Of a stretch of DNA of 59,709 nucleotides, positions 1-59,709 are shown in pieces. Made by a program: the position numbers and the translations under genes. Location of the stretch: IMG/VR virus record IMGVR_UViG_3300024999_000116, positions 1-59,709 of that record; one strand, given 5' to 3'. The notes below the pieces were generated by a model. That model worked only from the letters and a program-made list of their open reading frames with translations, was not told the origin of the DNA and ran no database searches. Source of the stretch: a virus. Taxonomy: Duplodnaviria; Caudoviricetes. How positions within the stretch are numbered: position 1 is the first letter of the stretch; each line of letters opens with the position of its first letter.

Positions 1-133
1 TTCTGGCTATCTCAGATACCGTTAAGCCAGTAGATACGGCAATTTCAGATAGTTTTGCTTTTTCTCCTAGCGGTAATCTAAGATTAAAACTTTCCCAATT
101 GTCTCTATATTTTTCTTTCCGCTTTGCCGACAT
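1..133 (-). CDS. Ribbon-helix-helix DNA-binding protein (partial, runs off window start)
   Basis: ATG at 133 with GGAGGTGA RBS. Translation MSAKRKEKYRDNWESFNLRLPLGEKAKLSEIAVSTGLTVSEIAR shows the RHH strand-helix-helix pattern. Not in the ORF track. Confidence 0.6.
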   Translation of the reverse strand, partial: MSAKRKEKYRDNWESFNLRLPLGEKAKLSEIAVSTGLTVSEIAR

Positions 134-474
134 TTTGAATCACCTCCAAGGATAGTATAACATGGCGGATACCCATATGGCAACCCAGCTTTCCGGCGAA
201 TCTGAAACGTATATATAGAAGAAAACCGGCGAAAACGGAAAGTTTTGCTTGTTTTCCGGCTTCGGACGTGATAAAATGATATAGTGGGAATTTTATACCA
301 TGTTTTTTTATTTGTGTGAGCCTACTGTTTTAAGTAGGGATATATTGTTTACAGGGCACCTGAGAGGGTGCTTTTTGTTTTGGGTGAGATAGTCCTGATC
401 AGACGAATAGCGCAGCTTTCTCCGGCTGCGTTGACTCACTTGTATTTAAGTAGGAGAAAAATAACCATAGGAGA

Positions 475-963
475 GTGGTAACAATGACAGAGAAAACAGA
501 AGTTAAGAGGGAAGAAAAGACAACGACAGCACATAGGAAGTTTATATCTTGTCCTAAGTGCGGAGTTCACTTCCATACCTACATTATTGAGGAAAACCTT
601 AATATTTTTGAAAGTGGCAGACTAGCAATATTTTGTGGACCCTGCTCTTTTGAGATATTGAAAGATGATGAAGAATTCCAGAAAATAAAAGATACTGTGG
701 ACATAAGTAAGTTTAGTTATACTTACACTTATCCAGCCGCATCACGCAAGCAGGAATACCAAAAATACCTTAACTCTAAGGAATGGAAGAAGAAGCGGAA
801 AGAAACTATCGAGGCAGCAGGAGGCAAGTGCCAGCTCTGCAACAGCGACCACAGACTCCATGTGCATCATAGGACATATGATAACGTAAGGAATGAGCAA
901 CCAGGGGATCTGATTGTGCTATGCTCCAATTGCCACGCAAAGTTTCACGACAAACTTAAATAA
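475..963 (+). CDS. HNH endonuclease
   Basis: C-terminal YLNSKEWKKKR..CQLC..LHVHH..DLIVLCSNCHAKFH. Confidence 0.85.
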   Translation: MVTMTEKTEVKREEKTTTAHRKFISCPKCGVHFHTYIIEENLNIFESGRLAIFCGPCSFEILKDDEEFQKIKDTVDISKFSYTYTYPAASRKQEYQKYLNSKEWKKKRKETIEAAGGKCQLCNSDHRLHVHHRTYDNVRNEQPGDLIVLCSNCHAKFHDKLK

Positions 964-980
964 CGAACGAAGGTGAATTT

Positions 981-1493
981 GTGTCTGACAAAGATATTGT
1001 TTTGCAGGAGTTCGCCAAAACGACTAATCGACTGAAAAGTAAAGGTGTAGATATAACAAATACCTTTTATGGCTTTAGAGAAGATATGTCGGAGCAGGAT
1101 CGCGTTCTCTGGCAGCCGGAAAAGAAATTTGTTAAGGTGTTCCCTGACGAGTTGGCGAATGTCGTTACCATGCTTGACGAGGGAAAGCGGTTAAGTGGTG
1201 CAGAATTAGCTATTGTTATGTTGCTCATGGGACATATCAGCTACAACAGCGGAATGTTGGTCAAGGGCGGCGGCAATCCGGTCAGTCAATCGGATATTGA
1301 GCGAATAACCGGGTTTAATAGGATAACCGTCGTTAAAAGCATGGATAAGCTGGTGCGTAAAAAAGTTTTTGCTCGCAACAAGGTAGGCAAAAGTTATCAG
1401 TATTTTGCAAATCCGTACATCTTTTTTAGAGGCCGATTTATTAACGCTACATTAGTAGATATGTTCAAGTCCTACAACGTGAATAATAGCTAG
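981..1493 (+). CDS. RepL-like (Firmicute replication/maintenance) winged-HTH protein
   Basis: FVKVF..HTH (SQSDIERITGFNRITVVKSMDKL)..YFANPYIFFRG, typical of the RepL family. Confidence 0.65.
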   Translation: MSDKDIVLQEFAKTTNRLKSKGVDITNTFYGFREDMSEQDRVLWQPEKKFVKVFPDELANVVTMLDEGKRLSGAELAIVMLLMGHISYNSGMLVKGGGNPVSQSDIERITGFNRITVVKSMDKLVRKKVFARNKVGKSYQYFANPYIFFRGRFINATLVDMFKSYNVNNS

Positions 1494-1501
1494 TTTGCGT
1501 T

Positions 1502-1718
1502 ATCTTAGAGTAATTAGAGGCATCTAAGACTTAAAAAGTGTCGCTCACGCCTTGTGGTTGTTGGGATACAACTGATTCATAACATGTAGTCTGTAGTATA
1601 CATGAAACGCCACAATAGGTAGTCTGTGGACTACATATCAAAGATACCTCTTAGACCAATAACGACAACGGTTAGAAGGTGTTTTGAACGCAATAGACTC
1701 CTCTTATTACTCTAAGAT
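1502..1718. repeat. Long nested imperfect palindrome centred on 1610 (putative origin or protein-binding site)
   Basis: 1502-1526 vs 1694-1718 inverted 22/25; 1552-1564 vs 1656-1668 inverted 11/13; 1584-1591 vs 1629-1636 inverted 8/8. All share one dyad axis. Confidence 0.75.
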
Positions 1719-1740
1719 GTTTTGGTGACCATGTTTAAGG

Positions 1741-1956
1741 GTGACTTATTTGCAGATAGTTTTGTATGTGGGAAATGAGGTGAGCGAGAACGTGACCTGT
1801 AGAAATTGCAAGTATAACGATGGGTGTAAGCACAAAGAGGAATACAAAAAAGCCATTGAACGAGCAAAGAACATAGAAGATGAGATTGCTTGCGTTTTGG
1901 TGAAAGTAGAATGTAGATGGTTTCGCGAACAGAGATTAAATGTAAACGAGTATTAA
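1741..1956 (+). CDS. Hypothetical Cys-rich phage protein
   Basis: ORF with CxxC motifs; start uncertain. Confidence 0.4.
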   Translation: MTYLQIVLYVGNEVSENVTCRNCKYNDGCKHKEEYKKAIERAKNIEDEIACVLVKVECRWFREQRLNVNEY

Positions 1957-2021
1957 TTGATTTATTACCGTTTATCGAAGAATAGCTTGGATTAACTTAA
2001 AATATCGAGGTGATTTGAATT

Positions 2022-2453
2022 ATGGGTGATCTAAGTAAAAGTGTGCAACTTAAAAGAGATGCTTTTTTGGCCGCATACGCAGAAGTGGGAACAGTCACCC
2101 ATGCGGCCGACATTGTTGGAGTACATAGAAATGCACATTATAACTGGATGCAAGACCCGGAATATGTGGAAAAATTCCGAGAAGCTGAAAAGCAGGCGGC
2201 TGATGTATTAGAAAAGGAAGTCAGGCGCAGAGCTGTCGAAGGAGTTCTGGAGCCTGTATTTTATCAGGGGCAGGAGTGCGGGACGGTGCGGAAATACTCA
2301 GATACATTGCTTATTTTTGCTACAAAGGGTGCCTTACCCCAGAAGTATCGTGAAAATGTATCAATGGAACTCACGGGCGCTGACGGTGGACCTGTGGACG
2401 TGCGAATAGCTGGGATGACGGATGCAGAACTGGAGCAGTTATTGGAGGATTAG
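2022..2453 (+). CDS. Terminase small subunit
   Basis: N-terminal HTH, EVRRRAVEG..PVFYQG..VRKYSDTLLIF..P.KYRE..ELTGADGGP motif; lies upstream of TerL. Confidence 0.8.
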   Translation: MGDLSKSVQLKRDAFLAAYAEVGTVTHAADIVGVHRNAHYNWMQDPEYVEKFREAEKQAADVLEKEVRRRAVEGVLEPVFYQGQECGTVRKYSDTLLIFATKGALPQKYRENVSMELTGADGGPVDVRIAGMTDAELEQLLED

Positions 2454-2466
2454 GAGGTTTTGAGCG

Positions 2467-2922
2467 ATGAAAACATGCTTAGACTGCGGAAATCCTATTA
2501 TCAATAGAGGCAGAGGTGCCGTTAGATGCTTAGAATGTGCCGAGAAGCGCGAAAAGAAAATGGCCATTCTGAGGGTGAATAGGCGAAAAGACAGGTTAGG
2601 AAAAGAGTTTTGCAGCGAAACAAGGAAATTTAAAAACAAAGCACATCTACTACAGGGTGATTCGTGTATTATATGTGGTTTTAATGTACCAAATATGCCT
2701 CATGGTGGTTGTGACGTGCATCATATCATACCGCTATCAAGTGGAGGTACGAACGATGAAGACAGAAATGCCGCCATACTTTGCCCGAACTGTCATGTAG
2801 AAGCACATCAAGGCATTATATCGGTAGAGAAATTACTTACTGGTGTGCTGAAAGCCAAAACAAAACGCATCAATTCAAAGATAGATGCTTCATTTATTGA
2901 TAGAGTGAGGGCGAGAGCATAA
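2467..2922 (+). CDS. HNH endonuclease
   Basis: CIICG..DVHHIIPLSSGGTND..AILCPNCHVEAH. Confidence 0.85.
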   Translation: MKTCLDCGNPIINRGRGAVRCLECAEKREKKMAILRVNRRKDRLGKEFCSETRKFKNKAHLLQGDSCIICGFNVPNMPHGGCDVHHIIPLSSGGTNDEDRNAAILCPNCHVEAHQGIISVEKLLTGVLKAKTKRINSKIDASFIDRVRARA

Positions 2923-3411
2923 GCTATGTACACGCTGTACCTATGGACGTTCTTATAATGTGCATTATGTCAACTAGATAAGGCCAAAAGTGCCGTATTT
3001 CCTGCATTTCTTAGTCAGGTGTTCGGTTACTGGTTCCGTTTTTGTCATTGTCCTGCTGTGGTGGACATTTTACCGTACCTGCTCCATTTCACAGGCGCAG
3101 GGTTGTGATACTGTGTTGTACGCACAGAGCGCAGCGCATACGCGAGCAGGGAGCGCAAGCGCACGTATTTAGATAGGATATTCGCCAAAAAGAGGGGGTG
3201 GGGGTCAAACACCCCCGGTATGGATTGGCGGGACTCCGGCGAAGGGTACCTGTACTTTATACTATCACCATCTAACAACATATACATTTTACACAATTTC
3301 ACAAAGTTTATAAATCACTATAATCCAAAAGGAAGTGATTATCGTACTATCAATAATTAAACGCTTCATCCATAACTATTGTCGTATCATACATAAACTA
3401 AATTAAAAGGA

Positions 3412-3687
3412 GTGTTTATTATGGGATTGACAGCAAGTCAAATGAAAATGTTGCAACTAATGGCTAAAAAGAATGATATGGCAGGTATTCAAAAAATGTT
3501 GGCAAGTGCTACACCGGCTAAAGCATCCAGCAAACCTGCGACACCTCAACAGCAGGCAGCAAATAAAAAACGTGAGGCTCAGATTAAAGCCATGGAGTCT
3601 GCGGCTAAAGCACAGAAAAAAGAAATTGCTGCGGTAGCTAAAAATATTAATAGTAAGGAAAAAATGTCTTTCAAAACTTTCGCATAA
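3412..3687 (+). CDS. Hypothetical basic Ala/Lys-rich protein
   Basis: AAGGAG RBS; followed by hairpin terminator aaacaacaaccgcc/ggtggttgttgttt. Confidence 0.5.
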   Translation: MFIMGLTASQMKMLQLMAKKNDMAGIQKMLASATPAKASSKPATPQQQAANKKREAQIKAMESAAKAQKKEIAAVAKNINSKEKMSFKTFA

Positions 3688-3782
3688 TGATGTAAACAAC
3701 AACCGCCATTTACCGACGGTGGTTGTTGTTTTTACACCAATATACATATTTATCTAACTATTAACCGAAAACGGAGGAAATA

Positions 3783-4133
3783 ATGAGCAATGTTAAAAAG
3801 TACCGCAGAAAACCTATTTTTGTTGATGCAGAGCCTTATGTTGATGGCTTGGAAGATGGTTTTTATCAAGGAATTCCTTATATTACTGCCGGACAAATAA
3901 AGATAAAAATATCACCGGGAGATTATATTGCAACAAGACCGGATGGTGCTAGATTCCTCTATGAACCTAAAAACTTCGAGGCGACTTATGAGGAAGTAGA
4001 GAATATGGAAGATACTCGCCCCATATGTCCTGACTGTAAAACTATCATGGTTAAGACTCGTATTGAGTTAAGTGACGGTAGCGGTTGGTTCTCTGGTTGG
4101 GGTTGTGATTGTAAATATGAACCAAAAAGTTAA
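3783..4133 (+). CDS. PGDY-motif phage protein
   Basis: KKYRRKPIFVDA..ISPGDYI..YEPKNFEATYE, a common phage family. Confidence 0.6.
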   Translation: MSNVKKYRRKPIFVDAEPYVDGLEDGFYQGIPYITAGQIKIKISPGDYIATRPDGARFLYEPKNFEATYEEVENMEDTRPICPDCKTIMVKTRIELSDGSGWFSGWGCDCKYEPKS

Positions 4134-4208
4134 ACGAGTATTCCCATGATTCGTTAATGTGATGATGTGTTGGTGCTAAAAACTAAATGAGAACATGGAG
4201 GAATTGAA

Positions 4209-4538
4209 ATGAATTTTCCTATCAATAGAAGTTGTGATGATATGCCCATGCCGATGAATGAAGCGAAATGCGCTAGGGATATAGCACCCGTAGAGAGCGC
4301 AATGGAAGATTTAATGAAAACTATTAGTCATAATGTTGATTTAGTTAGTAAACTCAATGACGTAGTTAGTCAGCCAGTTCCGATTAATGGTAACTGCGAA
4401 AACACTATTAGTCCTGCTCCGGTTACACTATATCAAAAACTATATAAATTAGTAGAAACGGTGAGCATAAACAATGGCAAGTTGCAGGAATTAATAGACA
4501 GATTGAGACTTGAAATTGGCGACATTAAACTAATCTAG
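4209..4538 (+). CDS. Hypothetical protein
   Basis: ORF with GGAGG RBS. Confidence 0.5.
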   Translation: MNFPINRSCDDMPMPMNEAKCARDIAPVESAMEDLMKTISHNVDLVSKLNDVVSQPVPINGNCENTISPAPVTLYQKLYKLVETVSINNGKLQELIDRLRLEIGDIKLI

Positions 4539-4556
4539 TCGTAACAAGGTGATCTT

Positions 4557-6299
4557 ATGACCGATCAGCAAAAGGAAAAGAAGAAACTATCCGCTCAGAA
4601 ATTAAGGGAAAAAGCGGCAGCAAAAGTTGAATTGGAATATCGTAAATCCGCTAAGAGTGTAGAGTATTTTATAGATAAATACGCCTATATTGAGGATAGG
4701 GACGTTCCCGACTTAGTTGCTAAACTTAATTTATGGGACGGTCAAAAGGAAGCGTTAAGGAAGATTATTGACAGTAAGTTGTCGATTATTCTCAAAGCGC
4801 GGCAGTTAGGTTTTACTTGGCTATCTCTTATTTACGGATTGCACGGGGTTATATTTCGACCCGGTTATTCCGTTGTTGCTCTATCTAAGAGGGAAGAGGA
4901 CGCTAAGGAACTTATTAGGCGTATATGCTTTATCCTTAGATACTTACCTTCATGGATGATTCGTCACGTTAAGGGTACTCCGAAGCAATATCCTAACCCT
5001 ACATGGGATTCAACGGTATTGTCGGTTACTATCTATCATAAAGGAAAAGAACCTGCTGTTTTTAATGCTATGTCTGCCGGTCCTGATAGTGGACGTTCCT
5101 TTACGGCGAATCTTGTAATACTTGATGAATGGGCGTTTCAGATGTTTGCTAGAGATATTTGGTCTGCTGCTTACCCTACTATTAATCGACCTACTGGTGG
5201 ACAGGTTATTGGGCTATCTACCGCTAAAAAAGGTACTTTATTTGAGGAAATATTTTGGAAGGCGTACAACGGCGAGAATACGTTTACGCCTATATTTATG
5301 CCTTGGAGTACCGACCCTAGACGTACTCAGGATTGGTATGAGCAGGTTAAAAAAGACTTACCTCATAGTTATATGGCAGAGTATCCGGCGACTCCAGAAG
5401 AGGCGTTTACTGCCGGTGAAGGTCAGTTCTTTAAAGAGTTTAGGCGTGATGTGCATGTTGTGAAACCGTTTAAGATACCTTCGTGGTGGAAAAGGTTCTG
5501 CTCGTTGGACTATGGACTTGATATGTGTTCATGTCACTGGTGGGCAGTATCGCCGGAAGGTATTATGTACGCTTATCGTGAATTATATCAACCTAATTTA
5601 ACCCTTAGTCAAGCGGCGAAGAAAATTATCTCCATGACACCTAAAGACGAGAAAATTAGTTATACGGTTGCTTCTCCTGACTTGTGGAATAGGCGACAAG
5701 AGACAGGGACAAGCGGTAGAGAAATAATGAATCGTGCCGGACTTAATAACCTCAGAAAAGCAAAGCATGACCGTGTTGCAGGTTGGAGGGCATTAAGGGA
5801 GTATCTGTTAGTTAGAGAGGAAAAGCAGGACGTTATGACCGATGAAGGTATTAATACGGTTACTGTACTCACTTCCAGATTAAAGATATTTGATAACTGT
5901 AAGAATGTTATAAGGTGCCTGCCTCTATTGGAGCATGATAAGAACAATCCAGAAGATGCGGCAGATACGCCACATGAGGTCACACATTCACCGGAAGAAT
6001 GTTTAATTGGAGAAACAATAATAAACACTCCTGATGGTGATTTTACTATTAAGGATTTAGTTGGTAAGTCTGGTAATGTATATTGTTATGACGAGGAAAA
6101 TAAGTGTATGTCAGTATCTACTTTTTCTGATGTAAGGTTAACTAAGGAGAATGTAGATGTATATGAAATAGAGTTATATGACGGAAGAAAGATTGTTGCA
6201 ACCAAAGATCATCCTGTGCTTACTAATAGCGGATGGAAGTTAGTTGGTCAACTTACTGACAATGATTATGTTATCGAGGTGGACTATGAAAGTTGTTAG
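4557..6299 (+). CDS. terL: Terminase large subunit N-terminal part fused to split-intein N-fragment (6000-6296)
   Basis: ILKARQLGFT (Walker A), LVILDEWAF (Walker B), SLDYG nuclease motif, then CLIGETIINTPDG (intein block A) and ATKDHPVLT (block B, TxxH), then a stop. Confidence 0.92.
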   Translation: MTDQQKEKKKLSAQKLREKAAAKVELEYRKSAKSVEYFIDKYAYIEDRDVPDLVAKLNLWDGQKEALRKIIDSKLSIILKARQLGFTWLSLIYGLHGVIFRPGYSVVALSKREEDAKELIRRICFILRYLPSWMIRHVKGTPKQYPNPTWDSTVLSVTIYHKGKEPAVFNAMSAGPDSGRSFTANLVILDEWAFQMFARDIWSAAYPTINRPTGGQVIGLSTAKKGTLFEEIFWKAYNGENTFTPIFMPWSTDPRRTQDWYEQVKKDLPHSYMAEYPATPEEAFTAGEGQFFKEFRRDVHVVKPFKIPSWWKRFCSLDYGLDMCSCHWWAVSPEGIMYAYRELYQPNLTLSQAAKKIISMTPKDEKISYTVASPDLWNRRQETGTSGREIMNRAGLNNLRKAKHDRVAGWRALREYLLVREEKQDVMTDEGINTVTVLTSRLKIFDNCKNVIRCLPLLEHDKNNPEDAADTPHEVTHSPEECLIGETIINTPDGDFTIKDLVGKSGNVYCYDEENKCMSVSTFSDVRLTKENVDVYEIELYDGRKIVATKDHPVLTNSGWKLVGQLTDNDYVIEVDYESC

Positions 6300-6954
6300 G
6301 GAAGTAAAAACAATAACAACTGAATATATAGAGCTTAACGGAATTAAGTTCTATAAGGACGGCAAGGGTTATTGGTTAGGGACTGTTAATAAGAAACCTA
6401 AAAGACTCCATATTTATGTATGGGAATGTGTTAATGGTTCTGTTCCTAAAGGTTACCACATTCACCATGTAGACTTGGATAAGGACAATAACGATATTGA
6501 CAACCTTGTTGCAATGGAAAAGGAAGAACATTTAAGACTTCATGCCTTATTGAATGGTCAAGATGAGGAATATAGGGAAAAGCGCAGGAAGGTATTGTAC
6601 GAAAATAGACACCTTGCGGCAGAGTGGCATGGTTCAGAAGAGGGTAGAGAAACTTCTCGTCGTAATTGGTATAAATCACTTGGTATATACATGGAACAAA
6701 TGATAACTCTTGAATGTGATAATTGCGGTAAAAAATATGAAACAAGTGTTATAAGTAAAAAACATAGTAGATTCTGCGGCAATAAATGCAAGTCAGCATA
6801 CAGAAGAAAGTTAAGACTTGATGATGTGGAAAAAGAATGTTTTGTTTGTGGTAAAAAGTTTTTCTCTAGTAAATATGACAAAGTTAAGACGTGCTCAAAA
6901 GAATGCGGCACTAAGTTGATGCTCCTTAACCGCAATGGTATAAGGAGGTTTTAA
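6286..6954 (+). CDS. Free-standing HNH homing endonuclease with Zn-finger repeats
   Basis: ATG 6286 after GAGGTGG RBS; RLHIYVWE..IHHVDLDKDNNDIDNL..EHLRLH; C-terminal CxxC repeats. Confidence 0.85.
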   Translation: MKVVREVKTITTEYIELNGIKFYKDGKGYWLGTVNKKPKRLHIYVWECVNGSVPKGYHIHHVDLDKDNNDIDNLVAMEKEEHLRLHALLNGQDEEYREKRRKVLYENRHLAAEWHGSEEGRETSRRNWYKSLGIYMEQMITLECDNCGKKYETSVISKKHSRFCGNKCKSAYRRKLRLDDVEKECFVCGKKFFSSKYDKVKTCSKECGTKLMLLNRNGIRRF

Positions 6955-6959
6955 TTTAT

Positions 6960-7223
6960 ATGGTAAAAATTAAAGCGATTAGATATGTCGGAAAGTCTGA
7001 TGTATACAACATGGAAGTTGAAAAGCATCATAACTTTAGTGTTAATGGTGGACTTATCGTTCATAATTGTCGCTACGCTGTAATGTCAAGACCTCCAATT
7101 TCTAAGAATGATAAGTATTCGTTTCCCGATGATATGTCGTTATCTGAGCAGTCAGCAGTTTTAAATAACATTGCGTTTGAGAAAGAATATGAGAAGTTAC
7201 AAGAACATATTGTAGGTTTTTAA
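6960..7223 (+). CDS. terL: Split-intein C-fragment (36 aa, 6960-7067) plus TerL C-terminal extein
   Basis: MVKIKAIRYVGKSDVYNMEVEKHHNFSVNGGLIVHN|CRYAVMSRPP: blocks F/G, HN|C junction; own AGGAGG RBS. Confidence 0.92.
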   Translation: MVKIKAIRYVGKSDVYNMEVEKHHNFSVNGGLIVHNCRYAVMSRPPISKNDKYSFPDDMSLSEQSAVLNNIAFEKEYEKLQEHIVGF

Positions 7224-7376
7224 TTAAAACCGAGGACGGTGAGATTATGAAGGATAATAAGAAAAGACATCTTTTGAAGTCTATTACTATCATGGATAAA
7301 TCATATGGTAAATCTGTTTTAGAAAATCTAGTTAAGACTATTGCTATTAAAAGAGCGATTGACAAGGTGTGATTAA

Positions 7377-9488
7377 ATGGACTGGAAAAAACCATTTCGT
7401 GCGTTAAAAAAGAAGGTGAAAGAGATAGTGGCACCTGCTGTAGAATACGATCAAGAGACACTTGACTTGCTTAAATACTGGCAAGATCAGTTCGAGATTG
7501 ACCGTTTCGCTAAGAAAAAATACGATAATCTTATGGATTCATGGGAAAACATGTATAACGGTAATCGTGAATTCGAGAACGTCAATAATAGGCAGGATAG
7601 AGAAGCGAGAACGGTTGTTAACTTCCCTCGCTTGATTATTGAAGCGTTAATTGATATGACTATCCCTGACCACGACTTCAAACCTGTTACCGCTGCCGAT
7701 GAAATACCGGTTAATGCTTTGAAAAGTTACGTTGGTTATGTACTGAGAAGTTCTTCTCCTTCATTAGAAGAAATGAATATGTCGGACGAGCGCAGGGTTT
7801 CAAAGTTGGGCGGTACATTTAAGAAGGTTCACTGGAACAATAATATCAAACGTGCTGGATATGTCGGCGAAATTGAGATTAGTAACCCTCACCCAAAGGA
7901 CATTATACCTAATAAGTCGTCTATTAACTTCGGTGACGACATGGAACATTATCATCATCCGGTTAACCGCACACAGAAGTATATTCTTCGCAAATGGAAA
8001 GATATAACGAAGGATATGCTGGAAGAAAAGGCAATTTTATATGCCGAGTATGATGAGATATTAGGCGACCAGAAAGTTACTACCGTTACCGATACTACCG
8101 GAGTTTCTAAGGATACGGGACTTGGCAAGTATACTATTGTTGAGACTACCTACCGTGACGACGACGGAGATATTTGTAAGTTGTGGTGGTCAGGTGACTT
8201 ACTGATTAAACATCTGCCGAAGTTCTTTTATCGTAGGGATGAGGACGGTAATCCCTATAAGACCGAAACTATAGAAGCAGGTACGCAGATTCGCAAAGGC
8301 TTGGATGAATACGGCAATATTGCCTACCGTGTTATTGATGCCGAAACTGAGGCAGAGTATTATATACCTACCTGCTGGGATATAGTCTATCAACCCTTTA
8401 TTATGCGTGATAAGTGTTGTTGGGGTATATCTATTATGGAAGATGTTTGGGACTTACAGGAGAGTATCAAGAAAGCGGTATTTTCCTATGAAGAAAACTT
8501 CCTAAAGGGCAGGAAGAAAATAATAACAGATTCACAAGAGGCAGGAAGAAAACTTCAAGATCCGACATCCGAGATAATAGTTTTAAACGACCCTGCCACA
8601 ACAAAAGAAGTTGATTTAAGTACAAACATTGACGGGGTGCAATGGGTTAATCAGTTAAAAGAATGGATGCAACTTATTACCGGCGTAACCGATGCCTCAT
8701 TAGGAGTTCATCAACCAGGCGTAACATCAGGCGATCAGGCGCAGGCATATATAAGTCAGTCAAGCAACAAATTAGCAATTAAGTCTGCCTATAAGTCAAC
8801 CTCATATAAGACACTTTACCGTACTATTGCGGAGTTTGCGTTGGCGTTTTGTGATGATGACAGACCTTTCCGTATTACCGGAGAAAAGGGTGAGAATAAA
8901 TACGGTCAGTTTAACCGCTTGTCTATGCTTCGTGATGTTAACGGTGACTTAATTTATCCTGACTTTGATATTGAGATTAGCGCAGAAGTTGGATTTATGA
9001 AGAATAAGTCAGAAATGATGAATTCTATAGTTTCACTTGCAGGACAAGGACGTTTTGAACCTACTCCTGGTAATATGCTGATACTGAAAATACTTGATAA
9101 AATCGGTGTTCCGCACCTTAAAGAAGTTATCGGGCAGATGGAGCAGGATATACAGCAAGCACAGGAGGCCCAAGCAAAGCAGGAAGAACAGGCTAAACTC
9201 ATACAGGAACAACAACTACAACAGAGTACAGATATGATGCTTGCTAAACAGCAGCACGAAAAAGAACTTGCTGTTATAAAACAGCAGGGAGAACTAAACC
9301 GTCAACAGCAATCGCACGACCTCGAAAATAGTAAAGAAGTTATGAGTGGCGAATTGCAGCAGGGCGCAGTTATGAGTTTTGTGGACAAGTTGAATCAGAT
9401 TAAAGAGAACAATCCTGATACCTTTGTTAAAATTATGCAACTACCGGCAGAGCAGCAGGTACAGGCGGTAATGAGTATGATAAGTTAA
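7377..9488 (+). CDS. Portal protein
   Basis: Follows TerL; ~700 aa; ITGVTDASLG motif and Q-rich C-terminal coiled coil as in P22-like portals. Confidence 0.85.
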   Translation: MDWKKPFRALKKKVKEIVAPAVEYDQETLDLLKYWQDQFEIDRFAKKKYDNLMDSWENMYNGNREFENVNNRQDREARTVVNFPRLIIEALIDMTIPDHDFKPVTAADEIPVNALKSYVGYVLRSSSPSLEEMNMSDERRVSKLGGTFKKVHWNNNIKRAGYVGEIEISNPHPKDIIPNKSSINFGDDMEHYHHPVNRTQKYILRKWKDITKDMLEEKAILYAEYDEILGDQKVTTVTDTTGVSKDTGLGKYTIVETTYRDDDGDICKLWWSGDLLIKHLPKFFYRRDEDGNPYKTETIEAGTQIRKGLDEYGNIAYRVIDAETEAEYYIPTCWDIVYQPFIMRDKCCWGISIMEDVWDLQESIKKAVFSYEENFLKGRKKIITDSQEAGRKLQDPTSEIIVLNDPATTKEVDLSTNIDGVQWVNQLKEWMQLITGVTDASLGVHQPGVTSGDQAQAYISQSSNKLAIKSAYKSTSYKTLYRTIAEFALAFCDDDRPFRITGEKGENKYGQFNRLSMLRDVNGDLIYPDFDIEISAEVGFMKNKSEMMNSIVSLAGQGRFEPTPGNMLILKILDKIGVPHLKEVIGQMEQDIQQAQEAQAKQEEQAKLIQEQQLQQSTDMMLAKQQHEKELAVIKQQGELNRQQQSHDLENSKEVMSGELQQGAVMSFVDKLNQIKENNPDTFVKIMQLPAEQQVQAVMSMIS

Positions 9489-9508
9489 TAACGGATAACC
9501 GGAGGTAA

Positions 9509-9646
9509 ATGATGCAATTAACTGATCAAGAAAAAAGAATCATCGAAGAATTGCGTAAACTTGGAGGATGGGGAACGCTTACCGTCAAAGTTAAGGGTGG
9601 CAGGGCGGTTATGATTAGTCCTACTAGGGATATTAAGTTAGACTAG
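9509..9646 (+). CDS. Small protein, DUF2292/YezD-like
   Basis: GGAGG RBS; MMQLTDQEKRIIEELRKLGGWGTLTVKVKGGRAVMISPTRDIKLD. Confidence 0.5.
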   Translation: MMQLTDQEKRIIEELRKLGGWGTLTVKVKGGRAVMISPTRDIKLD

Positions 9647-9804
9647 ATGCGATCCGAATTAATTTTTTCGGAGTGTTTCTGTAATACGGTTAAAATGTAA
9701 TTGCTTAGTGTTCTGTTTTCGCTTTTTGCTAATTGTTCCAATTTAGCCTTAAAATCTTTTGGTAGCATTATAAGAGTTCTAGTGTTATTTTTTGAAACTG
9801 TCAT
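9643..9804 (-). CDS. Ribbon-helix-helix (Arc/CopG-like) regulator divergent from tnpB
   Basis: GGGAGTGA RBS; MTVSKNNTRTLIMLPKDFKAKLEQLAKSENRTLSNYILTVLQKH. Not in the ORF track. Confidence 0.75.
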   Translation of the reverse strand: MTVSKNNTRTLIMLPKDFKAKLEQLAKSENRTLSNYILTVLQKHSEKINSDRI

Positions 9805-9852
9805 CTAATTATCACTCCCTTTAAATTAATTATATCACAATGCAGTAAGTTA

Positions 9853-9881
9853 TTGCAATAGTGATAACATAGTGATATAAT
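9853..9881 (+). promoter_or_regulatory. sigma-A promoter of tnpB overlapping GTGATA repeats
   Basis: TTGCAA-17-TATAAT; GTGATA/TATCAC at 9810, 9833, 9861, 9872. Confidence 0.65.
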
Positions 9882-9901
9882 ATAGTAAAGGAGGTGATAG
9901 C

Positions 9902-11023
9902 TTGATAAAAACTTACAAAGTTAGACTTGAACCGAATAAAGAGCAAGAACAAAAGATGTGGCAATCTGCCGGAACCGCTAGATGGGCGTATAACTGGACG
10001 TTGGGTGTACAACAAGAGAATCGCCAAAACGGCGGTAAGTTTATTCAAGACGGTGAGTTGCGTAAAAGTTTAACTAAGTTAAAGAAAACAGAAGAATTTT
10101 GTTGGCTTAAAAAATACTCTAATAATATTACAAAACAAGCAGTTAAGGATGCTTGCAAAGCATATAAATCATTTTTTAATGGCAATAGTAAATTTCCTAA
10201 ATTTAAGAGTAAAAAGAAAAGCAGGACATCATTCTATCAAGATACATCAAATATTAAAATTAATGAAACTCATGCAAGACTAGAAAAAATAGGATGGGTA
10301 AGGTTAAGCGAAACCAATAGAATACCGCAGGGAAGATACTTTAATCCAAGGGTTACGCATGATGGAATACATTGGTTTATATCTGTTGGCGTAGAGGAAT
10401 TTCCTGTATATCCCGAACTAACCAATGAAAGTATTGGTATTGATGTAGGAATTAAGAGTCTTGCTGTAGTCAGTAACGGAATGATATTTAAAAACATTAA
10501 TAAGTCAGGCAAGGTAAAAAAAATCAAAAAGCGTTTGCGTAGGTTGCAACGTAAATGCTCACGAAAATATTATAAAAATGGAAAGGGTGTAAGTTACGAA
10601 AAGACTAGTAACATTATAAAACTTGAAAAATCAATCTTAAAAATTCACCATAAACTAAAAGACATTAAAACTGATTATATCCATAAAACTACTTCCGAGA
10701 TAGTGAAAACCAAACCTTCAAGGGTAGTTATGGAGGATTTGAATATTACAGGAATGATGAAAAATAAGTATCTATCAAAAGCTATTCAGGAACAAAGTCT
10801 ATATGAATTTCACAGGCAAATGCAGTACAAATGCGAGTGGAACGGTATAGAGTTTGTTGTAGCAGATAGGTTTTTCCCATCATCAAAACTTTGTTCGGAG
10901 TGTGGATATATTCATAGGGAATTAAAATTATCTGATAGGACTTATATCTGTCCTGCTTGTGGTAACAAGATAGATAGGGATTATCAGGCAAGTTTAAACC
11001 TATCTAAATACGAATCAGCATAA
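9902..11023 (+). CDS. tnpB: TnpB RNA-guided endonuclease (IS200/IS605/IS607 superfamily)
   Basis: N-terminal HTH_OrfB; RuvC triad intact (GIDVG, VMEDL, DRDYQAS); CSECG/CPACG zinc finger. Confidence 0.93.
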   Translation: MIKTYKVRLEPNKEQEQKMWQSAGTARWAYNWTLGVQQENRQNGGKFIQDGELRKSLTKLKKTEEFCWLKKYSNNITKQAVKDACKAYKSFFNGNSKFPKFKSKKKSRTSFYQDTSNIKINETHARLEKIGWVRLSETNRIPQGRYFNPRVTHDGIHWFISVGVEEFPVYPELTNESIGIDVGIKSLAVVSNGMIFKNINKSGKVKKIKKRLRRLQRKCSRKYYKNGKGVSYEKTSNIIKLEKSILKIHHKLKDIKTDYIHKTTSEIVKTKPSRVVMEDLNITGMMKNKYLSKAIQEQSLYEFHRQMQYKCEWNGIEFVVADRFFPSSKLCSECGYIHRELKLSDRTYICPACGNKIDRDYQASLNLSKYESA

Positions 11024-11187
11024 AACCAATTTTAAAGGTTATGCCGATATGTACCCATAGTTAGTGGGGATTTTAAGCCTTTGGATTGCTACATCAAACA
11101 CGATTAGGATTAATCCGAAAGTGGGCAGGATGAATAAGGAAGAAAACTTTATATGTTTTTGTAACGGATAGGGTATGTGACGATGCT
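11024..11187 (+). ncRNA. Putative TnpB omega-RNA: scaffold ending ...GTAACGG (11167) plus flanking guide
   Basis: Non-coding tail tatgtacccatagttagtgggattttaagcc..gatgaataaggaag..tttttgtaacgg resembles Clostridial tnpB right ends. Boundaries are approximate. Confidence 0.6.
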
Positions 11188-11246
11188 TTGGGCATTTAAA
11201 CTATCCCTATTTTTATTGCCTAAATTTATGAAAGGAGGTGTTAAGC

Positions 11247-11393
11247 GTGGCTAAAAATCTCGACAAAGCAATGCCGTGCAGCGGTACTTTTACCTATGGT
11301 AATACCGGAAGTCGGCAGGCAGATGTAACTCGCGTCATAAAAGGCGGCGATCTGCGTTCACGTCCCGGCAAAAACAACGGTGCTGTTAAATAG
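11247..11393 (+). CDS. Small hypothetical head-region protein
   Basis: AAGGAGGTG RBS, GTG start, 48 aa ending KGGDLRSRPGKNNGAVK. Confidence 0.55.
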   Translation: MAKNLDKAMPCSGTFTYGNTGSRQADVTRVIKGGDLRSRPGKNNGAVK

Positions 11394-11530
11394 TTAAAGC
11401 AGGTTTTACCCTGCTTTTCTATTTTCTACATAACATCGTTCCGCTTTAGGGTGACGGTTGGAAATAGACAACGGACACGCCGGATAGACGGTGAATATAT
11501 CGCTGGCGAGCGTAAACGTGGGGTGTAAAT

Positions 11531-12364
11531 ATGGAAGATCAGGTATTGGAAACAGGAACAGAGGAAGTCGTTTCACCTCAAACAGATATTGATACTAACG
11601 AACAAACCGATACCGGAAACGAATCCGGCACTCAGCAAATGAGTGATGCTGAAGTCGTTGAGCAGCAGAAACAGAAGCAGACACAGGAACAAAACAGGGC
11701 ATTTGCTCAGATGCGTAGGGAAGCACAAGAGGCCAAGCGCAAGGCAGATGAACTTGAACAGTGGAAACGTGACTTTGAGCAAAAAAACAACGAACAAAAA
11801 CAGAAACAGTTGAAGGCAGACATGGACGCTCAGAGAGAAAAACTTGCCGCTGAATTAGAGGAACAGGGATTTCCTGTTAGTCAGATTAACAAATATCTGA
11901 TGATGGACCCTGCTTTTCAGCAGATGCAGGCAGAGTTAAACGCCAATAAGCAGCAGTTAGAACAGGAGAGATACCTGAGAAACAGTCAGGCGGCAGAACA
12001 GCAGGTCAGGAAGGACCACGCTTATCTGAAGGGTAAATACGGCGACATTGTGCCGGAATTAGATAGTATTGACCAAGCAACCGTTGACTTGGTGTATGGC
12101 GGTATGCCGCTTAAATCGGCATGGTTAACTGCTAACGAAGATGTTATTGCCGAAGCGTTGCAGAAAAAGGCGGCGCAGAAGGTTATTAAGCAGGTGGGAA
12201 GTAAGGCACACTTGGGTACTGAGAAGTCGAATGATAATACGGATTTGGGTACTCAGGTTAGTTTGACACCGGAACAGATGCAGGTATATAGGGATACTTT
12301 CCCTGGTGAAACAGAAGCGCAGATTAAAAAACGTGCAGCAAAATACTCTAAGAAGTCCAAATAG
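11531..12364 (+). CDS. Capsid scaffolding protein
   Basis: Acidic N-terminus, QNRAFAQMRR coiled coil, position before capsid genes. Confidence 0.75.
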   Translation: MEDQVLETGTEEVVSPQTDIDTNEQTDTGNESGTQQMSDAEVVEQQKQKQTQEQNRAFAQMRREAQEAKRKADELEQWKRDFEQKNNEQKQKQLKADMDAQREKLAAELEEQGFPVSQINKYLMMDPAFQQMQAELNANKQQLEQERYLRNSQAAEQQVRKDHAYLKGKYGDIVPELDSIDQATVDLVYGGMPLKSAWLTANEDVIAEALQKKAAQKVIKQVGSKAHLGTEKSNDNTDLGTQVSLTPEQMQVYRDTFPGETEAQIKKRAAKYSKKSK

Positions 12365-12385
12365 TAAGAACTGGAGGTATAGTAA

Positions 12386-12811
12386 ATGAGCATGAAAGTA
12401 ATAGGTAATATGTCCACTATCGGTTATAAGTGCAGGATAATCGATCATCTTTATATGACAGATTCTGAGGCGGCAGTAGAAGGTCGCGCTTACAAGTTAT
12501 CTACTAGGAGATGGACTAAGGCGGCAACAACCGACAGGATTTATGCAATTTGTGTTAAGGCGGCAAGTGCCGGAACTGATGTATTGGGAGTTATGGAAAT
12601 TGTTAAGGCCGGAGATATTATTAGGTCTACCTACACAGGTACAGCAGATGCCGCATTTGTATCCGGGTTAGAAGCAGGTGTCCTTGATGCTAACGGCGAC
12701 AATGTGGATGCTGCAACCGTTACTGGTGGTCACATTGTTATACTCGCGAAAGATACCGTTGATGCAACCGTAGATTTTATTACAACTAAAAACTTTACAC
12801 AGGCTGACTAA
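12386..12811 (+). CDS. Capsid decoration/cement protein
   Basis: 141 aa, Ala/Gly/Thr-rich, between scaffold and major capsid. Confidence 0.55.
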   Translation: MSMKVIGNMSTIGYKCRIIDHLYMTDSEAAVEGRAYKLSTRRWTKAATTDRIYAICVKAASAGTDVLGVMEIVKAGDIIRSTYTGTADAAFVSGLEAGVLDANGDNVDAATVTGGHIVILAKDTVDATVDFITTKNFTQAD

Positions 12812-12852
12812 TTAATTAGTTAGTTTTTGTTTTAGAAATGGAGGAATATTAA

Positions 12853-13827
12853 ATGGGTGTACAAATACAAGAATCAGGTTTATTCAATAAATTGGTAGGG
12901 CTTTATGAAAATCCCATTTTGGAGTATTGGCAAGACAAATATGCTGATGCCATTAAGGACAGCATGATTGATGTTTTATTTAGTAAGGAAAAGTCCAGTA
13001 ATGCAACCGAATCAATTACTGAAATGGTTGGTGCTGTTGATTTTACCAAATGGAATGGTGAGTTCACTTATGGTAATCAGAAAGAAGGCTATGCGAAGGT
13101 GTGGACTCCCATAATTTGGCAGGCAGGTATGGCGTACAGTAGATTTTTACTTTCAAATGCTAAATTAATGGACCTGAAGAATGATCAATTTAAGTTTGCT
13201 ATCGCTGCTGCAAGATTCCGCGAGGCATGTGCCTCTGGTATATTGACTTATGCTGACCAAACAGCCGGCTACAATGTTAATGGTGAGGTTTTGGCATGGA
13301 ATAAAGTTGCTGACGGACTTCCCATTGCAAGCGCGGCGCACACAAGCGCAAACTCTTCCTTAACTCAGAGCAACCTTCACGCCCTCGAACTCAATGAGGA
13401 CAGTTTAGAAACTGTTTGTCAGGCAATGTTTGACTTAAAAGACGATTCAGGCAAAGACGCAAACCTACAACCCAACACGTTAATCGTACCTACCGCACTT
13501 CGCAAGAAGGCCATTGAACTAATTGGCGGCGAGGGAAAGGTTGATAGTTCCGACAATAACCCCAATATCTACAACGGGAGCATGAAGTTAATCGTCTATA
13601 AACAATTCCGTCGTCAAACCGGCAAGACTGGTCAGCCTTGGGCAGTTGCAGACCATGAAATGCTCCAACAATCACTCAAGCTTGTGAATAGACTTGAGAG
13701 CGGAGACGACTACGAATTAGTTTCATGGAGGGATCAAGAGCAGCAAATTTGGAAAGTTGGCGCTCTGCAATGGCTGTCTATGGGGGCTTACGACTGGAGA
13801 CCGGTACAATTTTCGATTCCGAGCTAA
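12853..13827 (+). CDS. Major capsid protein (Mu gpT-like HK97 fold)
   Basis: LNEDSL..KDDSG..LQPNTLIVPTAL..NNPN motif; position. Confidence 0.8.
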   Translation: MGVQIQESGLFNKLVGLYENPILEYWQDKYADAIKDSMIDVLFSKEKSSNATESITEMVGAVDFTKWNGEFTYGNQKEGYAKVWTPIIWQAGMAYSRFLLSNAKLMDLKNDQFKFAIAAARFREACASGILTYADQTAGYNVNGEVLAWNKVADGLPIASAAHTSANSSLTQSNLHALELNEDSLETVCQAMFDLKDDSGKDANLQPNTLIVPTALRKKAIELIGGEGKVDSSDNNPNIYNGSMKLIVYKQFRRQTGKTGQPWAVADHEMLQQSLKLVNRLESGDDYELVSWRDQEQQIWKVGALQWLSMGAYDWRPVQFSIPS

Positions 13828-13846
13828 ATTTTAAATAACATATAAC

Positions 13847-13875
13847 TTGCTAAATCCTCTAATGTGTGATATAAT
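13847..13875 (+). promoter_or_regulatory. sigma-A promoter for the inserted HNH gene
   Basis: TTGCTA-17-TGaTATAAT. Confidence 0.55.
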
Positions 13876-13904
13876 AAGCAAAATTAACACAAAGGAGGAT
13901 TTGC

Positions 13905-14726
13905 ATGTTATCTAATTGCCCCGTATGTGGTAAAGAATTCAATGCAGTTGGAGCAGCTAAATATTGTTCCAAGGATTGCAGAATGATTGCTAAGATAAGC
14001 AGGGATGGTCGTCGCAAGACTGATATTTGCCCTAACTGTCTAAAAGAATTTATCGTTTCTAGTAACAGGCAGATATTCTGCTCTAAAGAGTGTTGGACTA
14101 TTGCGAACAGGGATAAAATAAGGGCAAAAACATATAAGGCAGTAATGAAGTATCACGATAAAAAATATTTTAACGGAAATAGGGAAATAGTCTTGGAAAG
14201 AGACGGTCATAAATGTATGAGGTGTGATTCTACTGAAAACATAGGGGTTCATCATATCGACAAGACGGGCAAGAAAGATAACCCTAATCATTCACTAGAC
14301 AACCTGATAACTTTATGTAATAACTGTCATTCGCAGGAACACGTTGAGGAAAAGAAGTTACCGCGAACCGCTTTTATGACTACATGCCAATACTGCGGTA
14401 ATCAGTTTAAAACTACCCCATATAAAATAAAAATAGGTGCAGGTAAATACTGCTCTAAGGAATGTAAGGATGCAGGCATGGTTACGCTGAAGGTTACAGA
14501 AGATTTACACCCAGCAGACAAACCCAATCATTTTATGGTTAGTTGCTGTAATTGCGGAACAAAGTTTTCAGTTCCTCCTAATAGGATTAAAAGAGGTACT
14601 GCACTTTACTGTAGTAGGTCGTGTAGAACTGTAGTTGAAAATAGTAAAAGGGCAGGTAAATACAAAATAAGTAATACTGAAAATATGGGCAAGGGTAGAA
14701 AAATAAATAAACAAGCAACAAACTAG
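13905..14726 (+). CDS. HNH endonuclease with multiple Zn-finger repeats
   Basis: VLERDGHKCMRC..GVHHID..NHSLDNLITLCNNCH; repeated CxxCG..YCSKEC. Confidence 0.85.
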   Translation: MLSNCPVCGKEFNAVGAAKYCSKDCRMIAKISRDGRRKTDICPNCLKEFIVSSNRQIFCSKECWTIANRDKIRAKTYKAVMKYHDKKYFNGNREIVLERDGHKCMRCDSTENIGVHHIDKTGKKDNPNHSLDNLITLCNNCHSQEHVEEKKLPRTAFMTTCQYCGNQFKTTPYKIKIGAGKYCSKECKDAGMVTLKVTEDLHPADKPNHFMVSCCNCGTKFSVPPNRIKRGTALYCSRSCRTVVENSKRAGKYKISNTENMGKGRKINKQATN

Positions 14727-14769
14727 ACACCTAACGGTGTCTTTTATTTTACCCACAAGGAGGTATATC

Positions 14770-15723
14770 ATGGCAACATATTCACATAATAAAAAAGTAT
14801 GCGGCATCGAGGGTTTATACGTAGGTGCTGTAGGTTCTGAGAAAGCAGTAGTTGACGCACTCGGCAGAATGTATCTTAATTTTGAACCCGGCAGCCAATT
14901 CTTCGTTGACTCTGCCACTGGTAGCGCATCCAACGACGGTCTAACATGGGCAACAGCACTGGCAAGCATTGACTCTGCTGTAGGCAAATGTACTGCTAAT
15001 AAGGGTGACATTATCTGGGTTGCACCAGGGCATAACGAGGGCATAACTACTGCCGCCAACATCGACCTTGACGTAGCAGGAATAACTATTATCGGTTTAG
15101 GTAGCGGTTCTCTAAAACCTACAATAGACTTTGATAATACCGCCGCTAGTGTAGCGATAGGTGCTAATGATGTAACTATCAGCAATATCAGGTTCAGAAC
15201 TTCAGCTAATGCGGTAACGGTCGGACTTGACATTGAAGCAGGAAAAGACTATGCAAAAGTTTTGAACTGTGAGTTTGGATTCGCTGAAACAGCAACAGAC
15301 GAGTTTGCAATTGCCCTAAGAAATAATGCAGGTTGTGATGGAACAGTAATTGACGGTTGTTTCTTTGGCGCAGGGGCGCAGGCAGCGGTAACGGCAATAA
15401 GCATTACTGGTGCATCTGACAACGTAACTATTAAGAATTGCCGCTTTACAGGCGCACATTCTACCGCTTGCATTAACGGCATAACTACACTAAGCACTAA
15501 TCTACTCATAAAAGACAATATCATGCAGCAAGGCGCAACCGAACCCGGTATTGAGTTACTTACCGGCACTACAGGTATTATAGCGAATAACTATATTGCA
15601 ACAAACTTGGCGACTATTGCCGCTTCTATTGTTGCTGATGGTTGTTGGTTATTCGAGAATTACTACAGTGAGGTTGCCCCTGAGACTGGTGCGCTGATTG
15701 GTACTGCTTCTGTTAACGACTAA
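14770..15723 (+). CDS. Virion protein with parallel beta-helix (head fibre/decoration)
   Basis: ATG 14770 after AGGAGG; FFVDS..SNDGLTW..A.ID.AVGKCTANKGDIIWVAPGH and repeating beta-helix. Confidence 0.65.
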   Translation: MATYSHNKKVCGIEGLYVGAVGSEKAVVDALGRMYLNFEPGSQFFVDSATGSASNDGLTWATALASIDSAVGKCTANKGDIIWVAPGHNEGITTAANIDLDVAGITIIGLGSGSLKPTIDFDNTAASVAIGANDVTISNIRFRTSANAVTVGLDIEAGKDYAKVLNCEFGFAETATDEFAIALRNNAGCDGTVIDGCFFGAGAQAAVTAISITGASDNVTIKNCRFTGAHSTACINGITTLSTNLLIKDNIMQQGATEPGIELLTGTTGIIANNYIATNLATIAASIVADGCWLFENYYSEVAPETGALIGTASVND

Positions 15724-15753
15724 AAGTAGGGGTTATTTACCCCTACTTTATTT

Positions 15754-16035
15754 TTGAGGTGCTTTATGCAATACACAAAAAAACCGGAAAATTTCACCGA
15801 TACAGAGAGGTTGCTTTTAGGCATATTGGAGGAATTGCGTAAAATATCCTCACTTTTACATACACCAAAAGTAGTTGAAGCGCCCAAGAAAGATGTTGTG
15901 CGTACTGTATCGGTGAAGAAAGTTAAGTCAATAAAGAAGTATTCATGTAAAAAGTGCGGCAGGGAGTTTGATAATTCTCGTGTCCGCACTAACCACGAAA
16001 AGAAATGCAAGGGTGGTGTTAAAGATAGCAACTAA
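15754..16035 (+). CDS. Hypothetical protein with C-terminal C2H-C zinc finger
   Basis: CKKCGREF..HEKKC. Confidence 0.5.
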   Translation: MRCFMQYTKKPENFTDTERLLLGILEELRKISSLLHTPKVVEAPKKDVVRTVSVKKVKSIKKYSCKKCGREFDNSRVRTNHEKKCKGGVKDSN

Positions 16036-17011
16036 TATTCAAGGAAAAAATCCTGTCGGAGTAACGGCGGCAAATACTAACCCCGTCACTATCGGCGGTG
16101 TTAATGGTGACAATGATATAGTAGGTTTAGTCCTAAATGCCGACGGTTCAATCACCGCAAAACTAGCGGCAGGTACGGCAATTATTGGTAAGTTTATTCC
16201 TGTAGATGCTGACGGTGACGAGAAGTTTACAGATGCTAATCCTGGGAAGGTGACTGCCACACTAACTGGTAGTAGAGACGCAGGGGTACTTCATCGGTCG
16301 GCAATCGCTACCGTTGATAAAGTGCCAACCGTAACCATTACCGCCGCCGACTCAGCAACAGATGGTTCGCTTACTGCCGTTGCTCACGGTATTGGTGTCG
16401 CTCCCGGTAACTTATACGGATCGGCAGGGGTATCTGCATTGGTAACAGTTACCCCGACCGTAAATAAGTCGATAGACGTAACGATTCCACAGGCAACCGG
16501 AGCAGAGTATTATGATATTTTCCTCTCAACTTCAACAACCTCTCCCTTGTGGGTTGCAAGAGTCACTGAATCACAGAGGGCAGCAGGTTGTGCTATTACT
16601 GCGGTGGGGACTGTCGGTTTAGGAGGTAGTGCAGGCGTTGTAAATGTGCAGGTTGTTGGGACAGGAATATCCTCAGTAAGTGCCGTATTTTCTCAAAACA
16701 ACGCTTATACTCCTAGTAGTATAACTGAAATTGACTGTACTGGCAAACTTAAAGCTATTATAAACTTAAAATTAGTTGTTGCTGATTTACGCTCTGCTCC
16801 TGCTGTAAATATCATTCCTTTTTATAAAAATCAGGTATCCGGTGATTGGCATCAAGGGCAATTACTATCTTTATCCCCTTTGGCCGGGCTTGGGCAAAGT
16901 TTATACCAAACATTTGAACTCGATGTTAGTGCTGTGGAAGGATTGGTACTGCTTATTAGTCTAATTAGTGGTCAAAATGCCTCAGTGAGTATATGGGTTG
17001 ATTTGTTATGA
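15968..17011 (+). CDS. Virion fibre/structural protein
   Basis: Thr/Gly/Ala/Val-rich beta protein in the structural operon; start uncertain. Confidence 0.55.
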   Translation: MIILVSALTTKRNARVVLKIATNIQGKNPVGVTAANTNPVTIGGVNGDNDIVGLVLNADGSITAKLAAGTAIIGKFIPVDADGDEKFTDANPGKVTATLTGSRDAGVLHRSAIATVDKVPTVTITAADSATDGSLTAVAHGIGVAPGNLYGSAGVSALVTVTPTVNKSIDVTIPQATGAEYYDIFLSTSTTSPLWVARVTESQRAAGCAITAVGTVGLGGSAGVVNVQVVGTGISSVSAVFSQNNAYTPSSITEIDCTGKLKAIINLKLVVADLRSAPAVNIIPFYKNQVSGDWHQGQLLSLSPLAGLGQSLYQTFELDVSAVEGLVLLISLISGQNASVSIWVDLL

Positions 17012-17796
17012 GAACACCTATACTAAAAAAGCCTAGTTTATTAAAACCTATTTTGTTGCCTCAATTACCTAACAATTTATTATCCAATGGACTACTGCTA
17101 GAGTGGAGGTTTAATGAAGGTATTGGTCAGGTGGTCAATGATTATTCTGGTAACGGGTATCAGGGGCAACTCGGTCCCACTCCCGGTATTGATACAGGCG
17201 ACCCAGAATGGACAAGAGAGGGGCTTGTTTTAACTACAGATGATGTTGTTAAACATGATAGTGATGGTGTTTTTACCTCGAATACTGTAAAGACCATAAT
17301 CATGGTAATCAAGGATTATGTTTCTGCCGGTTTTTTACTTTCATTCGGGAATTCAACCTACCCGACTTTTAGTAATGGGTTAACCTGGCTTAACATTAGG
17401 AACCTTAGTATAGGTGGATTTAATGTTGTATACCCAACATCTGTTGGGAGTATAAACACCGGGGCAGGGGTTAGGCTAGATTTTAATAATTGGGTTTGTC
17501 TAGGAATAACTTTAACAGGTAGACCTGCAATTACTGGTGATATATCAGGAATATCTTTGTATACAAACGATGAACGTAAATACTTGACAGGTTTAACCTC
17601 TAGTGGTTCATCTCAACCCTATGAAGCCGGCGGTTTTGGTATAGGTTACTTTTATCCTAGAAATAATTCTATAGTAAGTAAATTAGCTATAGCATATTTG
17701 GCCATTTACAATCGTGTTTTAACAGAGTATGAGTATCTATTAAATTATGCAATACTACAAAAAAAATTGAGCGAAAGGGGGATATTCTTACCATGA
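17008..17796 (+). CDS. LamG/concanavalin-like domain protein
   Basis: LLLEWRFNEGIGQVVNDYSGNG..LAIYNRVLT. Confidence 0.7.
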   Translation: MRTPILKKPSLLKPILLPQLPNNLLSNGLLLEWRFNEGIGQVVNDYSGNGYQGQLGPTPGIDTGDPEWTREGLVLTTDDVVKHDSDGVFTSNTVKTIIMVIKDYVSAGFLLSFGNSTYPTFSNGLTWLNIRNLSIGGFNVVYPTSVGSINTGAGVRLDFNNWVCLGITLTGRPAITGDISGISLYTNDERKYLTGLTSSGSSQPYEAGGFGIGYFYPRNNSIVSKLAIAYLAIYNRVLTEYEYLLNYAILQKKLSERGIFLP

Positions 17797-18011
17797 TAAT
17801 AATTTTTAACTCAATAGAGGAGTTAAATGCGGTCACTTCTCCTTTGCCCTCAGGGGTATATATAGGAATACCGCTTGTCTCTTTAGATGGGAGAGTTGCA
17901 ATATCACATAGTTTTACTACCGAGGACGCTCAAGTTTTGTTCGCGGCGGGTGGTTATGAGGTGGGGAGTATCCCTGCCGATTGGCAATACCCACCGGAGG
18001 ATGAATGGTAA
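17793..18011 (+). CDS. Small hypothetical protein coupled to the LamG gene
   Basis: ATGA overlap, RBS. Confidence 0.5.
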   Translation: MIIIFNSIEELNAVTSPLPSGVYIGIPLVSLDGRVAISHSFTTEDAQVLFAAGGYEVGSIPADWQYPPEDEW

Positions 18012-18108
18012 GGTTATTAAACTAACGAAAATGCGTTTATGACATAACTGCAATACTGGATAGATATTGAGTTTGAGTTAATATTCGTGCAGTTAGTTAA
18101 ATAGTTAG

Positions 18109-18137
18109 TTGATTAAATAACTTATTCATGGTATAAT
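18109..18137 (+). promoter_or_regulatory. sigma-A promoter of the recombinase
   Basis: TTGATT-17-TGgTATAAT. Confidence 0.6.
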
Positions 18138-18171
18138 GTTCTTGTAAATAAAGGTTAGGGGGCGTTATACT

Positions 18172-19017
18172 ATGAAATTATCTTCATTATGGTCTATGTA
18201 TAAAAAAGATAAGGCAATTGCTGGATACTCAACTCATACACTAAAAGCATATGAACTACAATTCAAGTTGCTCATAAATCATATTGGAGAAGTCGATATT
18301 GATAGCATTGCTTGTGCTCAATTAAAAGACTATTTATATGCAAATATCCACCTTAAGCCTGCTAGTTTGGGGCATAGGGTAAGATTTATGAGGTCATTTT
18401 TTAAATGGGCAAATAGCGAGGGTTATTCTACTAATAATCCGGCGGAAAAAATAAAAGAACCAAAGGTTAAGGATAAAACTCCTAAATATTTATCGGATGA
18501 AGAAGTATCTAAACTTATTAATTCATGCGAAACTCCATTAGAAGAGACAATATTATGGTTTCTATACTCTACCGGTTGTAGAATCGGCGAAATATCAAAA
18601 ATAGATAAATGCGATATAAATTGGGATAATAACTCTATAATAGTTGCAGGAAAGGGAGGTAAGTCGAGGACTGTTTATTTTGATGATAAATGCAAAGACA
18701 TATTAAGTAAATATCTTAATTCCAGAAATGACACAGAACGAGCATTAATATCAACAGAAAGAGTGCCGCATAGAATGAGTGTTGCTCAAATAAGGTGTAT
18801 ATTAAAAAGAATATCTTTACGGTCAGGCATAACTAATAATATATATCCCCACAAACTAAGACACTCATACGCAACACATTTACTTAATAACGGTGCTCCG
18901 ATAGAAGCAATTAGAGAGTTGCTAGGTCATTGCAATATTGATAGCACATTAATTTATGCTAGACTAACGGAGCAGGGCAAGAAGAATATTTACAATAAAT
19001 GCTTTAATAACCACTAA
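18172..19017 (+). CDS. Tyrosine recombinase (XerD-like)
   Basis: TGCRIGE, GKGGK, HKLRH, LLGH, TLIY: complete catalytic set; no arm-binding domain. Confidence 0.92.
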   Translation: MKLSSLWSMYKKDKAIAGYSTHTLKAYELQFKLLINHIGEVDIDSIACAQLKDYLYANIHLKPASLGHRVRFMRSFFKWANSEGYSTNNPAEKIKEPKVKDKTPKYLSDEEVSKLINSCETPLEETILWFLYSTGCRIGEISKIDKCDINWDNNSIIVAGKGGKSRTVYFDDKCKDILSKYLNSRNDTERALISTERVPHRMSVAQIRCILKRISLRSGITNNIYPHKLRHSYATHLLNNGAPIEAIRELLGHCNIDSTLIYARLTEQGKKNIYNKCFNNH

Positions 19018-19037
19018 TTTAGTGGTTATTTTATTTT
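19007..19037 (+). terminator. Intrinsic terminator
   Basis: aataaccacta-att-tagtggttatt followed by T-run. Confidence 0.6.
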
Positions 19038-19072
19038 AGGTAGGTCCCATTTTACATAAAGCAGGTGATCTA

Positions 19073-19912
19073 ATGTCATTTACCCTAACAAATTGCAAGG
19101 CACTCGTTGACTCATGGACACAGGAGAGCGTCGATAATGCAGATCTTCTTTTATGGGGCAGAGAGTGTCTAAGAAATAATATCCCGTCAAGGCTGTGGCT
19201 AGAGAACACAAAACTATTCATGGCATCGGCAAAGAAATTCTACAGTCTGCCGAGCGACTTTGTGAGTTTGGTCAGTCTATTTACGAGTATAGGTTATCCT
19301 GCTGGACTTGCTGTAATCTCCGAAGGAACGACAGGTTCAACGGTATACGGATACCGAATAACTGCCATAAATGATGATAACGAAACAATTGCCTGCCCTG
19401 AGATTAAAACTACCTCCGGTAACGCTACGCTATCAGAAACAGACTACAATGCCCTTTCGTGGACAGCGGTAACAGGTGCATTATCCTATGCCATATATCG
19501 CACCACAGGAGGCACTACGCAAGGGTTAATCGGTACTGCAACCGAAACTACCTTCAATGATACAGGACTTGTAGGCGACGGTGAGAGCGTACCTATTGAG
19601 GATACAACAGGCATTAAATACACCAATTTCACCATTCGCAACCGCAAAATATCGTTCTATGATGCCGACACATATGCCATGTCCTACATTGCCCGTCCTG
19701 ACGTTGCCGCCATAACCGATAATGTACCTCTTATTGATGCCTGCGAGTATGCAATTGCTAAATATATTACTTCACGTTACCGCAGCGCAGAGGATTCGGA
19801 CGATGCAGATGCAAGTCGTTGGTTACAAGAATTCTATGGTTCCATTGCTGACCTGATTAATGAAAATGAACTCGATAGCAAAGATTCATTCCAGATAAAG
19901 GCGGTGTGGTGA
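19073..19912 (+). CDS. Head-tail adaptor-like protein with inserted Ig/FN3-like domain
   Basis: YSLPSDF motif, helical ends, central LSWTAVTGA..YAIYR..TFNDTG. Confidence 0.6.
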   Translation: MSFTLTNCKALVDSWTQESVDNADLLLWGRECLRNNIPSRLWLENTKLFMASAKKFYSLPSDFVSLVSLFTSIGYPAGLAVISEGTTGSTVYGYRITAINDDNETIACPEIKTTSGNATLSETDYNALSWTAVTGALSYAIYRTTGGTTQGLIGTATETTFNDTGLVGDGESVPIEDTTGIKYTNFTIRNRKISFYDADTYAMSYIARPDVAAITDNVPLIDACEYAIAKYITSRYRSAEDSDDADASRWLQEFYGSIADLINENELDSKDSFQIKAVW

Positions 19913-21384
19913 TGCCTCCTGTCATTCCGAAGCGTACCGGATCAGCAAACAAGCAGTCACTTAGTATAAAGGGTTTTCGAGGCATCAACGCCCAACATAC
20001 CAGGCAGATAGGCGAACCTTCTGCCGGTAAAAACTTCGTTGTGCAAAACAGTATATTAAGAACCAGGGATGGGTGTAGTTTAGTTACTTCCGATTTTCCT
20101 GCCGCTATCAAAAGCATACATCAAGCACCAAAAGTTGGGATGGAAACTAAACTTGTGGTTGAGGCCGGTACTACTATCTATCGCAGGACAACGGAAGCAG
20201 GGGAATGGGAGGCAATACAGTCATCGTCAACGAGTTATGGGTTTAGTAGTGTATTATGGGCTATCGTTGATGAAAACGGCAGTGTTTCAAGTAATCTATA
20301 CCTGGCCGGTGGTGGTACTAATAAGTTATATGTCTACAGTATTGATACAGGTACTATAGGTGTTTGGAGTAATATGGACCCCATTATGAGTGGCGTTATG
20401 CCGACCATGGAATTCCTTTGTAAACACGAAGGGCGTATGTTCGGTTGGGGTTTAAACTCAGCTTACCCAAACAGAATATATTTTTGCGGATATGACGAAA
20501 CCGATGCAAAAAATGTTAGTGCAGAATATTGGCCGGAGGATTTCTGGCTTGATGTTAGCGGTTCTGCTGCCGAACCTGTTTTGGATGCTATTTCATTAGA
20601 TGGATATATGCTTGTCTTAACTCCGAGAAGACACTACAGGGTTTATTTTGCTGACGAAAGCAATATCAGCATAGACGAAGTCGGGAAAATTGGTATGTAT
20701 AAAGTTAGGTGTGCGGCAAAGGTTGGTAACTACTGCCTATGGTTAACTCAGGAAGATGGCAAATTCAGAGTATACGCCTATTCCGGGAGTGAAGCGGTTC
20801 CCGTTAGTCAGAATGTAGAGGAATTGTTCTCCGATTATTCATTTACAAATGCGTTTGCTTTTGAAAATGGCGGCGAATTCTGGCTTGTGCTGCCCGGTAG
20901 TCCTACGAACAAAACAACGGTATTCGTCTATGATCTAAAGGATTGGTTTATCTATGAGTACCCGTTTGTGATTAACTGCGCCGGTGCTTTCGGTGCGGTG
21001 ACGGGCAGGGAGTATGTTCACCTTGGCCTAAACGATAACCGGATAGTTAAGTTGGATGGCAGTCTGACTGATTTAGGTACGGGTATTACCTCTGAATTAG
21101 TAATAGGTTCAATAAGTTCATTAGGCAGAAAAACAAAAATTAAGCGACTATGGTTAACTGCCGAACCTACTAATGATTTCGATATTGATGTTTACCCTAC
21201 AAGTGACCGGGGAGCAGAAGGATCTGCTATAACTGCTGAGTTTACTACTGGAGTACAGGAAACGGTTGAGGTAAAAATAGCAGGCACTAAGGGTAGAAAC
21301 AATTCACTGAGATTATCTACTACAGACAGGATAAGCGGTCTTAAAAGTGGTTCTATAACTGCGGTAGTGGGGGCGTTAAAGTAA
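19906..21384 (+). CDS. Podovirus tail nozzle/stabilisation protein (beta-propeller)
   Basis: FRGIN..LRTRDG N-terminus; ~490 aa beta-rich; position. Confidence 0.6.
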   Translation: MVMPPVIPKRTGSANKQSLSIKGFRGINAQHTRQIGEPSAGKNFVVQNSILRTRDGCSLVTSDFPAAIKSIHQAPKVGMETKLVVEAGTTIYRRTTEAGEWEAIQSSSTSYGFSSVLWAIVDENGSVSSNLYLAGGGTNKLYVYSIDTGTIGVWSNMDPIMSGVMPTMEFLCKHEGRMFGWGLNSAYPNRIYFCGYDETDAKNVSAEYWPEDFWLDVSGSAAEPVLDAISLDGYMLVLTPRRHYRVYFADESNISIDEVGKIGMYKVRCAAKVGNYCLWLTQEDGKFRVYAYSGSEAVPVSQNVEELFSDYSFTNAFAFENGGEFWLVLPGSPTNKTTVFVYDLKDWFIYEYPFVINCAGAFGAVTGREYVHLGLNDNRIVKLDGSLTDLGTGITSELVIGSISSLGRKTKIKRLWLTAEPTNDFDIDVYPTSDRGAEGSAITAEFTTGVQETVEVKIAGTKGRNNSLRLSTTDRISGLKSGSITAVVGALK

Positions 21385-22508
21385 TGAAAATACCTAAGAC
21401 GGTACAATTAAATTATGGTGATTCTCCGGGGAATAGGAATTTGATTGATGCAATAAACGGTAATATGCGTGCTATTGTTAGTTATTTGCGCCACTTGAAT
21501 ATTCCCGTACCTGATAGTGCTGGAGTTTATGAGACATTGCAAGTAGGCGATACTAAGCAGTTAACGCCAATATCAGCAACTCCGTCCGATGCAACGATAA
21601 CATATACTTCTAGTGATACCGCAATTGCAACGGTAAATTCTGGTGGTTTAGTAACAGCAGTAGCGGCAGGGGAAGTAACAATTACCATAACCGGGGCAAA
21701 GTCAGGTTCGGTTGATGGAACCGTTGATATTGATTTTGTTATTATCCCAAGTACACAAGTAAAACTGGAAATACCTGCAACTATACTGGAATTATTCTTA
21801 GCTAATAATATGGATACTATTGTAGACAAGTATGGAATAAATCCAGCGTTTGTTCGCATGTACCCTAATAAGTGCTGGAATAGTGGTTTTGAGGGTTTTA
21901 ATCCGGTAAATCTTAAACCTCACTACTGGTCAGCAGGTGTGGTAAGTCCAGTTGCTACTTTTAACGGTAATTTTAGCCTTAAACTTACTAATGGTCAGGC
22001 GTGTCAGCAAGAACAGGTTGCAGGTGTGGGAATGGCTGACCCTGCGTGGTGGTCTGAGTTCTCACCTTATACGAGGGTAGCATTTAAGGCTAAGGGTGGT
22101 CCCGTAACGGTAAGTGTACATAAACTATCTGACAACTCAACATTAACCCTAACTGACGAGAATGGGACTATAGGAACATCTATAACCTATGCCTCTGCAT
22201 CTGATTGGTCTGTAGGTCATAGGACATTTAGGGTGGATACATCCGTAACTCCCGGTAAGATATATGTTAAATTTACAGCAGGCGGTACGGTTTACATTGA
22301 TGATGTGGACATAACCCCTGACTTTACGGGTAAGTGGCCTATGCTTTATCAAGATGGGCCTAAGTCTTTAGGTGTGGGTGCGGTGTCTTTTAATCCGGTG
22401 ACGGGAGGGGTGGTGTTAATTCATCCGGTAGGTGTAATACCTGTAGTAATTTTTAATAACGCTTATGATGTACCTGTAGGTAAAAGTACATTTACATTAG
22501 TAAGTTAG
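21384..22508 (+). CDS. Tail protein with Big_2 Ig-like domain
   Basis: LQVGDTKQL..ITYTSSDTAIATVNSGGLVTAVAAGEVTIT. Confidence 0.7.
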   Translation: MKIPKTVQLNYGDSPGNRNLIDAINGNMRAIVSYLRHLNIPVPDSAGVYETLQVGDTKQLTPISATPSDATITYTSSDTAIATVNSGGLVTAVAAGEVTITITGAKSGSVDGTVDIDFVIIPSTQVKLEIPATILELFLANNMDTIVDKYGINPAFVRMYPNKCWNSGFEGFNPVNLKPHYWSAGVVSPVATFNGNFSLKLTNGQACQQEQVAGVGMADPAWWSEFSPYTRVAFKAKGGPVTVSVHKLSDNSTLTLTDENGTIGTSITYASASDWSVGHRTFRVDTSVTPGKIYVKFTAGGTVYIDDVDITPDFTGKWPMLYQDGPKSLGVGAVSFNPVTGGVVLIHPVGVIPVVIFNNAYDVPVGKSTFTLVS

Positions 22509-22518
22509 GGGTGGTTTA

Positions 22519-23169
22519 ATGGCTGCAAGGTCGGCTCTTTTGGCGGGAACGGGTACGGGTTGGACACTGGCAAATTCCCTTCTCGCAGTAATGATAGACT
22601 TTATCTTAGTTAACCCTGAGTTTTCTCTTATAAGTGATACGGGAATGAGTACCACAGCAACAAGGGCAATAATTATACAGTGCGGTACAAGTCAGCATTA
22701 TCTAAAGTTTTATACTTCGGAAACTTCTATATTTATCGCTACTATGGATATAGCAAATTCATCAGCACTAGGTACAAAAGAGTCAACGGTAGCACTAATT
22801 AACGCCACATGGTTTTACGCTTACGAGGGTACGTATAATTTCCTATGTAGATCGACTGGATATGCTGGCACATTCGCTAGTTATACGATTACGGATGATA
22901 GTAGGTATTGGCTAGATAACACTTATGAGCCTACATCTGACACTACCGCTACACTTGAAATGCCTTACTTCACTAAGAAAGTAGTTGACGGTGCATTACT
23001 TACGATACAACCGAGACTTCATATGGCAGGCACTTATGTAGTCGGGGCGTGTCAGGAGTTATATGCCGTACCCACGACCATAGACGGGTTTGTGTATCCT
23101 AACGTAATAACGGATGGCACTAATCAATATCTCGTTTTGCAGGCTAATTTAATTTTTAAACTATCTTAA
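22519..23169 (+). CDS. Putative tail protein
   Basis: Structural operon position. Confidence 0.45.
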   Translation: MAARSALLAGTGTGWTLANSLLAVMIDFILVNPEFSLISDTGMSTTATRAIIIQCGTSQHYLKFYTSETSIFIATMDIANSSALGTKESTVALINATWFYAYEGTYNFLCRSTGYAGTFASYTITDDSRYWLDNTYEPTSDTTATLEMPYFTKKVVDGALLTIQPRLHMAGTYVVGACQELYAVPTTIDGFVYPNVITDGTNQYLVLQANLIFKLS

Positions 23170-23181
23170 AGAGGTGATGGT

Positions 23182-24594
23182 ATGGCTCAACAATGGATTC
23201 GCAATTTATTCCCTAACGCACAGTGGAACGCACAGGACAGAACAATCGGTTTGCCGGGAGGCGTAACTCTCCGAGAGGGACAAGGGTTTACTATCGGAGC
23301 AGACAACAAAGCTATGGTAGACGGTCCTAATTCGCTTGTCAGTCCCTATCTAAGCGCACCTAAAGCACAAGTAGACCCTACAAAGTTTGGTCAATACTAT
23401 GGCATGGGAGAGCAGTTATATGGTGGTTTGCGTGATGCAAGGCTAAATTCCCTACAAACTGAAACTGGTAATAAGCGCACTCAGTTGGGATTAAATTATA
23501 AAGATTCGATGGATACAACCAGGGAGAATGAAGGTAAGTCCCTCATGGGTCTTTCTGCAAGTATCGCAAATCGAGGCATGGGTAGTAGTGGTGTAGCAAA
23601 TTATCAAAGAAAACAGATGCAAGGCGAGTACGATAAGAAGTATGACTTTATCGGCAAAAACAGGGACGAACAAATGGCCGGTTTAGCCAGCTCAGAACTT
23701 GCAGCACAGAAGGAACTCGATGCACAGTTACAGAATCAGTCGTTTCTGTATGCTCAGGGACTAATGGACAGGGACTTAAATTCTGAGCAACAGACACGGA
23801 ATAATATGGTTAATTATCTACAGGGATTAGCTGAACGTGGGGATAGTTTAGATCAACAACAATGGCAGAGGGGCGTTACTGAGGCCGGATTGACGGGTAA
23901 TTACAACGGACAAAATACAATATCGGCACGTAGCGTACTTGCAGGATTAAGCGGCATTGACCCGACGACAAAGCAATACACTTTAACAGGTAGAAGTACC
24001 TTGTCCGGCATAACCGGAGTAGACCCGGCGACAGGACAGGCGACATATGATGCTAGAAATGCCGACAGGGAGTATGCGTTACGGAGAGACTTGAATAATG
24101 CACAAGTAAGAGGTAGTACCGCAGGAGAGAGACAAAACGCCGCTACTGCTGACCTACTTAATAAGGCGGTTGGTCGATACAAAGAGAATATGCAAAAAAG
24201 CTTGAAGTATCCCGGTTATTATACAGTTAGTTCTTTGTTGAGCGATCCTGAGTGGATGGTTGCGGCGAAGAAGTCAGGCGCAAATAGTAAGGATGCTATT
24301 GATATGTTACTGACATCTATTGGGACAACTCCTGCTGAATTCTTCACTGGGGAAACTGCTAAGTTATTGCCGCTATATAATCAATTGGGCGGCGGTGCAT
24401 CAATCAAGGAAGATAAGGAACAGGTAAGAAATAATGCTTTAGGAAGTGCATATCAAACAATAGATAACGCATACCAACAAGGAATGTCACCAGCAGAAAT
24501 CAAGCAAATGGTTCGTTCCGATGCTGCAAGTTTGGCTCAATATGGAATTAAGGTTCAAGATGTTTTGGATTACGTTGATAATTATAATTACTAG
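23182..24594 (+). CDS. Putative internal virion/ejection protein
   Basis: Helical, Q/G-rich; ANRGMGSSG and EAGLTGNYNG motifs; podovirus position. Confidence 0.55.
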   Translation: MAQQWIRNLFPNAQWNAQDRTIGLPGGVTLREGQGFTIGADNKAMVDGPNSLVSPYLSAPKAQVDPTKFGQYYGMGEQLYGGLRDARLNSLQTETGNKRTQLGLNYKDSMDTTRENEGKSLMGLSASIANRGMGSSGVANYQRKQMQGEYDKKYDFIGKNRDEQMAGLASSELAAQKELDAQLQNQSFLYAQGLMDRDLNSEQQTRNNMVNYLQGLAERGDSLDQQQWQRGVTEAGLTGNYNGQNTISARSVLAGLSGIDPTTKQYTLTGRSTLSGITGVDPATGQATYDARNADREYALRRDLNNAQVRGSTAGERQNAATADLLNKAVGRYKENMQKSLKYPGYYTVSSLLSDPEWMVAAKKSGANSKDAIDMLLTSIGTTPAEFFTGETAKLLPLYNQLGGGASIKEDKEQVRNNALGSAYQTIDNAYQQGMSPAEIKQMVRSDAASLAQYGIKVQDVLDYVDNYNY

Positions 24595-24607
24595 GTGGGG
24601 TGATTAG

Positions 24608-27600
24608 ATGGGTTTTTTTGGAGATTTAGGCGGTAGTAAAAAAGCCAGCAATTCACCTTCCGCAACAAGGTCAAGTAGAGGATTTTTTGATTTTGACGAG
24701 AACGGAAACATTGCAGGACAGGGGCTGGCAGCAATGCCAGTCGCCCCAAAATCTCCTGCAGTTAATAATGATATGGGAAAAAGTGCATATTTTAGACTAG
24801 ATGAAAAATTAGGTGGACGCTTACCTTTTGGTTCGGAAGGACCCTCTTTATCGGATGTTGGTAAAGATATTATAAATCTTCCTAGTATAATAAATAATGC
24901 AGGTAGACAAGCAATGACATTTGGCCAATATAATAAATTCGAGGATTGGCTTGACGAAAAACTAGGTAACACAGGCGCAACGAAAGAAATGAGAGAAAAA
25001 CAAGAACCTAAGTCTTTAGTTGGTGACTTAGGGAATTTAGTCGGTTTTGTTTCCGGTTCAACAATTCCCATTGGTGGCATTGGAAAATTGGTTGATAGGG
25101 GATTAAGACTTGCTCCTGCTACATCAACATTGGGAAAATTGGGCCAAGCGGCATTAAAAAGCGGAACGGCAGGAGGCATTTATGGTGGTACAGAAGCAAC
25201 GCTAAATGGCGAATCTTTGCCTGACATAGCCAAGTTAGCGGCGACAGATGCCGCTATATTTGCAGGTGGTGACGTTGCTCTAAGAGGTGCAGGACAACTA
25301 ATAAGCAAGCTAAGAAAAACGCCGCCACCTGTTGCTGCTCCCAACACGGCAGAATCATTTAGAGAAAAAGTTAGTCGTGATACTGAAAAAAAAGGTACCT
25401 TCTCTGAAAAGGTAGATAAGTTTAATACTCAGTTTATAGACGATTTAGCACCCGCCGAAAAGGTTGAGAAGAATGTTAGGGGCAAGTTGTCTAGTGCAGA
25501 AAATAGCCTTTATAAAACAGCAAGACTATTTAGAGGATCACCTACCAGAGCAAATAATATTATACAGAAGCAACTGAAACCTACAATTGAGAGTATTGAA
25601 AGCCAAGGATTTACTACTTCTGACTTGGGCGACTACGCTTTGGCACATCACGCAAAAGACGTTAATGCCGCAGGAATTAAGTCTGGATTTACGGATGATG
25701 AAATTAATGCAGTTATAACCAAATACGGAACTCCAGAAATGGAGGCGGCGAGACAGGAGTTACTTAAATATAACGACATACTGTTAGACGAACTAGCTAC
25801 AACAGGTGTTATTGATGCAACATTGCCAGCAACACTAAAGGCTAAATGGTCAAACTATATGCCCCTTTTTAGAAGTTTTGACGATAATAAAGTTGACTTT
25901 ACTAATGGTCTAGGAAGTTCACTTGTAAATGCTACTTCGCCAATTAAAAGTTTAAAGGGTTCCAGTAGAAAAGTTATCGACCCATTAGAATCATTAATTA
26001 AAAACACATACCAAAGTATCAATGCCGCAGAGAGAAATAAGGTATCCCTACAAGTAGCAAAACTGGCACTTGATGATACTACCGGAACATTCGTTAAAAG
26101 ATTAGCACCTGGGGCAAATAAAGATAGACTTAATACTGTCTATCTTTTAGAAAACGGTAAAAAGATTTTTTTCGAGGTACAACCTGACGTTTATAAAGCA
26201 CTGAAGTCTCTTGATAAAGAGAGTAGTAACTTTTTAGTTCGACTATTACAGAAACCTGCATCATTATTAAGGGCAGGTGCTACTCTGACACCTGAGTTTA
26301 GTTTTAGAAACCCTGTGCGTGATGTTGTTTCAGCGTTCGTTACTTCTAAATCAGGATTTAACCCTATAACTGATTTTCCGGTTGCTTTTTTTGAGGCACT
26401 AACCAAGGGTAAGGGTATTAATGTTAAAGGAGTTGGAATTGTTAAGCCAAAAGGACTATATGATAATTTTTTAGCCGATAATGGCGGTTATGGCAACATA
26501 CTTTCTATGGATAGAAAACTGCAACAACAGGCACTAAAGGAAATTAGTAAAGGGACGATTAAGGACAAATTCGTCGATATTGCAAGTGGAAAGTCTCTAA
26601 TAAAAGTGCTTAGGGGAATTGCCGATACCACAGAAACAGCAACTAAATTAGGCGAGTATAGGGCGGCACTCAGAAGTGTGGTAAGTAGACCTGAGGCGGC
26701 GTATAGAGCGAGAGACGTTATGGACTTCTCTCGTGCCGGAAGTTCTGTTCGTGAGGCTAATAAAATTGTTGCTTTTCTAAATGCAAACATTCAAGGTAAG
26801 TCGAAACTTATTAGAGCGTTCAAGGAAAATCCAACTGGTTTTACTGCTAAAGCGATAACTTCTATCTCATTGCCAACTGTCGGAGTCTATTTGATGCAGA
26901 AAAATATGGCTAACGATAAGCAGAAGGAATTAATCGCAGATGCCCCCAACTGGCTTAAAAGTAGTTTTTGGCTAATGCCTATACCTGGAACCGATCAGGT
27001 AGCAAGGATACCTAAACCGTTTGACCTAGCACCTGTTTTTGCTAACTCAGTTGAACGGATGATGAAATATGTTGAGGATAACGATCCGGATGCTTTTGAT
27101 GGATATATCAGGGAAACATTCGGAACAATGTCTATACCAACCATGATTACCGGCATAATACCGTTAATTGAGGGTATGGCAAACTATTCATTCTTCCGTC
27201 AAGGACCAATTATACCGCAACGAGAACAGTTTATTAATTTCTCAGACCAGTACGATACTAACACCTCCGAGGTAGCAAAAAAAATAGGAAAAGAAATAGA
27301 CAGTGTGACGGGTGGCGAAGGTACGTTTAAAAACTTCGGTTCCCCACGTATTATTGATAACACTATTCGCGGACTTACTGCTGGACTTGGTTCGCTTGCT
27401 ACCGGCGCAATGGATCAGATACTAGAAAGTACAGGAATGGTTGACGAAAAAAACAAACCAACCAGAAAACCGAGCGAGTTGCCGATAGTTAAAGCATTAT
27501 TGGTTAGCGATACAGGAAGTGGTCAGTCAATGACAGACTTATATAAGTTAAGAGATAAACTTATGCGAGAAAAAGGTTCTGCTGAAATAGGGAAAAACTC

Positions 27601-27799
27601 TTTTAAAGGCAAGGCAGAATTAAGGTTTGTAACGAAGGCAACGGACGATATAGGAAAAATTACTAAGATTATGCGACAAGTTGAAAACAACCCCAAAATC
27701 AATAGTGACATTAAGCGAAAGAGGTTGGACGAATTGAATAAGCGGAGAAATACTATAGCATCAAGTGTAATGGAACGCATTAATTCGGCTAAAAAATAA
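24608..27799 (+). CDS. Large ejection/polyvalent protein with C-terminal LPD38-like domain
   Basis: RNPVRD, DFSRAG..AFLNANIQG, FWLMPIP..RIPKPFDL, NYSFFRQGPIIP. Confidence 0.7.
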   Translation: MGFFGDLGGSKKASNSPSATRSSRGFFDFDENGNIAGQGLAAMPVAPKSPAVNNDMGKSAYFRLDEKLGGRLPFGSEGPSLSDVGKDIINLPSIINNAGRQAMTFGQYNKFEDWLDEKLGNTGATKEMREKQEPKSLVGDLGNLVGFVSGSTIPIGGIGKLVDRGLRLAPATSTLGKLGQAALKSGTAGGIYGGTEATLNGESLPDIAKLAATDAAIFAGGDVALRGAGQLISKLRKTPPPVAAPNTAESFREKVSRDTEKKGTFSEKVDKFNTQFIDDLAPAEKVEKNVRGKLSSAENSLYKTARLFRGSPTRANNIIQKQLKPTIESIESQGFTTSDLGDYALAHHAKDVNAAGIKSGFTDDEINAVITKYGTPEMEAARQELLKYNDILLDELATTGVIDATLPATLKAKWSNYMPLFRSFDDNKVDFTNGLGSSLVNATSPIKSLKGSSRKVIDPLESLIKNTYQSINAAERNKVSLQVAKLALDDTTGTFVKRLAPGANKDRLNTVYLLENGKKIFFEVQPDVYKALKSLDKESSNFLVRLLQKPASLLRAGATLTPEFSFRNPVRDVVSAFVTSKSGFNPITDFPVAFFEALTKGKGINVKGVGIVKPKGLYDNFLADNGGYGNILSMDRKLQQQALKEISKGTIKDKFVDIASGKSLIKVLRGIADTTETATKLGEYRAALRSVVSRPEAAYRARDVMDFSRAGSSVREANKIVAFLNANIQGKSKLIRAFKENPTGFTAKAITSISLPTVGVYLMQKNMANDKQKELIADAPNWLKSSFWLMPIPGTDQVARIPKPFDLAPVFANSVERMMKYVEDNDPDAFDGYIRETFGTMSIPTMITGIIPLIEGMANYSFFRQGPIIPQREQFINFSDQYDTNTSEVAKKIGKEIDSVTGGEGTFKNFGSPRIIDNTIRGLTAGLGSLATGAMDQILESTGMVDEKNKPTRKPSELPIVKALLVSDTGSGQSMTDLYKLRDKLMREKGSAEIGKNSFKGKAELRFVTKATDDIGKITKIMRQVENNPKINSDIKRKRLDELNKRRNTIASSVMERINSAKK

Positions 27800-27809
27800 A
27801 GGGAACCAC

Positions 27810-28019
27810 TTAGTAGGGTGGTTCCTCATCCTCTTTTAAAAGTATACATTTAGGTGGATGGTTTGCCCACCAATAACCGCCATAACCAACCGAACCAAGG
27901 ACAAATAATAACCATAGCGGTTTGTCGGGGATTACGATAAAAGCCACCATACTACCAAAGCACATTGTAAAAATTGTGTAGATAAATGCCCAACGTAGAA
28001 TTTTAATCATCAATAACAT
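27810..28019 (-). CDS. Small two-TM membrane protein
   Basis: Hydrophobic; GGAGG RBS; co-oriented with the Xre gene. Confidence 0.5.
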   Translation of the reverse strand: MLLMIKILRWAFIYTIFTMCFGSMVAFIVIPDKPLWLLFVLGSVGYGGYWWANHPPKCILLKEDEEPPY

Positions 28020-28029
28020 TCAACCTCCC

Positions 28030-28233
28030 TTAATTTTTATCAACAAACTCCAATATTTCTCCTGGGTTACATTCTAATGCAAAGCATAGACGCTCTATAA
28101 CTTCCAGGGAAACATATTGATTTGTGTTTAATTTGGCCATAGTACCGCCAGATATTTTAGCTTGTTTCATTATATCTTGTTTCTTTATATTTCTATCAAT
28201 CAGTATTTTTTGAAATAGTTTATAACTAACCAT
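28030..28233 (-). CDS. Xre/Cro-C1 HTH regulator (HTH_26-like)
   Basis: MVSYKLFQKILIDR..VSLEVIERLCFALECNPGEILEF. Confidence 0.85.
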   Translation of the reverse strand: MVSYKLFQKILIDRNIKKQDIMKQAKISGGTMAKLNTNQYVSLEVIERLCFALECNPGEILEFVDKN

Positions 28234-28322
28234 TGTGAATGTACCTCCTAAAACATATTATTCTATCTTATATATTTATATTAGTATATCAAAAAATATT
28301 TGACAAAACAAATATAATTTCA

Positions 28323-28350
28323 TTGACTTGTAAATTCAATATGTTATAAT
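28323..28350 (+). promoter_or_regulatory. sigma-A promoter of the RAMP-HNH-array operon
   Basis: TTGACT-16-TATAAT with extended TG. Confidence 0.6.
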
Positions 28351-28390
28351 AATATATAAGATGTTATAGATTGTATATAGGAGGTTGGGC

Positions 28391-29023
28391 ATGGGCAAAA
28401 ACATTTTAACGGCAACAATCGAAATAAAAGGAATTAGACCTCTGTTATGGCATGTATTTGGTCCTGATTCTCTGCCGCTTGAAAAACAGGAGAGGACAGG
28501 AGTTGCCGGACACGATCCGGAGGAATGGCGCAAAACTTATGTAGCAACCAAGAGTGGACAACTATATTTGCCTGGTTCTTATTTTTTCGGAACCTATATT
28601 GCAGGTGCTAAGTTTATTAAGAAGGGTAAGGGTTCAATTCAAAGCATGGTATCAGCAACATTGCAGGTACTCGATGATAAGGTTTTGATTAACAGACACC
28701 TACCGGAAGATATTCACGAAAAACCGCATAAGTATTACAATGCTGACGAAGAATTGGTTTATATTGACGTTCGCTCAGTACGTAATCCGTCAACCAAGGC
28801 AAGAAACATTCGTTATCGCGTTGCAACTTGTCATGGATGGGAATGTAAATTTTCGATAATGTTTGACAAGACGGTTGTTAGTCGCCAGGAAATGCACGCA
28901 GCCATTATTGATGCAGGTAAGTTATCCGGCATTGGTGATGGTCGCTCTGTGGGATACGGAAGGTTTGAAGTGTTATCTTTTGAAATACAGGAGGAAGATA
29001 ATGCCAAGGAAAAGACCTCCTAA
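28391..29023 (+). CDS. Stand-alone Cas7/RAMP-superfamily protein (Vipr-like)
   Basis: ATG 28391 after GGAGG. First strand ATIEIKGIRPLL, LYLPGSYFFG (cf. RAMP YIPGSSxKG), and C-terminal Gly-rich loop GIGDGRSVGYGRFEV. Confidence 0.8.
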   Translation: MGKNILTATIEIKGIRPLLWHVFGPDSLPLEKQERTGVAGHDPEEWRKTYVATKSGQLYLPGSYFFGTYIAGAKFIKKGKGSIQSMVSATLQVLDDKVLINRHLPEDIHEKPHKYYNADEELVYIDVRSVRNPSTKARNIRYRVATCHGWECKFSIMFDKTVVSRQEMHAAIIDAGKLSGIGDGRSVGYGRFEVLSFEIQEEDNAKEKTS

Positions 29024-29291
29024 AGAAATATGGCAAAAGTTAAGGATAATAGTCTGGAATCGTGACGGAGGTAAATGTAAACACTGTCACGAACCAGTTG
29101 ACTTAAATAAATGTCACATAGATCATATTCGTTCTGGTAAACTAGGAACCAATAAACTAAACAATCTTAGAACTCTATGTCGTTGCTGTCATGTTTTGCG
29201 TGATGATGGGCGGCATAGGGGGATGATTAGTAAAGCACTTAAGGATGGTATTATTCCTCCGAATTGGCGGGAGTTAGTTTGGGGTGATTAA
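29001..29291 (+). CDS. HNH endonuclease translationally coupled to the RAMP gene
   Basis: ATG 29001 after AGGAGG; RDGGKCKHC..HIDHI..GTNKLNNLRTLCRCCH. Confidence 0.85.
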   Translation: MPRKRPPKEIWQKLRIIVWNRDGGKCKHCHEPVDLNKCHIDHIRSGKLGTNKLNNLRTLCRCCHVLRDDGRHRGMISKALKDGIIPPNWRELVWGD

Positions 29292-29300
29292 TATATATGC

Positions 29301-29395
29301 GGCGGGGACTGATTTGGAGTGGAGAGATATGTTTAGGTGTGGTGAGTTGGGGACCGGCGTGGTGCGGTTAGGTAGGGCGAGGTAAGATAGGACGA
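29301..29395 (+). repeat. Phased pentamer array 1 (19 units, G(G)H-NN): putative guide RNA
   Basis: ggcgg ggact gattt ggagt ggaga gatat gttta ggtgt ggtga gttgg ggacc ggcgt ggtgc ggtta ggtag ggcga ggtaa gatag gacga; 19/19 start with G, 13/19 with GG. Confidence 0.85.
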
Positions 29396-29397
29396 TA

Positions 29398-29462
29398 TTA
29401 TTGAAACAGGGGTAAAACCCTGTTCGCAGGAGGTGACTGTCCTGCGCTGATGAGATAAGTTA
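29398..29462 (+). ncRNA. Type II hammerhead ribozyme
   Basis: GAAA 29403-06; stem III ACAGGG/CCCUGU; GUU cleavage triplet 29422-24; stem I CGCAGGA/UCCUGCG; CUGAUGA 29447-53; open stem II UUAUU/GAUAA. Confidence 0.85.
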
Positions 29463-29472
29463 AATAATACGA

Positions 29473-29557
29473 GTTTTGGAGTGGAGGGGTCGGGTCCGGA
29501 ATGGAGTGTCCCGGCGGGGATAGGTATGGTGAGGCGGGGTATGTCTAGGCGAGGGTA
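29473..29557 (+). repeat. Phased pentamer array 2 (17 units, G(G)H-NN): putative guide RNA
   Basis: gtttt ggagt ggagg ggtcg ggtcc ggaat ggagt gtccc ggcgg ggata ggtat ggtga ggcgg ggtat gtcta ggcga gggta; 17/17 start with G, 14/17 with GG. Confidence 0.85.
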
Positions 29558-29560
29558 ATA

Positions 29561-29596
29561 AAAAATAACCACATCTTAATCGATGTGGTTATTTTT
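29561..29596. terminator. Bidirectional intrinsic terminator
   Basis: aaaaataaccacatc-ttaatc-gatgtggttattttt, a perfect 15-bp inverted repeat. Confidence 0.85.
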
Positions 29597-29801
29597 CGTC
29601 CGACACGTATTCTAGTAAGTCGCCTGGGTGACATTTAAGGGCAGTACAAATTCTATCTATTACCGACACGTCAATTCTGGTGATGTTTCCGTTATACATT
29701 GCATACAGAGTATTCTTATTAACTCCGCTTAACTCGTGTAGTTTAGGAACTTTCATTCTATCTCTGTCGAACATAATTTTGTCTAAATTAAATTTTATCA
29801 A
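29589..29801 (-). CDS. Xre/Cro-C1 HTH regulator (HTH_26-like)
   Basis: TTG 29801 after GGAGGTG; IKFNLDKIM..RIDVSVIDRICTALKCHPGDLLEY. Confidence 0.85.
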   Translation of the reverse strand: MIKFNLDKIMFDRDRMKVPKLHELSGVNKNTLYAMYNGNITRIDVSVIDRICTALKCHPGDLLEYVSDEK

Positions 29802-29883
29802 CTTCGATACACCTCCATGAAGTATATTATACAACGATGCACAAATAAAAGCAACTGAATTTGATATTTTATACACATAAGTA

Positions 29884-29912
29884 TTGACATTAAAGGTCGT
29901 ATATTATACAAT
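29884..29912 (+). promoter_or_regulatory. sigma-A promoter
   Basis: TTGACA-17-TACAAT. Confidence 0.65.
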
Positions 29913-29952
29913 AAAGTCAATAGAATTAACATAAATACAGGGAGGCAGAGAT

Positions 29953-30237
29953 ATGGAAAAAAGTTTCAAAGAATGTTTTGCGGAGTTATGCTCTGACCGG
30001 GCGAGTGATGCAATCGTATCGGCACGACAGAAGGATGCTGAGTATGTCGAGGCGATGGACAGGTTAAACGATATTCGCAATAAATTAATCCCACTATTGA
30101 GCGATGGTAACGAATTCCTACTTAATCAGTTACTTGATGCTTATACTCGTAGGCAGGTTTGCGAAACTCGTTTAGCCTATGAACAGGGTATGCGTGATGG
30201 ATTGCGGTTGAATAAGATAGTGGGAGGGGTAGCATGA
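29953..30237 (+). CDS. Small helical protein
   Basis: GGGAGG RBS; AYEQGMRDGL motif common next to Xre/antirepressor genes. Confidence 0.55.
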   Translation: MEKSFKECFAELCSDRASDAIVSARQKDAEYVEAMDRLNDIRNKLIPLLSDGNEFLLNQLLDAYTRRQVCETRLAYEQGMRDGLRLNKIVGGVA

Positions 30238-30845
30238 ACGATTTGGTTATTATGAGTGATTTTGGTGTTACTTGTTTAAAGGGTGTGCCGGTTGTAAGTA
30301 GTCGTAGTGTAGCGGAGATATTAGATATTGAACTGAGTAACGATATGTTGTTGTATAAAAATACACACGTTGATGCCATTGGACTATTAGAAACCGCTAT
30401 GCTACTTTCTCTTAGGGATCCTGATTTATTGGATCGCAACCTAAAAATAATTGATTTGGCTACAGAAATTTTTGATAAAAAACATGAAACGCCTTTCTTG
30501 CTTTATTCTATTAGAGAAACGGTAATGAGAAATTTCTTGAATAGTAGGATAAAGGAAGTTGATGTTTGTGGATGGTTTAAAGAAAACTTTAGGAATGTAT
30601 TGGGTACTGATTTCGAGATAGTTAAACGTAAGAACGACAAAAAACACATTCCTGATTTTTGGCTACTAAAGAATGGTTATTATACGCCTGTAGAGGTAAA
30701 ACTTCACTCTTTTAAAGATACTGATTTAAAGCAACTACTAAGGTACATGGATTTCTATGATTGCTCTGAGGGCGTAGCGGTTGCTAAAAACTTGAAATGT
30801 AGTTTGCCGAGCAATATAACCTTTGTCTCATACGAGATTTCATAG
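30234..30845 (+). CDS. Rha-like N-terminus fused to PD-(D/E)XK nuclease-like domain
   Basis: PVVSSRSVAE; HIPDFWL..PVEVK..QLLRYM. Confidence 0.55.
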   Translation: MNDLVIMSDFGVTCLKGVPVVSSRSVAEILDIELSNDMLLYKNTHVDAIGLLETAMLLSLRDPDLLDRNLKIIDLATEIFDKKHETPFLLYSIRETVMRNFLNSRIKEVDVCGWFKENFRNVLGTDFEIVKRKNDKKHIPDFWLLKNGYYTPVEVKLHSFKDTDLKQLLRYMDFYDCSEGVAVAKNLKCSLPSNITFVSYEIS

Positions 30846-30930
30846 CACCCCTCCGGGGTGTTTTATTTTACCCATTACAGAAAAATTACTACAAATATGT
30901 TATAATTAATTAAATATCGTCGTAAAAACT

Positions 30931-31047
30931 AGCAGGCAGACCGTCACCCATAGATAGACGGTCTCACAGGGATTGCGCCCCTGTGCCTGCTCTGCCAGAA
31001 TAACATTACTTTTGCGGTATACGCAAGTAAGTAAATCCCATAGATAG
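30931..31047 (+). ncRNA. Structured 5' leader of the lysis operon (three-way junction plus hairpin)
   Basis: agcaggc/gcctgct encloses agaccgtc/gacggtct and acaggg/ccctgt; extended -10 TGtTATAAT at 30898-30906. Confidence 0.55.
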
Positions 31048-31059
31048 GGGTGGATACCG

Positions 31060-31251
31060 ATGGAGACAGGTGAAAGGTTTAGGGAATTAGAGAATCGAGT
31101 CACTAAAGTTGAAGCAAAGGTGGACTCACACATGGATGATATAAAAGAAATTAAGCAAATGCAGCAGCAGGTTCTTAAATGGATGGTTGGTGCATTGGGC
31201 AGTAGTTTGTTAACTCTTGTGGTTGTCCTGATTAATTTCATGAGGACATGA
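31060..31251 (+). CDS. XhlA-like holin/hemolysin
   Basis: ELENRVTKVE coiled coil plus C-terminal TM; lysis position. Confidence 0.65.
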   Translation: METGERFRELENRVTKVEAKVDSHMDDIKEIKQMQQQVLKWMVGALGSSLLTLVVVLINFMRT

Positions 31252-31255
31252 GAGC

Positions 31256-31534
31256 ATGAAACATCTAAAACTACTTGCGCTGTTTTTAATTATTGGGATA
31301 GTCGCAATATCGTCAATATGTTATGCCGTTAATGAGAAAAAAGATATTAACCAGTTAACCGACAATCAACTCCGGTCAGAACTGGTCAGTATTAAGGGTA
31401 TAGGTCCGGTGTTGACCGAGAGAATAGTTGAGTATCGGCAGAAACATAAACCTATTATATTGAAAGAGTTGGATTTAATTAGAGGCATCGGAGATAAGAG
31501 GTTAGCTTTGATTAAAAAGAATTTTAAGGAGTAG
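31256..31534 (+). CDS. ComEA-like helix-hairpin-helix protein with signal anchor
   Basis: Hydrophobic N-terminus; DIN..ELVSIKGIGPVLTERIVEYR..ELDLIRGIGDK. Confidence 0.8.
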   Translation: MKHLKLLALFLIIGIVAISSICYAVNEKKDINQLTDNQLRSELVSIKGIGPVLTERIVEYRQKHKPIILKELDLIRGIGDKRLALIKKNFKE

Positions 31535-31537
31535 GAG

Positions 31538-32134
31538 GTGGTTGGAGTGCTGATTTCTAATAACGAATTAATTGTTTTAGATCCTGGTCATGGCGGTTCA
31601 GATCCCGGAGCAGTAGGAAATGGTCTATTAGAAAAAAATCTAAACTGGGTAGTTGCCAATAAAATCAAAGAGAAGTTGGCTAAGTATAGCGTTCAAGTCA
31701 TGGTGCTGCAACCGTCCTGTACTAATCCAAGGTCAACGGCATCGGACGAATTAACCATACCTGTCAGAGAAGCAATTAAACTGAAAGCAGACTTCTTCCT
31801 TAGTATCCACACAAATGCCGGCAAGGGAACTGGTTTTGAAAGTTTCGTACACAATAAGGCCAGCAGGATAACTGATTTAATACGTAACATTATTCACGAT
31901 AATACGGCCCCGGTATTTACTAAAAACAATATGCCGGACAGAGGTAAGAAACGTGCCAATTTCTATGTGTTGCGGAAGATGCAGGAGGCAGGGATACCCG
32001 CCATGTTGATTGAAAACGGGTTTATCGACAATAAGAAGGATGCGGAGTTTTTAAAGGATTCGGTATTCCTTAATAAGTTGGCTAACGAGATTGCTTATGG
32101 TATTGTGTTAGCGTTTGATTTGAAGATTCGTTAG
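31538..32134 (+). CDS. N-acetylmuramoyl-L-alanine amidase (Amidase_3 endolysin)
   Basis: LDPGHGGSDPGA..EK, FLSIHTNA, AMLIENGFIDN. Confidence 0.92.
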   Translation: MVGVLISNNELIVLDPGHGGSDPGAVGNGLLEKNLNWVVANKIKEKLAKYSVQVMVLQPSCTNPRSTASDELTIPVREAIKLKADFFLSIHTNAGKGTGFESFVHNKASRITDLIRNIIHDNTAPVFTKNNMPDRGKKRANFYVLRKMQEAGIPAMLIENGFIDNKKDAEFLKDSVFLNKLANEIAYGIVLAFDLKIR

Positions 32135-32147
32135 GTAGGTGATTTGA

Positions 32148-32474
32148 ATTATCCAGATTAAACTTTATAATAACGGTTACGAAATAATTGGTCACGCAGA
32201 ACCTAAAATATGTTCCGAAGTTTCAATTTTGGCATGGGCATGTGCTAATAGTATCTACAAGATAGATGAAAATAGCGAATATTATACCAGTAGTAACGAT
32301 AACCAACAAAACCCCCATGAAGGATATACTTATATGACATTTAATACAGAGATAGAAAAAGCTATGTGGATTTTTGGTGAATATAAGTATAGCCTGGAAA
32401 TTTGGGCAAGGGAAATGTGGAAAAATCACGATGTACAGATAACTTATATTGTTTTTGACTTAAAGGTGAGGTGA
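32148..32474 (+). CDS. Prp-like (ribosomal-processing cysteine protease) protein, probable ATT start
   Basis: Frame open from ATT 32148 after AGGTGA: IQIKLYNNGYEIIGHAEPKICSEVSIL, with the GHA..C catalytic pattern. Confidence 0.6.
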   Translation: MIQIKLYNNGYEIIGHAEPKICSEVSILAWACANSIYKIDENSEYYTSSNDNQQNPHEGYTYMTFNTEIEKAMWIFGEYKYSLEIWAREMWKNHDVQITYIVFDLKVR

Positions 32475-32478
32475 TAGC

Positions 32479-32703
32479 ATGAAAGAATTCACTAAGATGG
32501 ATTGGTTTTTTGCTGGGTGTATGGCAGTATGTCTGACTACATATCTATATACCTGTCTAATCGGTAAACCGCTAGACAACATAAAGGAACTGATATTTAT
32601 TTTCGGCACAAGTATAGGTTTGGCGACTGGTGGCAGGATGATCTACAATAATCTAGGTGCGGAAACGAATAAGGATACCGAGAAAACGGTTAAACTACAA
32701 TAA
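32479..32703 (+). CDS. Holin-like two-TM protein
   Basis: Two hydrophobic segments at the end of the lysis operon; terminator follows at ~32722-32758. Confidence 0.5.
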   Translation: MKEFTKMDWFFAGCMAVCLTTYLYTCLIGKPLDNIKELIFIFGTSIGLATGGRMIYNNLGAETNKDTEKTVKLQ

Positions 32704-32762
32704 CGCGAATTAACTTTTTATACCCCGGTGACCTTTATGGTTGCCGGGTTTTTATTTTTGCG

Positions 32763-32939
32763 CAAAAAAAAGAACGCTTTTGGCGTCCGTCTAAAAGGCT
32801 AAAATTTTTCAACGTGATGGCACTATTAGATTCAACAAAAACTATTTGTCCACGGAGGAAGTCACTTCCTTTCGTATCAGATTGTCGGAGTAACCGCCGT
32901 GTGCGCTTGTCACGAGATGACAGAGGCGTAGCGGTTGAT
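32763..32939 (-). ncRNA. Candidate small RNA
   Basis: Promoter TTGCAA-17-TGgTATAAT (32974-32946), no ATG ORF, several hairpins, terminator with T-run. Confidence 0.45.
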
Positions 32940-33053
32940 GTAGATATTATACCACTCAGTTAATTATATTGCAACCGTTTTAGGTATAGGTATACTGTAT
33001 ACAGTTTATGGGGAAATAAAAAACTCCCTCAGTTAGAGAGAGTTTGTGTGTTG

Positions 33054-33524
33054 TTAGTTGACTATTTCCCAATCATCGGCAAGCACATCAAGGGTGTTGG
33101 GTGTATACATGAAATGCGATCCTGTTGCCATTTTCATTTGAAGGTACGGTTCACATTTAAACAAGTCACCTTCAGTCATGCCCCATGCTTTTGCAGTTTG
33201 AGCGTTACACGGTATGCCCTGCGGATAACCTTTCTGATAGACGATAAACATACCTTTACCATTCCAACCAGAACGAGCAACCTTAAATCCTTGCTTCATG
33301 GCTTCTATTGCCAATCCAAATGTCATGCCGTTAGTTTTGCGATACGCTTCGTCGAATTGTTTTTTAGGCGACCAACTTACATATCCATCGGGATACTTTA
33401 CTAAATACCCATTACCCTCGCTGTCTGCATTGGAAGTGTCAATAGGTCTTTGTAGAGTTACTCCTGCTACTTCCGCTGTCATTGGTCCTGCTTCAATAAT
33501 TTTAACTCCGATATATTTATCCAT
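33054..33524 (-). CDS. DUF2829/Tad2-like anti-defence sponge fused to an N-terminal YPDGYxSWSP domain
   Basis: ATG 33524 after GGAGG; MTFGLAIEAMKQGFKVARSGWNGKGMF..DVLADDWEIV. Confidence 0.75.
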   Translation of the reverse strand: MDKYIGVKIIEAGPMTAEVAGVTLQRPIDTSNADSEGNGYLVKYPDGYVSWSPKKQFDEAYRKTNGMTFGLAIEAMKQGFKVARSGWNGKGMFIVYQKGYPQGIPCNAQTAKAWGMTEGDLFKCEPYLQMKMATGSHFMYTPNTLDVLADDWEIVN

Positions 33525-33749
33525 TATCTTATCCCTCCATAGTTCTCTATTAGTCATTCAATTATACTACCAAGCAAATAAAAATTCAACCGTTTACAGC
33601 AAACTCATACCGTATGCAGGATAAATAATGTTTGATGTAGAATAACTATAATACATCTTCTGATTGTCTTACTAGCATAAAATAATCCGAAGTATATCTA
33701 CAAACAAAGGTCAACCTTCCACGGTCTGACCTCTTTTTTTTTGGTATAA

Positions 33750-34082
33750 TCATTCACCATCATACCACTTCCCGTTAATCATAACAGAACAGCCATCACT
33801 ACCGCACATAAATATTGGACCTTTTAAAAATTCAGTATAAGTTGGTTTCTTGTAGAAAAATCTAATTGGAAAGTCAAGTATTTATGTGCGGTAGTGAAGT
33901 AGCGACTCAGGTATAGGTTTTTTATCAATCTCATATTCGTTCAGTTGAAAAGTAGATATATTTAACTTTTCAGCCAACTCCCTTTTATAAAACCCTCTCG
34001 ACTCTCTCGCTTCCTTGATATTTTCTCCATGTATTTTCAGTTTATAAAGTTTCATCTTTTGAAAATCATTAATTATCTCCAC
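33750..34082 (-). pseudogene. Xre HTH gene interrupted by an in-frame TAA (33882-33884)
   Basis: Frame continues after the stop as ILDFPIRFFYKK..; the stop lies inside a 19-bp inverted duplication. Confidence 0.6.
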
Positions 34083-34108
34083 TCCCCCTCCATTAAAACA
34101 AAACTCCC

Positions 34109-34357
34109 CTAAATTAATAGGAGAGTTTGCCCACCCTCAATGCCTGCGCCTGCATCTCTTGGGTTGTGTCTGCCGTTTGGTGTAACCGCTTCCATGGAGT
34201 GATCCGGCAGTTTATTATGTCTGACCGTTGTTGTCGTTTTAAGCGGGCAAGAAATTTCATCTTGCATGTACGGAGCAGTAAAACTGTCTTGGATTCCGCA
34301 CTTCTTTCGTAGTGTCTTATTCCACCACCGCTTAATTTTCCATAACCTTTGTGTCAC
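34109..34357 (-). CDS. Hypothetical protein
   Basis: ORF downstream of the promoter at 34428-34456. Confidence 0.3.
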   Translation of the reverse strand: MTQRLWKIKRWWNKTLRKKCGIQDSFTAPYMQDEISCPLKTTTTVRHNKLPDHSMEAVTPNGRHNPRDAGAGIEGGQTLLLI

Positions 34358-34582
34358 AGATTATCTCTGCACCTCTAACCACGCCCGCAGTTCGGTTATA
34401 GAACAAGTGCCTGCTAAGTACATAAACATTATACCATCATTTAAAAACACTTTCAACTGTTTTACGTAAATTTACCTGACCAGTGACAGAAAAAAACAGC
34501 ATTTAGCACATGCTGTCAAAAGAATGATTTATTAAAATCGGTCGAGTCCGATCAAGACCTATCTACCCTTCTTAGGGGTTAC

Positions 34583-34658
34583 TGGCTGTGAAGGTAGGTC
34601 TCGAACCTACGACAAGTTGATTAACAGTCAACCACTCTACCTACTAAACTACTTCACA
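34583..34658 (-). tRNA. trnN: tRNA-Asn(GTT), CCA encoded
   Basis: TGTGAAG/CTTCACA acceptor, G73, anticodon arm GTTGA-CTGTTAA-TCAAC, T-arm GTAGG-TTCGAGA-CCTAC; 76 nt. Confidence 0.9.
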
Positions 34659-34733
34659 GTAAATGTCCCACCCTGGTAAGCATTGTCTGTACGATACGTA
34701 ACATACAAGAGGCGTAGTGGGATCTGTTAAGAC

Positions 34734-34762
34734 ATTATACCACCATCCAAAATACATTTCAA
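34734..34762 (-). promoter_or_regulatory. sigma-A promoter of the tRNA
   Basis: TTGAAA-17-TGgTATAAT; near-duplicate at 34428-34456. Confidence 0.7.
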
Positions 34763-34848
34763 CTATTTTCCCTAAAACTTACCTGAAATATGGACAAATT
34801 CACCCTGCATAAACTTAACGAACAGCATAGCGAACGGAGGTGTATTGA

Positions 34849-35094
34849 ATGACCAAAATAACAGACGTTGATAGATTTATATTAGAAGGTTTTTGTGAAT
34901 ATAGAAATTGCACTGAAAACGCAGAAGGATTTTGTCATTTATGGAAATACTTACATGATGATGATTTTTTTATAGACATTGACGGGAATTGCTCAGAATC
35001 ATGCCTATCTTTTGAATATTGTAAAGTGTGTGGAGCAGAAAAAGTATTTATTAGAGACGTAGAAAGACATTGCTGTCGGAGGTGTGATTTATGA
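34849..35094 (+). CDS. Cys-rich hypothetical protein
   Basis: GGAGGTG RBS. Confidence 0.5.
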   Translation: MTKITDVDRFILEGFCEYRNCTENAEGFCHLWKYLHDDDFFIDIDGNCSESCLSFEYCKVCGAEKVFIRDVERHCCRRCDL

Positions 35095-36224
35095 AGAAAA
35101 AACAAAAACAGAACCTTCTTGCCGATGGTATAGATGCCCTAAAAATAGCCTACAGACACCGTAAAGGCAACGAAATACCTGCAACCATACTAGACACTAT
35201 CGACATACTTTATCCACCGGATAAACCCCGTATATTGCCAATAAGGAAGGGGATTAAGAAAACTCCTACAGGTTGGCACATGATATTTACTATGCGCCCT
35301 GGTACAAATTTCAGCACTCTTAAAAATCAGCAGGACTACTTCGAGGATGCTACCGGATTGAATGTTGAAATGACTAAAAAGGGGAGGTTTTTGCACATGA
35401 ACATAAACACTAACGAGATACCTAGTAAGTTAGAATACATTTGGGATTATAGTGGCAAACTAGATTTACCTATACCTGTTGGCATTAGTAAGCAGGGGTT
35501 AGAGGTGCTACCGCTTGAAGAATCTCCACACTTACTTATTGCCGGAGTGCCGGGGTATGGTAAATCTAATTTCCTGCACGTTTTAATTAACTCCCTACTG
35601 CCAGTAGCACGAATAGGCATTATCGACTTAAAGCGGTTAGAATTTGCCTACCTAAAGGATTATGCGGCATTAGCAAAGACAGAGGAAGAAGCATTGTTGT
35701 TGATGCAGTCTATCGAAAAAGGCATGGAGCAGCGCATAAGAACGCTTGAAAAGGCAAAGGTAGTTAAAATCCAGGACTATAACAAAACAGCAAAAGAACC
35801 ATTGCCTTTTATTGTTGTCGTGATCGATGAATTAGCGGAAATATCCTGCAAAGATACAATCAAGTTAGTTGACCGCATAACCCGACTTGCCCGGGCGGTT
35901 GGAATATCAGTAGTAGCGGCAACACAAAGACCTTCAACAAAAGTTTTACCGGGTGACACCCGGGCAATGTTCCAGGCCCGATTGTGCTTTCAAGTTGCCG
36001 ATGAATTAAATAGTCGCATGGTGTTAGGTGAAACTTGTTCACTTGCCGCACACTTGCCAGGGATAAAAGGTAGAGCGATCTATAAATTCGGTATGGATAC
36101 AAAGGAAGTCCAGACAATGCACCTGCCGGTCAAACAGGCAAAAAATCTATTGAAGGGCAGGGATATGGATGTTTTTAGTGAGTGGTGCAATGTCGCACAG
36201 AAAACACGGTTATTGCCGCGATAA
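35091..36224 (+). CDS. FtsK/SpoIIIE-family ATPase
   Basis: PHLLIAGVPGYGKS, IIDLKRLE, VVIDELAE, ARAVGI..ATQRP. Confidence 0.9.
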   Translation: MKKKQKQNLLADGIDALKIAYRHRKGNEIPATILDTIDILYPPDKPRILPIRKGIKKTPTGWHMIFTMRPGTNFSTLKNQQDYFEDATGLNVEMTKKGRFLHMNINTNEIPSKLEYIWDYSGKLDLPIPVGISKQGLEVLPLEESPHLLIAGVPGYGKSNFLHVLINSLLPVARIGIIDLKRLEFAYLKDYAALAKTEEEALLLMQSIEKGMEQRIRTLEKAKVVKIQDYNKTAKEPLPFIVVVIDELAEISCKDTIKLVDRITRLARAVGISVVAATQRPSTKVLPGDTRAMFQARLCFQVADELNSRMVLGETCSLAAHLPGIKGRAIYKFGMDTKEVQTMHLPVKQAKNLLKGRDMDVFSEWCNVAQKTRLLPR

Positions 36225-36846
36225 CGCTGTTGTATGGCGTGTAGGTAGTCATAAATGCCTTAATGCCGAACAAGTGCAGGTATTACTATTCCCATTAACC
36301 GCATCCGGCAAAAGGAAGAGTCAGCAGAGATTAAAGAGGTTAACTGACCAATTAAGGTTACGGCGTTTCCGCTATTCGCTGGAAGAACCTTATGCCTACT
36401 TTCATAAGGAAATTAAACAGATAGAACATACCGTTTTACTTAATTGGGCGGTTATTTGGATAGAGCGAAACTTAAAGTCATGGGAAGAAATTTACTCCGT
36501 AGATTTTAATTATGACATGAAAATACTAATTGCAGATAGTTTTATTGCTATCAAAAACACAATCACGGGTAGTTTTAGGTTTCTATTTATCGAAATGGAT
36601 ATTCATCATCCCGGCAATGAATTTGATAAGGTCCGTAAATACAATAAGTTGTATGATAATTTACCGGATCAGTGGTGGGTTAAAAGCACCAAGAGATTTC
36701 CTGCTGTTTTATTGGTCACGAATGACGAGCGCAAATTAAAGGAAATTAATAAGTTAATTAAGTCGGAGAATAAAAACGGACTGGAGTTTAAAAGTTATAT
36801 TGTGGGAGATTTAAGAAAAGAGGTTATGGTAATAAGGGAGGTTTAA
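36190..36846 (+). CDS. Replication-relaxation family protein
   Basis: RDNAV..Q..LLF..RLKRL, IEHTVLLN, ADSF..FIEMD..FDKVRKY; follows FtsK. Confidence 0.7.
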   Translation: MSHRKHGYCRDNAVVWRVGSHKCLNAEQVQVLLFPLTASGKRKSQQRLKRLTDQLRLRRFRYSLEEPYAYFHKEIKQIEHTVLLNWAVIWIERNLKSWEEIYSVDFNYDMKILIADSFIAIKNTITGSFRFLFIEMDIHHPGNEFDKVRKYNKLYDNLPDQWWVKSTKRFPAVLLVTNDERKLKEINKLIKSENKNGLEFKSYIVGDLRKEVMVIREV

Positions 36847-36853
36847 GTTAATT

Positions 36854-37300
36854 ATGCTTATACAAGTACCTGCTGCTACAAAAGTGATTGGCCTAATTAT
36901 GGTAGCTTTTATGTCCATATCTGGCTTAATTAGTATAGACAGACATGACGTTATTGTTCGTAAAGATAAGAGTAAGAACTGTACCACATATGAAATTATC
37001 ACAAATGAAAAAGGCAAAATATACGAAGTTACCGTTGTAGAATATATAGAGGAAAGTGGAAGTTGGTTTGATTGTCCAGACGTTATTATTAAAGATAAAA
37101 GTACAACTAAAGAATGGGTTGAAACAGGTTTTGGACACGAAACATCATGGGGAGATTTCTATAAAAAATTAGCTAGTGATGAAAAAGTCAATATAGATAG
37201 ACTGATTGATTTTTTAGGGAGAGACTATGAGGTTGTTAAGCGTGATCTAGATAAGCAAGCACTAAAAACAAGAGTTAATGAGAGATGGTTTAATAAATAA
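36854..37300 (+). CDS. Hypothetical membrane-anchored protein
   Basis: N-terminal hydrophobic segment. Confidence 0.45.
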   Translation: MLIQVPAATKVIGLIMVAFMSISGLISIDRHDVIVRKDKSKNCTTYEIITNEKGKIYEVTVVEYIEESGSWFDCPDVIIKDKSTTKEWVETGFGHETSWGDFYKKLASDEKVNIDRLIDFLGRDYEVVKRDLDKQALKTRVNERWFNK

Positions 37301-37321
37301 CTTACGCCGGGAGGTTTTGGA

Positions 37322-37618
37322 GTGAAGTATATTGCGGCGATAATTGGGTTATTATTATCTCCAACGGTTGCGTTTGCATTATCAGAAGGTTTGCGTAACA
37401 CGATGGCAAATACCTTTGGTTGGGGTGGTGTTGGTAATAAGATAGTCATTCTTATGGTAATAGCGGTTGGTAGTTGGGTTGCTGAAATGGTTGCCGGTGC
37501 TGTCGGTAAGGGTAACTTTTGTGCCGTAATAAAAATAGTAGCAACATTTCTGGCCATAATATTAGTTATCGGGGTTGCCTTAGATTTACTAGATCACGTA
37601 TCAAGAATATTTGTGTAG
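37322..37618 (+). CDS. Membrane protein, weakly SpoIIIAC/AD-like
   Basis: Signal peptide plus TM hairpin with GK turn. Confidence 0.45.
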   Translation: MKYIAAIIGLLLSPTVAFALSEGLRNTMANTFGWGGVGNKIVILMVIAVGSWVAEMVAGAVGKGNFCAVIKIVATFLAIILVIGVALDLLDHVSRIFV

Positions 37619-37626
37619 GTGATACT

Positions 37627-37848
37627 ATGTTTACGATTATACAGGTTATAGTTTTTGTCATTGTCTGTGTATGTCTGCCTGAGTTGATGCTGTTGGCGTT
37701 GATTGGTCTAATTGGTTTCATAGTATGTAAGGTGACAAATAGAAGAAGTATAGGGCAAATGATACTGCTATTAGTTGTATTTCTAGGATTGGATATTATT
37801 GTTAGTAAAGTGCAGGAGATAATTGACTTCGGGAAGTTCGTTAATTAA
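37627..37848 (+). CDS. Small membrane protein
   Basis: ATG after AGGTGA; three hydrophobic segments. Confidence 0.5.
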   Translation: MFTIIQVIVFVIVCVCLPELMLLALIGLIGFIVCKVTNRRSIGQMILLLVVFLGLDIIVSKVQEIIDFGKFVN

Positions 37849-38079
37849 TGAGTTGGCCGGTTATGCGGTCAATCAGTCAGTCAACTTGTCCACGTTTCGC
37901 GCTGCTGATATAATCAGTTGTTCCTCCTGATTATATACCGGAATTTTATGCTTGTCCATTTTACCGTATTTGCTGACTTTTTAGAGTGTTATTCGTTCTC
38001 TAGATATGTAGGGGTGCGAGTAGATAAACGAACGGAGAACGATTAGCGTGACGAATAATTTAAAAGGAGTTGTTTTTGT

Positions 38080-38277
38080 ATGAAAAGAGAAGAATTTGAG
38101 AAATTTTCACAATTTACTGAGGAAAAAATAAACGAATTAGAATTCGCAGACATAGACATTGAAGAAAAATTCGACAGGATAATGAACGTATGTTTTGCGC
38201 TGCTCAATATGTGCGATGCTTTTGTTGATATTATGTCGGATGAAGAATTAGAGGGAATTAAGTTAACTCAGGAATAG
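38080..38277 (+). CDS. Acidic hypothetical protein
   Basis: AAGGAG RBS; terminator taaccc-gaaa-gggtta-T7 follows. Confidence 0.5.
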   Translation: MKREEFEKFSQFTEEKINELEFADIDIEEKFDRIMNVCFALLNMCDAFVDIMSDEELEGIKLTQE

Positions 38278-38343
38278 GAAAGCTTGTAACCCGAAAGGGT
38301 TATTTTTTTTCGGTACATTTGTGCTGGATACGGTAGAAAAGTA

Positions 38344-38372
38344 TTGCATTGTATATCTAAACGGTATATAAT
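38344..38372 (+). promoter_or_regulatory. sigma-A promoter of the early small-gene operon
   Basis: TTGCAT-17-TATAAT. Confidence 0.65.
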
Positions 38373-38391
38373 ATATGTGAGGTGATAAATA

Positions 38392-38523
38392 TTGAAACGC
38401 CGTAATATTTTTATGGATGATGAAAGATACGAGAAACTAAAGGGGGAAGCGGAAAAACAGAAGTTGAAAGTCTCTGAGTTGATACGCCGTATTATTGATG
38501 AATGGTTGAAGAAAAGGAGGTAG
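38392..38523 (+). CDS. CopG-like RHH regulator
   Basis: MKRRNIFMDDERYEKLKGEAEKQKLKVSELIRRIIDEWL. Not in the ORF track. Confidence 0.75.
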   Translation: MKRRNIFMDDERYEKLKGEAEKQKLKVSELIRRIIDEWLKKRR

Positions 38524-38527
38524 GGAA

Positions 38528-38758
38528 ATGTCTGATGATTTTATTACCTGCGGAGATTGCGAGTGTCAAGATAGTGAATTTGGTTGCAGTCAACTCAGCG
38601 ACACTAAAAGATGTGAGAGTTTTGGTAGTCCTGACGGCATGGATGGTTCCTGTCATTATTGCTCCGAAGATAATAAAGATTTATTTGAAAGATGTATTGA
38701 ATATAGTGACAGAGATATTAAGCCAAAGAAAGTTAAGGAGGAAACCAGTGAGCGATAA
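38528..38758 (+). CDS. Cys-rich hypothetical protein
   Basis: AGGAGG RBS. Confidence 0.5.
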   Translation: MSDDFITCGDCECQDSEFGCSQLSDTKRCESFGSPDGMDGSCHYCSEDNKDLFERCIEYSDRDIKPKKVKEETSER

Positions 38759-39179
38759 ACTACCAGATAAAATAATCCCAATTTCAACTCTCCGAATTAT
38801 CATGGATAAGAATAAGAAATGCACCTGCCGTAACCGTAAGTTTTACATCGACACTCAGAACAGAGAAATATCGTGTCAAGAGTGTGGGGCGATTGTCCAT
38901 CCCTATAATGCCTTGTTTGATATTGCTATGCACTATGAGCGAATAGAGGAAGAAGTAAACAATCTTTTAGCGGTACGGCAGCAGATAGTAGATTATAAAC
39001 CACATCTATTAGCAATGCGTGAGCTAGAGAAGATTTACAGAAGGGATATGTTGCCTTCCTGTCCTCATTGCCATAAGGGTATATATGCGAAAGAGTTGTT
39101 GATTTCTGGCGTAAGCAAGAAGCATGAGGAACAGCGGAGATTGTTTGCGGAGAAAGCGAAGAAGGAGGAAAACCAATGA
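38748..39179 (+). CDS. Hypothetical Zn-binding phage protein
   Basis: GTG after AGGAGG; CxC, CxxC, CPHC. Confidence 0.55.
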   Translation: MSDKLPDKIIPISTLRIIMDKNKKCTCRNRKFYIDTQNREISCQECGAIVHPYNALFDIAMHYERIEEEVNNLLAVRQQIVDYKPHLLAMRELEKIYRRDMLPSCPHCHKGIYAKELLISGVSKKHEEQRRLFAEKAKKEENQ

Positions 39180-39394
39180 ACCTAATAGATGCTCACGTTA
39201 CAAAAGTTTTGGGCAAACGTGAAGTAGATGCCAATAAAGAGTGGAATTTAAGTGCAAACGACGCTCTTCATGGCAGACAATACACTATCGTTACCGTTGA
39301 GTATGTCGATATGGGCGGTTCCGGTACTACAGATTTGTGGTTTGCTAGAGGTAAAGAACCTGACATTGAACCTGGATTTATATTTCAGCATTAA
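39176..39394 (+). CDS. Hypothetical protein
   Basis: Coupled ORF with RBS. Confidence 0.5.
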   Translation: MNLIDAHVTKVLGKREVDANKEWNLSANDALHGRQYTIVTVEYVDMGGSGTTDLWFARGKEPDIEPGFIFQH

Positions 39395-39408
39395 GGAGGA
39401 AAACTAAC

Positions 39409-40113
39409 TTGCCACAAATGTACGGAATATATAACTCAATGAGAAAGGAATTTCAATTCGGCATATGCGAACCTACTAAGTTAAAGGCAGAGAAAAAACT
39501 CTTTGATAAAATAGGTAAGGATGCTTATAGGTGGAGGTTTGATGTTAAGTTGTTGCCGAAGGATAAGGAGGTTGCTCCAATTAACAGCATGAAATGTGTT
39601 GCGGTCATAGGTAGTCAGAAACCTACCGCTATTCAAGAAAGTATTTGTCGTGAATATGTGCGTGATTTAGTTAATCGTGGTTTCGGTATTAAGACCGGCG
39701 GGTGTAAGGGTATTGATCAGATTGCTATGGATGAAGTAAATAAGATTAATCCTAATGTCGTATTTGTTGTATTGCCTTGGGGTAGTTATGAGCGACAGGC
39801 GATTAAGAAGGGTAATAAAATAGAAATATATAACCCCAAAATACATACGGAATGGACTGAATCGGTTTATCGTTATCATCCGCATAGTAGGTCATTAAGG
39901 CAAGGAACATTTAAGTTGCAGGCAAGGAATTATGGCATTGTGCATGATGCGGTCGCTGTTCTGGCATTTCCGAGTAATAAACCTAACTATGGTGGTACAG
40001 GTCAGGGTATGAGAATAGCGCAGGGATTAGCTAAAAGGTTAAAGGCGCTTGATTACGCCGGACGTGAAATATTGATTGGATTTTCGGAGATAAAAAAGGA
40101 GGAAAACAATTGA
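39409..40113 (+). CDS. SLOG/DprA-like nucleotide-binding domain protein
   Basis: VAVIGSQ..KTGGCKGIDQIA..RNYGIV..GGTGQ. Confidence 0.7.
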   Translation: MPQMYGIYNSMRKEFQFGICEPTKLKAEKKLFDKIGKDAYRWRFDVKLLPKDKEVAPINSMKCVAVIGSQKPTAIQESICREYVRDLVNRGFGIKTGGCKGIDQIAMDEVNKINPNVVFVVLPWGSYERQAIKKGNKIEIYNPKIHTEWTESVYRYHPHSRSLRQGTFKLQARNYGIVHDAVAVLAFPSNKPNYGGTGQGMRIAQGLAKRLKALDYAGREILIGFSEIKKEENN

Positions 40114-40481
40114 CCAAAGATCAAATCATAGCAATGAAACCTGGTCGCGAATTAGATGCTCTAGTCGCTGAAAATGTTTTTGATTGGGGCAAGGATAAAA
40201 TATACCATGAGTTAAAAATGGTTCGACAGGATTTAAGTTATCTGCCACACTATAGCACCGAAATTAAGTCAGCGTTACCGATAATGACTATGATGCGGAT
40301 AAGTATTATCTGTTCGGAAGATGGTTGGTATGCTGTCGTGACGGATGATGTTATTCACGGTTTTAATATAATAAAACCAGACATATCTCAGAGGGTTTGC
40401 GGCAAACATTGGGCGTTAGCTGATAATGTACCGGAGGCAATTTGTAAGGCGGCGTTATGTGCTGTGACAGAGAGGGAGTAA
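40110..40481 (+). CDS. Phage ABA-sandwich (BC1872-like) protein
   Basis: GRELDALVAE..PHYST..PEAICKAAL. Confidence 0.7.
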   Translation: MTKDQIIAMKPGRELDALVAENVFDWGKDKIYHELKMVRQDLSYLPHYSTEIKSALPIMTMMRISIICSEDGWYAVVTDDVIHGFNIIKPDISQRVCGKHWALADNVPEAICKAALCAVTERE

Positions 40482-40487
40482 GGTTAA

Positions 40488-40802
40488 TTGAGAAAACACG
40501 AACCTAAAATTTGTATCAAGTGTGGCAAGGAATACATACCTACTAGCGGACCACAGAAGTTTTGCCTTAATTGTAAACCTCCACACTGTGAGGGTTGTGA
40601 GAGAATTGAATTAGCGGTAGAAGTAGAGCGCAGACGTATTGCTAAGTTAATTTTTAATACCCGTAAATTTCTAACCTTAGTACCGTGTGTCAGTAGAACC
40701 ATATATGACGACCATTGCGTTAAGTGCAAAACTGTTTGCGAATGGTACAAAACTATGGTTATCGTTGCTGAGGAAATTAAGGAAGGGGATGAAGTCAATT
40801 GA
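40488..40802 (+). CDS. Hypothetical Zn-finger protein
   Basis: CIKCGKEY..QKFCLNC. Confidence 0.5.
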   Translation: MRKHEPKICIKCGKEYIPTSGPQKFCLNCKPPHCEGCERIELAVEVERRRIAKLIFNTRKFLTLVPCVSRTIYDDHCVKCKTVCEWYKTMVIVAEEIKEGDEVN

Positions 40803-40896
40803 AGTGGATTCACCTTATCACCATAATCACCATTGTCTGCGTATCTGGAGTTGCGATTGGTAGGAAGTATTTTAGCGGTAGGAAGGAGAAGGGTTA

Positions 40897-41352
40897 ATGA
40901 GAGAAATTATTTTTCGCGGCAAACAGAGGGATTTAGCGCACGAACAATTCCCTAAGAAATATCCTAAGCAAGAACGTGAATTTGTCTACGGTACAGGTGT
41001 TTATAGTGACGGTGTGAATTCTTGGCTTCTATTGGAAAATAACGAAAATAAGACATTTTCACAGTTAAAAAGCACTATCATAGACCCTGAGACATTAGGT
41101 CAGTTTTCCGGTCTAAGGGATAGCAAGAGAACAACTGAGTTTCCCGAAGGTCAGATGATTTTTGAGGGTGATATTTTAGAAGAAGAAGAGGGATTTTATT
41201 TTGAGGTTGTCTGGGAAAAGGCAGACGCTAAATTCAGACTTCAATGGAGAACAAAAGGATACCAATGGCCTGAATGGAATAGGGGCGTAAAAATGAGGGT
41301 CATTGGAAATATCCATGAACATAAATACCTGCTGGGTGGGGAGGTTGACTAA
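40897..41352 (+). CDS. YopX family protein
   Basis: MREIIFRGK..TLGQFSGLRD..IFEGDIL..VIGNIHE. Confidence 0.85.
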   Translation: MREIIFRGKQRDLAHEQFPKKYPKQEREFVYGTGVYSDGVNSWLLLENNENKTFSQLKSTIIDPETLGQFSGLRDSKRTTEFPEGQMIFEGDILEEEEGFYFEVVWEKADAKFRLQWRTKGYQWPEWNRGVKMRVIGNIHEHKYLLGGEVD

Positions 41353-41461
41353 TGACTTGGGGTTGGCTTTTGCTTGGTGTTGGTGCAGGTTTTATTTCTG
41401 GATTTGCAACCGGTTTGAATTATTTTGTGAGGACGTATAAGCATAGTAAGGAGGTTGACTA

Positions 41462-41827
41462 ATGGAAGTAGGTCAGAAGGTTTATCTTAAACCGATCAAT
41501 AATGCGCTAAGATATGGTAGCGAGATACGAGAATGTGTTATTACTAAGGTTGGTCGCAAATATTTTTATGCTTGTAAGTCTGGCGAAAGAGAGGACTTTG
41601 CTACTAAGTTTAGCCTAAAAACTATGTTCAATGTCACAACTTATTCTCCTGATTGGGAAGTTTACCTATCTATACAGGATATTCTTGACGAGAGGGAGAG
41701 CGAGGAATTAAACTCCGTTATACGTAAACACTTCGATCATTACGGCAAACCAAAACTCACTCTCGATCAACTCAGGCAGATTAAGCGGATTATTGACGGA
41801 GGGGAGGGAGTAGAGTGTCATTCATAA
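41462..41827 (+). CDS. Beta-barrel hypothetical phage protein
   Basis: EVGQKVY..ITKVGRKYFY. Confidence 0.55.
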   Translation: MEVGQKVYLKPINNALRYGSEIRECVITKVGRKYFYACKSGEREDFATKFSLKTMFNVTTYSPDWEVYLSIQDILDERESEELNSVIRKHFDHYGKPKLTLDQLRQIKRIIDGGEGVECHS

Positions 41828-42967
41828 AATGTAGCGAGACTTACTGTATTTATTCTAAAAACCATCTTTGTTCTAAGGATGATGTTGTTATTAATAATCA
41901 AAAGTGCCATAGTTTTAGTTTTGACATACAAAAGGCTAAAAGATGCCGTGACTGTAGACATGTTTCTGAAAATGAAATGTTTCAACACTGCTGTGGTAAC
42001 GGTAAAGATTTTAGTTATGGTTATCACAAGGAATGTTGGGAGAGTAAGTAAATGCCCTTCGACTACACCAAAACAGAACCGGAATACTGCCTTGGGTGCG
42101 GTAGAAAGTTGACCGCTGCGGAGAGGGCAGAGGGTAAATGTGAGAAATGTGGGGAGGTAGAGGAATGAGTAATATTTACGATGAAAATAAAAAACCTAAC
42201 TGCAAATGTCTGATTAATGCTTCTGATGTTTATAGCGAAAACAATGTCCTGAGAGTTGTTACCGCTGAATTTACTCATGTCTGGTTGAGAAATGCGGAAA
42301 AGGGGTGCAGAATTATTGAATTGAAAAACAACTTCTGTCCTCAGTGTGGGGTTAAATATTCAGATAGACATACAGAAATACTTAACGATGAATATATGGA
42401 GGTGTAAAATGAAAACAACATCAATCCGTAACTGCCAGGCGTGCGGTAAAATATTATTTAGCGGTGAAAAAGTTTTCTTTGCCCCATTTATTAAAGAAAT
42501 TGTCTGCTTTGATTGTGCAGCACCACATCCCGACAGACAAGAACGCATAGTCGAGGACGATGGGGGAGTCGCTCGGGAAGGTGGGTGGTAAGTGTGAATA
42601 ATCAAATACAATTCTACTCTATACCGGAGTGGGCGAAGTATATTGCCTATGACGATCAAATGGGTTGGTTAGCATTTGAAAACAAACCACATCTAACTGA
42701 TAATAATACTTTTTGGAATTGCGAAGGGAGATACAGGGAAGTTTCTCCCGTATTGCCTACCACATTGAAGGAGGTTAATCGTTGAGTAATAAATTTTGCG
42801 GAAACTGCGAGTATCTTTCCCTTACCGAGCAGCAGCAGAAAATTGCGAAAAGAAATGGAGAAAAATATCCTATTCACGTTTGTAATAAATACGGTAAGCA
42901 GGTTTTTCATAACGGCAATCATCCTAATATTGTTAGACTTGCTTGCTGTATGGGATTAACCGATTGA
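41815..42967 (+). other. Run of small Cys-rich hypothetical ORFs (41815-42051, ~42165-42407, ~42409-42591, ~42593-42785, 42782-42967)
   Basis: Tightly packed ORFs, each preceded by a GGAGG-type RBS. Confidence 0.45.
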
Positions 42968-43170
42968 CAAGTAAATTGTAGGGGGTTAGGAATATGGATA
43001 ATACGAAAATTGCAAGCGTCATGCTTAGTGAAATGCGCATATATGTACTGGTAAGAGATTACCTTAAGCAAAAAAAACTGCTTGTATATTAGGAATAGGT
43101 CCATGTGAAGATTGCGGAATGTGTTGGTCAAGTCCGGATGATCAGGACTATATTGTTAGTCTCTTTGATG

Positions 43171-43971
43171 CTAGAGATTAAACAACTTCCTCCACCACGG
43201 CAATTTATTCTCCTGTCGCTCGATAAATTCTTCGGTACGCTGAACACGACTAATAAGATGCTCAACTTTTTTGTGGAGTTGGGCATTTTCATTTGCTATG
43301 GTGTCAATGACGATCTTATTCTCCTGCCGTTCTATTTCCTGTTTCTTTTCAATGCTGACCAGGGCAGCAGTAAAAAATTCTCTCTGCTCAGACAAGGCTA
43401 AACTTATTTTTTCTTCAACCTCTGCCATGTAGTTACGGCCAACGTCAATAATTTTTATTGGTTGCTGATTTTGCGGAGAATATTTTTCCGGTTCAACTGT
43501 CAAAATTTCTTTGTCGATTAAGTTATCCACAGGTTCGGTGTTTTCTAAGTTTGCAAAATTCTTGTTTTCTATCTTAGTTTCTATCTTACCGCTTCTCCAA
43601 TTATCCAAGTTTAAGATAGAAACCAACTTCTTTGGATAGGTTTTTCCCGGCACTTCAACGAATGGCATGCCTGCCTTAATCCAATTGCGAATAGTTTTAT
43701 CTGAGCGCAGGCCACAGTATTCGGCTGCTTCTGGTATGGTTAATAGTTTGTCTTGATTTGGTTCCATGTTTTCTACCTTCTTTTCCATGTTCCTATTTAG
43801 ATAATATTTAAGTGCATTACTTTTATTAATTAAAACATAAAGATCATAATCATCATTATTATTATAAGTATGGTTATTTTCTATGTAATTTAGATGTATT
43901 CTATGTTGTTTTCGATGTTTGACTTCTGTCTTTTGGTAGTATAATTCTAAATTCCTCAACGCCTGTCCCAT
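43171..43971 (-). CDS. HTH plus coiled-coil protein with C-terminal WWxxLF (plasmid-associated, Par-like)
   Basis: LTIPEAAEYCGLRSDKTIRNWIKAG, coiled coil, KLPWWRKLF; start uncertain. Confidence 0.55.
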   Translation of the reverse strand: MGQALRNLELYYQKTEVKHRKQHRIHLNYIENNHTYNNNDDYDLYVLINKSNALKYYLNRNMEKKVENMEPNQDKLLTIPEAAEYCGLRSDKTIRNWIKAGMPFVEVPGKTYPKKLVSILNLDNWRSGKIETKIENKNFANLENTEPVDNLIDKEILTVEPEKYSPQNQQPIKIIDVGRNYMAEVEEKISLALSEQREFFTAALVSIEKKQEIERQENKIVIDTIANENAQLHKKVEHLISRVQRTEEFIERQENKLPWWRKLFNL

Positions 43972-44206
43972 TAAAATTCCCTCCACTCTAAAATTTTAAG
44001 CGGCAGGGAGTTGACATTTTGGCCTGCATACTCTAAAATAAAAACAGCAAAGCAGGCAGGGGCAACACCTCCGCTTTTGGTAAAAGACACCTTTAACCTT
44101 GGCCGGGTGGGTGTCTTTCGTGTTTAATTGACAATTATTTTAGCATTACCCGGTAAGCAATGCAATGTAATTTATCAAACCCCTCCGCAATGGAAGGGGT
44201 TTTGTT

Positions 44207-44413
44207 TTATCTCACGGACCCGGCGCAGGCATATTCTTCCCTAGTATCAACCAGAGACGCATCCTGCTTCGTCTGACTATACCTTATTATCTTGTTTACC
44301 TCATTAATTCCTTCATGGGTGATGTTTCGGTCAACGGTGATGTTTTCACCGTCAACTACGCAATGGAAAAAACCTTCATAGTCTGCAACAGCACTTACCC
44401 TAATAGCAACCAT
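44207..44413 (-). CDS. Small SOS-regulated protein (candidate antirepressor)
   Basis: AAGGGGG RBS; LexA box directly upstream. Confidence 0.5.
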   Translation of the reverse strand: MVAIRVSAVADYEGFFHCVVDGENITVDRNITHEGINEVNKIIRYSQTKQDASLVDTREEYACAGSVR

Positions 44414-44423
44414 CCCCCTTTTA

Positions 44424-44437
44424 CGAACACTTGTTTT
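44424..44437. promoter_or_regulatory. LexA/DinR (Cheo) box
   Basis: CGAAC-ACTT-GTTTT between a leftward TTGAAT-17-TATTAT promoter and the RBS. Confidence 0.6.
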
Positions 44438-44510
44438 ATGATGTATATAATAATACGCTCAGTGTCCGTAAAATTCAAGTTCATAGTTTCCCATAATTTC
44501 GACAAATAAA

Positions 44511-44912
44511 TTACATATTCCTTACTTTAGTGATTGTTTTTAATAATTCTTCGACAATTTCAGGCGGTATTTGGTCAGTGTACGCCTTTTTAGCCAGTAA
44601 CAAATAAGGCAGCGTTTCCTTGTCAAGTAGCATTTGCTTAATTTCTTTAGTTAATACCTCGTTTACTTCCGAAATGTCAAAAACAGTACGAGCGTTTTCT
44701 GAAAAGAAGTACATAGGTGATACATTTAACGCGGTAGCAAGTCTTTCAATAACTTTAATTCCAGGACTTTTACGCTTTCCGCTTTCAATCTCAGCAATTG
44801 TGTTTGTTGATACAGCTTTTGCATCTTCTTTTGTTATGGTTTTTGCCGACAATTCATCCATACTCAAACCTCTGTTGCTTCTTAAACTATACAACTTATC
44901 CTTAATCTCCAC
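44511..44912 (-). CDS. CI-like Xre repressor
   Basis: LYSLRSNRGLSMDELS..IAEIESGKRKSP..LATALNVS; divergent from Cro. Confidence 0.8.
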   Translation of the reverse strand: MEIKDKLYSLRSNRGLSMDELSAKTITKEDAKAVSTNTIAEIESGKRKSPGIKVIERLATALNVSPMYFFSENARTVFDISEVNEVLTKEIKQMLLDKETLPYLLLAKKAYTDQIPPEIVEELLKTITKVRNM

Positions 44913-45018
44913 ACAATATTCCCCCTCTTTATCTCTATAATTATATTTCCTATCCTTAATTCAGTATATAGGTTGTTGTTGGTAACGACAATTTCATAGA
45001 AAAATTTACTTAATACAG

Positions 45019-45046
45019 TTGACATACACTATATAAAGTGTATAAT
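45019..45046 (+). promoter_or_regulatory. Lytic promoter with palindromic operator
   Basis: TTGACA-16-TATAAT; atacact-N6-agtgtat dyad between the hexamers. Confidence 0.7.
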
Positions 45047-45126
45047 AGGTAATAGAAGAAAGGTTTTAATTTTTTGTATAGAAATACTTTTCTCAGTATA
45101 AATAAACTGAAAGGAGGATAAGTGAC

Positions 45127-45360
45127 TTGAAGAAACGTGTTGGGTTAAATATTGCAAAGCGACGAAAACAACAAGGTCTTTTGCAAAGCGATCTTAGTAA
45201 ATCAACAGGCATTACCCAACAAAATATAAGTAGACTTGAAGTTGGCGAAAATCCTAATCCATCGGTAAATACGTTACAGCGCATTGCCGATGCCTTAAAC
45301 TGTGATTTGGTTGATCTGCTGTCTTATAAAACTGAATCCAGTTCCGATTTACTTAATTAA
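45127..45360 (+). CDS. Cro-like Xre regulator
   Basis: IAKRRKQQGLLQSDLS..ISRLEVG..NPSVNTLQRIADAL. Confidence 0.85.
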   Translation: MKKRVGLNIAKRRKQQGLLQSDLSKSTGITQQNISRLEVGENPNPSVNTLQRIADALNCDLVDLLSYKTESSSDLLN

Positions 45361-45432
45361 TGATATGTATATGCGGTAATGATTATGAAAGTTTTTTAAA
45401 TATTTAAAATATTATTTTTAGGAGGAATGTAA

Positions 45433-45795
45433 GTGTTGGGTCAGTCAAAAGAAAGAATAAGCGGACACGATTCTGTGATAGAAGTCGTGTATAAAATGTC
45501 TGACGGAAACCCCGGAGCAATATCAGTTTTGGCGCAAATTATGAGTGGAGAGTTTCACGGCGTACCAGGATTTATATTGATGCTTAATTTAGATTCTATA
45601 GGTATTTACGGTGCGAACATTTGGATGCTTTATAAAGATTGTTGTGGAGAGAATATTTTGGAAGTTGAGAAAGTTCTCAGGGCATGGCAATTAGGTAAAA
45701 TATCAGAAGAAGATGTTTTGAGCAAGATTAGTGCCGGACAGTCTTTTGATTTACCTACGGTTGATGAAATGCTAAACGAACTTCGTATTAGTTAA
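45433..45795 (+). CDS. Hypothetical phage protein
   Basis: MSDGNPGAISVL..LDSIGIYG..IWMLYKD. Confidence 0.55.
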   Translation: MLGQSKERISGHDSVIEVVYKMSDGNPGAISVLAQIMSGEFHGVPGFILMLNLDSIGIYGANIWMLYKDCCGENILEVEKVLRAWQLGKISEEDVLSKISAGQSFDLPTVDEMLNELRIS

Positions 45796-45979
45796 ATGAA
45801 CTGGTATTAGAAAGTTGGTGTATCGTTGAAAGTACCCATAGTTGAAAACTGCTCTAATTGCAAGTTTTGGAAAGAAGTCGAAGGAAAAATACCGTTCAGA
45901 TGCACCAAGCACGGCATAAAGTTTTTCACGCCGGGGTGTAATCCGTGTTATTCATTTGAGGCGAAGGAGGACAAGCAGG

Positions 45980-46553
45980 ATGAAGTTTAAGGAGTGGGAT
46001 CGGGTTATTGTTGATGATGGAGTTCTGTATAGAGGTTTTAAAGCTACTGTTTTAGGCAAGCACGTGCCTCCATATGATACAACCATGCCTCAATATTGCT
46101 TAAGAACTGATAATAAAGAGATAGTTTGGTTTTCGCATGGCTGTGATGGACTGTGCGAGGACGGGTATGGATTATTTGCCAGGGAAGGTAATTTAACCCT
46201 AATCACCAACAAGGAACAACCAGCATGAACACAAAAGAATATTCAGAAATAAGCAGGTTAACAGCATCATGGGCGCAGTCAATCCGTAATGGACAAGCAG
46301 TATTAGTCGCAGAAACACTTGAAAGAGTGTCGGCGTACTGTTTGGAGCAGGCTAGTGTGCCGGATGAATGGGAGAAATCATGTACTGTGAAAAATGCGGA
46401 ACAGAAATGGTCTGGGTTAGTTTGCCCAGCACCGACATGGACGTGGTTGCAGGGATTTTGGTCGAAAGGGAAACGCAAGACTACTGCCTGATGTGTCCTG
46501 TATTGGATTGTTTTGAGGCGGTGGAGAGTGAGGAAGATGTAATACCATTTTAG
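45980..46553 (+). other. Small hypothetical ORFs (~45980-46228, 46368-46553)
   Basis: RBS-led ORFs; overlapping alternatives not resolved. Confidence 0.35.
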
Positions 46554-46564
46554 GAGGGTTAATT

Positions 46565-48511
46565 TTGAAAATACAAAACCTTGTTTTAAGAAATTTCAAG
46601 GGTATTAAGGAGTTTGAATTAAACGCAGGCGGCAAAGATGTTGCCGTTTATGCCGACAATGGTCTTGGGAAAACAACTATTGCCGATTCGTTTAACTGGT
46701 TACTGTTCGGGAAAGATTCGTTAGGTAGAGCAAAGTTTGAGATTAAAACGCTTGACGGTAATGGCAATGTTATTCATGGACTGGAACATGAAGTTGAGGG
46801 AACCTTTGATATTAGCGGTAAGCAGTTGAAACTCAAAAAAGTCTATAAAGAAAAGTGGACCAAGAAAAAGGGACAAGCAACTCCCACATTCACCGGACAT
46901 ACAACAGACCATTTTATTGATGAAGTGCCGGTTAACGAAAAGGTTTTTGCCGCTAAAATCGCCGAGATAGTCAATGAGGATATTTTTAGACTACTAACCA
47001 ATCCTTTATTCTTCAGCGATTTACACTGGGAGAAGCGCAGGGAAATAATCTTGCAGGTTTGCGGTGATGTGTCGGATGATGAAGTCATTTCCTCAGACAA
47101 AACACTTGCAGATTTACCGAGTATCCTTAATGGCAGATTATTGGACGATCATAGAAAGGTTGTTGCTGCACAAAAGGCCAAGATTAACGGTGAACTAAAA
47201 GATATTCCTGTTCGCATCAATGAGGTTAACCGTTCTTTGCCTGACGTATTAGAGTTAAACGGTTTTGAAATTGAAGGTAAGGTTATTGACCTAAAGGCAA
47301 AATTAGAGACTAAGCGACAGGAGATAATGACAATCCAAAGTGGCGGTGAGGTTGCCGAAAAGGTCAAGGAATTAAGGGAATTGGAAAGTAAGATTCTCGA
47401 TATTCAAAACGAGCATAAGAAAAAACAGCATGAGTTGACCTTTGCCAAGCGGTCAGAACTATTGGACATTAAAGGAAAACTACAGTCTGTCGAGCAGGAT
47501 ATAAAACAGAAGGAAAGGTTAATTAAAGTAAACGATGAAAGGATATTGAGTTTAGAGGGTAAAGCACAGGAACTCCGTAATGGATGGCACAAATACAATA
47601 AGACAGAGTTTGTTTTTGAGCAGGACAGTAATTGCCCGACCTGTGGACAGGAGTTACCGGAGGGCAAATTAGAACAGGCAAGAAAGGACGCACTAGCAGA
47701 ATTCAACACTTTTAAAGCAACATCATTGACTAATATTTCTGCTGACGGTAAGGCGTGTAAGAAAGAAATTGAAGCATGGAAAGCGGAAAATACCACCCAC
47801 ATAGAGAAAATCAAAGCACTACAGGAGCAGCAAGAAGTATTACAGGAACAAGCAGTTAAACTACAAACCGAACTTGACGAGTTGAGTGCAGGAGTTACCG
47901 ATATAACCGCCAATACCGAGCATGTGGCAGCAGGTAAAGAAAAGTCAGAACTAATAAACAAGATCGAGCAATTAAAGATTGATAACCATGATTTACTGAT
48001 TACTGCCAAGTCCGAGGCGGCAGTTATTGAAGAAGAATTCAATGTCTACCAAGGGCAAATAAAAGACATTGAGACACACACTAAAGGCCAAATACGCATA
48101 GAAGAACTGATGGCGCAAGAGAAGAAACTTGCCGGTGAGTACGAGAAGCTTGAAAGAGAATCCTTCTTATGCGATCAGTTCATTAAGGCCAAAGTTTCCA
48201 TGCTTGAAGTAAGGATTAATAACTTCTTTAAGATGGCACGTTTTAAGATGTTTAATGTCTTAGTAAATGGTGCGATTGAACCGATGTGTTCAGTAACTTA
48301 TGGTGGCGTACCGTTTGAATCTCTGAATAATGCCGGTAGGTTGCAGGTTGGTTTAGATATTATTTCTACCTTACAGAAACATTATAACTTCCATGCTCCG
48401 GTGTGGGTGGATAACAGGGAAAGTATAGTCGTTCTGCCGGAAATGGACTGTCAGGTTATCAGTTTGATTGTAAGTGGTCAGGATAAAAAATTACGGGTGG
48501 AGGTTTTATAA
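46565..48511 (+). CDS. SbcC/Rad50-like AAA ATPase
   Basis: LRNFKG..NGLGKTT, coiled coil with CPTCG hook, PVWVDNRES. Confidence 0.85.
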   Translation: MKIQNLVLRNFKGIKEFELNAGGKDVAVYADNGLGKTTIADSFNWLLFGKDSLGRAKFEIKTLDGNGNVIHGLEHEVEGTFDISGKQLKLKKVYKEKWTKKKGQATPTFTGHTTDHFIDEVPVNEKVFAAKIAEIVNEDIFRLLTNPLFFSDLHWEKRREIILQVCGDVSDDEVISSDKTLADLPSILNGRLLDDHRKVVAAQKAKINGELKDIPVRINEVNRSLPDVLELNGFEIEGKVIDLKAKLETKRQEIMTIQSGGEVAEKVKELRELESKILDIQNEHKKKQHELTFAKRSELLDIKGKLQSVEQDIKQKERLIKVNDERILSLEGKAQELRNGWHKYNKTEFVFEQDSNCPTCGQELPEGKLEQARKDALAEFNTFKATSLTNISADGKACKKEIEAWKAENTTHIEKIKALQEQQEVLQEQAVKLQTELDELSAGVTDITANTEHVAAGKEKSELINKIEQLKIDNHDLLITAKSEAAVIEEEFNVYQGQIKDIETHTKGQIRIEELMAQEKKLAGEYEKLERESFLCDQFIKAKVSMLEVRINNFFKMARFKMFNVLVNGAIEPMCSVTYGGVPFESLNNAGRLQVGLDIISTLQKHYNFHAPVWVDNRESIVVLPEMDCQVISLIVSGQDKKLRVEVL

Positions 48512-49447
48512 ATGGCAGTACAAAATGCAGTAGCAACGGTAAAGAAAGAAACAGTTGACATTGTGGCAGCACGTATTAAGCAGTTTCAGAATAGCGGTGA
48601 ACTTAGATTGCCGGCAAACTATTCACCGGAAAATGCTCTAAAATCGGCATGGCTGATATTGCAGGAAACGGTAGATAAGGATAAAAAGCCAGCATTGGCC
48701 GTTTGCACCAAGGAAAGTATTGCAAATTCACTACTTGACATGGTTGTGCAGGGACTAAACCCAGCTAAAAAGCAAGGTTACTTTATTGTCTATGGAAATA
48801 AGTTGACCTTCCAGCGTTCCTACTTCGGGACAATGGCGGTAACTAAACAGGTTGACGATACTATTGAGGACGTTTTTTCCGAGGTTGTTTACGAAGATGA
48901 TGTATTTAAGTATAAAATTAACCGGGGCAGAAAAGAAATAACCGAGCATGAGCAGTCACTTGAAAACATTAACGGTAAGAAAATAAAGGCCGCCTACTGC
49001 ATGATTATTGATACCGATGGTCAGGTCAAGCGTACCGAGATTATGACCTTTGACGAAATCAAGCAGGCATGGAAGCAGTCTAAAATGTTTCCAATTGATG
49101 CTAACGGCAATATTAAAGTTGGTTCTACTCACGACAAGTTTACTGCCGAAATGTGCAAGAAAACAGTAACCAATAAGGCATGTAAGCCGATCATTAATTC
49201 TAGTGACGATGGATACCTGTTTAAACAGAGCGTTAACCGAACCTCTGAAATTATTGTTGAGGAAGATGTTGCTGACGAAATTGCCGCTAATGCTAACAAA
49301 GAGGTTATTGATATAGTTATTGAAGATGCAGAGTTTACCGAACCCAAACAGGACAACCCCAACGGTCCGGCAATTGAAGTAGAAGTAACGCCGCCGACAG
49401 AAAAGCCAAAAGACACACCACCAACTACTGACGGCCCTGATTTTTAG
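48512..49447 (+). CDS. recT: RecT-family recombinase
   Basis: SIANSLLDMVVQGLNPAKKQGYFIVYG..QRSYFG..EMCKKTV. Confidence 0.88.
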   Translation: MAVQNAVATVKKETVDIVAARIKQFQNSGELRLPANYSPENALKSAWLILQETVDKDKKPALAVCTKESIANSLLDMVVQGLNPAKKQGYFIVYGNKLTFQRSYFGTMAVTKQVDDTIEDVFSEVVYEDDVFKYKINRGRKEITEHEQSLENINGKKIKAAYCMIIDTDGQVKRTEIMTFDEIKQAWKQSKMFPIDANGNIKVGSTHDKFTAEMCKKTVTNKACKPIINSSDDGYLFKQSVNRTSEIIVEEDVADEIAANANKEVIDIVIEDAEFTEPKQDNPNGPAIEVEVTPPTEKPKDTPPTTDGPDF

Positions 49448-50158
49448 ATGGAGATTACCGTTTTAGCAAGCGGAAGTAAGGGTAACTGCTACAGAATTTC
49501 TGATGGCAGTACCCCATTAATTATAGAATGTGGAATATCGTTTAAAAATATTCAGCGCGGATTAAACTTTAATACTTCTGAAATTGCCGGTTGTCTTGTC
49601 ACCCACGAACACGCTGATCATTCTAAAGCCGTTAAGGACGTTCTAAAGGCAGGTATAGACGTCTACACCTCACAGGGAACTATAGACGCTCTAGGACTGT
49701 CTGGACACCGATTAAGGGCATTAAAAAGCAAGAAGCAAATAGACATAGACACATGGACAGTATTACCCTTCGATACAGAGCATGATGCCGCTGAACCGTT
49801 AGGATTTTTGCTAGCAAGCAGGTCTGCCGATATTAAATTTCTTTTTGCTACAGATACCTTCTATGTGCGGTATAAGTTTCAAGGACTAACACATATTGCC
49901 ATAGAGTGCAATTATGCCGACGATATTCTAAGGGCAAATGTAGATGCCGGACTGATACCGACAGACTTAAAGAACAGGTTATTGAAATCTCACTTCTCCC
50001 TTGAAAATGTCAAGGAATTTCTTAGGGCAAATGATATGTCGAAGGTGCGAGAGATTCATTTGATACATTTGTCGGAAACCAACGCAGACCCAGAGAGGTT
50101 TAAGCGAGAGATACGGCAACTCACAGGTAAACCTACCTTTATTTCCGGTGGTGAGTAA
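49448..50158 (+). CDS. MBL-fold metallo-hydrolase (exonuclease partner)
   Basis: LASGSKGNCY, THEHADH, FATDT, ECNY, HLS. Confidence 0.9.
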   Translation: MEITVLASGSKGNCYRISDGSTPLIIECGISFKNIQRGLNFNTSEIAGCLVTHEHADHSKAVKDVLKAGIDVYTSQGTIDALGLSGHRLRALKSKKQIDIDTWTVLPFDTEHDAAEPLGFLLASRSADIKFLFATDTFYVRYKFQGLTHIAIECNYADDILRANVDAGLIPTDLKNRLLKSHFSLENVKEFLRANDMSKVREIHLIHLSETNADPERFKREIRQLTGKPTFISGGE

Positions 50159-50240
50159 ATTGAATATTATTGAGCAGATTATCGAGGCATTAGAAAAGTA
50201 TAATGATAATTTAGAAAAATGGTTGGAGGAGGACGATTAA

Positions 50241-51390
50241 ATGCCATTCGTAACGATTGAAGTCGAAGGAGGCAAGTTAACCCTGCTCGGTGGTGACGAG
50301 GTTATGCGTGAGGTTATCGAAAATGAATGTCCCATTGACTTAGCGTTTGACGATAAATTGTTCAAAGAAATATATCACCACCCCGACGGAACGAGACTTA
50401 ACATTTATGGCAGCGTTAGGGGTAGGGGATTAAATGAACATATACTTTGGAGTGATGTGGAGGTGGTTAGTTAGTCACAGAATGACCGCAAACAGTATTT
50501 TAAGGCCTGTACAGCGTAGTAAATACGTTTCAGGTAAAACGGAGGTACGAAATGAAAATAAGACTTAACGAGGACTACAGAGTGTCAACCGATCCGCATA
50601 ACTATATTTTAGAGAAACGGCGTATTGCCGGATCTGACTCCAAGGAACCGGGTAAGGAAATGTGGGATAAGGCAGGTTACTACAGTTCTATTGCCGGTAT
50701 AGTGAATGGTTGCCTACTGCATGGCATCGAAAACAGCGATTTAAGGGACGTACAGCAGATTAAAAATCATTTAGATACTTTAGGTGCTGATATTCTGAAA
50801 AGCCTTCAGAAACACTTTAAGGGGGTTGTGTAGTGACTTGTAAACCTATAATTGTTGGCGGCGAGGTAAGTGGTTTTGTCTGTGAAGTTGCCGGAAATCA
50901 TGTCAGTGACAATAAAATCAATATACTCGACATGGAGTTAAAAGTTATTGGTGAACCAAAACGTGCTTGGGATGCCGGGGACTGTGGGCAATGGGAAATA
51001 CCCGTAGAATGTCCTAAGTGTGGTAAGGGTGCAGTTGCATTAGAAGGTTATATGTTTGCCTATGATGTAAATTCCATAAACTGTGAACATTGCGGATATA
51101 GTCTAGATCAACAACAACTAGATAGATTAGAGGAAATAGAATCAGCAAAAGAACTACTAAGTAGATGGAATGTTGCCGAGCATAGTATGTTTGAGGAGGA
51201 AATAACAGATCGAATGGCAGTTGACCTTATCTATAATGTCGGCAAACTGAATTCTTGGATGAATAAGCAGGGGTATTTCTTCTGTAACCGAGATAGTATT
51301 TTTAGGGCGTTTGCTCTGTTAGTTGAGGAGCAAGAAAAACTATCAAAAGAGGCAGAGGAACATATTAAGAAAGTTTTGGGGAGGACTTAG
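50241..51390 (+). other. Hypothetical ORFs 50241-50474, 50552-50833, 50833-51390
   Basis: RBS-led ORFs in the early operon. Confidence 0.45.
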
Positions 51391-51446
51391 TTTTGCTCTG
51401 ACCTACTGTATCCGGTAGGTATAAACTTTTGACGGGTGGTGGTTAG

Positions 51447-51908
51447 TTGGTTAATAAAGCACTATTTTCCTCAGATTCGACAACGTGGGAAACTCCGCAT
51501 AATTTATTCGAAGAATTAAACAGGGAATTCTGGTTTGAATTAGATGTGTGTGCCGATATGAAAAACCATAAATGTGCTAAGTGGTATACGGAGGGGCAAG
51601 ATGGATTAAAGCAAGAATGGTATGTGCAGGCCAAAACCTGCTGGATGAATCCACCATATGGAAAAACTATAAGCGACTGGATACAAAAAGCCAGCGAGGA
51701 AAGCAAAAAAGGTTGCACAGTGGTATGCCTACTTCCTGCCAGGACCGATACGAAATACTTTCATTGGTACATTTGGGACAAGCACAATCATAGGCCGAAA
51801 CCGGGGGTAGAAGTAAGATTTTTACAGGGTAGATTAAAGTTTGTCGGGGCGAAAGATTCTGCTCCATTTCCGAGTATGAATTGGTCAATTAGACCGGATG
51901 GGAGGTAG
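51447..51908 (+). CDS. Phage DNA N6-adenine methyltransferase (Dam-type)
   Basis: WETP..LDVCA..WMNPPYG..LLPARTDT..GRLKF..APFPS. Confidence 0.88.
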   Translation: MVNKALFSSDSTTWETPHNLFEELNREFWFELDVCADMKNHKCAKWYTEGQDGLKQEWYVQAKTCWMNPPYGKTISDWIQKASEESKKGCTVVCLLPARTDTKYFHWYIWDKHNHRPKPGVEVRFLQGRLKFVGAKDSAPFPSMNWSIRPDGR

Positions 51909-51912
51909 AAAA

Positions 51913-52074
51913 ATGTCCGAGACGGAAAGACAAGCACTATCACAACAGATTGAGGCAGCGCAACAAAAAATGTACGATGCCGTAACTGATTTTAACTTAA
52001 CCGCTACCGATGTGGTGAAAGCAAGTCAGGAGTTGGACAAGCTGATTGTGCAGTATATGAGGGGTACAGTATGA
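51913..52074 (+). CDS. Spo0E-family aspartyl-phosphate phosphatase
   Basis: 53 aa ..DVVKASQELDKLIVQYM, with the SQELD signature; GGAGG RBS. Not in the ORF track. Confidence 0.8.
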   Translation: MSETERQALSQQIEAAQQKMYDAVTDFNLTATDVVKASQELDKLIVQYMRGTV

Positions 52075-52782
52075 AAATAACGGACCCGAATAAGACACTG
52101 GAAATGGCCGGTATTGTTCTTTTCATCATTGATTGGCCTGAGCATGTCGTTTATGTGGATAACCTTCAGAAGTTGTCGGAGTATTGCGGCATGAATTGGT
52201 CAAGGCTGGCTGAGGAGGTTGAATGGCGAGGATGGACTTGGAGGAATTTGAGGTAGAGTACAGCAAGTATTAATATGGATAAATAGGATAGGGAGGTACT
52301 TCAATGTATAAATATAAAATTTCCAAGGAAATGCTCAAAGTTTATGATGAAAAGGGAAAAGTTAAGGGTTATCGCTCAGAGAAGGAAATGCTCAGTATCA
52401 TAAATTCTACTTTTGGCCTTAACCGTGTTGTTACCGGGTTGGTTATTAGTTAGTTAACGGCAAAGGAGCAACCGCCGTTATTGCCGGGGTTGCTCCTTGT
52501 GAGAGAGGGCGTATTTTAGAAGGTCGCGGACTACTTCGGCGGTTGGAGGTACTTTGTCTAATGTTTTACGGTATTCTTCAATTTGATTGAGCAACCTTTG
52601 ACTAATGGCAAAATTAAACCTTTTATCATTCTTCTCTTTACCTATTTTTTCTGACATGAAATCACCTCATAAATGTGTTGTTTGTGTCGATTATACAGGA
52701 AAAACCTTGCAAAATCAATGGTAAAATGTTATAATATATGTGTGAGTGACATATTGAATTATTATTTGGAGGTACACAATAA

Positions 52783-53010
52783 TTGACTTGGGAACAAATT
52801 GTTTCGATTGAACCGAGATTAAAAGCACTTGCTGAGAGAGCAAGGTTTGACTCAAGGAAAAGTGCTACCGAGAAAACAAAGTTATGGCACGGAATATATA
52901 AACCGTCGTTACATGAACTTGTGGGATGGGAGAGCAGGAATAAGGACCTCCAAAATCCTAAAGTTTTTGAAATAGCATCATGGAATATTTGCGACATGCT
53001 GAAGTACTAA
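52783..53010 (+). CDS. Hypothetical protein
   Basis: GGAGG RBS, TTG start. Confidence 0.5.
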   Translation: MTWEQIVSIEPRLKALAERARFDSRKSATEKTKLWHGIYKPSLHELVGWESRNKDLQNPKVFEIASWNICDMLKY

Positions 53011-53021
53011 GTGGAGGATCT

Positions 53022-53891
53022 ATGAGAAGAAACAGACTGCTACTCGATGAAAAACCTTTAATTATATTACCAGAATTAGCTACTAAGATAGGCCTAAACG
53101 AGGCGATAGTTTTACAGCAAATAAATTATTGGTTAGTTGATTCTAATCACATTTACGAGGGTAGAAGGTGGATATACAATACTTACGCGGAATGGCAGAA
53201 GCAACTACCATTTTGGAGCATAAACACCATTCGCAGGGCAATAGCAAAATTAGAAACAACTAACCTAATTATTAGCGGTAATTTTAATAAAATGAAATTA
53301 GATAATACAAAATGGTACACAATTAACTTTGATGAAGTATATAAACTGGAGGACAATCCACTTAACCAGGATGGACAGACCACTTGCCCAAATTGGGCAG
53401 ACGGAGAAACCAAATTGGGCAGACCAATACCAGAGACTTCTTCAAAGACTACTTCAAATAATAAACCCATTGGCGATAATGATAAAAAATCTTCTCATAA
53501 ACAAATAATGGACTATTATCACAATAAGTTTTTATCCATCTTTAACGTAAAACCTGTCATTAATGGTGGTAAAGATGGTTCTACTATCAAAAAACTACTT
53601 ACCACTTTTACGGTAGAAGAATTAATTATATTATTAGATAAGTTTTTTGCTTCAAATGACACCTTTATTAAGAACTCTGGTTATACGCTATCAATATTTT
53701 CAACTCAGATAAATAAACTTAATATCTCTGTTAATTCAGCACAATCTATTAATGCACAGCAACAACCTCCTGCACCACCAAGGCATGATTCAAAAACCGT
53801 AGATACAGAAAGTGATGATTTTAAAGCATTTTTAAAAATCAGACAACAACAGGAGAAAGAAGAAGCAGAAAAACGTGCTGAATTGGGGTGA
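53022..53891 (+). CDS. Phage replication initiator (replisome organiser)
   Basis: LATKIGLNEAIVLQQINYW..WIYNTYAEW..TKWYTINF; upstream of DnaB. Confidence 0.8.
   Translation: MRRNRLLLDEKPLIILPELATKIGLNEAIVLQQINYWLVDSNHIYEGRRWIYNTYAEWQKQLPFWSINTIRRAIAKLETTNLIISGNFNKMKLDNTKWYTINFDEVYKLEDNPLNQDGQTTCPNWADGETKLGRPIPETSSKTTSNNKPIGDNDKKSSHKQIMDYYHNKFLSIFNVKPVINGGKDGSTIKKLLTTFTVEELIILLDKFFASNDTFIKNSGYTLSIFSTQINKLNISVNSAQSINAQQQPPAPPRHDSKTVDTESDDFKAFLKIRQQQEKEEAEKRAELG
53366..53424 (+). repeat. Iterons (putative replication origin)
   Basis: ccaggatggacagac 53366, ccaaattgggcagac 53388 and 53410: 22-bp period; AT-rich tract follows. Confidence 0.65.
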
Positions 53892-53895
53892 GTAG

Positions 53896-55179
53896 TTGAA
53901 ACAGACACCTTCTAATGTTGAAGCAGAAAAAAATCTACTAGGTGCTATGATGTTTAACAAAGACATTATTGCTGACATAGTAGAAATACTTACCCAAGAT
54001 GATTTTTACCAAGAGTTTAACGGAACTATCTTTAGAGCAATGATTGACTTAGATGCTAGAAGTATTACACCTGACCTTATAACATTGTCTAACGTAGTAC
54101 CTAAGTACAATAAAAACATACCGATAGTTTATATCGCTCAACTTATCGAAGGTGCCAGTACAGCAGGTAACGCTACTCACTATGCTAAGTTGATTAAAGA
54201 AAAATCGGTACTCAGACAACTAATTAACCGACAAACGGCAATCATAAATAAGATTTACAATAATGATTTTGAGACAGCACAGGAACTTCTTGCGGACGCA
54301 GAACAGAGCATACTTGATATAAACAGCAAGGATAACTGCAATGTGTCTCATGTTAAAAATATGCTCATACCTTATATTGTTAATCTTGAGAATATGAAAC
54401 CTGGGATAAATGGCATAACAACACCATTTCTTAAATTTGATTATATGACTTCTGGATTTCAGAACAAGGATTTAATATTGGTTGCTGCTCGTCCCGGAAT
54501 GGGTAAGACAAGTTTTGCAACAGAAATAGCGGCACATTCAGTTCTTAAGGGTTTATCTGTAGCATTTTTCAGTTTAGAAATGCCTAGTGAGCAAATTTTA
54601 AATCGGATTCATTCTCAACAACTAAAAGTTCCTCTTAGCAAGTTTAGGATGGGTGGATTTTTACAGGAAGAATGGAATAGAATCAATGACTTTGGTGCTA
54701 AATTAAGCACTAAAAACCTAATAATAGAAGATAAACCAATGACAATCCTTGAAATGCGAAGTAAGTGCAGAAGGATTAAAAAGCAATACGGACTTGATTT
54801 AATCGTCATTGACTACCTGCAAAAGATAAGAGGTCATAAAAAGTCAGAAAACAGGAATCATGAATTAGGCATGATAAGTGGCAGTCTCAAGGATATGGCA
54901 AAAGAGTTTAATGTCCCGGTTGTATCTCTTGCGCAGTTAAACAGGAGTGTTGAACAGAGGGCAGATAAACACCCCATGATGTCAGACCTTAGAGATAGTG
55001 GAAACTTAGAGCAGGATGCCGATATGATATGTTTCTTGTATCGTGACGAAAAGTATAATCCTGATACCGATAAGAAAAATATTACTGAATTAATCATATC
55101 TAAGCACAGAAACGGGGAGACAGGAATGATTGAACTTGTCTGGAATGGAATATTTACAGGTTTGCGTGACGCTCTTTAA
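53896..55179 (+). CDS. dnaB: Replicative DNA helicase
   Basis: AARPGMGKT, FSLEM, VIDYLQ, LAQLNR, SDLRDSG.LEQDAD, KHRNG. Confidence 0.95.
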   Translation: MKQTPSNVEAEKNLLGAMMFNKDIIADIVEILTQDDFYQEFNGTIFRAMIDLDARSITPDLITLSNVVPKYNKNIPIVYIAQLIEGASTAGNATHYAKLIKEKSVLRQLINRQTAIINKIYNNDFETAQELLADAEQSILDINSKDNCNVSHVKNMLIPYIVNLENMKPGINGITTPFLKFDYMTSGFQNKDLILVAARPGMGKTSFATEIAAHSVLKGLSVAFFSLEMPSEQILNRIHSQQLKVPLSKFRMGGFLQEEWNRINDFGAKLSTKNLIIEDKPMTILEMRSKCRRIKKQYGLDLIVIDYLQKIRGHKKSENRNHELGMISGSLKDMAKEFNVPVVSLAQLNRSVEQRADKHPMMSDLRDSGNLEQDADMICFLYRDEKYNPDTDKKNITELIISKHRNGETGMIELVWNGIFTGLRDAL

Positions 55180-55430
55180 TTATGCCCTCAACAACCGCAA
55201 ACGGTAAGTGTAAACCGAAAGTAGTTGAGGGCATGGAAAAGCGTATCGGAGAACGGATGGCGAAGCAGAAATATTTTTAATTTAGGAGGAACGAGCATTG
55301 CCGGAATTAGCAGATAAAATTATGCTCTATACGACAGTTTGCCTATGCTCCCTGCCCTGGATTTTGCTTTCAATAATCGGCATAAGGGGTGGTAAGGTAA
55401 CTATTGAATTTGGAAGGAAGGAGGAACCAA

Positions 55431-55829
55431 ATGGAACCAATAATTAAATATAAATGCCCGTTGTGTTTCAGGGAATACGATACGCCGGACGAAGCTAGAA
55501 ACTGTTTCGTGCCGTTACATGAAAGATTTAAAAACGGCGATATAGTCAAGGGTGGTTATCATAATGTTTATATTGTTGAAGATGCCGAGGAAAGAAATGC
55601 TGCCGCTGCAACGATTAAAGAGATTAAAGAATATATTGTGGCACAGGATACTAGAAAAATACACCATAACGAAAGAAGCGTTATGGTCGGAGGTTATTGG
55701 TGTGGTGCAGAGAGGTACCCTCTCGAAGAAGCTAAAAAGTTAGTTAGCGACTTACGCCGCCGGTTAAAAAATGCCGAGAAGTTTTTGGAAATGGTTAAGA
55801 AGATGTATGAGGAGGAAAACAATGCGTAG
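55431..55829 (+). CDS. Hypothetical protein
   Basis: ATG after GGAGG. Confidence 0.5.
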   Translation: MEPIIKYKCPLCFREYDTPDEARNCFVPLHERFKNGDIVKGGYHNVYIVEDAEERNAAAATIKEIKEYIVAQDTRKIHHNERSVMVGGYWCGAERYPLEEAKKLVSDLRRRLKNAEKFLEMVKKMYEEENNA

Positions 55830-56229
55830 ACCAACAGTATATCTTGCCGGTAAAATGACCGGACTGAGTAAAGAGCAAATGAACGAATGGAGAGACAAGG
55901 CAACGGATGATCTATTGGAGGCAGGTTACAAGGTACTGAATCCGGTAGATACAGACTTCGGAACCAACGTAACCGACAGAGAAATTATCCACAGCAACGA
56001 CTTCCAGATTAGGCATAGTGACATTATCCTTGCCGAGTTGGATTATGAGCAAATCTCTATCGGTACAATTTGCGAGATTGTGGAGGCGAGAAGGCAGGGA
56101 AAACCCGTTATTGCATGGGGTACTGCCTGCAACATCATCAATCATCCGCATATCAAGGGCAGGATTACCCGGCATTATGAGGATTTAGTAGATGCCGTTC
56201 AGTATATCATTGAAAACTATTACTTATAG
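55822..56229 (+). CDS. Nucleoside 2-deoxyribosyltransferase-like protein
   Basis: VYLAG..VLNP..D..IRHSDIILA..SIGTICE. Confidence 0.8.
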   Translation: MRRPTVYLAGKMTGLSKEQMNEWRDKATDDLLEAGYKVLNPVDTDFGTNVTDREIIHSNDFQIRHSDIILAELDYEQISIGTICEIVEARRQGKPVIAWGTACNIINHPHIKGRITRHYEDLVDAVQYIIENYYL

Positions 56230-56705
56230 GAGGTAGAGAGTATTAGTGAACAAATTACTAGCGTATCAATAGAAATTGGTTCGGTGATAGCCGTTATTCT
56301 TTCATGGGCAGTTAATAAGTCAATCTTATTGTGTATACTGCATGGGTCCCTTAGTTGGTTTTATGTTATTTATTGGGTTATTAAATATTAGGAGGATGCC
56401 GCAAATGCCGAAACAAAAACACCACAAACAACCTGAACTGAAATTTGTCGTTGACATACCAGACAACAGCAACCGGGCATGGTACGACAAGAAATATCGG
56501 AACAAGTTTAAAGATCGCCGGGGCGTTGTGCTACACGATTATAGAGATGGCATGTCGCCTGGATATTGTGTGGTAGCGGTGGAGGTAGTCAATTAGTCAA
56601 CCACAATCAAAAATAACCGCAGTAGTAAGCCCGTACAGCGACGTAAAATTACAGGACATGCTTTTGTGCCTGTTGTCGTAAAATGGGCATAGAAGGGGGT
56701 AAAAA

Positions 56706-58178
56706 ATGAAATTCTCCAAAGGTGATAATAAGTTCGGCATGGATACCAAAACGCTAACTATGAGCGCAACGAGTCGGGCAGGCAGTAGAAAAACAACCAC
56801 AAGAGTATTGACGGAGGACGAGATTAACTATGTCCGAGAAAATACCGGAAAAATACCGATACAGGAAATTAGCAAAGAACTGCATATTTGGACAGAGGAT
56901 CTAAAAATGCTCTGTAAAGGTGTAGTGGAGATGAAGAAACGTCCCAACAAGGGCGCACCGAAATATACAGTTCCGAAGTTTACCGGAAAGAGTTCCCATG
57001 TTTCAAAGGGGAATGTCAAGAAAAAACCTGAGCAGATAAAACCGCGAGTTAGTCAAAAAGTGTTTGAGAGGTCAATAGAAGAATGTTTTGTTGACCCGAT
57101 GATGAAGGTGAGTATTGAGACCGGACAAGTCCTGTATGAAAGGGATTGTCTATGACTAGAGGCGACACGGTAAGAGTAGTCAGGATGCCGAAGGGAACCC
57201 GTAAAACTAAGCACAAATTCGCCGTTGGAGATATTGGTGAAGTAAGGAATATGTACGGCAAACGTGCTTATGTGTGGTTTGATGTGAACAGGGGCGCACC
57301 AATTAGCGTTAGAAATTTGGAGGTGACAAGGGGTGAGCAAGAGAACTGCGAAAAATAAGGCTAAGAGGCAGGAAGTAACTGAGTTAAGGCAGGAGATTTC
57401 TGCACTAACTAAAATTGCAAATGATCTCATAAATACTAATTATGGTTTACGCGAAAGACTTATTTATGATGAAAGCAGACTTACCGCTATCGAAGGTGCT
57501 TTAGCTAAAATGGTTAGTGAAAATTTCAGCATGGCGCAGGCTATTAGAGAACTCCAGGATTTAGATGCTGACAGGATTAAGATAATTAACTATCTAGATG
57601 GTAGGATAAATAAACTTGAAAAACCTATCGGATTTTGGACTAAGATATTTGGCAGGAAATGATCTACTGTTTGCGGTATAATTAGACTGAGAAGGGGAGG
57701 AACTATGGGGCGCAAAACTGGCAGGCCAAAGCAGGATCGGCAAACACTTTACGGTGAGTTTAAGAGTGCTGCTGAGAAAAATTTACCTAAGTCGAAGGGG
57801 GAGAAGTAAATGGCAGTTGACGCTAATACGGTATCGGGAATTTTAGATGAAATTGGTAAGAGGTTGAGCGGACCGGCAGAACATACTTATGAAATACTTG
57901 TTAAACAGGCTTATATTTCTGGTTATACAGATTTATTTACAGGGTTAGCATTTTCCGTTCTTGGTTTCGGCATGATTTATGCTACATATAAAATGGTAAA
58001 TAACGGTTTTTTTAAAGAACACGAGGATTTTTCCGTAATGTGTTCCATCGTTGGTGTTTTTGCTGCAATATTATTACCCTTGGCTATAGTATGTTGCTTG
58101 TCTAGTGGAATAAAGGAAATAATTAACCCTGAATATTATGCAATTGTGGATATTATAGAAAAAATATCAGGAAATTAA
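56706..58178 (+). other. Hypothetical ORFs 56706-57155, ~57152-57358, 57333-57662, 57810-58178 (last is a membrane protein)
   Basis: Packed ORFs with RBSs. Confidence 0.45.
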
Positions 58179-58191
58179 GGGGGATAAGTAG

Positions 58192-58767
58192 ATGCACTTA
58201 AAAATATTAGCAATAAAAGGTAGTTGGCGTGACGTTGCCGATGCTGCCAGAACAACTGTAAACATGGGTGCCGGAGAAGGTGAACCGTCTAGTAGTTACA
58301 AGCGCAGATTGTTGCTTTCGGAACATTCACCGATTAGAAAATTAGTTGTTAACTGGAAATGGTTTAATCTCAAATATTGGGTTTCGGTGCATCTAGTACG
58401 TCATAAATTCGGCATTGAGCATTGGGTACGGACGCAGCGCACAGATAGAACCGGAGTTAACCGGGATGAATTGCCACAGGGCGCAGTAGTTGAGCACGAG
58501 GCAGAGGCAAACGCACAGGCGATTATAAATATTAGTCGCAAAAGATTGTGTCTGAGAGCATCATGTGAAACTAGAATGGCATGGTTAGAGTTTCTGTGTG
58601 ACCTGGGATTTAAGGAAGAAGAGTTGATTAGTGTTTGCGTTAAGGATTGTGTTTACCGTGGTTACTGTTATGAAATGGACAGTTGCGGATTTTTTAGAAC
58701 TGAGGCATTTCAGCAGGAACTTGAATTATACCGCAAGGGAATAAATGTGGTGCAGGAGGTTGATTAA
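58192..58767 (+). CDS. ThyX-like FAD-dependent thymidylate synthase family protein
   Basis: EHSPIR..WVSVHLVRH..RKRLC..CVYRG.C.E. Confidence 0.7.
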   Translation: MHLKILAIKGSWRDVADAARTTVNMGAGEGEPSSSYKRRLLLSEHSPIRKLVVNWKWFNLKYWVSVHLVRHKFGIEHWVRTQRTDRTGVNRDELPQGAVVEHEAEANAQAIINISRKRLCLRASCETRMAWLEFLCDLGFKEEELISVCVKDCVYRGYCYEMDSCGFFRTEAFQQELELYRKGINVVQEVD

Positions 58768-59238
58768 TTGAGTTTTATGTTTATGAAAATAGCAGAAGAA
58801 GTAGCAGAAAAATCTGACTGCCTATCAAGAAAAGTCGGGGCGGTATTGGTGAGAGAAGTAATAATGTCCGTTGCCTCAAATACAGTTCCAGAAGGTTTAC
58901 CGAGTTGCAAGCAAGAAGGTCAGTGTTTACGCAGGAAATTAGGTATACCTAGCGGAGAAAGGCTAGAGTTGTGCAGGATTATTCATGCCGAGGTAAGGGC
59001 AATAGTATATGCCTTGTTATGTTCTTGGAATATTAGGGGTGCTACTTTATATGTTACCGATCCACCCTGTAATATGTGCGCTCATTTGATTGTTGCCGTA
59101 GGAATTAAGAAGGTTGTCTACAGGGGTGACTACCCCGGAAATGGACTTGATATATTGCGAAGGGGTGGTGTTGAAGTCGAGCAATATATACGGGATGCCA
59201 TCATCATAGACAATCCAGACGAAGGAGTGCCGGAATGA
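58768..59238 (+). CDS. dCMP deaminase
   Basis: RKVGAVL..IHAE..PCNMC. Confidence 0.88.
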   Translation: MSFMFMKIAEEVAEKSDCLSRKVGAVLVREVIMSVASNTVPEGLPSCKQEGQCLRRKLGIPSGERLELCRIIHAEVRAIVYALLCSWNIRGATLYVTDPPCNMCAHLIVAVGIKKVVYRGDYPGNGLDILRRGGVEVEQYIRDAIIIDNPDEGVPE

Positions 59239-59486
59239 TATTTAACGCATCTAGGTCATTGCCGAAAGTAGGCGAGAAATGGCGTAACTGGAAAACTGGT
59301 GCAGAATATGAGATTATCGGGGTTGGTAGGCACACAGAAACCGGAGAATGGTTAGTAACCTACAGAAACCCAGTAAAGAATCTCCATGACTTACACAATA
59401 GACCGCTTGATATGTTTATGGGAACTAGATGGGTGCCTGATTACGGAGTTTATGTATACTATTTTGAGAAAGTTGAGGAAAATTAA
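59235..59486 (+). CDS. DUF1653-like protein
   Basis: WRNWKTG..YEII..HTETGE.LVTY..RPLDMF. Confidence 0.7.
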   Translation: MIFNASRSLPKVGEKWRNWKTGAEYEIIGVGRHTETGEWLVTYRNPVKNLHDLHNRPLDMFMGTRWVPDYGVYVYYFEKVEEN

Positions 59487-59709
59487 TGTCAATACACGAT
59501 GTACGTAAATTGGGGCGCGAATACTGCCAGACCGAAGGTTCCGCGCACTATGTAAAGATTAGAGAGAATAGCGGCATTGATGCCATAGAAATAGCAATGG
59601 TAAATGGTATGTTCGAGGATTTTGCTATTACTAACATGGTTAAGTATGCCCTGAGATTTAAGCACACGCGCAACATTGAGGACTTAAAGAAAGTTTCCGA
59701 CTACTCGCA
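59486..59709 (+). CDS. DUF3310-like protein (partial, runs off window end)
   Basis: HY..GIDAIE..F...NMVKYALRF....IEDLKK. Confidence 0.6.
   Translation, partial: MSIHDVRKLGREYCQTEGSAHYVKIRENSGIDAIEIAMVNGMFEDFAITNMVKYALRFKHTRNIEDLKKVSDYS

Follow-up and report, generated by a model that had tools for sequence, protein, structure and literature searches.

A phage gene for a RAMP protein that is overlapped by an HNH gene and followed by two noncoding tracts, in which G recurs at every fifth base, raises the question of whether such a locus is a new kind of RNA-guided system or a member of a known one. The locus lies in IMGVR_UViG_3300024999_000116, a tailed-phage genome of ~60 kb, and the window that we analyzed is this whole stretch of 59,709 bases. 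Our answer is that it very probably encodes a VIPR system with an HNH gene, arranged as a self-contained promoter-to-terminator cassette and working by the mechanism proposed below. It is a well-supported new example of VIPR and not a new kind of system, because VIPR had already been described, for the first time, in preprints of 2026.

The cassette sits between the virion genes and the lysis genes. It begins with a promoter-like site on the plus strand (28323..28350; TTGACT, 16 nt, TG-TATAAT), which is identified by consensus match only and scored 11 of 12 matches in a consensus scan, with TG before TATAAT. It ends in a hairpin terminator (29561..29596), preceded by a run of A and followed by a run of T, whose fold consists of 15 pairs and then a U run (-18.5 kcal/mol, z -7.2; 0 of 200 shuffles equally stable). 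The original prediction, which was made from the sequence without database searches, had placed a promoter and a terminator at these two positions; the former is confirmed as a promoter-like site and the latter by its fold, though a consensus terminator scan did not list the hairpin and gave no terminator in the cassette. The absence of CRISPR repeats and cas genes, also part of that prediction, holds for the window as well: Tandem Repeats Finder detected no CRISPR-like array, none of the 54 window ORFs scanned against PHROGs was a cas gene, and PADLOC returned just weak Cas6/Csm4 and ZorE/PtuB-type HNH matches. No near-identical match was found in the annotated phage collection for 20 kb of the window.

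Immediately before the cassette, on the plus strand, is the phage's own copy of a gene for a large LPD38-domain protein (24608..27799; Pfam PF18857, E 4.6e-33). Two Cro/C1-type HTH genes on the minus strand flank the cassette. One is divergent from its promoter (28030..28233; Pfam HTH_26, E 3.1e-18) and is a possible regulator of it; the other is convergent with it (29589..29876; Pfam HTH_26, E 1.4e-17), with its end overlapped by the terminator. The two proteins are 35% identical to each other. We considered the HTH genes as components of the VIPR system and rejected them, since they are not conserved across the family loci: a 66%-identical copy of the downstream gene occurs only beside the L001/L002 cassette, with weak matches in two other loci, and the upstream gene has only a weak match in L001/L002.

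The first gene of the cassette (28391..29023, plus strand) gives a protein of 210 aa from its ATG at 28391, or of 212 aa from the TTG at 28385 that the ORF listing takes as the start, and its C-terminal end contains ...GIGDGRSVGYGRF.... In a single-sequence phmmer search this protein matched PDB chain 36pp_D, ‘SUSP1 Vipr protein’ (E 2.9e-6), and a 32-sequence profile matched the same chain over nearly its full length (E 8.4e-9, positions 10-193 against 6-190); a match to phrog_4652 (E 4e-14) was also found. The hallmarks of a RAMP protein that had been read from its sequence are borne out by the fold: the AF2 model (pLDDT 78) has a RAMP/Cas7-like fold with a single RRM, a thumb hairpin at about residues 123-146 and a G-loop at 180-191, and Foldseek ranks chains from type III-A Csm and type VII complexes first (E 1.5e-9). 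Homology identifies the protein as a Vipr, a minimal Cas7-like RAMP. Cas-family profiles gave only sub-threshold Cas6 and Csm4 matches and no Cas7-family match above threshold, and identity with CRISPR-Cas type III (Csm3/Cas7) was rejected, as there is no array and no other cas gene in the window and the likeness is in fold only.

According to the available text of the SUSP1 cryo-EM preprint, H17, R138, D177, W178, and R179 hold the G-G-Y triplet of the guide and K33 is a skip-base contact. Counted on alignments, five of these six residues have equivalents in the window protein (H17=H21, K33=R35, R138=R143, D177=D183, and R179=R185); across 32 family members, R143 and R185 do not vary and H21 hardly does. 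The sixth, W178, an aromatic residue described there as stacking on G2, is replaced by G184, which counts against the VIPR explanation. G184 was also considered as the cause of the loose second G in the guide units and rejected; the same G-loop is shared by relatives whose units all (100%) have G at position 2 and by relatives that use GTC units.

Two pentamer tracts follow the genes on the plus strand, both delimited by their period-5 G phase: the vrRNA1 tract, with 19 units of G-[G/A/T]-H-N-N (29301..29395), and the vrRNA2 tract, with 17 units (29473..29557). As originally described, and as counts and shuffles confirm, position 1 is G in all 36 units and position 2 is G in 27 (A in 4, T in 5), while positions 4 and 5 are free, with all four bases used; position 3 is T in 17, A in 9, C in 9, and G in 1, that is, not G in 35 of 36. 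The tracts are far beyond chance. Elsewhere in the window, on either strand, the longest period-5 G run has 8 units, and in 200 whole-window shuffles the longest run averaged 7.1 units with a maximum of 10. Shuffles that kept the G-rich composition of each tract (20,000 per tract) never attained 19 units for the first (maximum 17) or 17 units for the second (maximum 14). Folding indicated that the vrRNA1 tract itself is unstructured (z -0.43) and that a hairpin follows each tract. Homology identifies these two G-[G]-H-N-N tracts as the putative guide RNA (vrRNA) genes of Vipr, and both are well above the minimum of 4 units by which a VIPR repeat array beside vipr is recognized. Against this explanation count the nine of 36 units without G at position 2 and the ten with a purine at position 3, a base that the SUSP1 pocket is reported, in the available text, to exclude. 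The looseness of the second G is within the range of the clade, where G occupies position 2 in 62-69% of units in L046, L019, and L030.

Between the two tracts lies a type II hammerhead ribozyme (29398..29464, plus strand) that matches the full Rfam model RF02276 over 29399-29464 at 35.8 bits (E 6.9e-5), a score 1.2 bits below the gathering score of 37, which speaks against the VIPR explanation. A hammerhead descriptor recognizes the type II stem order with stem II of 5 bp, stem III of 6 bp, and stem I of 7-8 bp, the cores GAAA and CUGAUGA, and the cleavage triplet GUU, which fits NUH; stems III and I are present in the minimum-energy fold (z -3.9). Taken from the alignment to the hammerhead consensus, self-cleavage would occur between 29424 and 29425. 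Hammerheads flank arrays in 9 of the 80 related loci. A homologous element in L001 scores 36.3 bits (RF02276), and seven matches of 45-55 bits lie between the arrays of L046. The descriptor gave 17 matches in the family loci, every one of them within an array region and on the strand of vipr, and its relaxed form gave 0 minus-strand matches in 659,833 bases. Three results weigh on the other side: Rfam found no hammerhead at the descriptor sites of L009 (E up to 0.1), none at those of L049, L062, L065, L078, and L079 (E up to 1), and the stretch from the hnh stop (29291) to the first vrRNA1 unit (29301) has no ribozyme.

The association of vipr with arrays extends through the family. Downstream 5-nt periodic arrays, which the original prediction had looked to homologues to display, occur on the same strand in 78 of the 80 related loci (40 of 41 viral, 38 of 39 from genomes), and arrays of at least 10 units number 141 in 81 sources.

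The setting of these loci bears on whom the cassette serves. It might serve the lysogen, as a prophage moron that excludes superinfecting phages and constitutes a host-benefiting defense, and not a weapon of lytic co-infection, a reading that we regard as a real if rather doubtful possibility. A strong promoter-like site and a terminator of its own delimit the cassette, which lies between virion and lysis genes and between two opposite-strand HTH genes; the phage also has a gene for an integrase-like protein (18172-19017, phrog_1, E 3.8e-57) and a repressor-like gene. Members of the clade in cellular genomes are found in integrative islands next to HsdM, reverse transcriptase, MazE, and transposases, and the available text of bioRxiv 10.64898/2026.04.26.720920 reports nuclease-bearing types as enriched in cellular defense islands. 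In contrast to those types, the window cassette is in a phage genome and has 41 relatives on viral contigs. The 28 related viral records include 9 virus genomes of at least 90% completeness and 6 records with direct terminal repeats, and only 4 are classed as proviruses. The two readings are compatible with each other, and the cassette, which we continue to read as a VIPR system aimed at rival phages, may act during lytic co-infection or from the prophage.

The second gene (29001..29291, plus strand) runs from an ATG at 29001 to a stop at 29291 and overlaps the end of vipr by 23 nt. It encodes a protein of 96 aa that matches Pfam PF01844 at 25.3 bits (cut-off 21.4), confirming the overlapping HNH gene that had been predicted. 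Residues C26, C29, D41, H42, N51, C60, and H64 are invariant in 33 sequences and N55 and C63 nearly so, and the C-terminal tail is conserved along with these catalytic and zinc residues. The model (pLDDT 92) has T4 endonuclease VII, Cas9 HNH, and Cas5-HNH Cascade as its nearest folds, with weak E values (at least 3.9e-3). In the related loci, which come from many phyla, vipr is followed by an HNH homologue (37-80% identity) in 39 of the 41 viral and 37 of the 39 genomic ones, and the start of this homologue often overlaps the vipr end where the genes abut. Homology places the 96-aa protein as the fixed accessory (vap-like) gene of this Vipr clade.

This fixed linkage argues against taking the HNH as a free-standing homing endonuclease that happens to lie beside vipr, or as a packaging factor, with VIPR silencing transcription only, as in the characterized type II systems. 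At least four other HNH genes are scattered through the packaging and head genes of the same phage (475-963, 2467-2922, 6244-6954, and 13905-14726), and the characterized SUSP1 system represses without cutting, according to the available text of bioRxiv 10.64898/2026.04.26.720920. Selfish endonucleases, however, do not keep a linkage as fixed as one seen in 76 of 80 loci with frequently overlapping starts, and the conservation of the catalytic and zinc residues and the tail likewise argues against this account, which we consider quite unlikely. We return to the HNH protein as the predicted nuclease of a VIPR system.

A further link of the proposed system, its targets, was sought by scanning IMG/VR for exact matches to one-skip seed patterns of 7 or 8 units, to which one metagenome scan was added. 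The scan with vrRNA2 units 5-12, the only seed to yield the match, returned 11 loci, and in 5 of these, on five other viral contigs, units 1-12 (29473-29532, the candidate guide) match the gene of a large polyvalent protein (LPD38) in 23 of the 24 positions that are read. This match lies in frame, with the skipped base at the codon wobble position and FAGRPIVPGYME as the target peptide, and two wobble differences among the five contigs leave it unchanged. For G034, the 23 of 24 compares with a maximum of 19 in 100 shuffles, and the best 12-unit window among the 232 other seed matches listed is 21 of 24. The target ORF carries LPD38 and is homologous to the window gene at 24608-27799 (23% identity over 960 aa between the window and G034 proteins, BLASTP E 5e-42); G034 is collinear with the window and has no vipr. 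The phage's own homologous site, at 27191-27229, matches vrRNA2 at most at 11 of 24 positions. We propose vrRNA2 as a candidate guide to the LPD38-domain gene of other, distantly related phages without VIPR.

Several observations temper this proposal. Over the whole tract, the match is 27 of 34 (79%), with units 13-17 contributing 4 of 10, and the whole-guide match threshold given in the available text of bioRxiv 10.64898/2026.04.26.720920 is 80%. The match was also selected from many looks, because nine seed scans returned at least 243 loci, and the target phages are only distant relatives, as the 23% identity of their LPD38 proteins indicates. Scans of IMG/VR with vrRNA2 units 2-8 (78 loci) gave no extension beyond chance, nor did units 9-15 (at least 115 loci) among the matches listed, or units 1-9 in the metagenome scan (9 loci). 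No target for vrRNA1 was found in the collections searched, which counts against the VIPR explanation; its IMG/VR seeds (units 8-15, 7 loci; 1-8, 7; 3-10, 16; 5-12, 0) showed no extension beyond chance. Before the seed of units 5-12, the best whole-guide matches among those listed were 23 of 38 and 25 of 34. Within the 59,709-base genome, no self-targets were detected with skips of 0 to 3, the best matches (22 of 38 and 21 of 34) equaling those of shuffles, or in windows of 8 to 14 units.

A second guide-target pair comes from the family. Over 14 units, a guide of L017 agrees at 26 of 28 positions with a portal-like ORF of L027, in frame and with the wobble base skipped; 400 shuffles of the units reached 23 at most, and 200 random guides 24. 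The copy of this site that L017 itself carries matches at 23 of 28. This was the only pair to stand out when 141 arrays were compared with 0.66 Mb and 1.69 Mb of sequence (33 whole viral records included). Together with the 36pp_D homology, the RAMP/Cas7-like model, and the homologues with downstream arrays, the apparent fit of the L017 guide and vrRNA2 to the published one-base-skip rule bears out the VIPR assignment of the original prediction.

In both pairs, vrRNA2-LPD38 and L017-portal, the target is a homologue of a gene flanking the VIPR locus, and the window cassette adjoins the phage's own mismatched allele of the gene that vrRNA2 would read in rival phages. HNH-bearing VIPR could accordingly be imagined as an RNA-guided counterpart of the free-standing homing endonuclease, acting in marker exclusion, although we hold this to be improbable. 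If it were true, cutting the rival allele in co-infection would favor co-inheritance of the cassette and the linked resistant allele. Family-wide, guides nearly matching their own flanking genes gave no general signal, with 2 of 74 arrays beating all 100 shuffles compared with ~0.7 expected. It is highly improbable that the locus is a decaying, non-functional VIPR copy, whose repeats have degenerated, whose ribozyme falls below threshold, and whose guides lack live targets, for although the nine units without a second G, the hammerhead score, and the unmatched vrRNA1 would fit decay, both ORFs are intact with the family's invariant residues, the hammerhead core and three stems are intact, a 97%-identical protein and an 87%-identical cassette occur elsewhere, the repeat degeneracy is within clade range, and vrRNA2 has its near-perfect 12-unit match.

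For the functional VIPR cassette that we favor, we propose the following mechanism. A single transcript would carry vipr, hnh, and both guides, and the hammerhead would cut it after U29424, leaving vrRNA1 with a 3' tail that ends in the ribozyme stem III hairpin and freeing vrRNA2, whose 3' tail would be the terminator hairpin. By analogy with published work on SUSP1, Vipr protomers would polymerize along each vrRNA, holding the constant triplet and presenting the NN pairs, and the filament would read double-stranded DNA in an NN-x-NN-x pattern, passing over one target base in each unit. vrRNA2 would be aimed at the LPD38 gene of rivals, as its candidate match suggests, and the phage's own mismatched copy would be spared. 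Target binding would then lead the putative HNH nuclease to cut the rival DNA, in which case this clade would destroy its target as well as silence it.

The closest described systems are VIPR types with nuclease accessories (types III and V in the available text of bioRxiv 10.64898/2026.04.26.720920), which share a minimal Vipr RAMP, a small HNH accessory gene, one to several GGY/NN-type vrRNAs, hammerheads between guides in some loci, and guides that point, in this clade by candidate matches, at viral genes with the wobble base skipped. The available text of the same preprint distinguishes seven types and lists NNNGG, YNNNG, and NNNNG as repeat consensus variants; the legend of its fig. S19 shows hammerhead-interspersed arrays for types I and V, and predicted nuclease accessory genes include HNH, which is among the type II, III, and VII examples in the legend of fig. 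S21. Further non-canonical triplets are described in the available text of bioRxiv 10.64898/2026.10.21.760802. The original prediction took the relaxed triplet, the nuclease, and the ribozyme for additions of this locus to VIPR; this is not supported, as all three are already in these preprints.

Compared with the type II VIPR of Escherichia phage SUSP1 (PDB 36pp; available text of bioRxiv 10.64898/2026.04.26.720927 and 10.64898/2026.10.15.759431), the window system has a homologous protein with equivalents of five of the six contact residues and the same five-base guide period, and both are phage-borne and aimed, here by a candidate match, at competing mobile elements. The predicted accessory is an HNH nuclease here and the DNA-binding Vap1 in SUSP1; the guides would end in a simple hairpin (ribozyme stem III or terminator) and not in a pseudoknot; glycine replaces the G2-stacking W178 and the triplet is looser; and the candidate target is the gene that other phages have for a large virion-associated protein, whereas that of SUSP1 is a satellite. 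With class 1 CRISPR backbones (Cas7/Csm3) the protein shares the RAMP fold with thumb and G-loop, and the pairing of a guide-loaded RAMP filament with a predicted HNH recalls HNH-fused Cascade (Cas5-HNH, type I-E HNH); Cas5-HNH Cascade and Cas9/IscB HNH domains are among the neighbors of the HNH model, at weak E values. Unlike class 1 CRISPR, the window has no CRISPR array, cas1/cas2/cas6, or spacer-repeat organization, the footprint is five bases (three held, two read) and not six with one flipped, and the HNH is a separate 96-aa protein. The ribozyme has the topology and core of the clustered type II hammerheads of phage and prophage transcripts (RF02276) and like them lies between units of a polycistronic phage transcript, but the units on either side of it are guide RNAs, the upstream one of which would receive stem III as its 3' tail.

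To our knowledge, nobody has yet characterized the nuclease-bearing VIPR branch at the bench. The locus adds a well-documented phage-borne example of this branch, and what it offers beyond known VIPR is the candidate natural target of vrRNA2: a testable guide-target pair, with the LPD38 gene of defined viral contigs on one side and, as an internal negative control, the allele that the phage itself carries. The guide ends would be set by the predicted ribozyme cut, and the locus makes testable whether a Vipr filament recruits or licenses an HNH nuclease and whether the target is destroyed or only silenced. The general picture drawn by the 2026 VIPR preprints would stay unchanged.

Public runs with the locus comprise four DNA runs of one study, with no RNA runs listed among them. 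In these runs, contigs of relatives cover vipr-hnh and the sequence from 29560 onward and part from the window at 29295-29307, where they turn into other G-rich pentamer sequence. A single contig spans 29335-29559 and is identical to the window. The first two vrRNA1 units resemble those of the relatives L001 and L006.

We assign the locus to the VIPR class on the strength of direct homology in sequence, the fold, the anatomy of the arrays and conservation throughout the family; within that class it belongs to a clade in which a small HNH nuclease is a fixed partner of Vipr. The 210-aa protein (28391–29023, plus strand) on its own matches one solved chain, 36pp_D, the "SUSP1 Vipr protein" of an Escherichia phage with a characterised type II system (E = 2.9e-6), and a profile of 32 family members matches the same chain over positions 10–193 of 202 (E = 8.4e-9). 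Its AlphaFold model (pLDDT 78, pTM 0.76) has an RRM core, a beta-hairpin near residues 123–146 and a terminal glycine-rich loop, and Foldseek pairs it best with chains from the type III-A Csm and type VII CRISPR complexes (E = 1.5e-9, TM about 0.5), which we take to be Cas7-type backbone subunits. The RAMP identity given to this protein in the original prediction is thereby borne out. Profile libraries returned only sub-threshold Cas6/Csm4 matches and a PHROG of unknown function. At E ≤ 0.001 the Vipr family took in 1328 of 1445 candidate proteins. By hand count on the alignments, H17, K33, R138, D177 and R179 of SUSP1 Vipr correspond to H21, R35, R143, D183 and R185 here; in contrast, W178, which in the available text of the cryo-EM preprint stacks on the second G of the triplet, is replaced by G184.

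A family-alignment search of viral contigs and of one genome per species yielded 41 viral and 39 genome loci, and an HNH homologue (37–80% identity) lies 3′ of vipr in 39 and 37 of these, respectively. Three loci without it (L040, L058 and L080) end inside or soon after vipr, and one (L038) has none. In the window, the HNH gene (29001–29291, plus strand) overlaps the end of vipr. Zinc and catalytic residues are kept across the HNH alignment and the C-terminal tail is strongly conserved; the model (pLDDT 92) resembles T4 endonuclease VII, the HNH domains of Cas9 and IscB, and Cas5-HNH Cascade, with weak E-values throughout. Periodic five-base arrays had been expected near homologues, and same-strand period-5 G arrays do adjoin vipr in 40/41 viral and 38/39 genome loci, with 141 arrays of at least 10 units in all. 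The repeat takes the form GG[C/T]NN in most relatives and GT[C/T]NN in three. Hosts among the genome records span Bacillota, Chloroflexota, Cyanobacteria, Acidobacteriota, Armatimonadota and Chlamydiota, and among 28 related viral records, 9 reach a completeness of 90% or more.

All elements listed in the original prediction were found in place. Read in the G-first phase, tract 1 (29301–29395, vrRNA1) comprises 19 five-base units and tract 2 (29473–29557, vrRNA2) 17. G opens all 36 units and is doubled to GG in 27; the third base is T in 17, A in 9, C in 9 and G in 1, and positions 4 and 5 take all four bases. The runner-up period-5 G run in the window has 8 units, whole-window shuffles (n = 200) gave runs of at most 10, and when each tract was shuffled within its own composition, 0 of 20,000 attempts equalled the run seen. 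Folding showed the repeat sequence of tract 1 itself to be unstructured. Upstream, a promoter-like site at 28323–28350 matches 11 of 12 consensus positions and has an extended TG. The consensus scan returned no terminator for the cassette; folding placed a 15-pair hairpin followed by a U run at 29561–29596 (−18.5 kcal/mol, z −7.2). Many clade arrays finish in the near-identical units GGCAA GGCAA GG.TT (L016, L017, L018, L023, L025, L050, L054, L060 and others), a strict form of this 3′-end motif occurring in 32 of 96 arrays; near their ends the window tracts carry GGCGA GGTAA (29376–29385) and GGCGA GGGTA (29548–29557). The conserved terminal units had no target match in either guide–target pair described below, and look like a fixed 3′ handle outside the guide.

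Between the tracts lies a type II hammerhead (29399–29464; Rfam full model, 35.8 bits, E = 6.9e-5, 1.2 bits below the gathering score), predicted by alignment to the consensus to cut after U29424. Cleavage would leave vrRNA1 with the stem III hairpin at its 3′ end, and vrRNA2 with the stem I hairpin on its 5′ side and the terminator hairpin on its 3′ side; the ribozyme would let one transcript give two hairpin-tailed guides. In other clade members the single guide finishes in a terminator-like hairpin. A strict descriptor (GAAA, stem III hairpin, non-G cleavage base, stem I hairpin, CUGANGA, stem II) picked out 17 elements, every one of them adjoining an array and on the same strand as vipr; they occur in the window and in nine relatives (L001, L002, L009, L046, L049, L062, L065, L078 and L079). 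A relaxed version gave 19 plus-strand elements and no minus-strand ones in 659,833 bases. Rfam scored the L001 element at 36.3 bits and seven in L046 at 45–55 bits, and at the thresholds used listed no hammerhead in L009, L049, L062, L065, L078 or L079. In a Bacillus genome, two hammerhead-shaped elements follow arrays (L057:5995–6060 and 6190–6238) with cores UUGACAA and UUGAUAA in place of the expected CUGAUGA; they may be inactive or variant ribozymes.

The available text of the discovery preprint (bioRxiv 10.64898/2026.04.26.720920) describes VIPR as Vipr plus vrRNAs of alternating GGY/NN that match DNA with one skipped base per unit, usually the codon wobble; it covers seven types, variant repeats (NNNGG, YNNNG, NNNNG), staggered, single-guide and hammerhead-interspersed arrays, and accessory genes including predicted nucleases and HNH domains, with the nuclease-bearing types III and V enriched in defence islands. 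Further non-canonical triplets appear in the accessible part of bioRxiv 10.64898/2026.10.21.760802, and other 2026 VIPR preprints, likewise available in part, are bioRxiv 10.64898/2026.04.26.720927 and 10.64898/2026.10.15.759431. Because variant triplets, HNH accessories and hammerhead arrays all appear in these texts, the relaxed triplet, nuclease and ribozyme, which the original prediction regarded as additions of this locus, had already been published. A modest step beyond print is the evidence that bona fide phage genomes commonly carry members of a nuclease-bearing VIPR clade. By analogy with published type II work, Vipr would assemble into a filament here and the skip rule would apply; ribozyme processing and nuclease action are predicted from sequence features.

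PHROG scans of 54 ORFs of the 59,709-base virus contig, which the window spans in full, revealed a tailed-phage layout on the plus strand, with small and large terminase, portal, head and tail genes, and SbcC-like, RecT-like, DnaD-like and DnaB-like recombination and replication genes. The VIPR cassette sits in a 3-kb block between the gene of a 1063-aa protein carrying LPD38 (24608–27799, plus strand) and the lysis genes, where an endolysin gene (31538–32134, plus strand) follows the block. Four free-standing HNH endonuclease genes (475–963, 2467–2922, 6244–6954 and 13905–14726) lie among the packaging and head genes and a transposase gene (9902–11023; phrog_506, E = 1.7e-116) between portal and head genes; the structural module has been heavily invaded by selfish elements. 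The gene of an integrase-like tyrosine recombinase (18172–19017; phrog_1, E = 3.8e-57) lies mid-way in the virion gene block, neither at a genome end nor beside the repressor-like gene (44511–44912).

Against the genome of the phage itself, vrRNA1 and vrRNA2 scored no better than their shuffled versions. The vrRNA1 self-match was usually worse, with 197–200 of 200 shuffles equalling or exceeding it in 8–14-unit windows, which may hint at avoidance of self-matches. For the window guides, the matches listed from six viral seed scans and one metagenome scan were all at chance level; vrRNA1 had no target match across the viral and metagenome seed scans, its units 5–12 giving 0 matches in viral contigs. 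Units 5–12 of vrRNA2 matched 11 viral loci and, in five of these, units 1–12 agree at 23 of 24 read positions (the NN bases), in frame, over the peptide FAGRPIVPGYME, a candidate that came out of nine seed scans. Two synonymous wobble differences among the five contigs leave the match unaffected. At 44385–44420 of one of them, the complete 64,923-base record G034, 23/24 compares with a maximum of 19 in 100 shuffles, and the best 12-unit window in the 232 other seed-matched loci listed reached 21/24; over all 17 units agreement is 27/34 (79%). The site falls within the LPD38 domain encoded by an ORF that spans at least 1645 aa and is homologous to the window's 1063-aa protein (23% identity over 960 aa, E = 5e-42), whose own corresponding site (27191–27229) matches vrRNA2 at no more than 11 of 24 positions. 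We found no vipr in G034, whose portal, head, tail and LPD38 genes run in the same order as those of the window, and the candidate target phages are distant relatives of the window phage.

In a second pair, 26 of the 28 positions read by the first 14 units of one L017 guide agree with a portal-like ORF in L027, in frame and with the skipped base at the wobble; 400 shuffles reached at most 23 and 200 random guides at most 24. The last four units, conserved across the clade, are without a match. The guide scores 23/28 against L017's own portal. Four of the five read positions at which that portal (L345:4434–4474, set against L027:1083–1135) departs from the guide fall in three consecutive codons, one of them an arginine CGN/AGR switch that alters a read position and leaves the protein unaltered. 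Both candidate targets are homologues of the gene flanking the cassette; this, and a candidate guide–target pair with a built-in self control, go modestly beyond print. One could speculate that HNH-bearing VIPR acts in a homing-like manner, cutting the rival allele of the flanking gene and favouring the cassette and its linked resistant allele; we give this a low probability because a family-wide test of whether guides nearly match their own flanks found no general tendency. The words "homing" and "allele" are absent from the main text of the discovery and competition preprints.

Parts of the cassette stretch were present in four DNA runs of one study, with no RNA run among those listed. Several relatives' contigs cover vipr-hnh and the region from 29560 on, and diverge at 29295–29307 into other G-rich pentamer sequence; 29335–29559 is covered by a single contig identical to the window, a count to be read knowing that contigs cannot show absence. 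The pattern is consistent with co-occurring relatives carrying different guide arrays between flanks that are conserved. In five cellular loci, vipr neighbours include integrases, a D5-type primase, HsdM, reverse transcriptase, MazE and transposases. On a Robertmurraya chromosome (L064:3–4299 and 4992–5995), an integrase, two HTH genes and a D5-type primase-helicase precede the vipr-hnh-array cassette, a layout that resembles phage satellites. Some 2.3 kb downstream of vipr, two viral loci (L024 and L039, in records G021 and G032) carry another, distant vipr paralogue with 27–30% identity to the window protein and its own 17-unit array downstream.

Follow-up and report, generated by a model that had tools for sequence, protein, structure and literature searches.

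Two pentamer-repeat arrays beside a Vipr homolog and an HNH gene as probable guide RNAs of a phage VIPR system

Background

What is the function of a run of 19 five-base units, each starting with G, that directly follows two small genes in a phage genome? The run, hereafter array 1, lies in a virus record of 59,709 bases that was analyzed as a whole (the window). An answer is suggested by VIPR (Viral Interference Programmable Repeat) systems, which are described in three preprints from 2026 (10.64898/2026.04.26.720920, 10.64898/2026.04.26.720927, 10.64898/2026.10.15.759431). According to these sources Vipr is a small phage-borne RAMP protein that polymerises with one protomer per YNNGG repeat of a vrRNA, burying GGY and presenting NN. 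Double-stranded DNA is reported as the target, with NNxNNx as the reading pattern (the "1-nt skip rule"). In nature most targets are described as coding sequences of competing phages and satellites, where skipping of the wobble base blocks synonymous escape. DNA binding with an R-loop triplex, filament assembly and the skip rule are reported for type II VIPR, and the bench tests of the 1-nt rule given in the three preprints concern this type only.

Seven VIPR types are distinguished in the preprints, some with hammerhead-interspersed arrays and some with nuclease partners including HNH. In 10.64898/2026.04.26.720920 types III-V are said to carry enzymes, hammerhead arrays are shown for types I and V, and an HNH Vap is given in fig. 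S21. The same source reports an enrichment of the nuclease types III and V within host defence islands, and proposes a host-domesticated defence. Its definition of VIPR accepts repeats of a 'related consensus'.

Results

Array 1 covers positions 29301-29395 on the + strand and was read directly and then parsed. Units 1-10 are GGCGG GGACT GATTT GGAGT GGAGA GATAT GTTTA GGTGT GGTGA GTTGG; units 11-19 are GGACC GGCGT GGTGC GGTTA GGTAG GGCGA GGTAA GATAG GACGA. The consensus is G-[G/A/T]-H-N-N: position 1 is G in 19/19 units, position 2 is G in 13, A in 4 and T in 2, and position 3 is T in 11, C in 4, A in 4 and G in none. The 19 variable dinucleotides that a preliminary description of this DNA had listed are exactly positions 4-5 of this parse. 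A sister array of 17 units (array 2; 29473-29557, + strand) has G at position 1 in 17/17 units. When both arrays are pooled, G1 is found in 36/36 units and G2 in 27/36, while position 3 is a pyrimidine in 25/36 (A in 10, G in 1). Near the 5' ends of both arrays an identical 12-mer is present (29313-29324 and 29475-29486).

The whole window was scanned with 60-base frames for at least 11/12 G at one phase of period 5. On the + strand the only qualifying regions of the window are 29292-29400 and 29464-29562, and the same scan for C (- strand) yielded nothing over the whole window. The pattern of array 1 is therefore not due to chance. Tandem Repeats Finder reported neither array in the window, because the units are too dissimilar to one another. 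Table 1 lists the features of the locus.

Table 1. Features of the VIPR locus and of the upstream LPD38 gene in the window
Feature	Position	Strand	Details
LPD38 polyvalent-protein gene of the window	24608..27799	+	PF18857, 115.3 bits against 27, E 4.6e-33; directly upstream of the VIPR cassette
Self site equivalent to the vrRNA2 target, in the LPD38 gene	27191-27235	+	FFRQGPIIPQREQFI
Promoter-like site (TTGACT, 16 nt, TATAAT, with TG)	28323..28350	+	11/12 consensus matches; putative function
vipr, encoding a 212-aa RAMP protein (or 210 aa with ATG 28391 as start)	28385..29023	+	G-loop GIGDGRSVGYGRF
vap, HNH nuclease of 96 aa	29001..29291	+	PF01844, 25.3 bits against a gathering cut-off of 21.4
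vrRNA1, predicted guide part	29301..29375	+	Array 1 units 1-15, G-[G/A/T]-H-NN
vrRNA1, units 16-19 (GGCGA GGTAA GATAG GACGA)	29376..29395	+	Probable semi-conserved 3' tail into hammerhead stem II
Predicted type II hammerhead ribozyme between the arrays	29399..29464	+	RF02276, 35.8 bits, E 8.6e-6
vrRNA2, predicted guide part	29473..29547	+	Array 2 units 1-15
vrRNA2, units 16-17 (GGCGA GGGTA)	29548..29557	+	Probable 3' tail
Terminator hairpin, 11-bp core ATAACCACATC / GATGTGGTTAT, with A-run and T-run flanks	29560..29597	.	MFE and centroid folds

The cassette reads, on the + strand, promoter-like site, vipr, HNH gene, array 1, hammerhead, array 2 and hairpin. It sits between the tail/polyvalent-protein genes and the lysis genes of the record; vipr and the HNH gene are the sole + strand genes between two opposite-strand Cro/CI-type HTH genes that flank it. 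The start of the vap ORF overlaps the vipr stop by 23 nt. A repeat-spacer CRISPR array was not found in the window. The hammerhead scores 1.2 bits under the Rfam gathering threshold of 37, and the match is full-length with CUGAUGA and GAAAC cores and three stems; from the family consensus, cleavage is predicted after GUU, between 29424 and 29425. At the gathering threshold Rfam returned for the window only a tRNA and RAGATH-18, both away from the arrays. Among 14 relatives examined, Hammerhead_II occupies the inter-array position in two (L006 with 36.3 bits, L008 with 38.8 bits). The terminator hairpin is common to the cassette and the convergent HTH gene; a simple terminator scan did not call it at 29560-29597. 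The array region folds better than shuffles (z -3.2), mostly owing to the ribozyme and the terminator.

The best PDB sequence match of the Vipr protein is 36pp_D, 'SUSP1 Vipr protein' (phmmer, E 2.9e-6). Its AF2 model (pLDDT 73) has a RAMP fold: the top Foldseek matches are Csm3 chains and type VII Cas7 (3e-9 to 1e-6; best E 3.4e-9). The protein carries the G-rich loop GhGxxxxxGhG, and an alignment of the family shows conservation of H23, R145, D185 and R187. The last three align with R138, D177 and R179 of SUSP1 and are conserved in 26/26, 23/26 and 26/26 family members, respectively; the residues contacting G1 and G2 are conserved. Vipr also matches phrog_4652 (function unknown, E 4.1e-14), and a protein search of the GenBank phage collection gave no match. 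Membership of a Cas family (Cas6, Cas7 or Csm4) was considered and rejected: the Pfam score against Cas_Cas6_C is 15.7 bits, under the curated cut-off of 23, the PADLOC matches to Cas6 and Csm4 are weak only, and the window contains no CRISPR array. The vap product matches many HNH families in PHROG, including one that is terminase-associated.

A search for Vipr homologs yielded 1290 at E <= 0.001, from which 81 loci (1 viral, 80 metagenome) make up the comparison set. A simple array caller found 97 arrays in 56/81 of these loci; 94 arrays have the same strand as vipr. In this same-strand set G makes up 94% of position 2, position 3 consists of C (53%), T (33%), A (11%) and G (3%), and positions 4-5 show near-even base use. 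The closest relatives have A at position 3 in 42/127 units, against 10/36 here. An HNH homolog on the same strand as vipr is present in 71/81 loci. Five relatives (L002-L006) with a Vipr 87-97% identical share the layout of the present locus, and their NN dinucleotides are unrelated to those found here. Dinucleotides that stay invariant among related phages, which the preliminary description had named as evidence against a guide, are thus not what is seen: at this level of Vipr identity they are entirely different. Relative L001 lies in a complete phage genome with terminal repeats and has the order vipr-arrays-HNH. The present locus combines a homologous Vipr, same-strand pentamer arrays longer than the four GGY/NN units required of a VIPR array, hypervariable NN and a minimal set of vipr plus vap.

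The relatives also bear on the length of the guide. Counted from the 3' end, units two and three carry AA in 37 and 35 of 84 unique family arrays, compared with 6.7% of the units in the interior. The ending ...GGCGA GG(G)TA A is present in arrays 1 and 2, and the arrays of relatives end alike. Because of these AA-rich 3' ends and the ending common to both arrays, units 16-19 of array 1 (GA AA AG GA) are probably a semi-conserved 3' tail running into the hammerhead stem, and not guide. The target string decoded in the preliminary description has the correct dinucleotides; its length of 19 units is probably about four units too long. Units 1-15 of vrRNA2 decode to [FL]VGRP[IM]VPGY[IM][DE]G[IM]Y.

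We searched for targets of both arrays with a 1-nt skip. Within the window (59.7 kb) the best match of array 1 is 22/38, a score that 95/100 shuffled guides reach, in agreement with the earlier suggestion that its target is non-self. Array 2 does no better than shuffles in its own genome (best 21/34). Also, neither guide gave anything above background against the 81 related Vipr loci (270 kb). For the viral collection, six exact 8-unit seeds taken from both arrays were used with the 1-nt skip only. They gave 16, 7, 11, 2, 0 and 12 matches, or 48 viral matches at 38 distinct sites.

For array 1 no target emerged. Its seeds (units 3-10, 8-15 and 5-12; 16, 7 and 0 matches in the viral collection) did not extend, the best reaching 23/38. 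Nothing above background was found in the matched phages described below (G001 and G002), in 106 LPD38 loci, in 94 LPD38 proteins at the peptide level, or in 5 + 1 further records at <=3 mismatches. The gapped-pattern search that had been proposed for array 1, run with the 1-nt skip, thus returned no target above shuffled background, either in the viral scans or in the related loci. This does not speak against array 1 as a guide, since the searches demanded exact 8-unit seeds or <=3 mismatches and the collections are partial.

Results are different for array 2. Seeding with its units 1-8 and 8-15 returned 11 and 2 matches in the viral collection, none with an extension above 7/14. A single family of sites (L118, L120, L122, L124 and L128; the L120 family) extends, with 10/14 further guide bases (binomial P 3.4e-4), against 0-7/14 for all seed matches outside it. 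Over units 1-15 array 2 matches the L120 family at 26/30 bases, and over units 1-12 at 23/24. The match lies in frame in an ORF of 1855 aa, at ...DFAGRPIVPGYMEDLSP..., and every skipped base is a third codon position; one copy of the site deviates from the rest solely at two of the skipped bases. Among the seed matches, only the L120 family and a few others fall in long ORFs. We did not retain the reading that all seed matches share one protein motif, as the NNx pattern itself forces the peptide. Pairing of position 3 with the skipped base, inspected by eye in the match between vrRNA2 and L120, agrees in 4/11 cases, which is the chance level.

The target ORF is an LPD38 large polyvalent protein, with PF18857 present in 94/94 homologs, and the array 2 match falls in its conserved FAGRPIVPGYME motif in distantly related phages. 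These matched phages (62 and 64.9 kb) lack Vipr and share about ten homologous genes with the window phage at 23-55% identity. Their GC content is 47.5% versus 39.6% for the window phage, so they may infect another host; in that case they would stand in for a true target that is absent from the collections. In bacterial genomes, units 1-15 of array 2 gave no match at <=3 mismatches (0/5, 0/401 and 0/401), and an exact 10-unit match to units 3-12 occurs in none of 185,579 species genomes.

A set of 106 LPD38 loci (80 viral, 26 bacterial) was gathered because of the vrRNA2 match. The best array 2 site is on the coding (+) strand in 95/106 loci, and the 30 best-scoring of the 106 all share one in-frame motif as their best site. 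The top score of 26/30 is obtained for the L120 family and a Paenibacillus tarimensis prophage. Shuffled guides reach a maximum of 22 at skip 1 (0/300 shuffles reach 26), and at skips of 0, 2 and 3 array 2 remains at the null level. In terms of peptide, all of the first 14 decoded residues are found at their positions in one or another LPD38 member; the best possible score is 27/30, in P0163. The predicted target motif of array 2 is F-[AV]-G-R-P-I-V-P-G-Y-M-E.

The window phage has an LPD38 gene of its own (Table 1), which is homologous to the target ORF (BLASTP E 8e-42). At the equivalent site it reads FFRQGPIIPQREQF and matches array 2 at only 10-14/30 bases. The divergence at this site consists of a codon indel plus substitutions.

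Skip lengths can be compared without bias only for guides of relatives, because the LPD38 loci had been chosen through their match to vrRNA2. We therefore compared the relatives' guides, unseeded, with the gathered non-Vipr DNA (0.83 Mb). Guide L003:3583, from a relative whose Vipr is 96% identical, matches LPD38 locus L147 at 26/30 bases and at 25/26 over units 1-13 (E 2.3e-5). The best E values at skips of 0, 2 and 3 are 0.059, 0.81 and 0.059. This match is in frame, on the coding strand, and in a conserved LPD38 motif, K-[ML]-L-T-T-G-I-N-P-V-F-S-L. The near-identical guide of L005 reaches 25/30. At the peptide level L003:3583 has a z of 8.3 among 98 guide-orientations, with its best match on P0163, while the next unrelated guide reaches 3.0. 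The 84 guides of relatives gave nothing against the window phage above the level common to all skip lengths.

Two guides of two related phages thus converge on the LPD38 family, in frame and in the 1-nt-skip register only. At this locus it is array 2 and the relative's guide that support the gapped code, and not array 1. Both vrRNA2 and L003:3583 have the sense of the coding strand; their pairing partner would therefore be the template strand of the DNA and not the mRNA, in keeping with DNA targeting. Judged from these alignments, the LPD38 genes of rival phages are likely to be the natural target class of this Vipr clade; the actual rival phage is probably absent from the collections.

Discussion

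We conclude, with a probability of roughly 0.9, that array 1 is the variable portion of a guide RNA, vrRNA1, which together with vrRNA2 belongs to a phage-encoded VIPR system. This kind of system has been known since the 2026 preprints, so that the element is real but already explained. The scheme of the preliminary description, with a GGH scaffold, an NN guide, one skipped wobble base and resistance to escape, is the same as the 1-nt skip rule reported in the three preprints cited above.

The locus would work as follows. A single transcript would start at the promoter near 28323, cover vipr, the HNH gene and the two arrays, and end with the hairpin at 29560-29597. The hammerhead would cut it at the predicted site, leaving vrRNA1 with the stem III hairpin and vrRNA2 with the terminator hairpin as their putative 3' ends. 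By analogy with type II systems, copies of Vipr would then bind one per pentamer, with G1, G2 and H3 buried and N4N5 presented. The presented dinucleotides would pair with a target DNA strand from which one base per unit is flipped out (NNxNNx...), and on a coding target the guide would read the first two bases of successive codons. Targets would be the DNA of rival phages, with vrRNA2 aimed at the predicted motif of their LPD38 gene, and the HNH nuclease would probably cut the bound DNA. More tentatively, and with somewhat less than even chances, we propose the full scenario of an HNH-armed phage VIPR that cuts rivals via LPD38 motifs, in which the phage's own LPD38 gene has drifted out of reach and guide cassettes are swapped between loci that are 94-97% identical.

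Three other explanations deserve attention. It is very improbable that the G-periodic tracts are a structural or regulatory element (a G-quadruplex 3' UTR, a protein sponge or a short leader peptide) instead of guides. GG does recur every 5 nt, two-tier quadruplexes are possible in principle, and the region folds better than shuffles, albeit mostly through ribozyme and terminator. Against this, the tracts are coupled to a Vipr homolog in 56/81 loci, their NN are hypervariable next to a scaffold that stays fixed, coding cannot be reconciled with a period of 5 nt, and matches between guide and target exist for array 2 and L003:3583. A 24-codon ORF from ATG 29297 was dropped in view of the strict 5-nt period and the link to Vipr; TRAP- or CsrA-type protein-binding repeats and G-quadruplex tracts were considered by eye and dropped as well. 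An unlikely but more serious alternative accepts the VIPR locus and takes the LPD38 matches as coincidental; both guides would then have their real targets elsewhere, for instance in phages not yet sampled, in plasmids or in host genes. Indeed, no natural match is perfect, the best being 26/30, the matched phages are 8 points of GC apart from the window phage, and the NNx pattern by construction yields the same peptide for whatever it matches. Matches are also inflated where a conserved protein motif exists in many synonymous copies, and for one seed of vrRNA1 as many as 6/7 matches lie in one unrelated gene family, none of which extends. Yet coincidence would have to bring two guides of two related phages to two different conserved LPD38 motifs, each in frame and at a skip of 1 only. 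Moreover, L003:3583 played no part in the choice of loci, and its E of 2.3e-5 still amounts to about 2e-3 if corrected for as many as 84 guides. The guide-bearing phage itself also carries a homolog of the target gene, in which the site has diverged.

Small HNH genes are frequent as selfish or packaging genes in phages. The nuclease might accordingly be a homing or packaging enzyme that merely travels with vipr, in a system that only silences transcription as type II VIPR does. The terminase-associated PHROG match would suit such a role, and 10.64898/2026.04.26.720920 reports repression, not cleavage, for the systems tested in it. We regard this as a rather unlikely explanation, albeit the strongest of the three: the HNH gene stands beside vipr on the same strand in 71/81 loci and does so across different layouts (vipr-HNH-arrays, and vipr-arrays-HNH in L001), and nuclease Vaps including HNH are reported as defining partners of some VIPR types (10.64898/2026.04.26.720920).

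Guide RNAs read by Vipr, as preferred here, can be compared with known systems. Like the type II VIPR of Escherichia phage SUSP1 (Vipr, Vap1 and vrRNAs; 10.64898/2026.04.26.720920 and 10.64898/2026.04.26.720927; PDB 36pp), the locus encodes a small RAMP protein that carries a G-loop, and the two are directly similar in sequence, though the alignment of the two Vipr proteins covers only about the C-terminal half. As reported for SUSP1, the guide RNAs are built of pentamers in which two guanines are fixed and two bases are free, the system is phage-borne without a CRISPR array or other cas genes, and coding sequences of competing viral elements, read with the wobble positions skipped, are the predicted targets. 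Differences are seen in the accessory gene, an HNH nuclease here whereas SUSP1 is described with the DNA-binding Vap1, and in the separation of the arrays, by a hammerhead here and by tail pseudoknots in the published SUSP1 system. The probable 3' tail is also unlike that of SUSP1: it is a GGYAA-GGYAA-like run with a hairpin. Position 3 takes A in 10/36 units, whereas the pocket of SUSP1 Vipr for this position is reported in the 2026 preprints to exclude purines; W178 of SUSP1 corresponds to G186 in the present Vipr.

With its HNH partner and hammerhead-separated vrRNAs the locus resembles the nuclease and ribozyme-interspersed VIPR types (10.64898/2026.04.26.720920). Unlike the nuclease types III and V, which that preprint places in host defence islands, both this locus and L001 are phage-borne. 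Similarities also extend to Csm3 and Cas7, the backbone subunits of class 1 CRISPR systems: the predicted fold, the G-rich loop and, as proposed here, one subunit per fixed number of guide bases and periodic base flipping. The period, however, is 5 nt, of which 2 bases would pair, whereas in Csm3/Cas7 it is 6 nt and 5 bases pair, and the repeat-spacer array, Cas6, Cas5, large subunit and adaptation genes of class 1 CRISPR are lacking here. The predicted ribozyme shares its core motifs, three-stem layout and phage setting with phage type II hammerheads (RF02276); it differs from members of that family in scoring just under gathering and in its proposed role of separating two guide RNAs.

Beyond the known kind, the locus provides an HNH plus hammerhead VIPR in a near-complete phage genome, with arrays that appear to be exchanged as cassettes. 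It also provides a testable natural target class, namely the conserved LPD38 polyvalent-protein motifs of related phages. If the full scenario holds, nuclease-type VIPRs would be weapons between phages rather than the host-domesticated defence that 10.64898/2026.04.26.720920 proposes, and this would be the first natural target class named for them. The known scaffold code would, in addition, become wider if A is tolerated at position 3 of the repeat. A full-text literature search found nothing that joins LPD38 with vrRNA. The main text of 10.64898/2026.04.26.720920 makes no mention of polyvalent proteins; its supplementary target tables may list such targets.

In metagenome contigs from four DNA runs of one study, many related contigs cover vipr and the HNH gene. 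The arrays themselves are covered by one identical contig only, and the contigs of relatives diverge at 29295 into another array.

Sequence matches and a possible origin of guides

Array 1 is a guide-RNA array of pentamer units, and one seed taken from it (units 8-15) matches seven viral sequences. Six of these (L099-L104), one of them a giant-virus bin, lie in one conserved gene of otherwise unrelated viruses, and none of the six matches extends beyond the seed. That they share a single conserved gene shows that gapped patterns of two guide bases and one skipped target base gather whole protein families through synonymous variation.

Arrays 1 and 2 also share sequence with each other. An identical 12-mer, TTTGGAGTGGAG, occurs at 29313-29324, where it spans units 3-5 of array 1, and at 29475-29486, where it spans units 1-3 of array 2. 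Similar partial duplications between arrays are seen in relatives; in L006, a locus with a related Vipr, GGCGGGGAT is present in both arrays. Duplications of this kind may reflect the way in which new guides come about.

Inter-array elements and neighbouring genes

At two loci with related Vipr, L003 and L005, the element between the arrays keeps GAAAC and hammerhead-like stems, with the core TTGACAAG / TTGATAAG replacing CTGATGAG. Rfam gives no call for this element at either locus (E <= 0.01); possibly it is a variant ribozyme or one that has decayed. In the complete phage L001, vipr comes first, followed by three arrays and finally HNH; between the arrays lies a repeated element in which Rfam finds no hammerhead. 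A group II intron adjoins the related Vipr locus L015.

Features of the phage (window) and of loci with related Vipr
Feature	Location	Strand	Details
Cro/CI-type HTH_26 gene	window 28030-28233	-	E 3e-18
Cro/CI-type HTH_26 gene	window 29589-29876	-	E 1.4e-17
RAGATH-18 RNA (RF03064)	window 11078-11141	+	Rfam, 62.2 bits, above gathering
167-aa protein, Tad2-like (Thoeris anti-defence 2) domain	window 33054-33557	-	PF11195, E 3.1e-24
Inter-array element, hammerhead-like	L003 3515-3575		stems + GAAAC
Inter-array element, hammerhead-like	L005 1198-1258		stems + GAAAC
Repeated element, ~47 nt, …TTCTATTCGCTAGCCTAGTGGTGCAACTCCGCAGAATAGAA…	L001 3180-3238 and 3330-3365		between arrays
Group II intron (RF02005)	L015 3786-4016	-	155 bits

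The VIPR cassette itself is enclosed by two HTH_26 genes, both on the opposite strand to it. Direct repeats are present in the intergenic region 28161-28289 and may be operators.

Possible host and other elements of the phage

The LPD38 protein of this phage (24608-27799, + strand) resembles hypothetical proteins from podophages of Bacillus megaterium, among them PK1, Pascal, Page and Pony: identity is approximately 50% across 76% of the LPD38 protein. This protein likeness hints at a Bacillota host. The phage also carries a RAGATH-18 RNA, a motif class that occurs close to self-cleaving ribozymes. This RNA is distant from the VIPR cassette. Given its Tad2-like domain, the 167-aa protein indicates an anti-defence gene in the phage, a few kb from VIPR.

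Follow-up and report, generated by a model that had tools for sequence, protein, structure and literature searches.

The 59.7-kb stretch of phage DNA analyzed here (hereafter, the window) carries two arrays of pentamer repeats on its plus strand, with a motif resembling a self-cleaving ribozyme between them, which raises the question of how two guide RNAs that would share one transcript are separated from each other. The original prediction for this locus was that a type II hammerhead placed between the arrays stands in for a Cas6-type nuclease. RNA-guided DNA recognition of the kind called VIPR (Viral Interference Programmable Repeat) has been described only recently and is proposed to predate CRISPR; the maturation of its multi-guide transcripts matters both for understanding its evolution and for applying it as a compact tool. 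Judging from the sequence and from its relatives, we consider it highly likely that positions 28323 to 29596 make up a single transcription unit, that of a VIPR system carried by the phage, and that the hammerhead within it separates the two guides.

Architecture of the module and identity of the system

In the main text and legends of the VIPR preprint (bioRxiv 10.64898/2026.04.26.720920, dated 2026-06-25), the Vipr protein is described as an ancestral RAMP of about 20 kDa, and the guide, or vrRNA, as 9 to 16 YNNGG repeats with a tail at the 3′ end; it is through the NN dinucleotides that double-stranded DNA is read, one base in three being skipped, and most of the systems, which carry an accessory vap gene, belong to phages or prophages. 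A second preprint (bioRxiv 10.64898/2026.04.26.720927) reports a helical filament with one Vipr protomer per repeat, whose assembly runs from the 3′ pseudoknot toward the 5′ end; filament formation and programmable DNA binding are known there for the SUSP1 and P. fulva systems only.

All features of the window module lie on the plus strand. The module opens with a putative sigma-70-like promoter (28323 to 28350; TTGACT, a 16-nt spacer and TATAAT, with TG before the −10 element), a consensus match only, which with 11 of 12 matching positions is the best such site within 28200 to 29700. It is followed by vipr (28391 to 29023), which encodes a 210-amino-acid single-domain RAMP protein assigned to the Vipr family by profile and predicted-structure matches, and by vap (29001 to 29291), which overlaps the 3′ end of vipr and encodes a 96-amino-acid HNH endonuclease (Pfam HNH PF01844; E value 1.7e-5, 25.3 bits against a cut-off of 21.4). 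By period-5 detection and register reading, the repeat tract of vrRNA 1 (29301 to 29395) consists of 19 pentamer units in one register, with G at position 1 in 19/19 units, G at position 2 in 13/19, and a pyrimidine at position 3 in 15/19; the tract of vrRNA 2 (29473 to 29557) has 17 units, for which the corresponding counts are 17/17, 14/17, and 11/17. The detector itself placed the arrays at 29316 to 29395 and 29473 to 29562 and found no other period-5 G-rich array in the 59.7 kb on either strand; the ribozyme does sit between the two arrays, as had been proposed. An inverted-repeat search located a 15-bp hairpin at 29561 to 29596, 100% complementary and with a U run ending its 3′ arm, which is likely an intrinsic terminator and the 3′ end of vrRNA 2; the hairpin is absent from the consensus terminator scan, and the terminator call is our reading of its sequence.

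The first two units are identical in both window arrays (GGAGT GGAG), and the last two to three pentamers are conserved in most arrays as variants of GGYRA-GGTAA-GG (29376 to 29395 and 29548 to 29558 in the window; likewise in loci L001, L003, and L081 to L083). Because the array ends are conserved or identical, the outer units are probably constant handles rather than guide positions, and since the outer units of the window arrays are degenerate or conserved, the guide part is probably shorter than 19 and 17 units.

On either side of the module lie minus-strand genes for HTH_26 (Cro/C1-type) proteins (28030 to 28233 and 29589 to 29876), and this bracketing gives the module the look of an inserted cassette. 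The second HTH_26 gene, whose open reading frame ends at 29589, shares its last codons with the 15-bp hairpin, which could act as a terminator from both directions. A blastn search of 28300 to 29700 against the phage collection returned no match. Directly upstream, a 1,063-amino-acid protein with an LPD38 domain is encoded on the plus strand (24608 to 27799), and further phage hallmarks on that strand are a P22-like portal protein (7377 to 9488) and a Big_2 domain protein (21384 to 22508). A phage-encoded tRNA-Asn with anticodon GTT lies on the minus strand (34583 to 34658; ARAGORN, and Rfam tRNA with 62.3 bits). The plus strand also holds a 373-amino-acid TnpB-like open reading frame (9902 to 11023; Pfam HTH_OrfB_IS605, OrfB_IS605, and Cas12f1-like TNB), followed after 55 nt by a RAGATH-18 RNA (11078 to 11141; Rfam 62.2 bits, above gathering). 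IS607-type TnpB proteins are reported to use RNAs derived from RAGATH-18 as guides (PMC11061315), so this phage would carry two unrelated RNA-guided systems.

The identity of the 210-amino-acid protein was examined by profile and structure comparison. It has no Pfam family, and PADLOC gives weak Cas6 and Csm4 matches; 1,328 homologues were found at E values of 1e-3 or below, and among the 120 homologues listed none has a Pfam family, those named by their source are called hypothetical, and identities of about 60% extend across several phyla. A profile of 27 homologues had a sole match in the PDB, chain 36pp_D ("SUSP1 Vipr protein"; E value 5.9e-9), and the match runs nearly end to end (profile positions 9 to 192 against chain positions 6 to 190). 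For the AF2 model (pLDDT 78.1), the top Foldseek matches were chains of effector complexes, type III-A Csm and type VII (E values of about 3e-9, TM scores of 0.43 to 0.56); in our reading these chains are Csm3, the Cas7-family subunit. The C-terminal loop GDGRxxGxGRF is invariant, as expected of Vipr, a small single-RRM RAMP with a glycine-rich loop.

The repeat code and the gene context point the same way. Over 3,659 units in 225 arrays, the frequencies within the repeat unit are G 0.89, G 0.87, pyrimidine 0.82, N, N, where the period-5 detector itself accounts in part for the two G positions but not for the pyrimidine at position 3. Pentamer arrays stand beside vipr in 72 of 79 loci, and the arrays of loci L080 to L083, whose Vipr proteins are 94 to 97% identical to that of the window, differ in sequence and in number, so that the NN positions are hypervariable. 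Of the 142 distinct loci, 129 have an HNH homologue downstream of vipr in the same orientation; the other 13 include 11 cut contigs. By its Vipr protein, its repeat code, the variability of its arrays among close relatives, and its accessory gene, the window locus is a VIPR locus; its HNH vap would place the system in one of the nuclease-bearing types III to V, and the HNH protein is likely the effector nuclease. CRISPR-Cas with Cas6 processing was rejected, as there are no CRISPR-type direct repeats and no other cas genes among the ten open reading frames scanned. Readings of the period-5 arrays as G-quadruplexes, as sites for TRAP-like ring binding, or as DNA-level repeats were dropped after the match to the solved Vipr and the VIPR papers.

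Possible targets of the two guides were sought within the window and in viral contigs. With skip rules 0 to 3, the best self-target scores were 22/38 and 21/34, within the range of shuffled guides, and the perfect self-scores at skip 3 are the arrays themselves. Exact 10- and 11-unit patterns of both guides had no match in the IMG/VR viral contigs. Exact 8-unit seeds of vrRNA 2 gave four IMG/VR matches with 20 to 22 of 34 positions agreeing overall and no extension, and those of vrRNA 1 gave two near-identical matches (25/38), in which three of the four bases 3′ of the seed agree; these seed matches lack extension and were judged to be chance. As these searches found no DNA target for either guide, the guide role at the window locus rests on homology.

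The hammerhead at 29398 to 29462

[quoted passage not shown] The core segments are GAAA (29403 to 29406) and CUGAUGA (29447 to 29453). Stem III has 6 bp, namely the A29406-U29423 pair (A15.1-U16.1) and CAGGG (29407 to 29411) paired with CCCUG (29418 to 29422), and is capped by the loop GUAAAA; stem I has 7 bp (CGCAGGA, 29425 to 29431, with UCCUGCG, 29440 to 29446). The last base of the cleavage triplet GUU, U29424, occupies position H17, and the cut is predicted between 29424 and 29425. The strands of stem II are GAUAA (29454 to 29458) and UUAUU (29398 to 29402), closed by the wobble pair G29454-U29402, and the UGACU segment of loop I (29434 to 29438) can form a candidate pseudoknot with AGUUA (29458 to 29462). 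Because A29458 is common to the fifth pair of stem II and to the pseudoknot, stem II really comprises 3 to 4 bp with the pseudoknot next to it; a short stem II followed by the pseudoknot agrees with the Hammerhead_II family consensus. All catalytic core positions are present: C3, U4, G5, A6, N7, G8, and A9; G12, A13, and A14; the A15.1-U16.1 pair; and an H17 that is not G. Every element named in the original prediction (core, stems, triplet, loop, G-U closure, and pseudoknot) was recovered at its place by reading the sequence.

The predicted membership in Hammerhead_II (Rfam RF02276) was borne out by an alignment of 29399 to 29464 with the full length of the model (1 to 66 of 66; 35.8 bits, E value 1.2e-5 for 501 nt searched), but the score lies 1.2 bits below the gathering score of 37, which is a curators' cut-off and not a structural feature. 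It is because of this score that the motif is missing from the Rfam scan of the whole window at gathering level, which listed the tRNA and RAGATH-18 only. As an isolated 73-nt RNA, the element adopts stems III and I in its minimum-free-energy fold (−23 kcal/mol; z score −3.82), and 0 of 200 shuffled sequences were as stable. A covariance model, R1, built from an alignment of 37 related hammerheads (see below), matches once in the entire 59.7 kb on both strands, at 29395 to 29467, with 63.8 bits and an E value of 1.4e-15, the window sequence being one of the 37 used for training.

Stem II is rich in A-U pairs, and its closing pair, G10.1-U11.1, replaces the canonical G10.1-C11.1. Among the 37 aligned hammerheads the closing pair is C-G in 31, U-G in 3 (the window and two others), and another pair in 3; a G10.1-C11.1 closing pair is usual rather than defining for type II hammerheads. 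The pseudoknot between loop I and the 3′ tail is needed for fast cleavage by type II hammerheads, as reported by Perreault et al. (2011; PMC3088659). The segment 29398 to 29462 is a genuine type II hammerhead and is very probably active in self-cleavage.

Hammerheads in related VIPR loci

Viral, genome, and metagenome collections yielded 159 related loci, which reduce to 142 distinct ones, the window included. A structural regular expression gave 44 matches, 43 on the vipr strand and one on the other; after leaving out the minus-strand window match and one at L086:145, both spurious, and one L056 copy that runs off its locus, we aligned 37 unique hammerhead sequences from Vipr loci. In this alignment 94.8% of the cells pair, against 73.4% in shuffled alignments (0 of 500 as high), although pairing in stems I and III arises partly by construction, being required by the regular expression; when the partners are slid by one to three columns, pairing is at most 44.6%. 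Changes on both sides are seen at 19 of the 23 pairs, pseudoknot included. Stem II and the pseudoknot, which the expression did not require, are paired at 89.2% and 88.1%, respectively, and four of the five pseudoknot pairs have changes on both sides.

The tertiary pair C3-G8 is C-G in 34 of the 37 rows and U-A in the other 3. Copies of the latter kind read UUGAYAA where the others have the core CUGANGA; both partners of the tertiary pair have changed, so that it persists as U3-A8. They are found at L081:2509-2580, L083:1193-1264, L056:3500-3573, and L056:3671-3738 (one of the L056 copies lies outside the alignment). A U3-A8 covariation is also reported in hammerheads of Penelope-like elements (PMC4209133).

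Searched against both strands of 670,426 bases, R1 gave 45 matches at E values of 1 or below, all of them on the vipr strand and 5 of them copies of one contig. Four matches fall outside the training set (L086:948-1015, L113:1199-1272, and cut ones in L107 and L056). The 41 matches listed for 20 distinct loci each stand beside a pentamer array, and the hammerhead overlaps or touches the array in every hammerhead locus except L153, where the gap is 58 nt. Hammerheads adjoining pentamer arrays, which the original prediction had proposed to look for in homologous loci, occur in 20 of the 142 distinct loci and always on the coding strand. They accompany the gene order vipr-HNH-arrays, with HNH directly after vipr, in 18 of 68 loci, whereas only 2 of 61 loci with a vipr-HNH gap of at least 60 nt (the order vipr-array-HNH) have them. 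In 13 of the 20 loci a hammerhead also lies upstream of the first array, whereas the other 7, including the window, have none there.

Close relatives of the window differ in this element. In locus L001 (87% Vipr identity) a hammerhead occupies the corresponding position, but its stems are different and its pseudoknot is a perfect 7 bp (Rfam score 36.3 bits), and in L081 (96%) and L083 (94%) hammerheads with unrelated stems and the U3-A8 core occupy that place; the nearest relatives, L080 (97%) and L082 (95%), are without one. The absence from L080 and L082, and the presence in 20 of 142 loci, indicate that the ribozyme is optional for the VIPR system. On a quick Vipr tree of 128 rows, in which some rows counted as hammerhead free are cut contigs, the hammerhead label requires 10 changes, at least 5 of them forced by well-supported branches, against a mean of 18.0 for shuffled labels (0 of 500 as low). 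The trait is clustered on the tree, yet it has often been gained or lost.

The largest ribozyme-guide array among the loci surveyed lies at L045:3362-4225 in a cultured strain (Marinithermofilum abyssi contig NZ_BMHQ01000020.1) and comprises eight hammerheads spaced about 120 to 145 nt apart, with short pentamer tracts between them. Cultured Bacillota are the source of the L045, L048, and L064 contigs, all of which carry hammerhead-VIPR loci. In vipr-arrays-HNH loci, inter-array elements of 26 to 60 nt are conserved among the copies of a locus and from one related locus to another (L003:3690-3735 and 3830-3870; L026:3195-3250 and 3310-3365; L059:3205-3255; L018:3230-3285; L019:3205-3260). Those of L003, L026, and L018, which are without hammerheads, gave no credible Rfam match at E values of 10 or below; a ribozyme reading was set aside because no Rfam family matched, and such elements may be vrRNA 3′ tails or processing signals. 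An Rfam search of 12 loci at E values of 1 or below found nothing relevant and was judged insensitive, since it missed the hammerheads of L012 and L056.

The comparison also bears on other explanations of the window element. It is very unlikely that the hammerhead is a relic, decaying or very slow, and that the vrRNAs are separated, or trimmed to the Vipr-protected tract, by host ribonucleases. Such decay would be in keeping with the Rfam score below gathering and with a weak stem II closed by a G-U wobble, and 122 of 142 loci manage without hammerheads, 46 of them with at least two arrays split by other elements; but the catalytic nucleotides of the window copy are all intact, it has the pseudoknot on which fast cleavage depends, an element that covaries across loci, and the same G-U closure recurs in two other aligned hammerheads. 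In the close relatives L081 and L083, moreover, the core has undergone the paired U3-A8 change and not a single disabling one, and this speaks for selection on activity.

We think it very improbable that the ribozyme is active with a different main role, either to provide a structured 5′ leader or 3′ tail for Vipr or to uncouple the guides from the vipr-HNH mRNA and thereby control their stability. In the window the single copy stands between the guides, with none between HNH and vrRNA 1, and vrRNA 2 ends in a terminator hairpin and not in a hammerhead fragment, so that a hammerhead-derived tail cannot be obligatory. This explanation draws instead on other loci: 13 of the 20 have a hammerhead before the first array, and in four of these 13 (L061, L072, L077, and L078) that array is the only one, so that the cut there would free guide from mRNA and not guide from guide, and in all hammerhead loci but L153 the arrays abut the hammerhead with no separate tail. 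A chance match in the A-T-rich spacer is refuted in practice, for although a loosened regular expression allowing U3-A8 gave the spurious matches on the window minus strand and in L086, the Rfam E value is 1.2e-5, R1 matches the window once, and an element with covarying stems recurs at the same place in related loci.

Guide maturation and comparison with known systems

Separation of the two window guides by hammerhead self-cleavage is, from the sequence comparison, the most likely course of events. The hammerhead would fold during transcription and cut itself between U29424 and C29425, so that the two vrRNAs would come apart without any Cas6-like protein. The 3′ end of vrRNA 1 would be extended by 29 nt, down to and including the stem III hairpin, and by hammerhead chemistry would carry a 2′,3′-cyclic phosphate, whereas vrRNA 2 would begin with a 5′-OH and the stem I hairpin, a remnant of the core, and end in the terminator hairpin. 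As in the published VIPR work, Vipr protomers would then coat each GGY/NN tract, one per pentamer, and the NN dinucleotides would read double-stranded DNA with every third base skipped. The products foreseen originally, guide 1 with a 3′ hairpin and guide 2 with a 5′ hairpin plus terminator, agree with the elements found here: the stem III hairpin, the stem I hairpin, and the 15-bp hairpin (29561 to 29596), respectively. The sequencing runs that hold the locus or part of it are four DNA runs from one study, with no RNA run among them. With a ribozyme between the guides no processing protein would be needed, and guide arrays of this kind could be expressed in any host.

A further and more tentative possibility, which we regard as somewhat doubtful, goes beyond separation: the hammerhead halves would be functional guide handles, and guide-plus-ribozyme cassettes would be exchanged between phages as units. 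The stem III hairpin may serve as the 3′ tail on which the Vipr filament starts, a part played in the SUSP1 clade by a pseudoknotted tail, and a 5′ cap may be formed by the stem I hairpin with the core remnant. Such exchange would explain why loci with 94 to 97% identical Vipr proteins have hammerheads with unrelated stems, a U3-A8 core, or none, and likewise the association of hammerheads with the vipr-HNH-array order and their rarity with vipr-array-HNH.

Maturation by self-cleavage can be set against the processing of CRISPR RNAs. In class 1 CRISPR-Cas systems, Cas6 cuts the pre-crRNA at a fixed site in a structured element between the guides; the cut leaves a 2′,3′-cyclic phosphate and a 5′-OH, and part of the element stays on each guide as a hairpin. 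The arrangement proposed for the window is alike in having a fixed-site cut in a multi-guide precursor and a hairpin remnant on each guide, but here the RNA would be the catalyst, and there is no repeat-spacer array and there are no Cas6 or adaptation genes. In contrast to CRISPR guides, moreover, a VIPR guide is a pentamer-repeat tract that is read discontinuously. Engineered ribozyme-guide-ribozyme cassettes, which combine a hammerhead with HDV, are a laboratory design for the expression of CRISPR guides; in both cases self-cleaving ribozymes free guides from a longer transcript, whereas the VIPR arrangement is natural and uses hammerheads only.

Among natural hammerheads, the closest parallel is the type II group of bacteria and prophages, in which multiple copies flank short gene blocks (Perreault et al. 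2011; PMC3088659). The VIPR hammerheads share with those of RF02276 the permuted topology, the pseudoknot directly after a short stem II, and the occurrence of several copies flanking short transcript blocks. Those of Perreault et al. flank protein-coding genes, with a function given there as unknown, whereas the VIPR ones flank non-coding guide RNAs of about 85 to 95 nt; the window copy in particular departs from that group in its G10.1-U11.1 closing pair and its position 1.2 bits under the gathering score.

The nearest comparison is with the published VIPR arrays. The proposal that a ribozyme replaces a Cas6-type nuclease is supported by the comparison of loci (20 of 142, on the coding strand, with compensatory changes), but its claim to novelty does not hold: guide maturation by ribozymes, thought at the time to be undescribed, has been reported in bioRxiv 10.64898/2026.04.26.720920 as "hammerhead ribozyme-interspersed arrays," confirmed by small-RNA sequencing (figs. 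S19 and S20); the hammerhead-array examples there belong to types I and V, and the small RNAs sequenced to types III and V. The window locus resembles these arrays in its small RAMP Vipr, its vap gene, its tandem GGY/NN guides, and a hammerhead between vrRNAs with an inferred cleavage site; its own vap is an HNH gene. In the main text and legends of that preprint, hammerhead topology, pseudoknot, core variants, and frequency are not stated, and an association with gene order within the HNH clade was not found. Of two other preprints, as far as their available text goes, one on intergenic clustering (10.64898/2026.10.21.760802) recovers period-5 VIPR arrays with no link to hammerheads found, and one on satellite competition (10.64898/2026.10.15.759431) is without the words ribozyme, HNH, maturation, biogenesis, and processed. 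The idea that a ribozyme separates the guides is correct and already in print, and nothing here contradicts or overturns known VIPR work; to that work the locus adds an example of hammerhead-VIPR with an HNH nuclease, and the survey adds, beyond what that main text and those legends give, the type II topology with its covarying pseudoknot, natural U3-A8 cores in some copies, a frequency of 20 in 142 distinct loci of this Vipr clade, and the tracking of one gene order.

Follow-up and report, generated by a model that had tools for sequence, protein, structure and literature searches.

A phage-borne VIPR locus with a hammerhead-separated second guide array that very probably matches an LPD38 gene of rival phages

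The stretch of DNA analysed here (the window) is the whole of the IMG/VR virus record IMGVR_UViG_3300024999_000116 (Duplodnaviria, Caudoviricetes), a linear record of 59,709 nucleotides estimated by CheckV to be 84% complete. Its gene content includes terminase, portal, major head, tail, endolysin/lysis, and replication genes. Searches of the phage collection with blastn and tblastn found no similar phage record. Additional genes are present within the structural region. Between the genes for portal and head, a 373-aa open reading frame (ORF; 9902-11023, plus strand) matches phrog_506, labelled 'transposase', with an E-value of 1.7e-116, and possibly represents an insertion sequence or TnpB-like gene lodged among the structural genes. 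A second HNH endonuclease gene, larger than the one described below, lies beside the major head gene (13905-14726, plus strand), and a tyrosine-integrase-like gene (18172-19017, plus strand) is located among the structural genes, with a homolog on the opposite strand in the phage record G003.

The locus under study consists of a promoter candidate, a vipr gene encoding a RAMP protein, a small HNH gene, two tracts of tandem pentamers (arrays 1 and 2) separated by a hammerhead ribozyme, and a terminator-like hairpin (Table 1). The promoter candidate agrees with the consensus at 11 of 12 positions and is one of the two best candidates in 28000-30000, a ranking based on consensus match alone. Read from a TTG start, the vipr product has 212 aa; an ATG at 28391 agrees better with the N-termini of its relatives. 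The HNH gene overlaps the 3' end of vipr by 23 nt. The hairpin appears in the MFE and centroid folds alike, and abuts the end of a converging HTH gene on the minus strand (29589-29876); a simple terminator scan found no terminators and did not flag it.

Table 1. Features of the vipr locus, in window coordinates
Feature	Position	Strand	Description
Sigma-70-like promoter candidate	28323-28350	+	TTGACT, 16 nt, TATAAT, with TG before it; upstream of vipr
vipr gene, RAMP protein	28385-29023	+	212 aa from TTG start
Predicted accessory (vap) gene, zinc-finger HNH nuclease	29001-29291	+	96 aa; Pfam HNH
vrRNA 1 repeat tract (array 1)	29301-29395	+	19 pentamers, G first
Type II hammerhead ribozyme	29399-29464	+	Between arrays 1 and 2; RF02276
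vrRNA 2 repeat tract (array 2)	29473-29557	+	17 head-to-tail pentamers, G always first
vrRNA 2 units 1-12	29473-29532	+	Guide part matching the natural target
vrRNA 2 units 13-17	29533-29557	+	Trailing units; units 16-17 carry the GGCGA-GG end motif
Terminator-like hairpin	29562-29596	+	14-bp stem, 6-nt loop, then a T run; closes the locus

VIPR systems were first described in April 2026 (10.64898/2026.04.26.720920). In the available part of that account, they are phage-borne and consist of a minimal RAMP protein (Vipr), an accessory vap gene, and guide RNAs (vrRNAs) of 9-16 YNNGG units (10.64898/2026.04.26.720920). The tandem GGY/NN units number at least 4 and typically 9-16, with 'a related consensus' allowed, and the NN pairs alone pair with DNA, one target base being skipped per unit, mostly at the codon third place (10.64898/2026.04.26.720920). 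The targets are competing mobile elements, identified with an 80% match cut-off, and self-targeting is absent (10.64898/2026.04.26.720920). Seven types are distinguished, in which hammerhead-interspersed arrays belong to types I and V (fig. S19 legend), nuclease or helicase vap genes belong to types III-V, and the nuclease-bearing types are linked to host defence islands (10.64898/2026.04.26.720920). As given in the accessible portion of a companion report, the Vipr of Escherichia phage SUSP1 places one protomer on each unit, with the GGY bases flipped out and the NN bases paired with the target strand; the GGY bases are held by H17, D177, R138, W178, and R179, with W178 stacking on G2 (10.64898/2026.04.26.720927). 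Codon-periodic targeting is described as blocking mutational escape in a later report, the available text of which contains no occurrence of hammerhead, HNH, nuclease, or LPD (10.64898/2026.10.15.759431).

The 212-aa Vipr of the window matches phrog_4652 (E 4e-14) and, weakly, the Pfam family Cas6_C (E 0.028), and 1290 homologs were found in the protein collection at E<=0.001. A family profile of 26 homologs searched against the PDB identified one solved structure, 36pp_D, the 'SUSP1 Vipr protein' (E 7.9e-9), in a match that spans profile positions 8-193 and hence 186 of 201 positions. The AlphaFold2 model (pLDDT 79) finds its best PDB folds among the Csm3/Cas7 RAMPs (E 2.9e-9, TM 0.55), which form the backbone of CRISPR complexes of types III and VII. 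In the alignment, the G-loop GDWR of SUSP1 corresponds to GDGR, where glycine takes the place of W178 and both D177 and R179 are retained. By sequence and profile comparison, the vipr product is classed as a minimal RAMP homologous to the described Vipr; it differs from SUSP1 Vipr in this glycine and in that the homology, at the profile E-value given above, is distant.

The HNH protein scores 24.2 bits against the Pfam HNH family (E 3.7e-5), for which the cut-off is 21.4. Related loci (n=92) were collected from viral contigs (L002-L043) and from bacterial or metagenome-assembled (MAG) contigs (L061-L110) representing many phyla, and 84 of the 92 carry an HNH homolog downstream of vipr on the same strand. 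Eight residues are invariant among 22 HNH sequences, namely C26, C29, D41, H42, N51, C60, C63, and H64. A predicted Vipr-HNH complex received a score of 0.62 compared with 0.57 for one control, and was not used in either direction. By its recurrence downstream of vipr, the gene is classed as an accessory vap gene adjoining vipr. The corresponding accessory gene of SUSP1, in contrast, is the DNA-binding vap1. The HTH genes around the locus are a separate matter: the converging gene noted above and a gene at 28030-28233 (minus strand) are HTH_26 Cro/C1-type paralogs, 35% identical, that lie on the opposite strand to either side of the VIPR module. They were considered as VIPR parts and rejected because HTH homologs near vipr are restricted to L002 and L003, with weak matches in L008 and L020, and are therefore not core parts.

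The hammerhead aligns with RF02276 over its full length (positions 1-66) with a score of 35.8 bits (E 7.9e-6 over 341 bases), which falls 1.2 bits below the Rfam gathering score of 37; the equivalent element of L002, at 36.3 bits, is also below it. An alignment of 16 sequences from seven sources provides compensatory changes in 11 of 13 stem pairs and displays invariant GAAAC and CUGA-N-GA cores; the GU-H cut site is present as well. The element thus shares with type II hammerheads of RF02276 both cores, the site, covarying stems I and III, and an open stem II, and differs from them in its slightly lower score and in its job here, the separation of guide RNAs. The cut site is GUU at 29422-29424, with cleavage predicted between 29424 and 29425. 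Hammerheads also separate or precede arrays in six related loci (L002, L011, L065, L069, L088, and L104). In one of these, the Marinithermofilum abyssi contig L065, seven hammerheads follow one another in a row at 2870-3711, spaced 120-146 nt apart; a pentamer tract comes after each of them, and several of the tracts are near-duplicates.

Of the 17 units of array 2, 14 begin with GG and three with GT. The third base is T in six units, C in five, A in five, and G in one, and thus a pyrimidine in 11 of 17. The presence of A and G at this place, which sets the tract apart from the SUSP1 arrays, means that the tract departs from the strict SUSP1 GGY rule and follows a relaxed consensus. No other part of the window resembles the two arrays in length: the longest run of G-first pentamers outside these tracts has 8 units, compared with 17 and 19 in the arrays, and the longest run in 100 letter shuffles of the window averaged 7.06 with a maximum of 9. 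Array 2 was missed by Tandem Repeats Finder, as expected, because only two to three of its five positions repeat. The NN list recorded in the first-pass annotation, TT GT GG CG CC AT GT CC GG TA AT GA GG AT TA GA TA, was confirmed, and its description of array 2 as a second guide differing from array 1, with NN pairs that read in a codon-like register, is supported.

Pentamer arrays are a common feature of the related loci. An array of at least 8 units lies on the vipr strand in 66 of the 92, and the relatives together provide 102 distinct arrays, whose median length is 13 units. Pyrimidines account for 82% of third bases in these arrays, A for 15%, and G for 2.5%, and each of the 16 possible NN pairs occurs. 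The closest relative, L002 (87% amino acid identity), has the same layout with unrelated NN pairs. Comparing the arrays of relatives, as suggested at first pass for related phages, separated a kept GG scaffold from variable NN pairs, and the scaffold is, on these alignments, conserved among relatives while the NN pairs are hypervariable, as described for VIPR. The remark that neither array uses CA or TG as an NN pair is true of both tracts. It does not amount to a rule, since the relatives use CA at 4.2% and TG at 4.3%.

Short motifs shared by the ends of arrays 1 and 2 had been proposed as loading handles. Both motifs had been placed correctly, with TTGGAGTGGAG starting at 29314 and 29476 and GGCGAGG at 29376 and 29548, and the proposal fares differently at the two ends. 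At the 3' end, the second- and third-last units of the relatives' arrays have the form GGCRA in 28% of cases, compared with 8% for inner units. Units 16-17 of array 2 (GGCGA, GGGTA) fit this 3' end motif, which is semi-conserved in the clade, and the 3' GGCGAGG is consistent with a constant end or handle. At the 5' end, the 12-nt TTGGAGTGGAG is private to this phage, with no occurrence in the 92 related loci, and its units in array 2 match the target described below at five of six bases. Absent from the relatives and located within the pairing region of array 2, it is not a conserved handle; its presence in both arrays hints at a common origin of the two.

Identification of a target relied on reading each NN pair followed by one free (skipped) base, the gapped search that the first-pass annotation had proposed. 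An exact pattern of units 4-12, consisting of 18 fixed bases, was scanned against the viral_contigs collection and found five loci, all at one site of one gene, while the mirrored (backwards) pattern of the same units found none. The match extends upstream of the seed in the viral targets: units 1 and 3-12 match in full and unit 2 at one base, giving 23 of 24 bases. A scan of the metagenome collection with the 12-unit pattern added seven loci, all at 23 of 24, so that the gapped search succeeded for array 2 in both collections. The 12-unit pattern had no match in the bacterial genomes of genome_contigs, and units 8-16 had no exact match in viral_contigs. The trailing units 13-17 agree with the five viral targets at 4 of 10 bases; unit 13 also matches in three loci (L054-L056), giving 25 of 26, and these units are otherwise unmatched. 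Over all 17 units the agreement is 25-28 of 34 bases (74-82%), around the published 80% cut-off, compared with 96% for units 1-12. The 12 target loci represent one gene family and hence do not count as 12 independent matches.

Controls distinguish this match from background. In G003, a complete target record of 64.9 kb, the best score is 23 of 24, followed by 17 for the next best site and 16 for the mirrored guide. Among 200 shuffled guides the highest score was 18, and none attained 23 of 24. A comparison of 82 guides with all DNA in the analysis at a threshold of at least 19 of 20 bases passed only the array 2-target pairs and one further pair (L106-L041), and mirrored controls passed none.

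The target match is in frame, with the free base at the codon third place, and encodes the peptide FAGRPIVPGYME. Among the targets, third codon bases vary in 9 of the 12 codons and the NN bases are fixed. The match is retained even in the variant represented by L057 and L059, the protein of which is only 40% identical to the others. The codon reading suggested at first pass, [FL]-V-G-R-P-[IM]-V-P-G-Y-[IM]-[DE], fits 11 of 12 places of the target motif F-A-G-R-P-I-V-P-G-Y-M-E; its continuation into units 13-17 has no counterpart in the targets, except for unit 13 in the three loci noted above. By these comparisons, units 1-12 have a natural target under the 1-nt skip rule, with an NN match above the published 80%, and the first 12-13 units of array 2 appear to be aimed at a conserved motif in the LPD38 gene of rival phages.

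The product of the target gene is a large protein that contains an LPD38 domain (PF18857, phrog_9854). The window has its own homolog, 23% identical, in the ORF at 24608-27799, which ends approximately 600 bases upstream of vipr. At the corresponding site the phage's own gene reads FFRQGPIIPQRE and scores 9-11 of 24. A search of the window with the units 4-15 pattern found no match at up to three mismatches, and the best array 2 score anywhere in the window is 15 of 24, compared with 17 for the mirrored control. As judged from these scores, array 2 would not target the contig from which it comes. G003 is a distant, largely collinear relative of the window; of the 95 window ORFs that are 90 aa or longer, 10 have matches in it, at 23-55% identity. 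None of the five viral target records carries a vipr homolog, and two of these records are at least 97% complete. Two target contigs are titled 'fermentation metagenome', and the sequencing runs that contain the window are labelled groundwater; a search for RNA runs covering 28300-29700 returned none. The target gene is present twice in the 82-kb contig SPLK01000035.1, at 23674-26708 (L057) and 64638-67672 (L059), approximately 41 kb apart and with identical results; the paired copies may come from a concatemer assembly or a duplicated phage.

Similar searches with array 1 lead to a different outcome. Units 5-13 and units 3-11 had no match in viral_contigs, and units 6-14 had one (L111), which agrees at 18 of 24 bases and contains in-frame stop codons. 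Units 5-13 found seven matches in genome_contigs, the best at 22 of 24, and four of the five that were checked lie in open frames of 32-89 aa. By our own estimate, approximately 17 chance matches are expected for 18 fixed bases in 596 billion bases, and the seven are therefore treated as chance. Array 1 matched neither the five viral target records nor the window. On this evidence, array 1 has no convincing target in the collections searched.

Array 2 is very probably the repeat tract of a VIPR guide RNA (vrRNA 2) that is carried by a tailed phage and matches the LPD38 gene of its rivals, a reading drawn from sequence comparison. The locus is a real further example of the known VIPR kind and does not represent a new kind of system. 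The gapped, codon-register guide envisaged at first pass is the published '1-nt skip rule', and the idea is hence correct yet no longer new.

The locus has much in common with type II VIPR, known from Escherichia phage SUSP1 and a Pseudomonas fulva prophage. The shared features are a phage-borne vipr RAMP with an accessory gene, tandem 5-nt units of fixed GG and variable NN of which approximately 12 are in use, and NN pairs with one skipped base at codon third places, directed at a competing element and not at the carrier. The differences, in addition to those of Vipr, the third base, and the accessory gene, are the separation of the vrRNAs by a hammerhead ribozyme and perhaps the form of the 3' end, where the SUSP1 clade has a pseudoknot after the repeats and this locus has trailing GGCRA-type units and a terminator-like hairpin. 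The arrangement is closer to that of hammerhead-interspersed VIPR loci, with which it shares a hammerhead between adjacent vrRNAs, an inferred cut site, and a predicted nuclease accessory gene. While the available description links nuclease-bearing types to host defence islands, this locus is located in a phage genome and its guide is directed against another phage. The Cas7/Csm3 proteins of class 1 CRISPR systems provide a more remote comparison. They have the RAMP fold, a glycine-rich loop, and one protomer per short RNA segment; in contrast to their 6-nt segments with one base flipped, the repeat here is 5 nt with three bases hidden and the guide is noncontiguous, and no repeat-spacer array or other cas gene adjoins the locus. 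CRISPR-Cas was rejected as an assignment, the single RAMP being the only Cas-like protein nearby and Tandem Repeats Finder detecting no array with a 25-40 nt period in the window. A TRAP-like protein-binding triplet repeat was considered and dropped given the RAMP neighbour and the VIPR papers.

Two alternatives to this reading concern the guide itself. The tract could be no guide at all and instead a G-rich simple repeat (a microsatellite or G-quadruplex) or part of a 79-aa minus-strand ORF (29333-29572). Such an ORF does cover the region, and GG every 5 nt could, in principle, stack into G-quadruplexes. A reading frame, however, cannot maintain a 5-nt period, and the ORF runs across the hammerhead and both arrays; moreover, like tracts with variable NN pairs adjoin vipr homologs in the 66 loci counted above, and the NN pairs of array 2 have a specific gapped target. 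We give this alternative almost no credence. A stronger contender accepts array 2 as a VIPR vrRNA and holds that its real target is something other than the LPD38 site, either lying elsewhere or using all 17 units in a phage yet to be sequenced. The poor agreement of units 13-17, the difference in named habitat between the window and two target contigs, and the origin of every target locus in one gene family are all compatible with this, as is the tendency of an exact 18-base seed to favour conserved coding motifs. Against it, the match continues past the seed, at five of six bases in units 1-3, and persists in a 40%-identical homolog with changed wobble bases. The empty mirrored and shuffled controls also argue against it, as does the published SUSP1 structure, in which 12 protomers span a 12-unit vrRNA. 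A target other than LPD38 is thus improbable, and array 2 as a guide matched to LPD38 remains the preferred reading.

The mechanism by which such a guide would act can be proposed largely by analogy with SUSP1. One transcript from the promoter-like site would span vipr, the HNH gene, and both tracts. The ribozyme would then cut at 29424|29425 and free vrRNA 2, which would retain the 3' portion of the ribozyme as a 5' leader predicted to be approximately 48 nt long (29425-29472) and to comprise stem I and the core. vrRNA 1 is predicted to keep a 3' tail made of the ribozyme 5' part and ending in stem III. Each pentamer would be bound by one Vipr protomer, with the GGY bases hidden and the NN bases presented. 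The resulting filament would base-pair with the rival gene's template strand and skip the codon third base, and hence, as proposed from SUSP1, synonymous changes would give the rival no escape. With less support, the bound complex might either block transcription or recruit the co-conserved HNH to cut the rival DNA.

The last step separates the two views of what the locus does to its target. In the simpler one, the complex would act by silencing only, as for type II VIPR, and the small HNH would be an unguided enzyme such as a homing or packaging-linked nuclease. Silencing alone has been demonstrated experimentally, for SUSP1, and small HNH genes are common in phages, with a second one in this very genome. 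On the other side, a homolog of this HNH comes immediately after vipr, in the same orientation, in the 84 loci from many phyla, and the gene here overlaps the vipr end; the catalytic and zinc-binding residues are invariant, and the preprint, in its available part, lists for some types vap genes that encode nucleases (10.64898/2026.04.26.720920). Silencing alone is a real possibility, if short of probable. The more elaborate view is of a nuclease-armed, phage-borne VIPR, in which a hammerhead-released guide and a Vipr filament would bring an obligate 96-aa HNH to cut the rival LPD38 gene, reading would be limited to the first 12-13 of the 17 units, and the GGCRA-type units at the trailing end would act as a 3' cap replacing the SUSP1 pseudoknot. 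This composite is put forward tentatively and, as a whole, is rather unlikely. If true, it would describe a very small RNA-guided DNA-cutting module, made of a 212-aa and a 96-aa protein with a wobble-tolerant code, and a nuclease-armed clade with the 1290 homologs of the protein collection spread across many phyla.

The preferred reading of array 2, as a VIPR guide matched to the LPD38 gene of rivals, has value apart from the question of cleavage. It would provide a clean natural case of noncontiguous VIPR coding in a clade other than the two studied experimentally. The predicted target, a 12-codon LPD38 motif, is specific and testable, and is matched despite wobble changes and in a protein of 40% identity. 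The locus also documents a widespread module of vipr and a small HNH gene with ribozyme-separated guides.

The other guide pair that passed the comparison of 82 guides comes from the relatives of this locus. A guide at approximately 1894 in L106, beside a Parachlamydiales vipr homolog, matches L041 at approximately 5280 (minus strand) in at least 19 of 20 NN bases. L041 is a viral contig with a VIPR locus of its own, and the match may represent cross-targeting between VIPR carriers.
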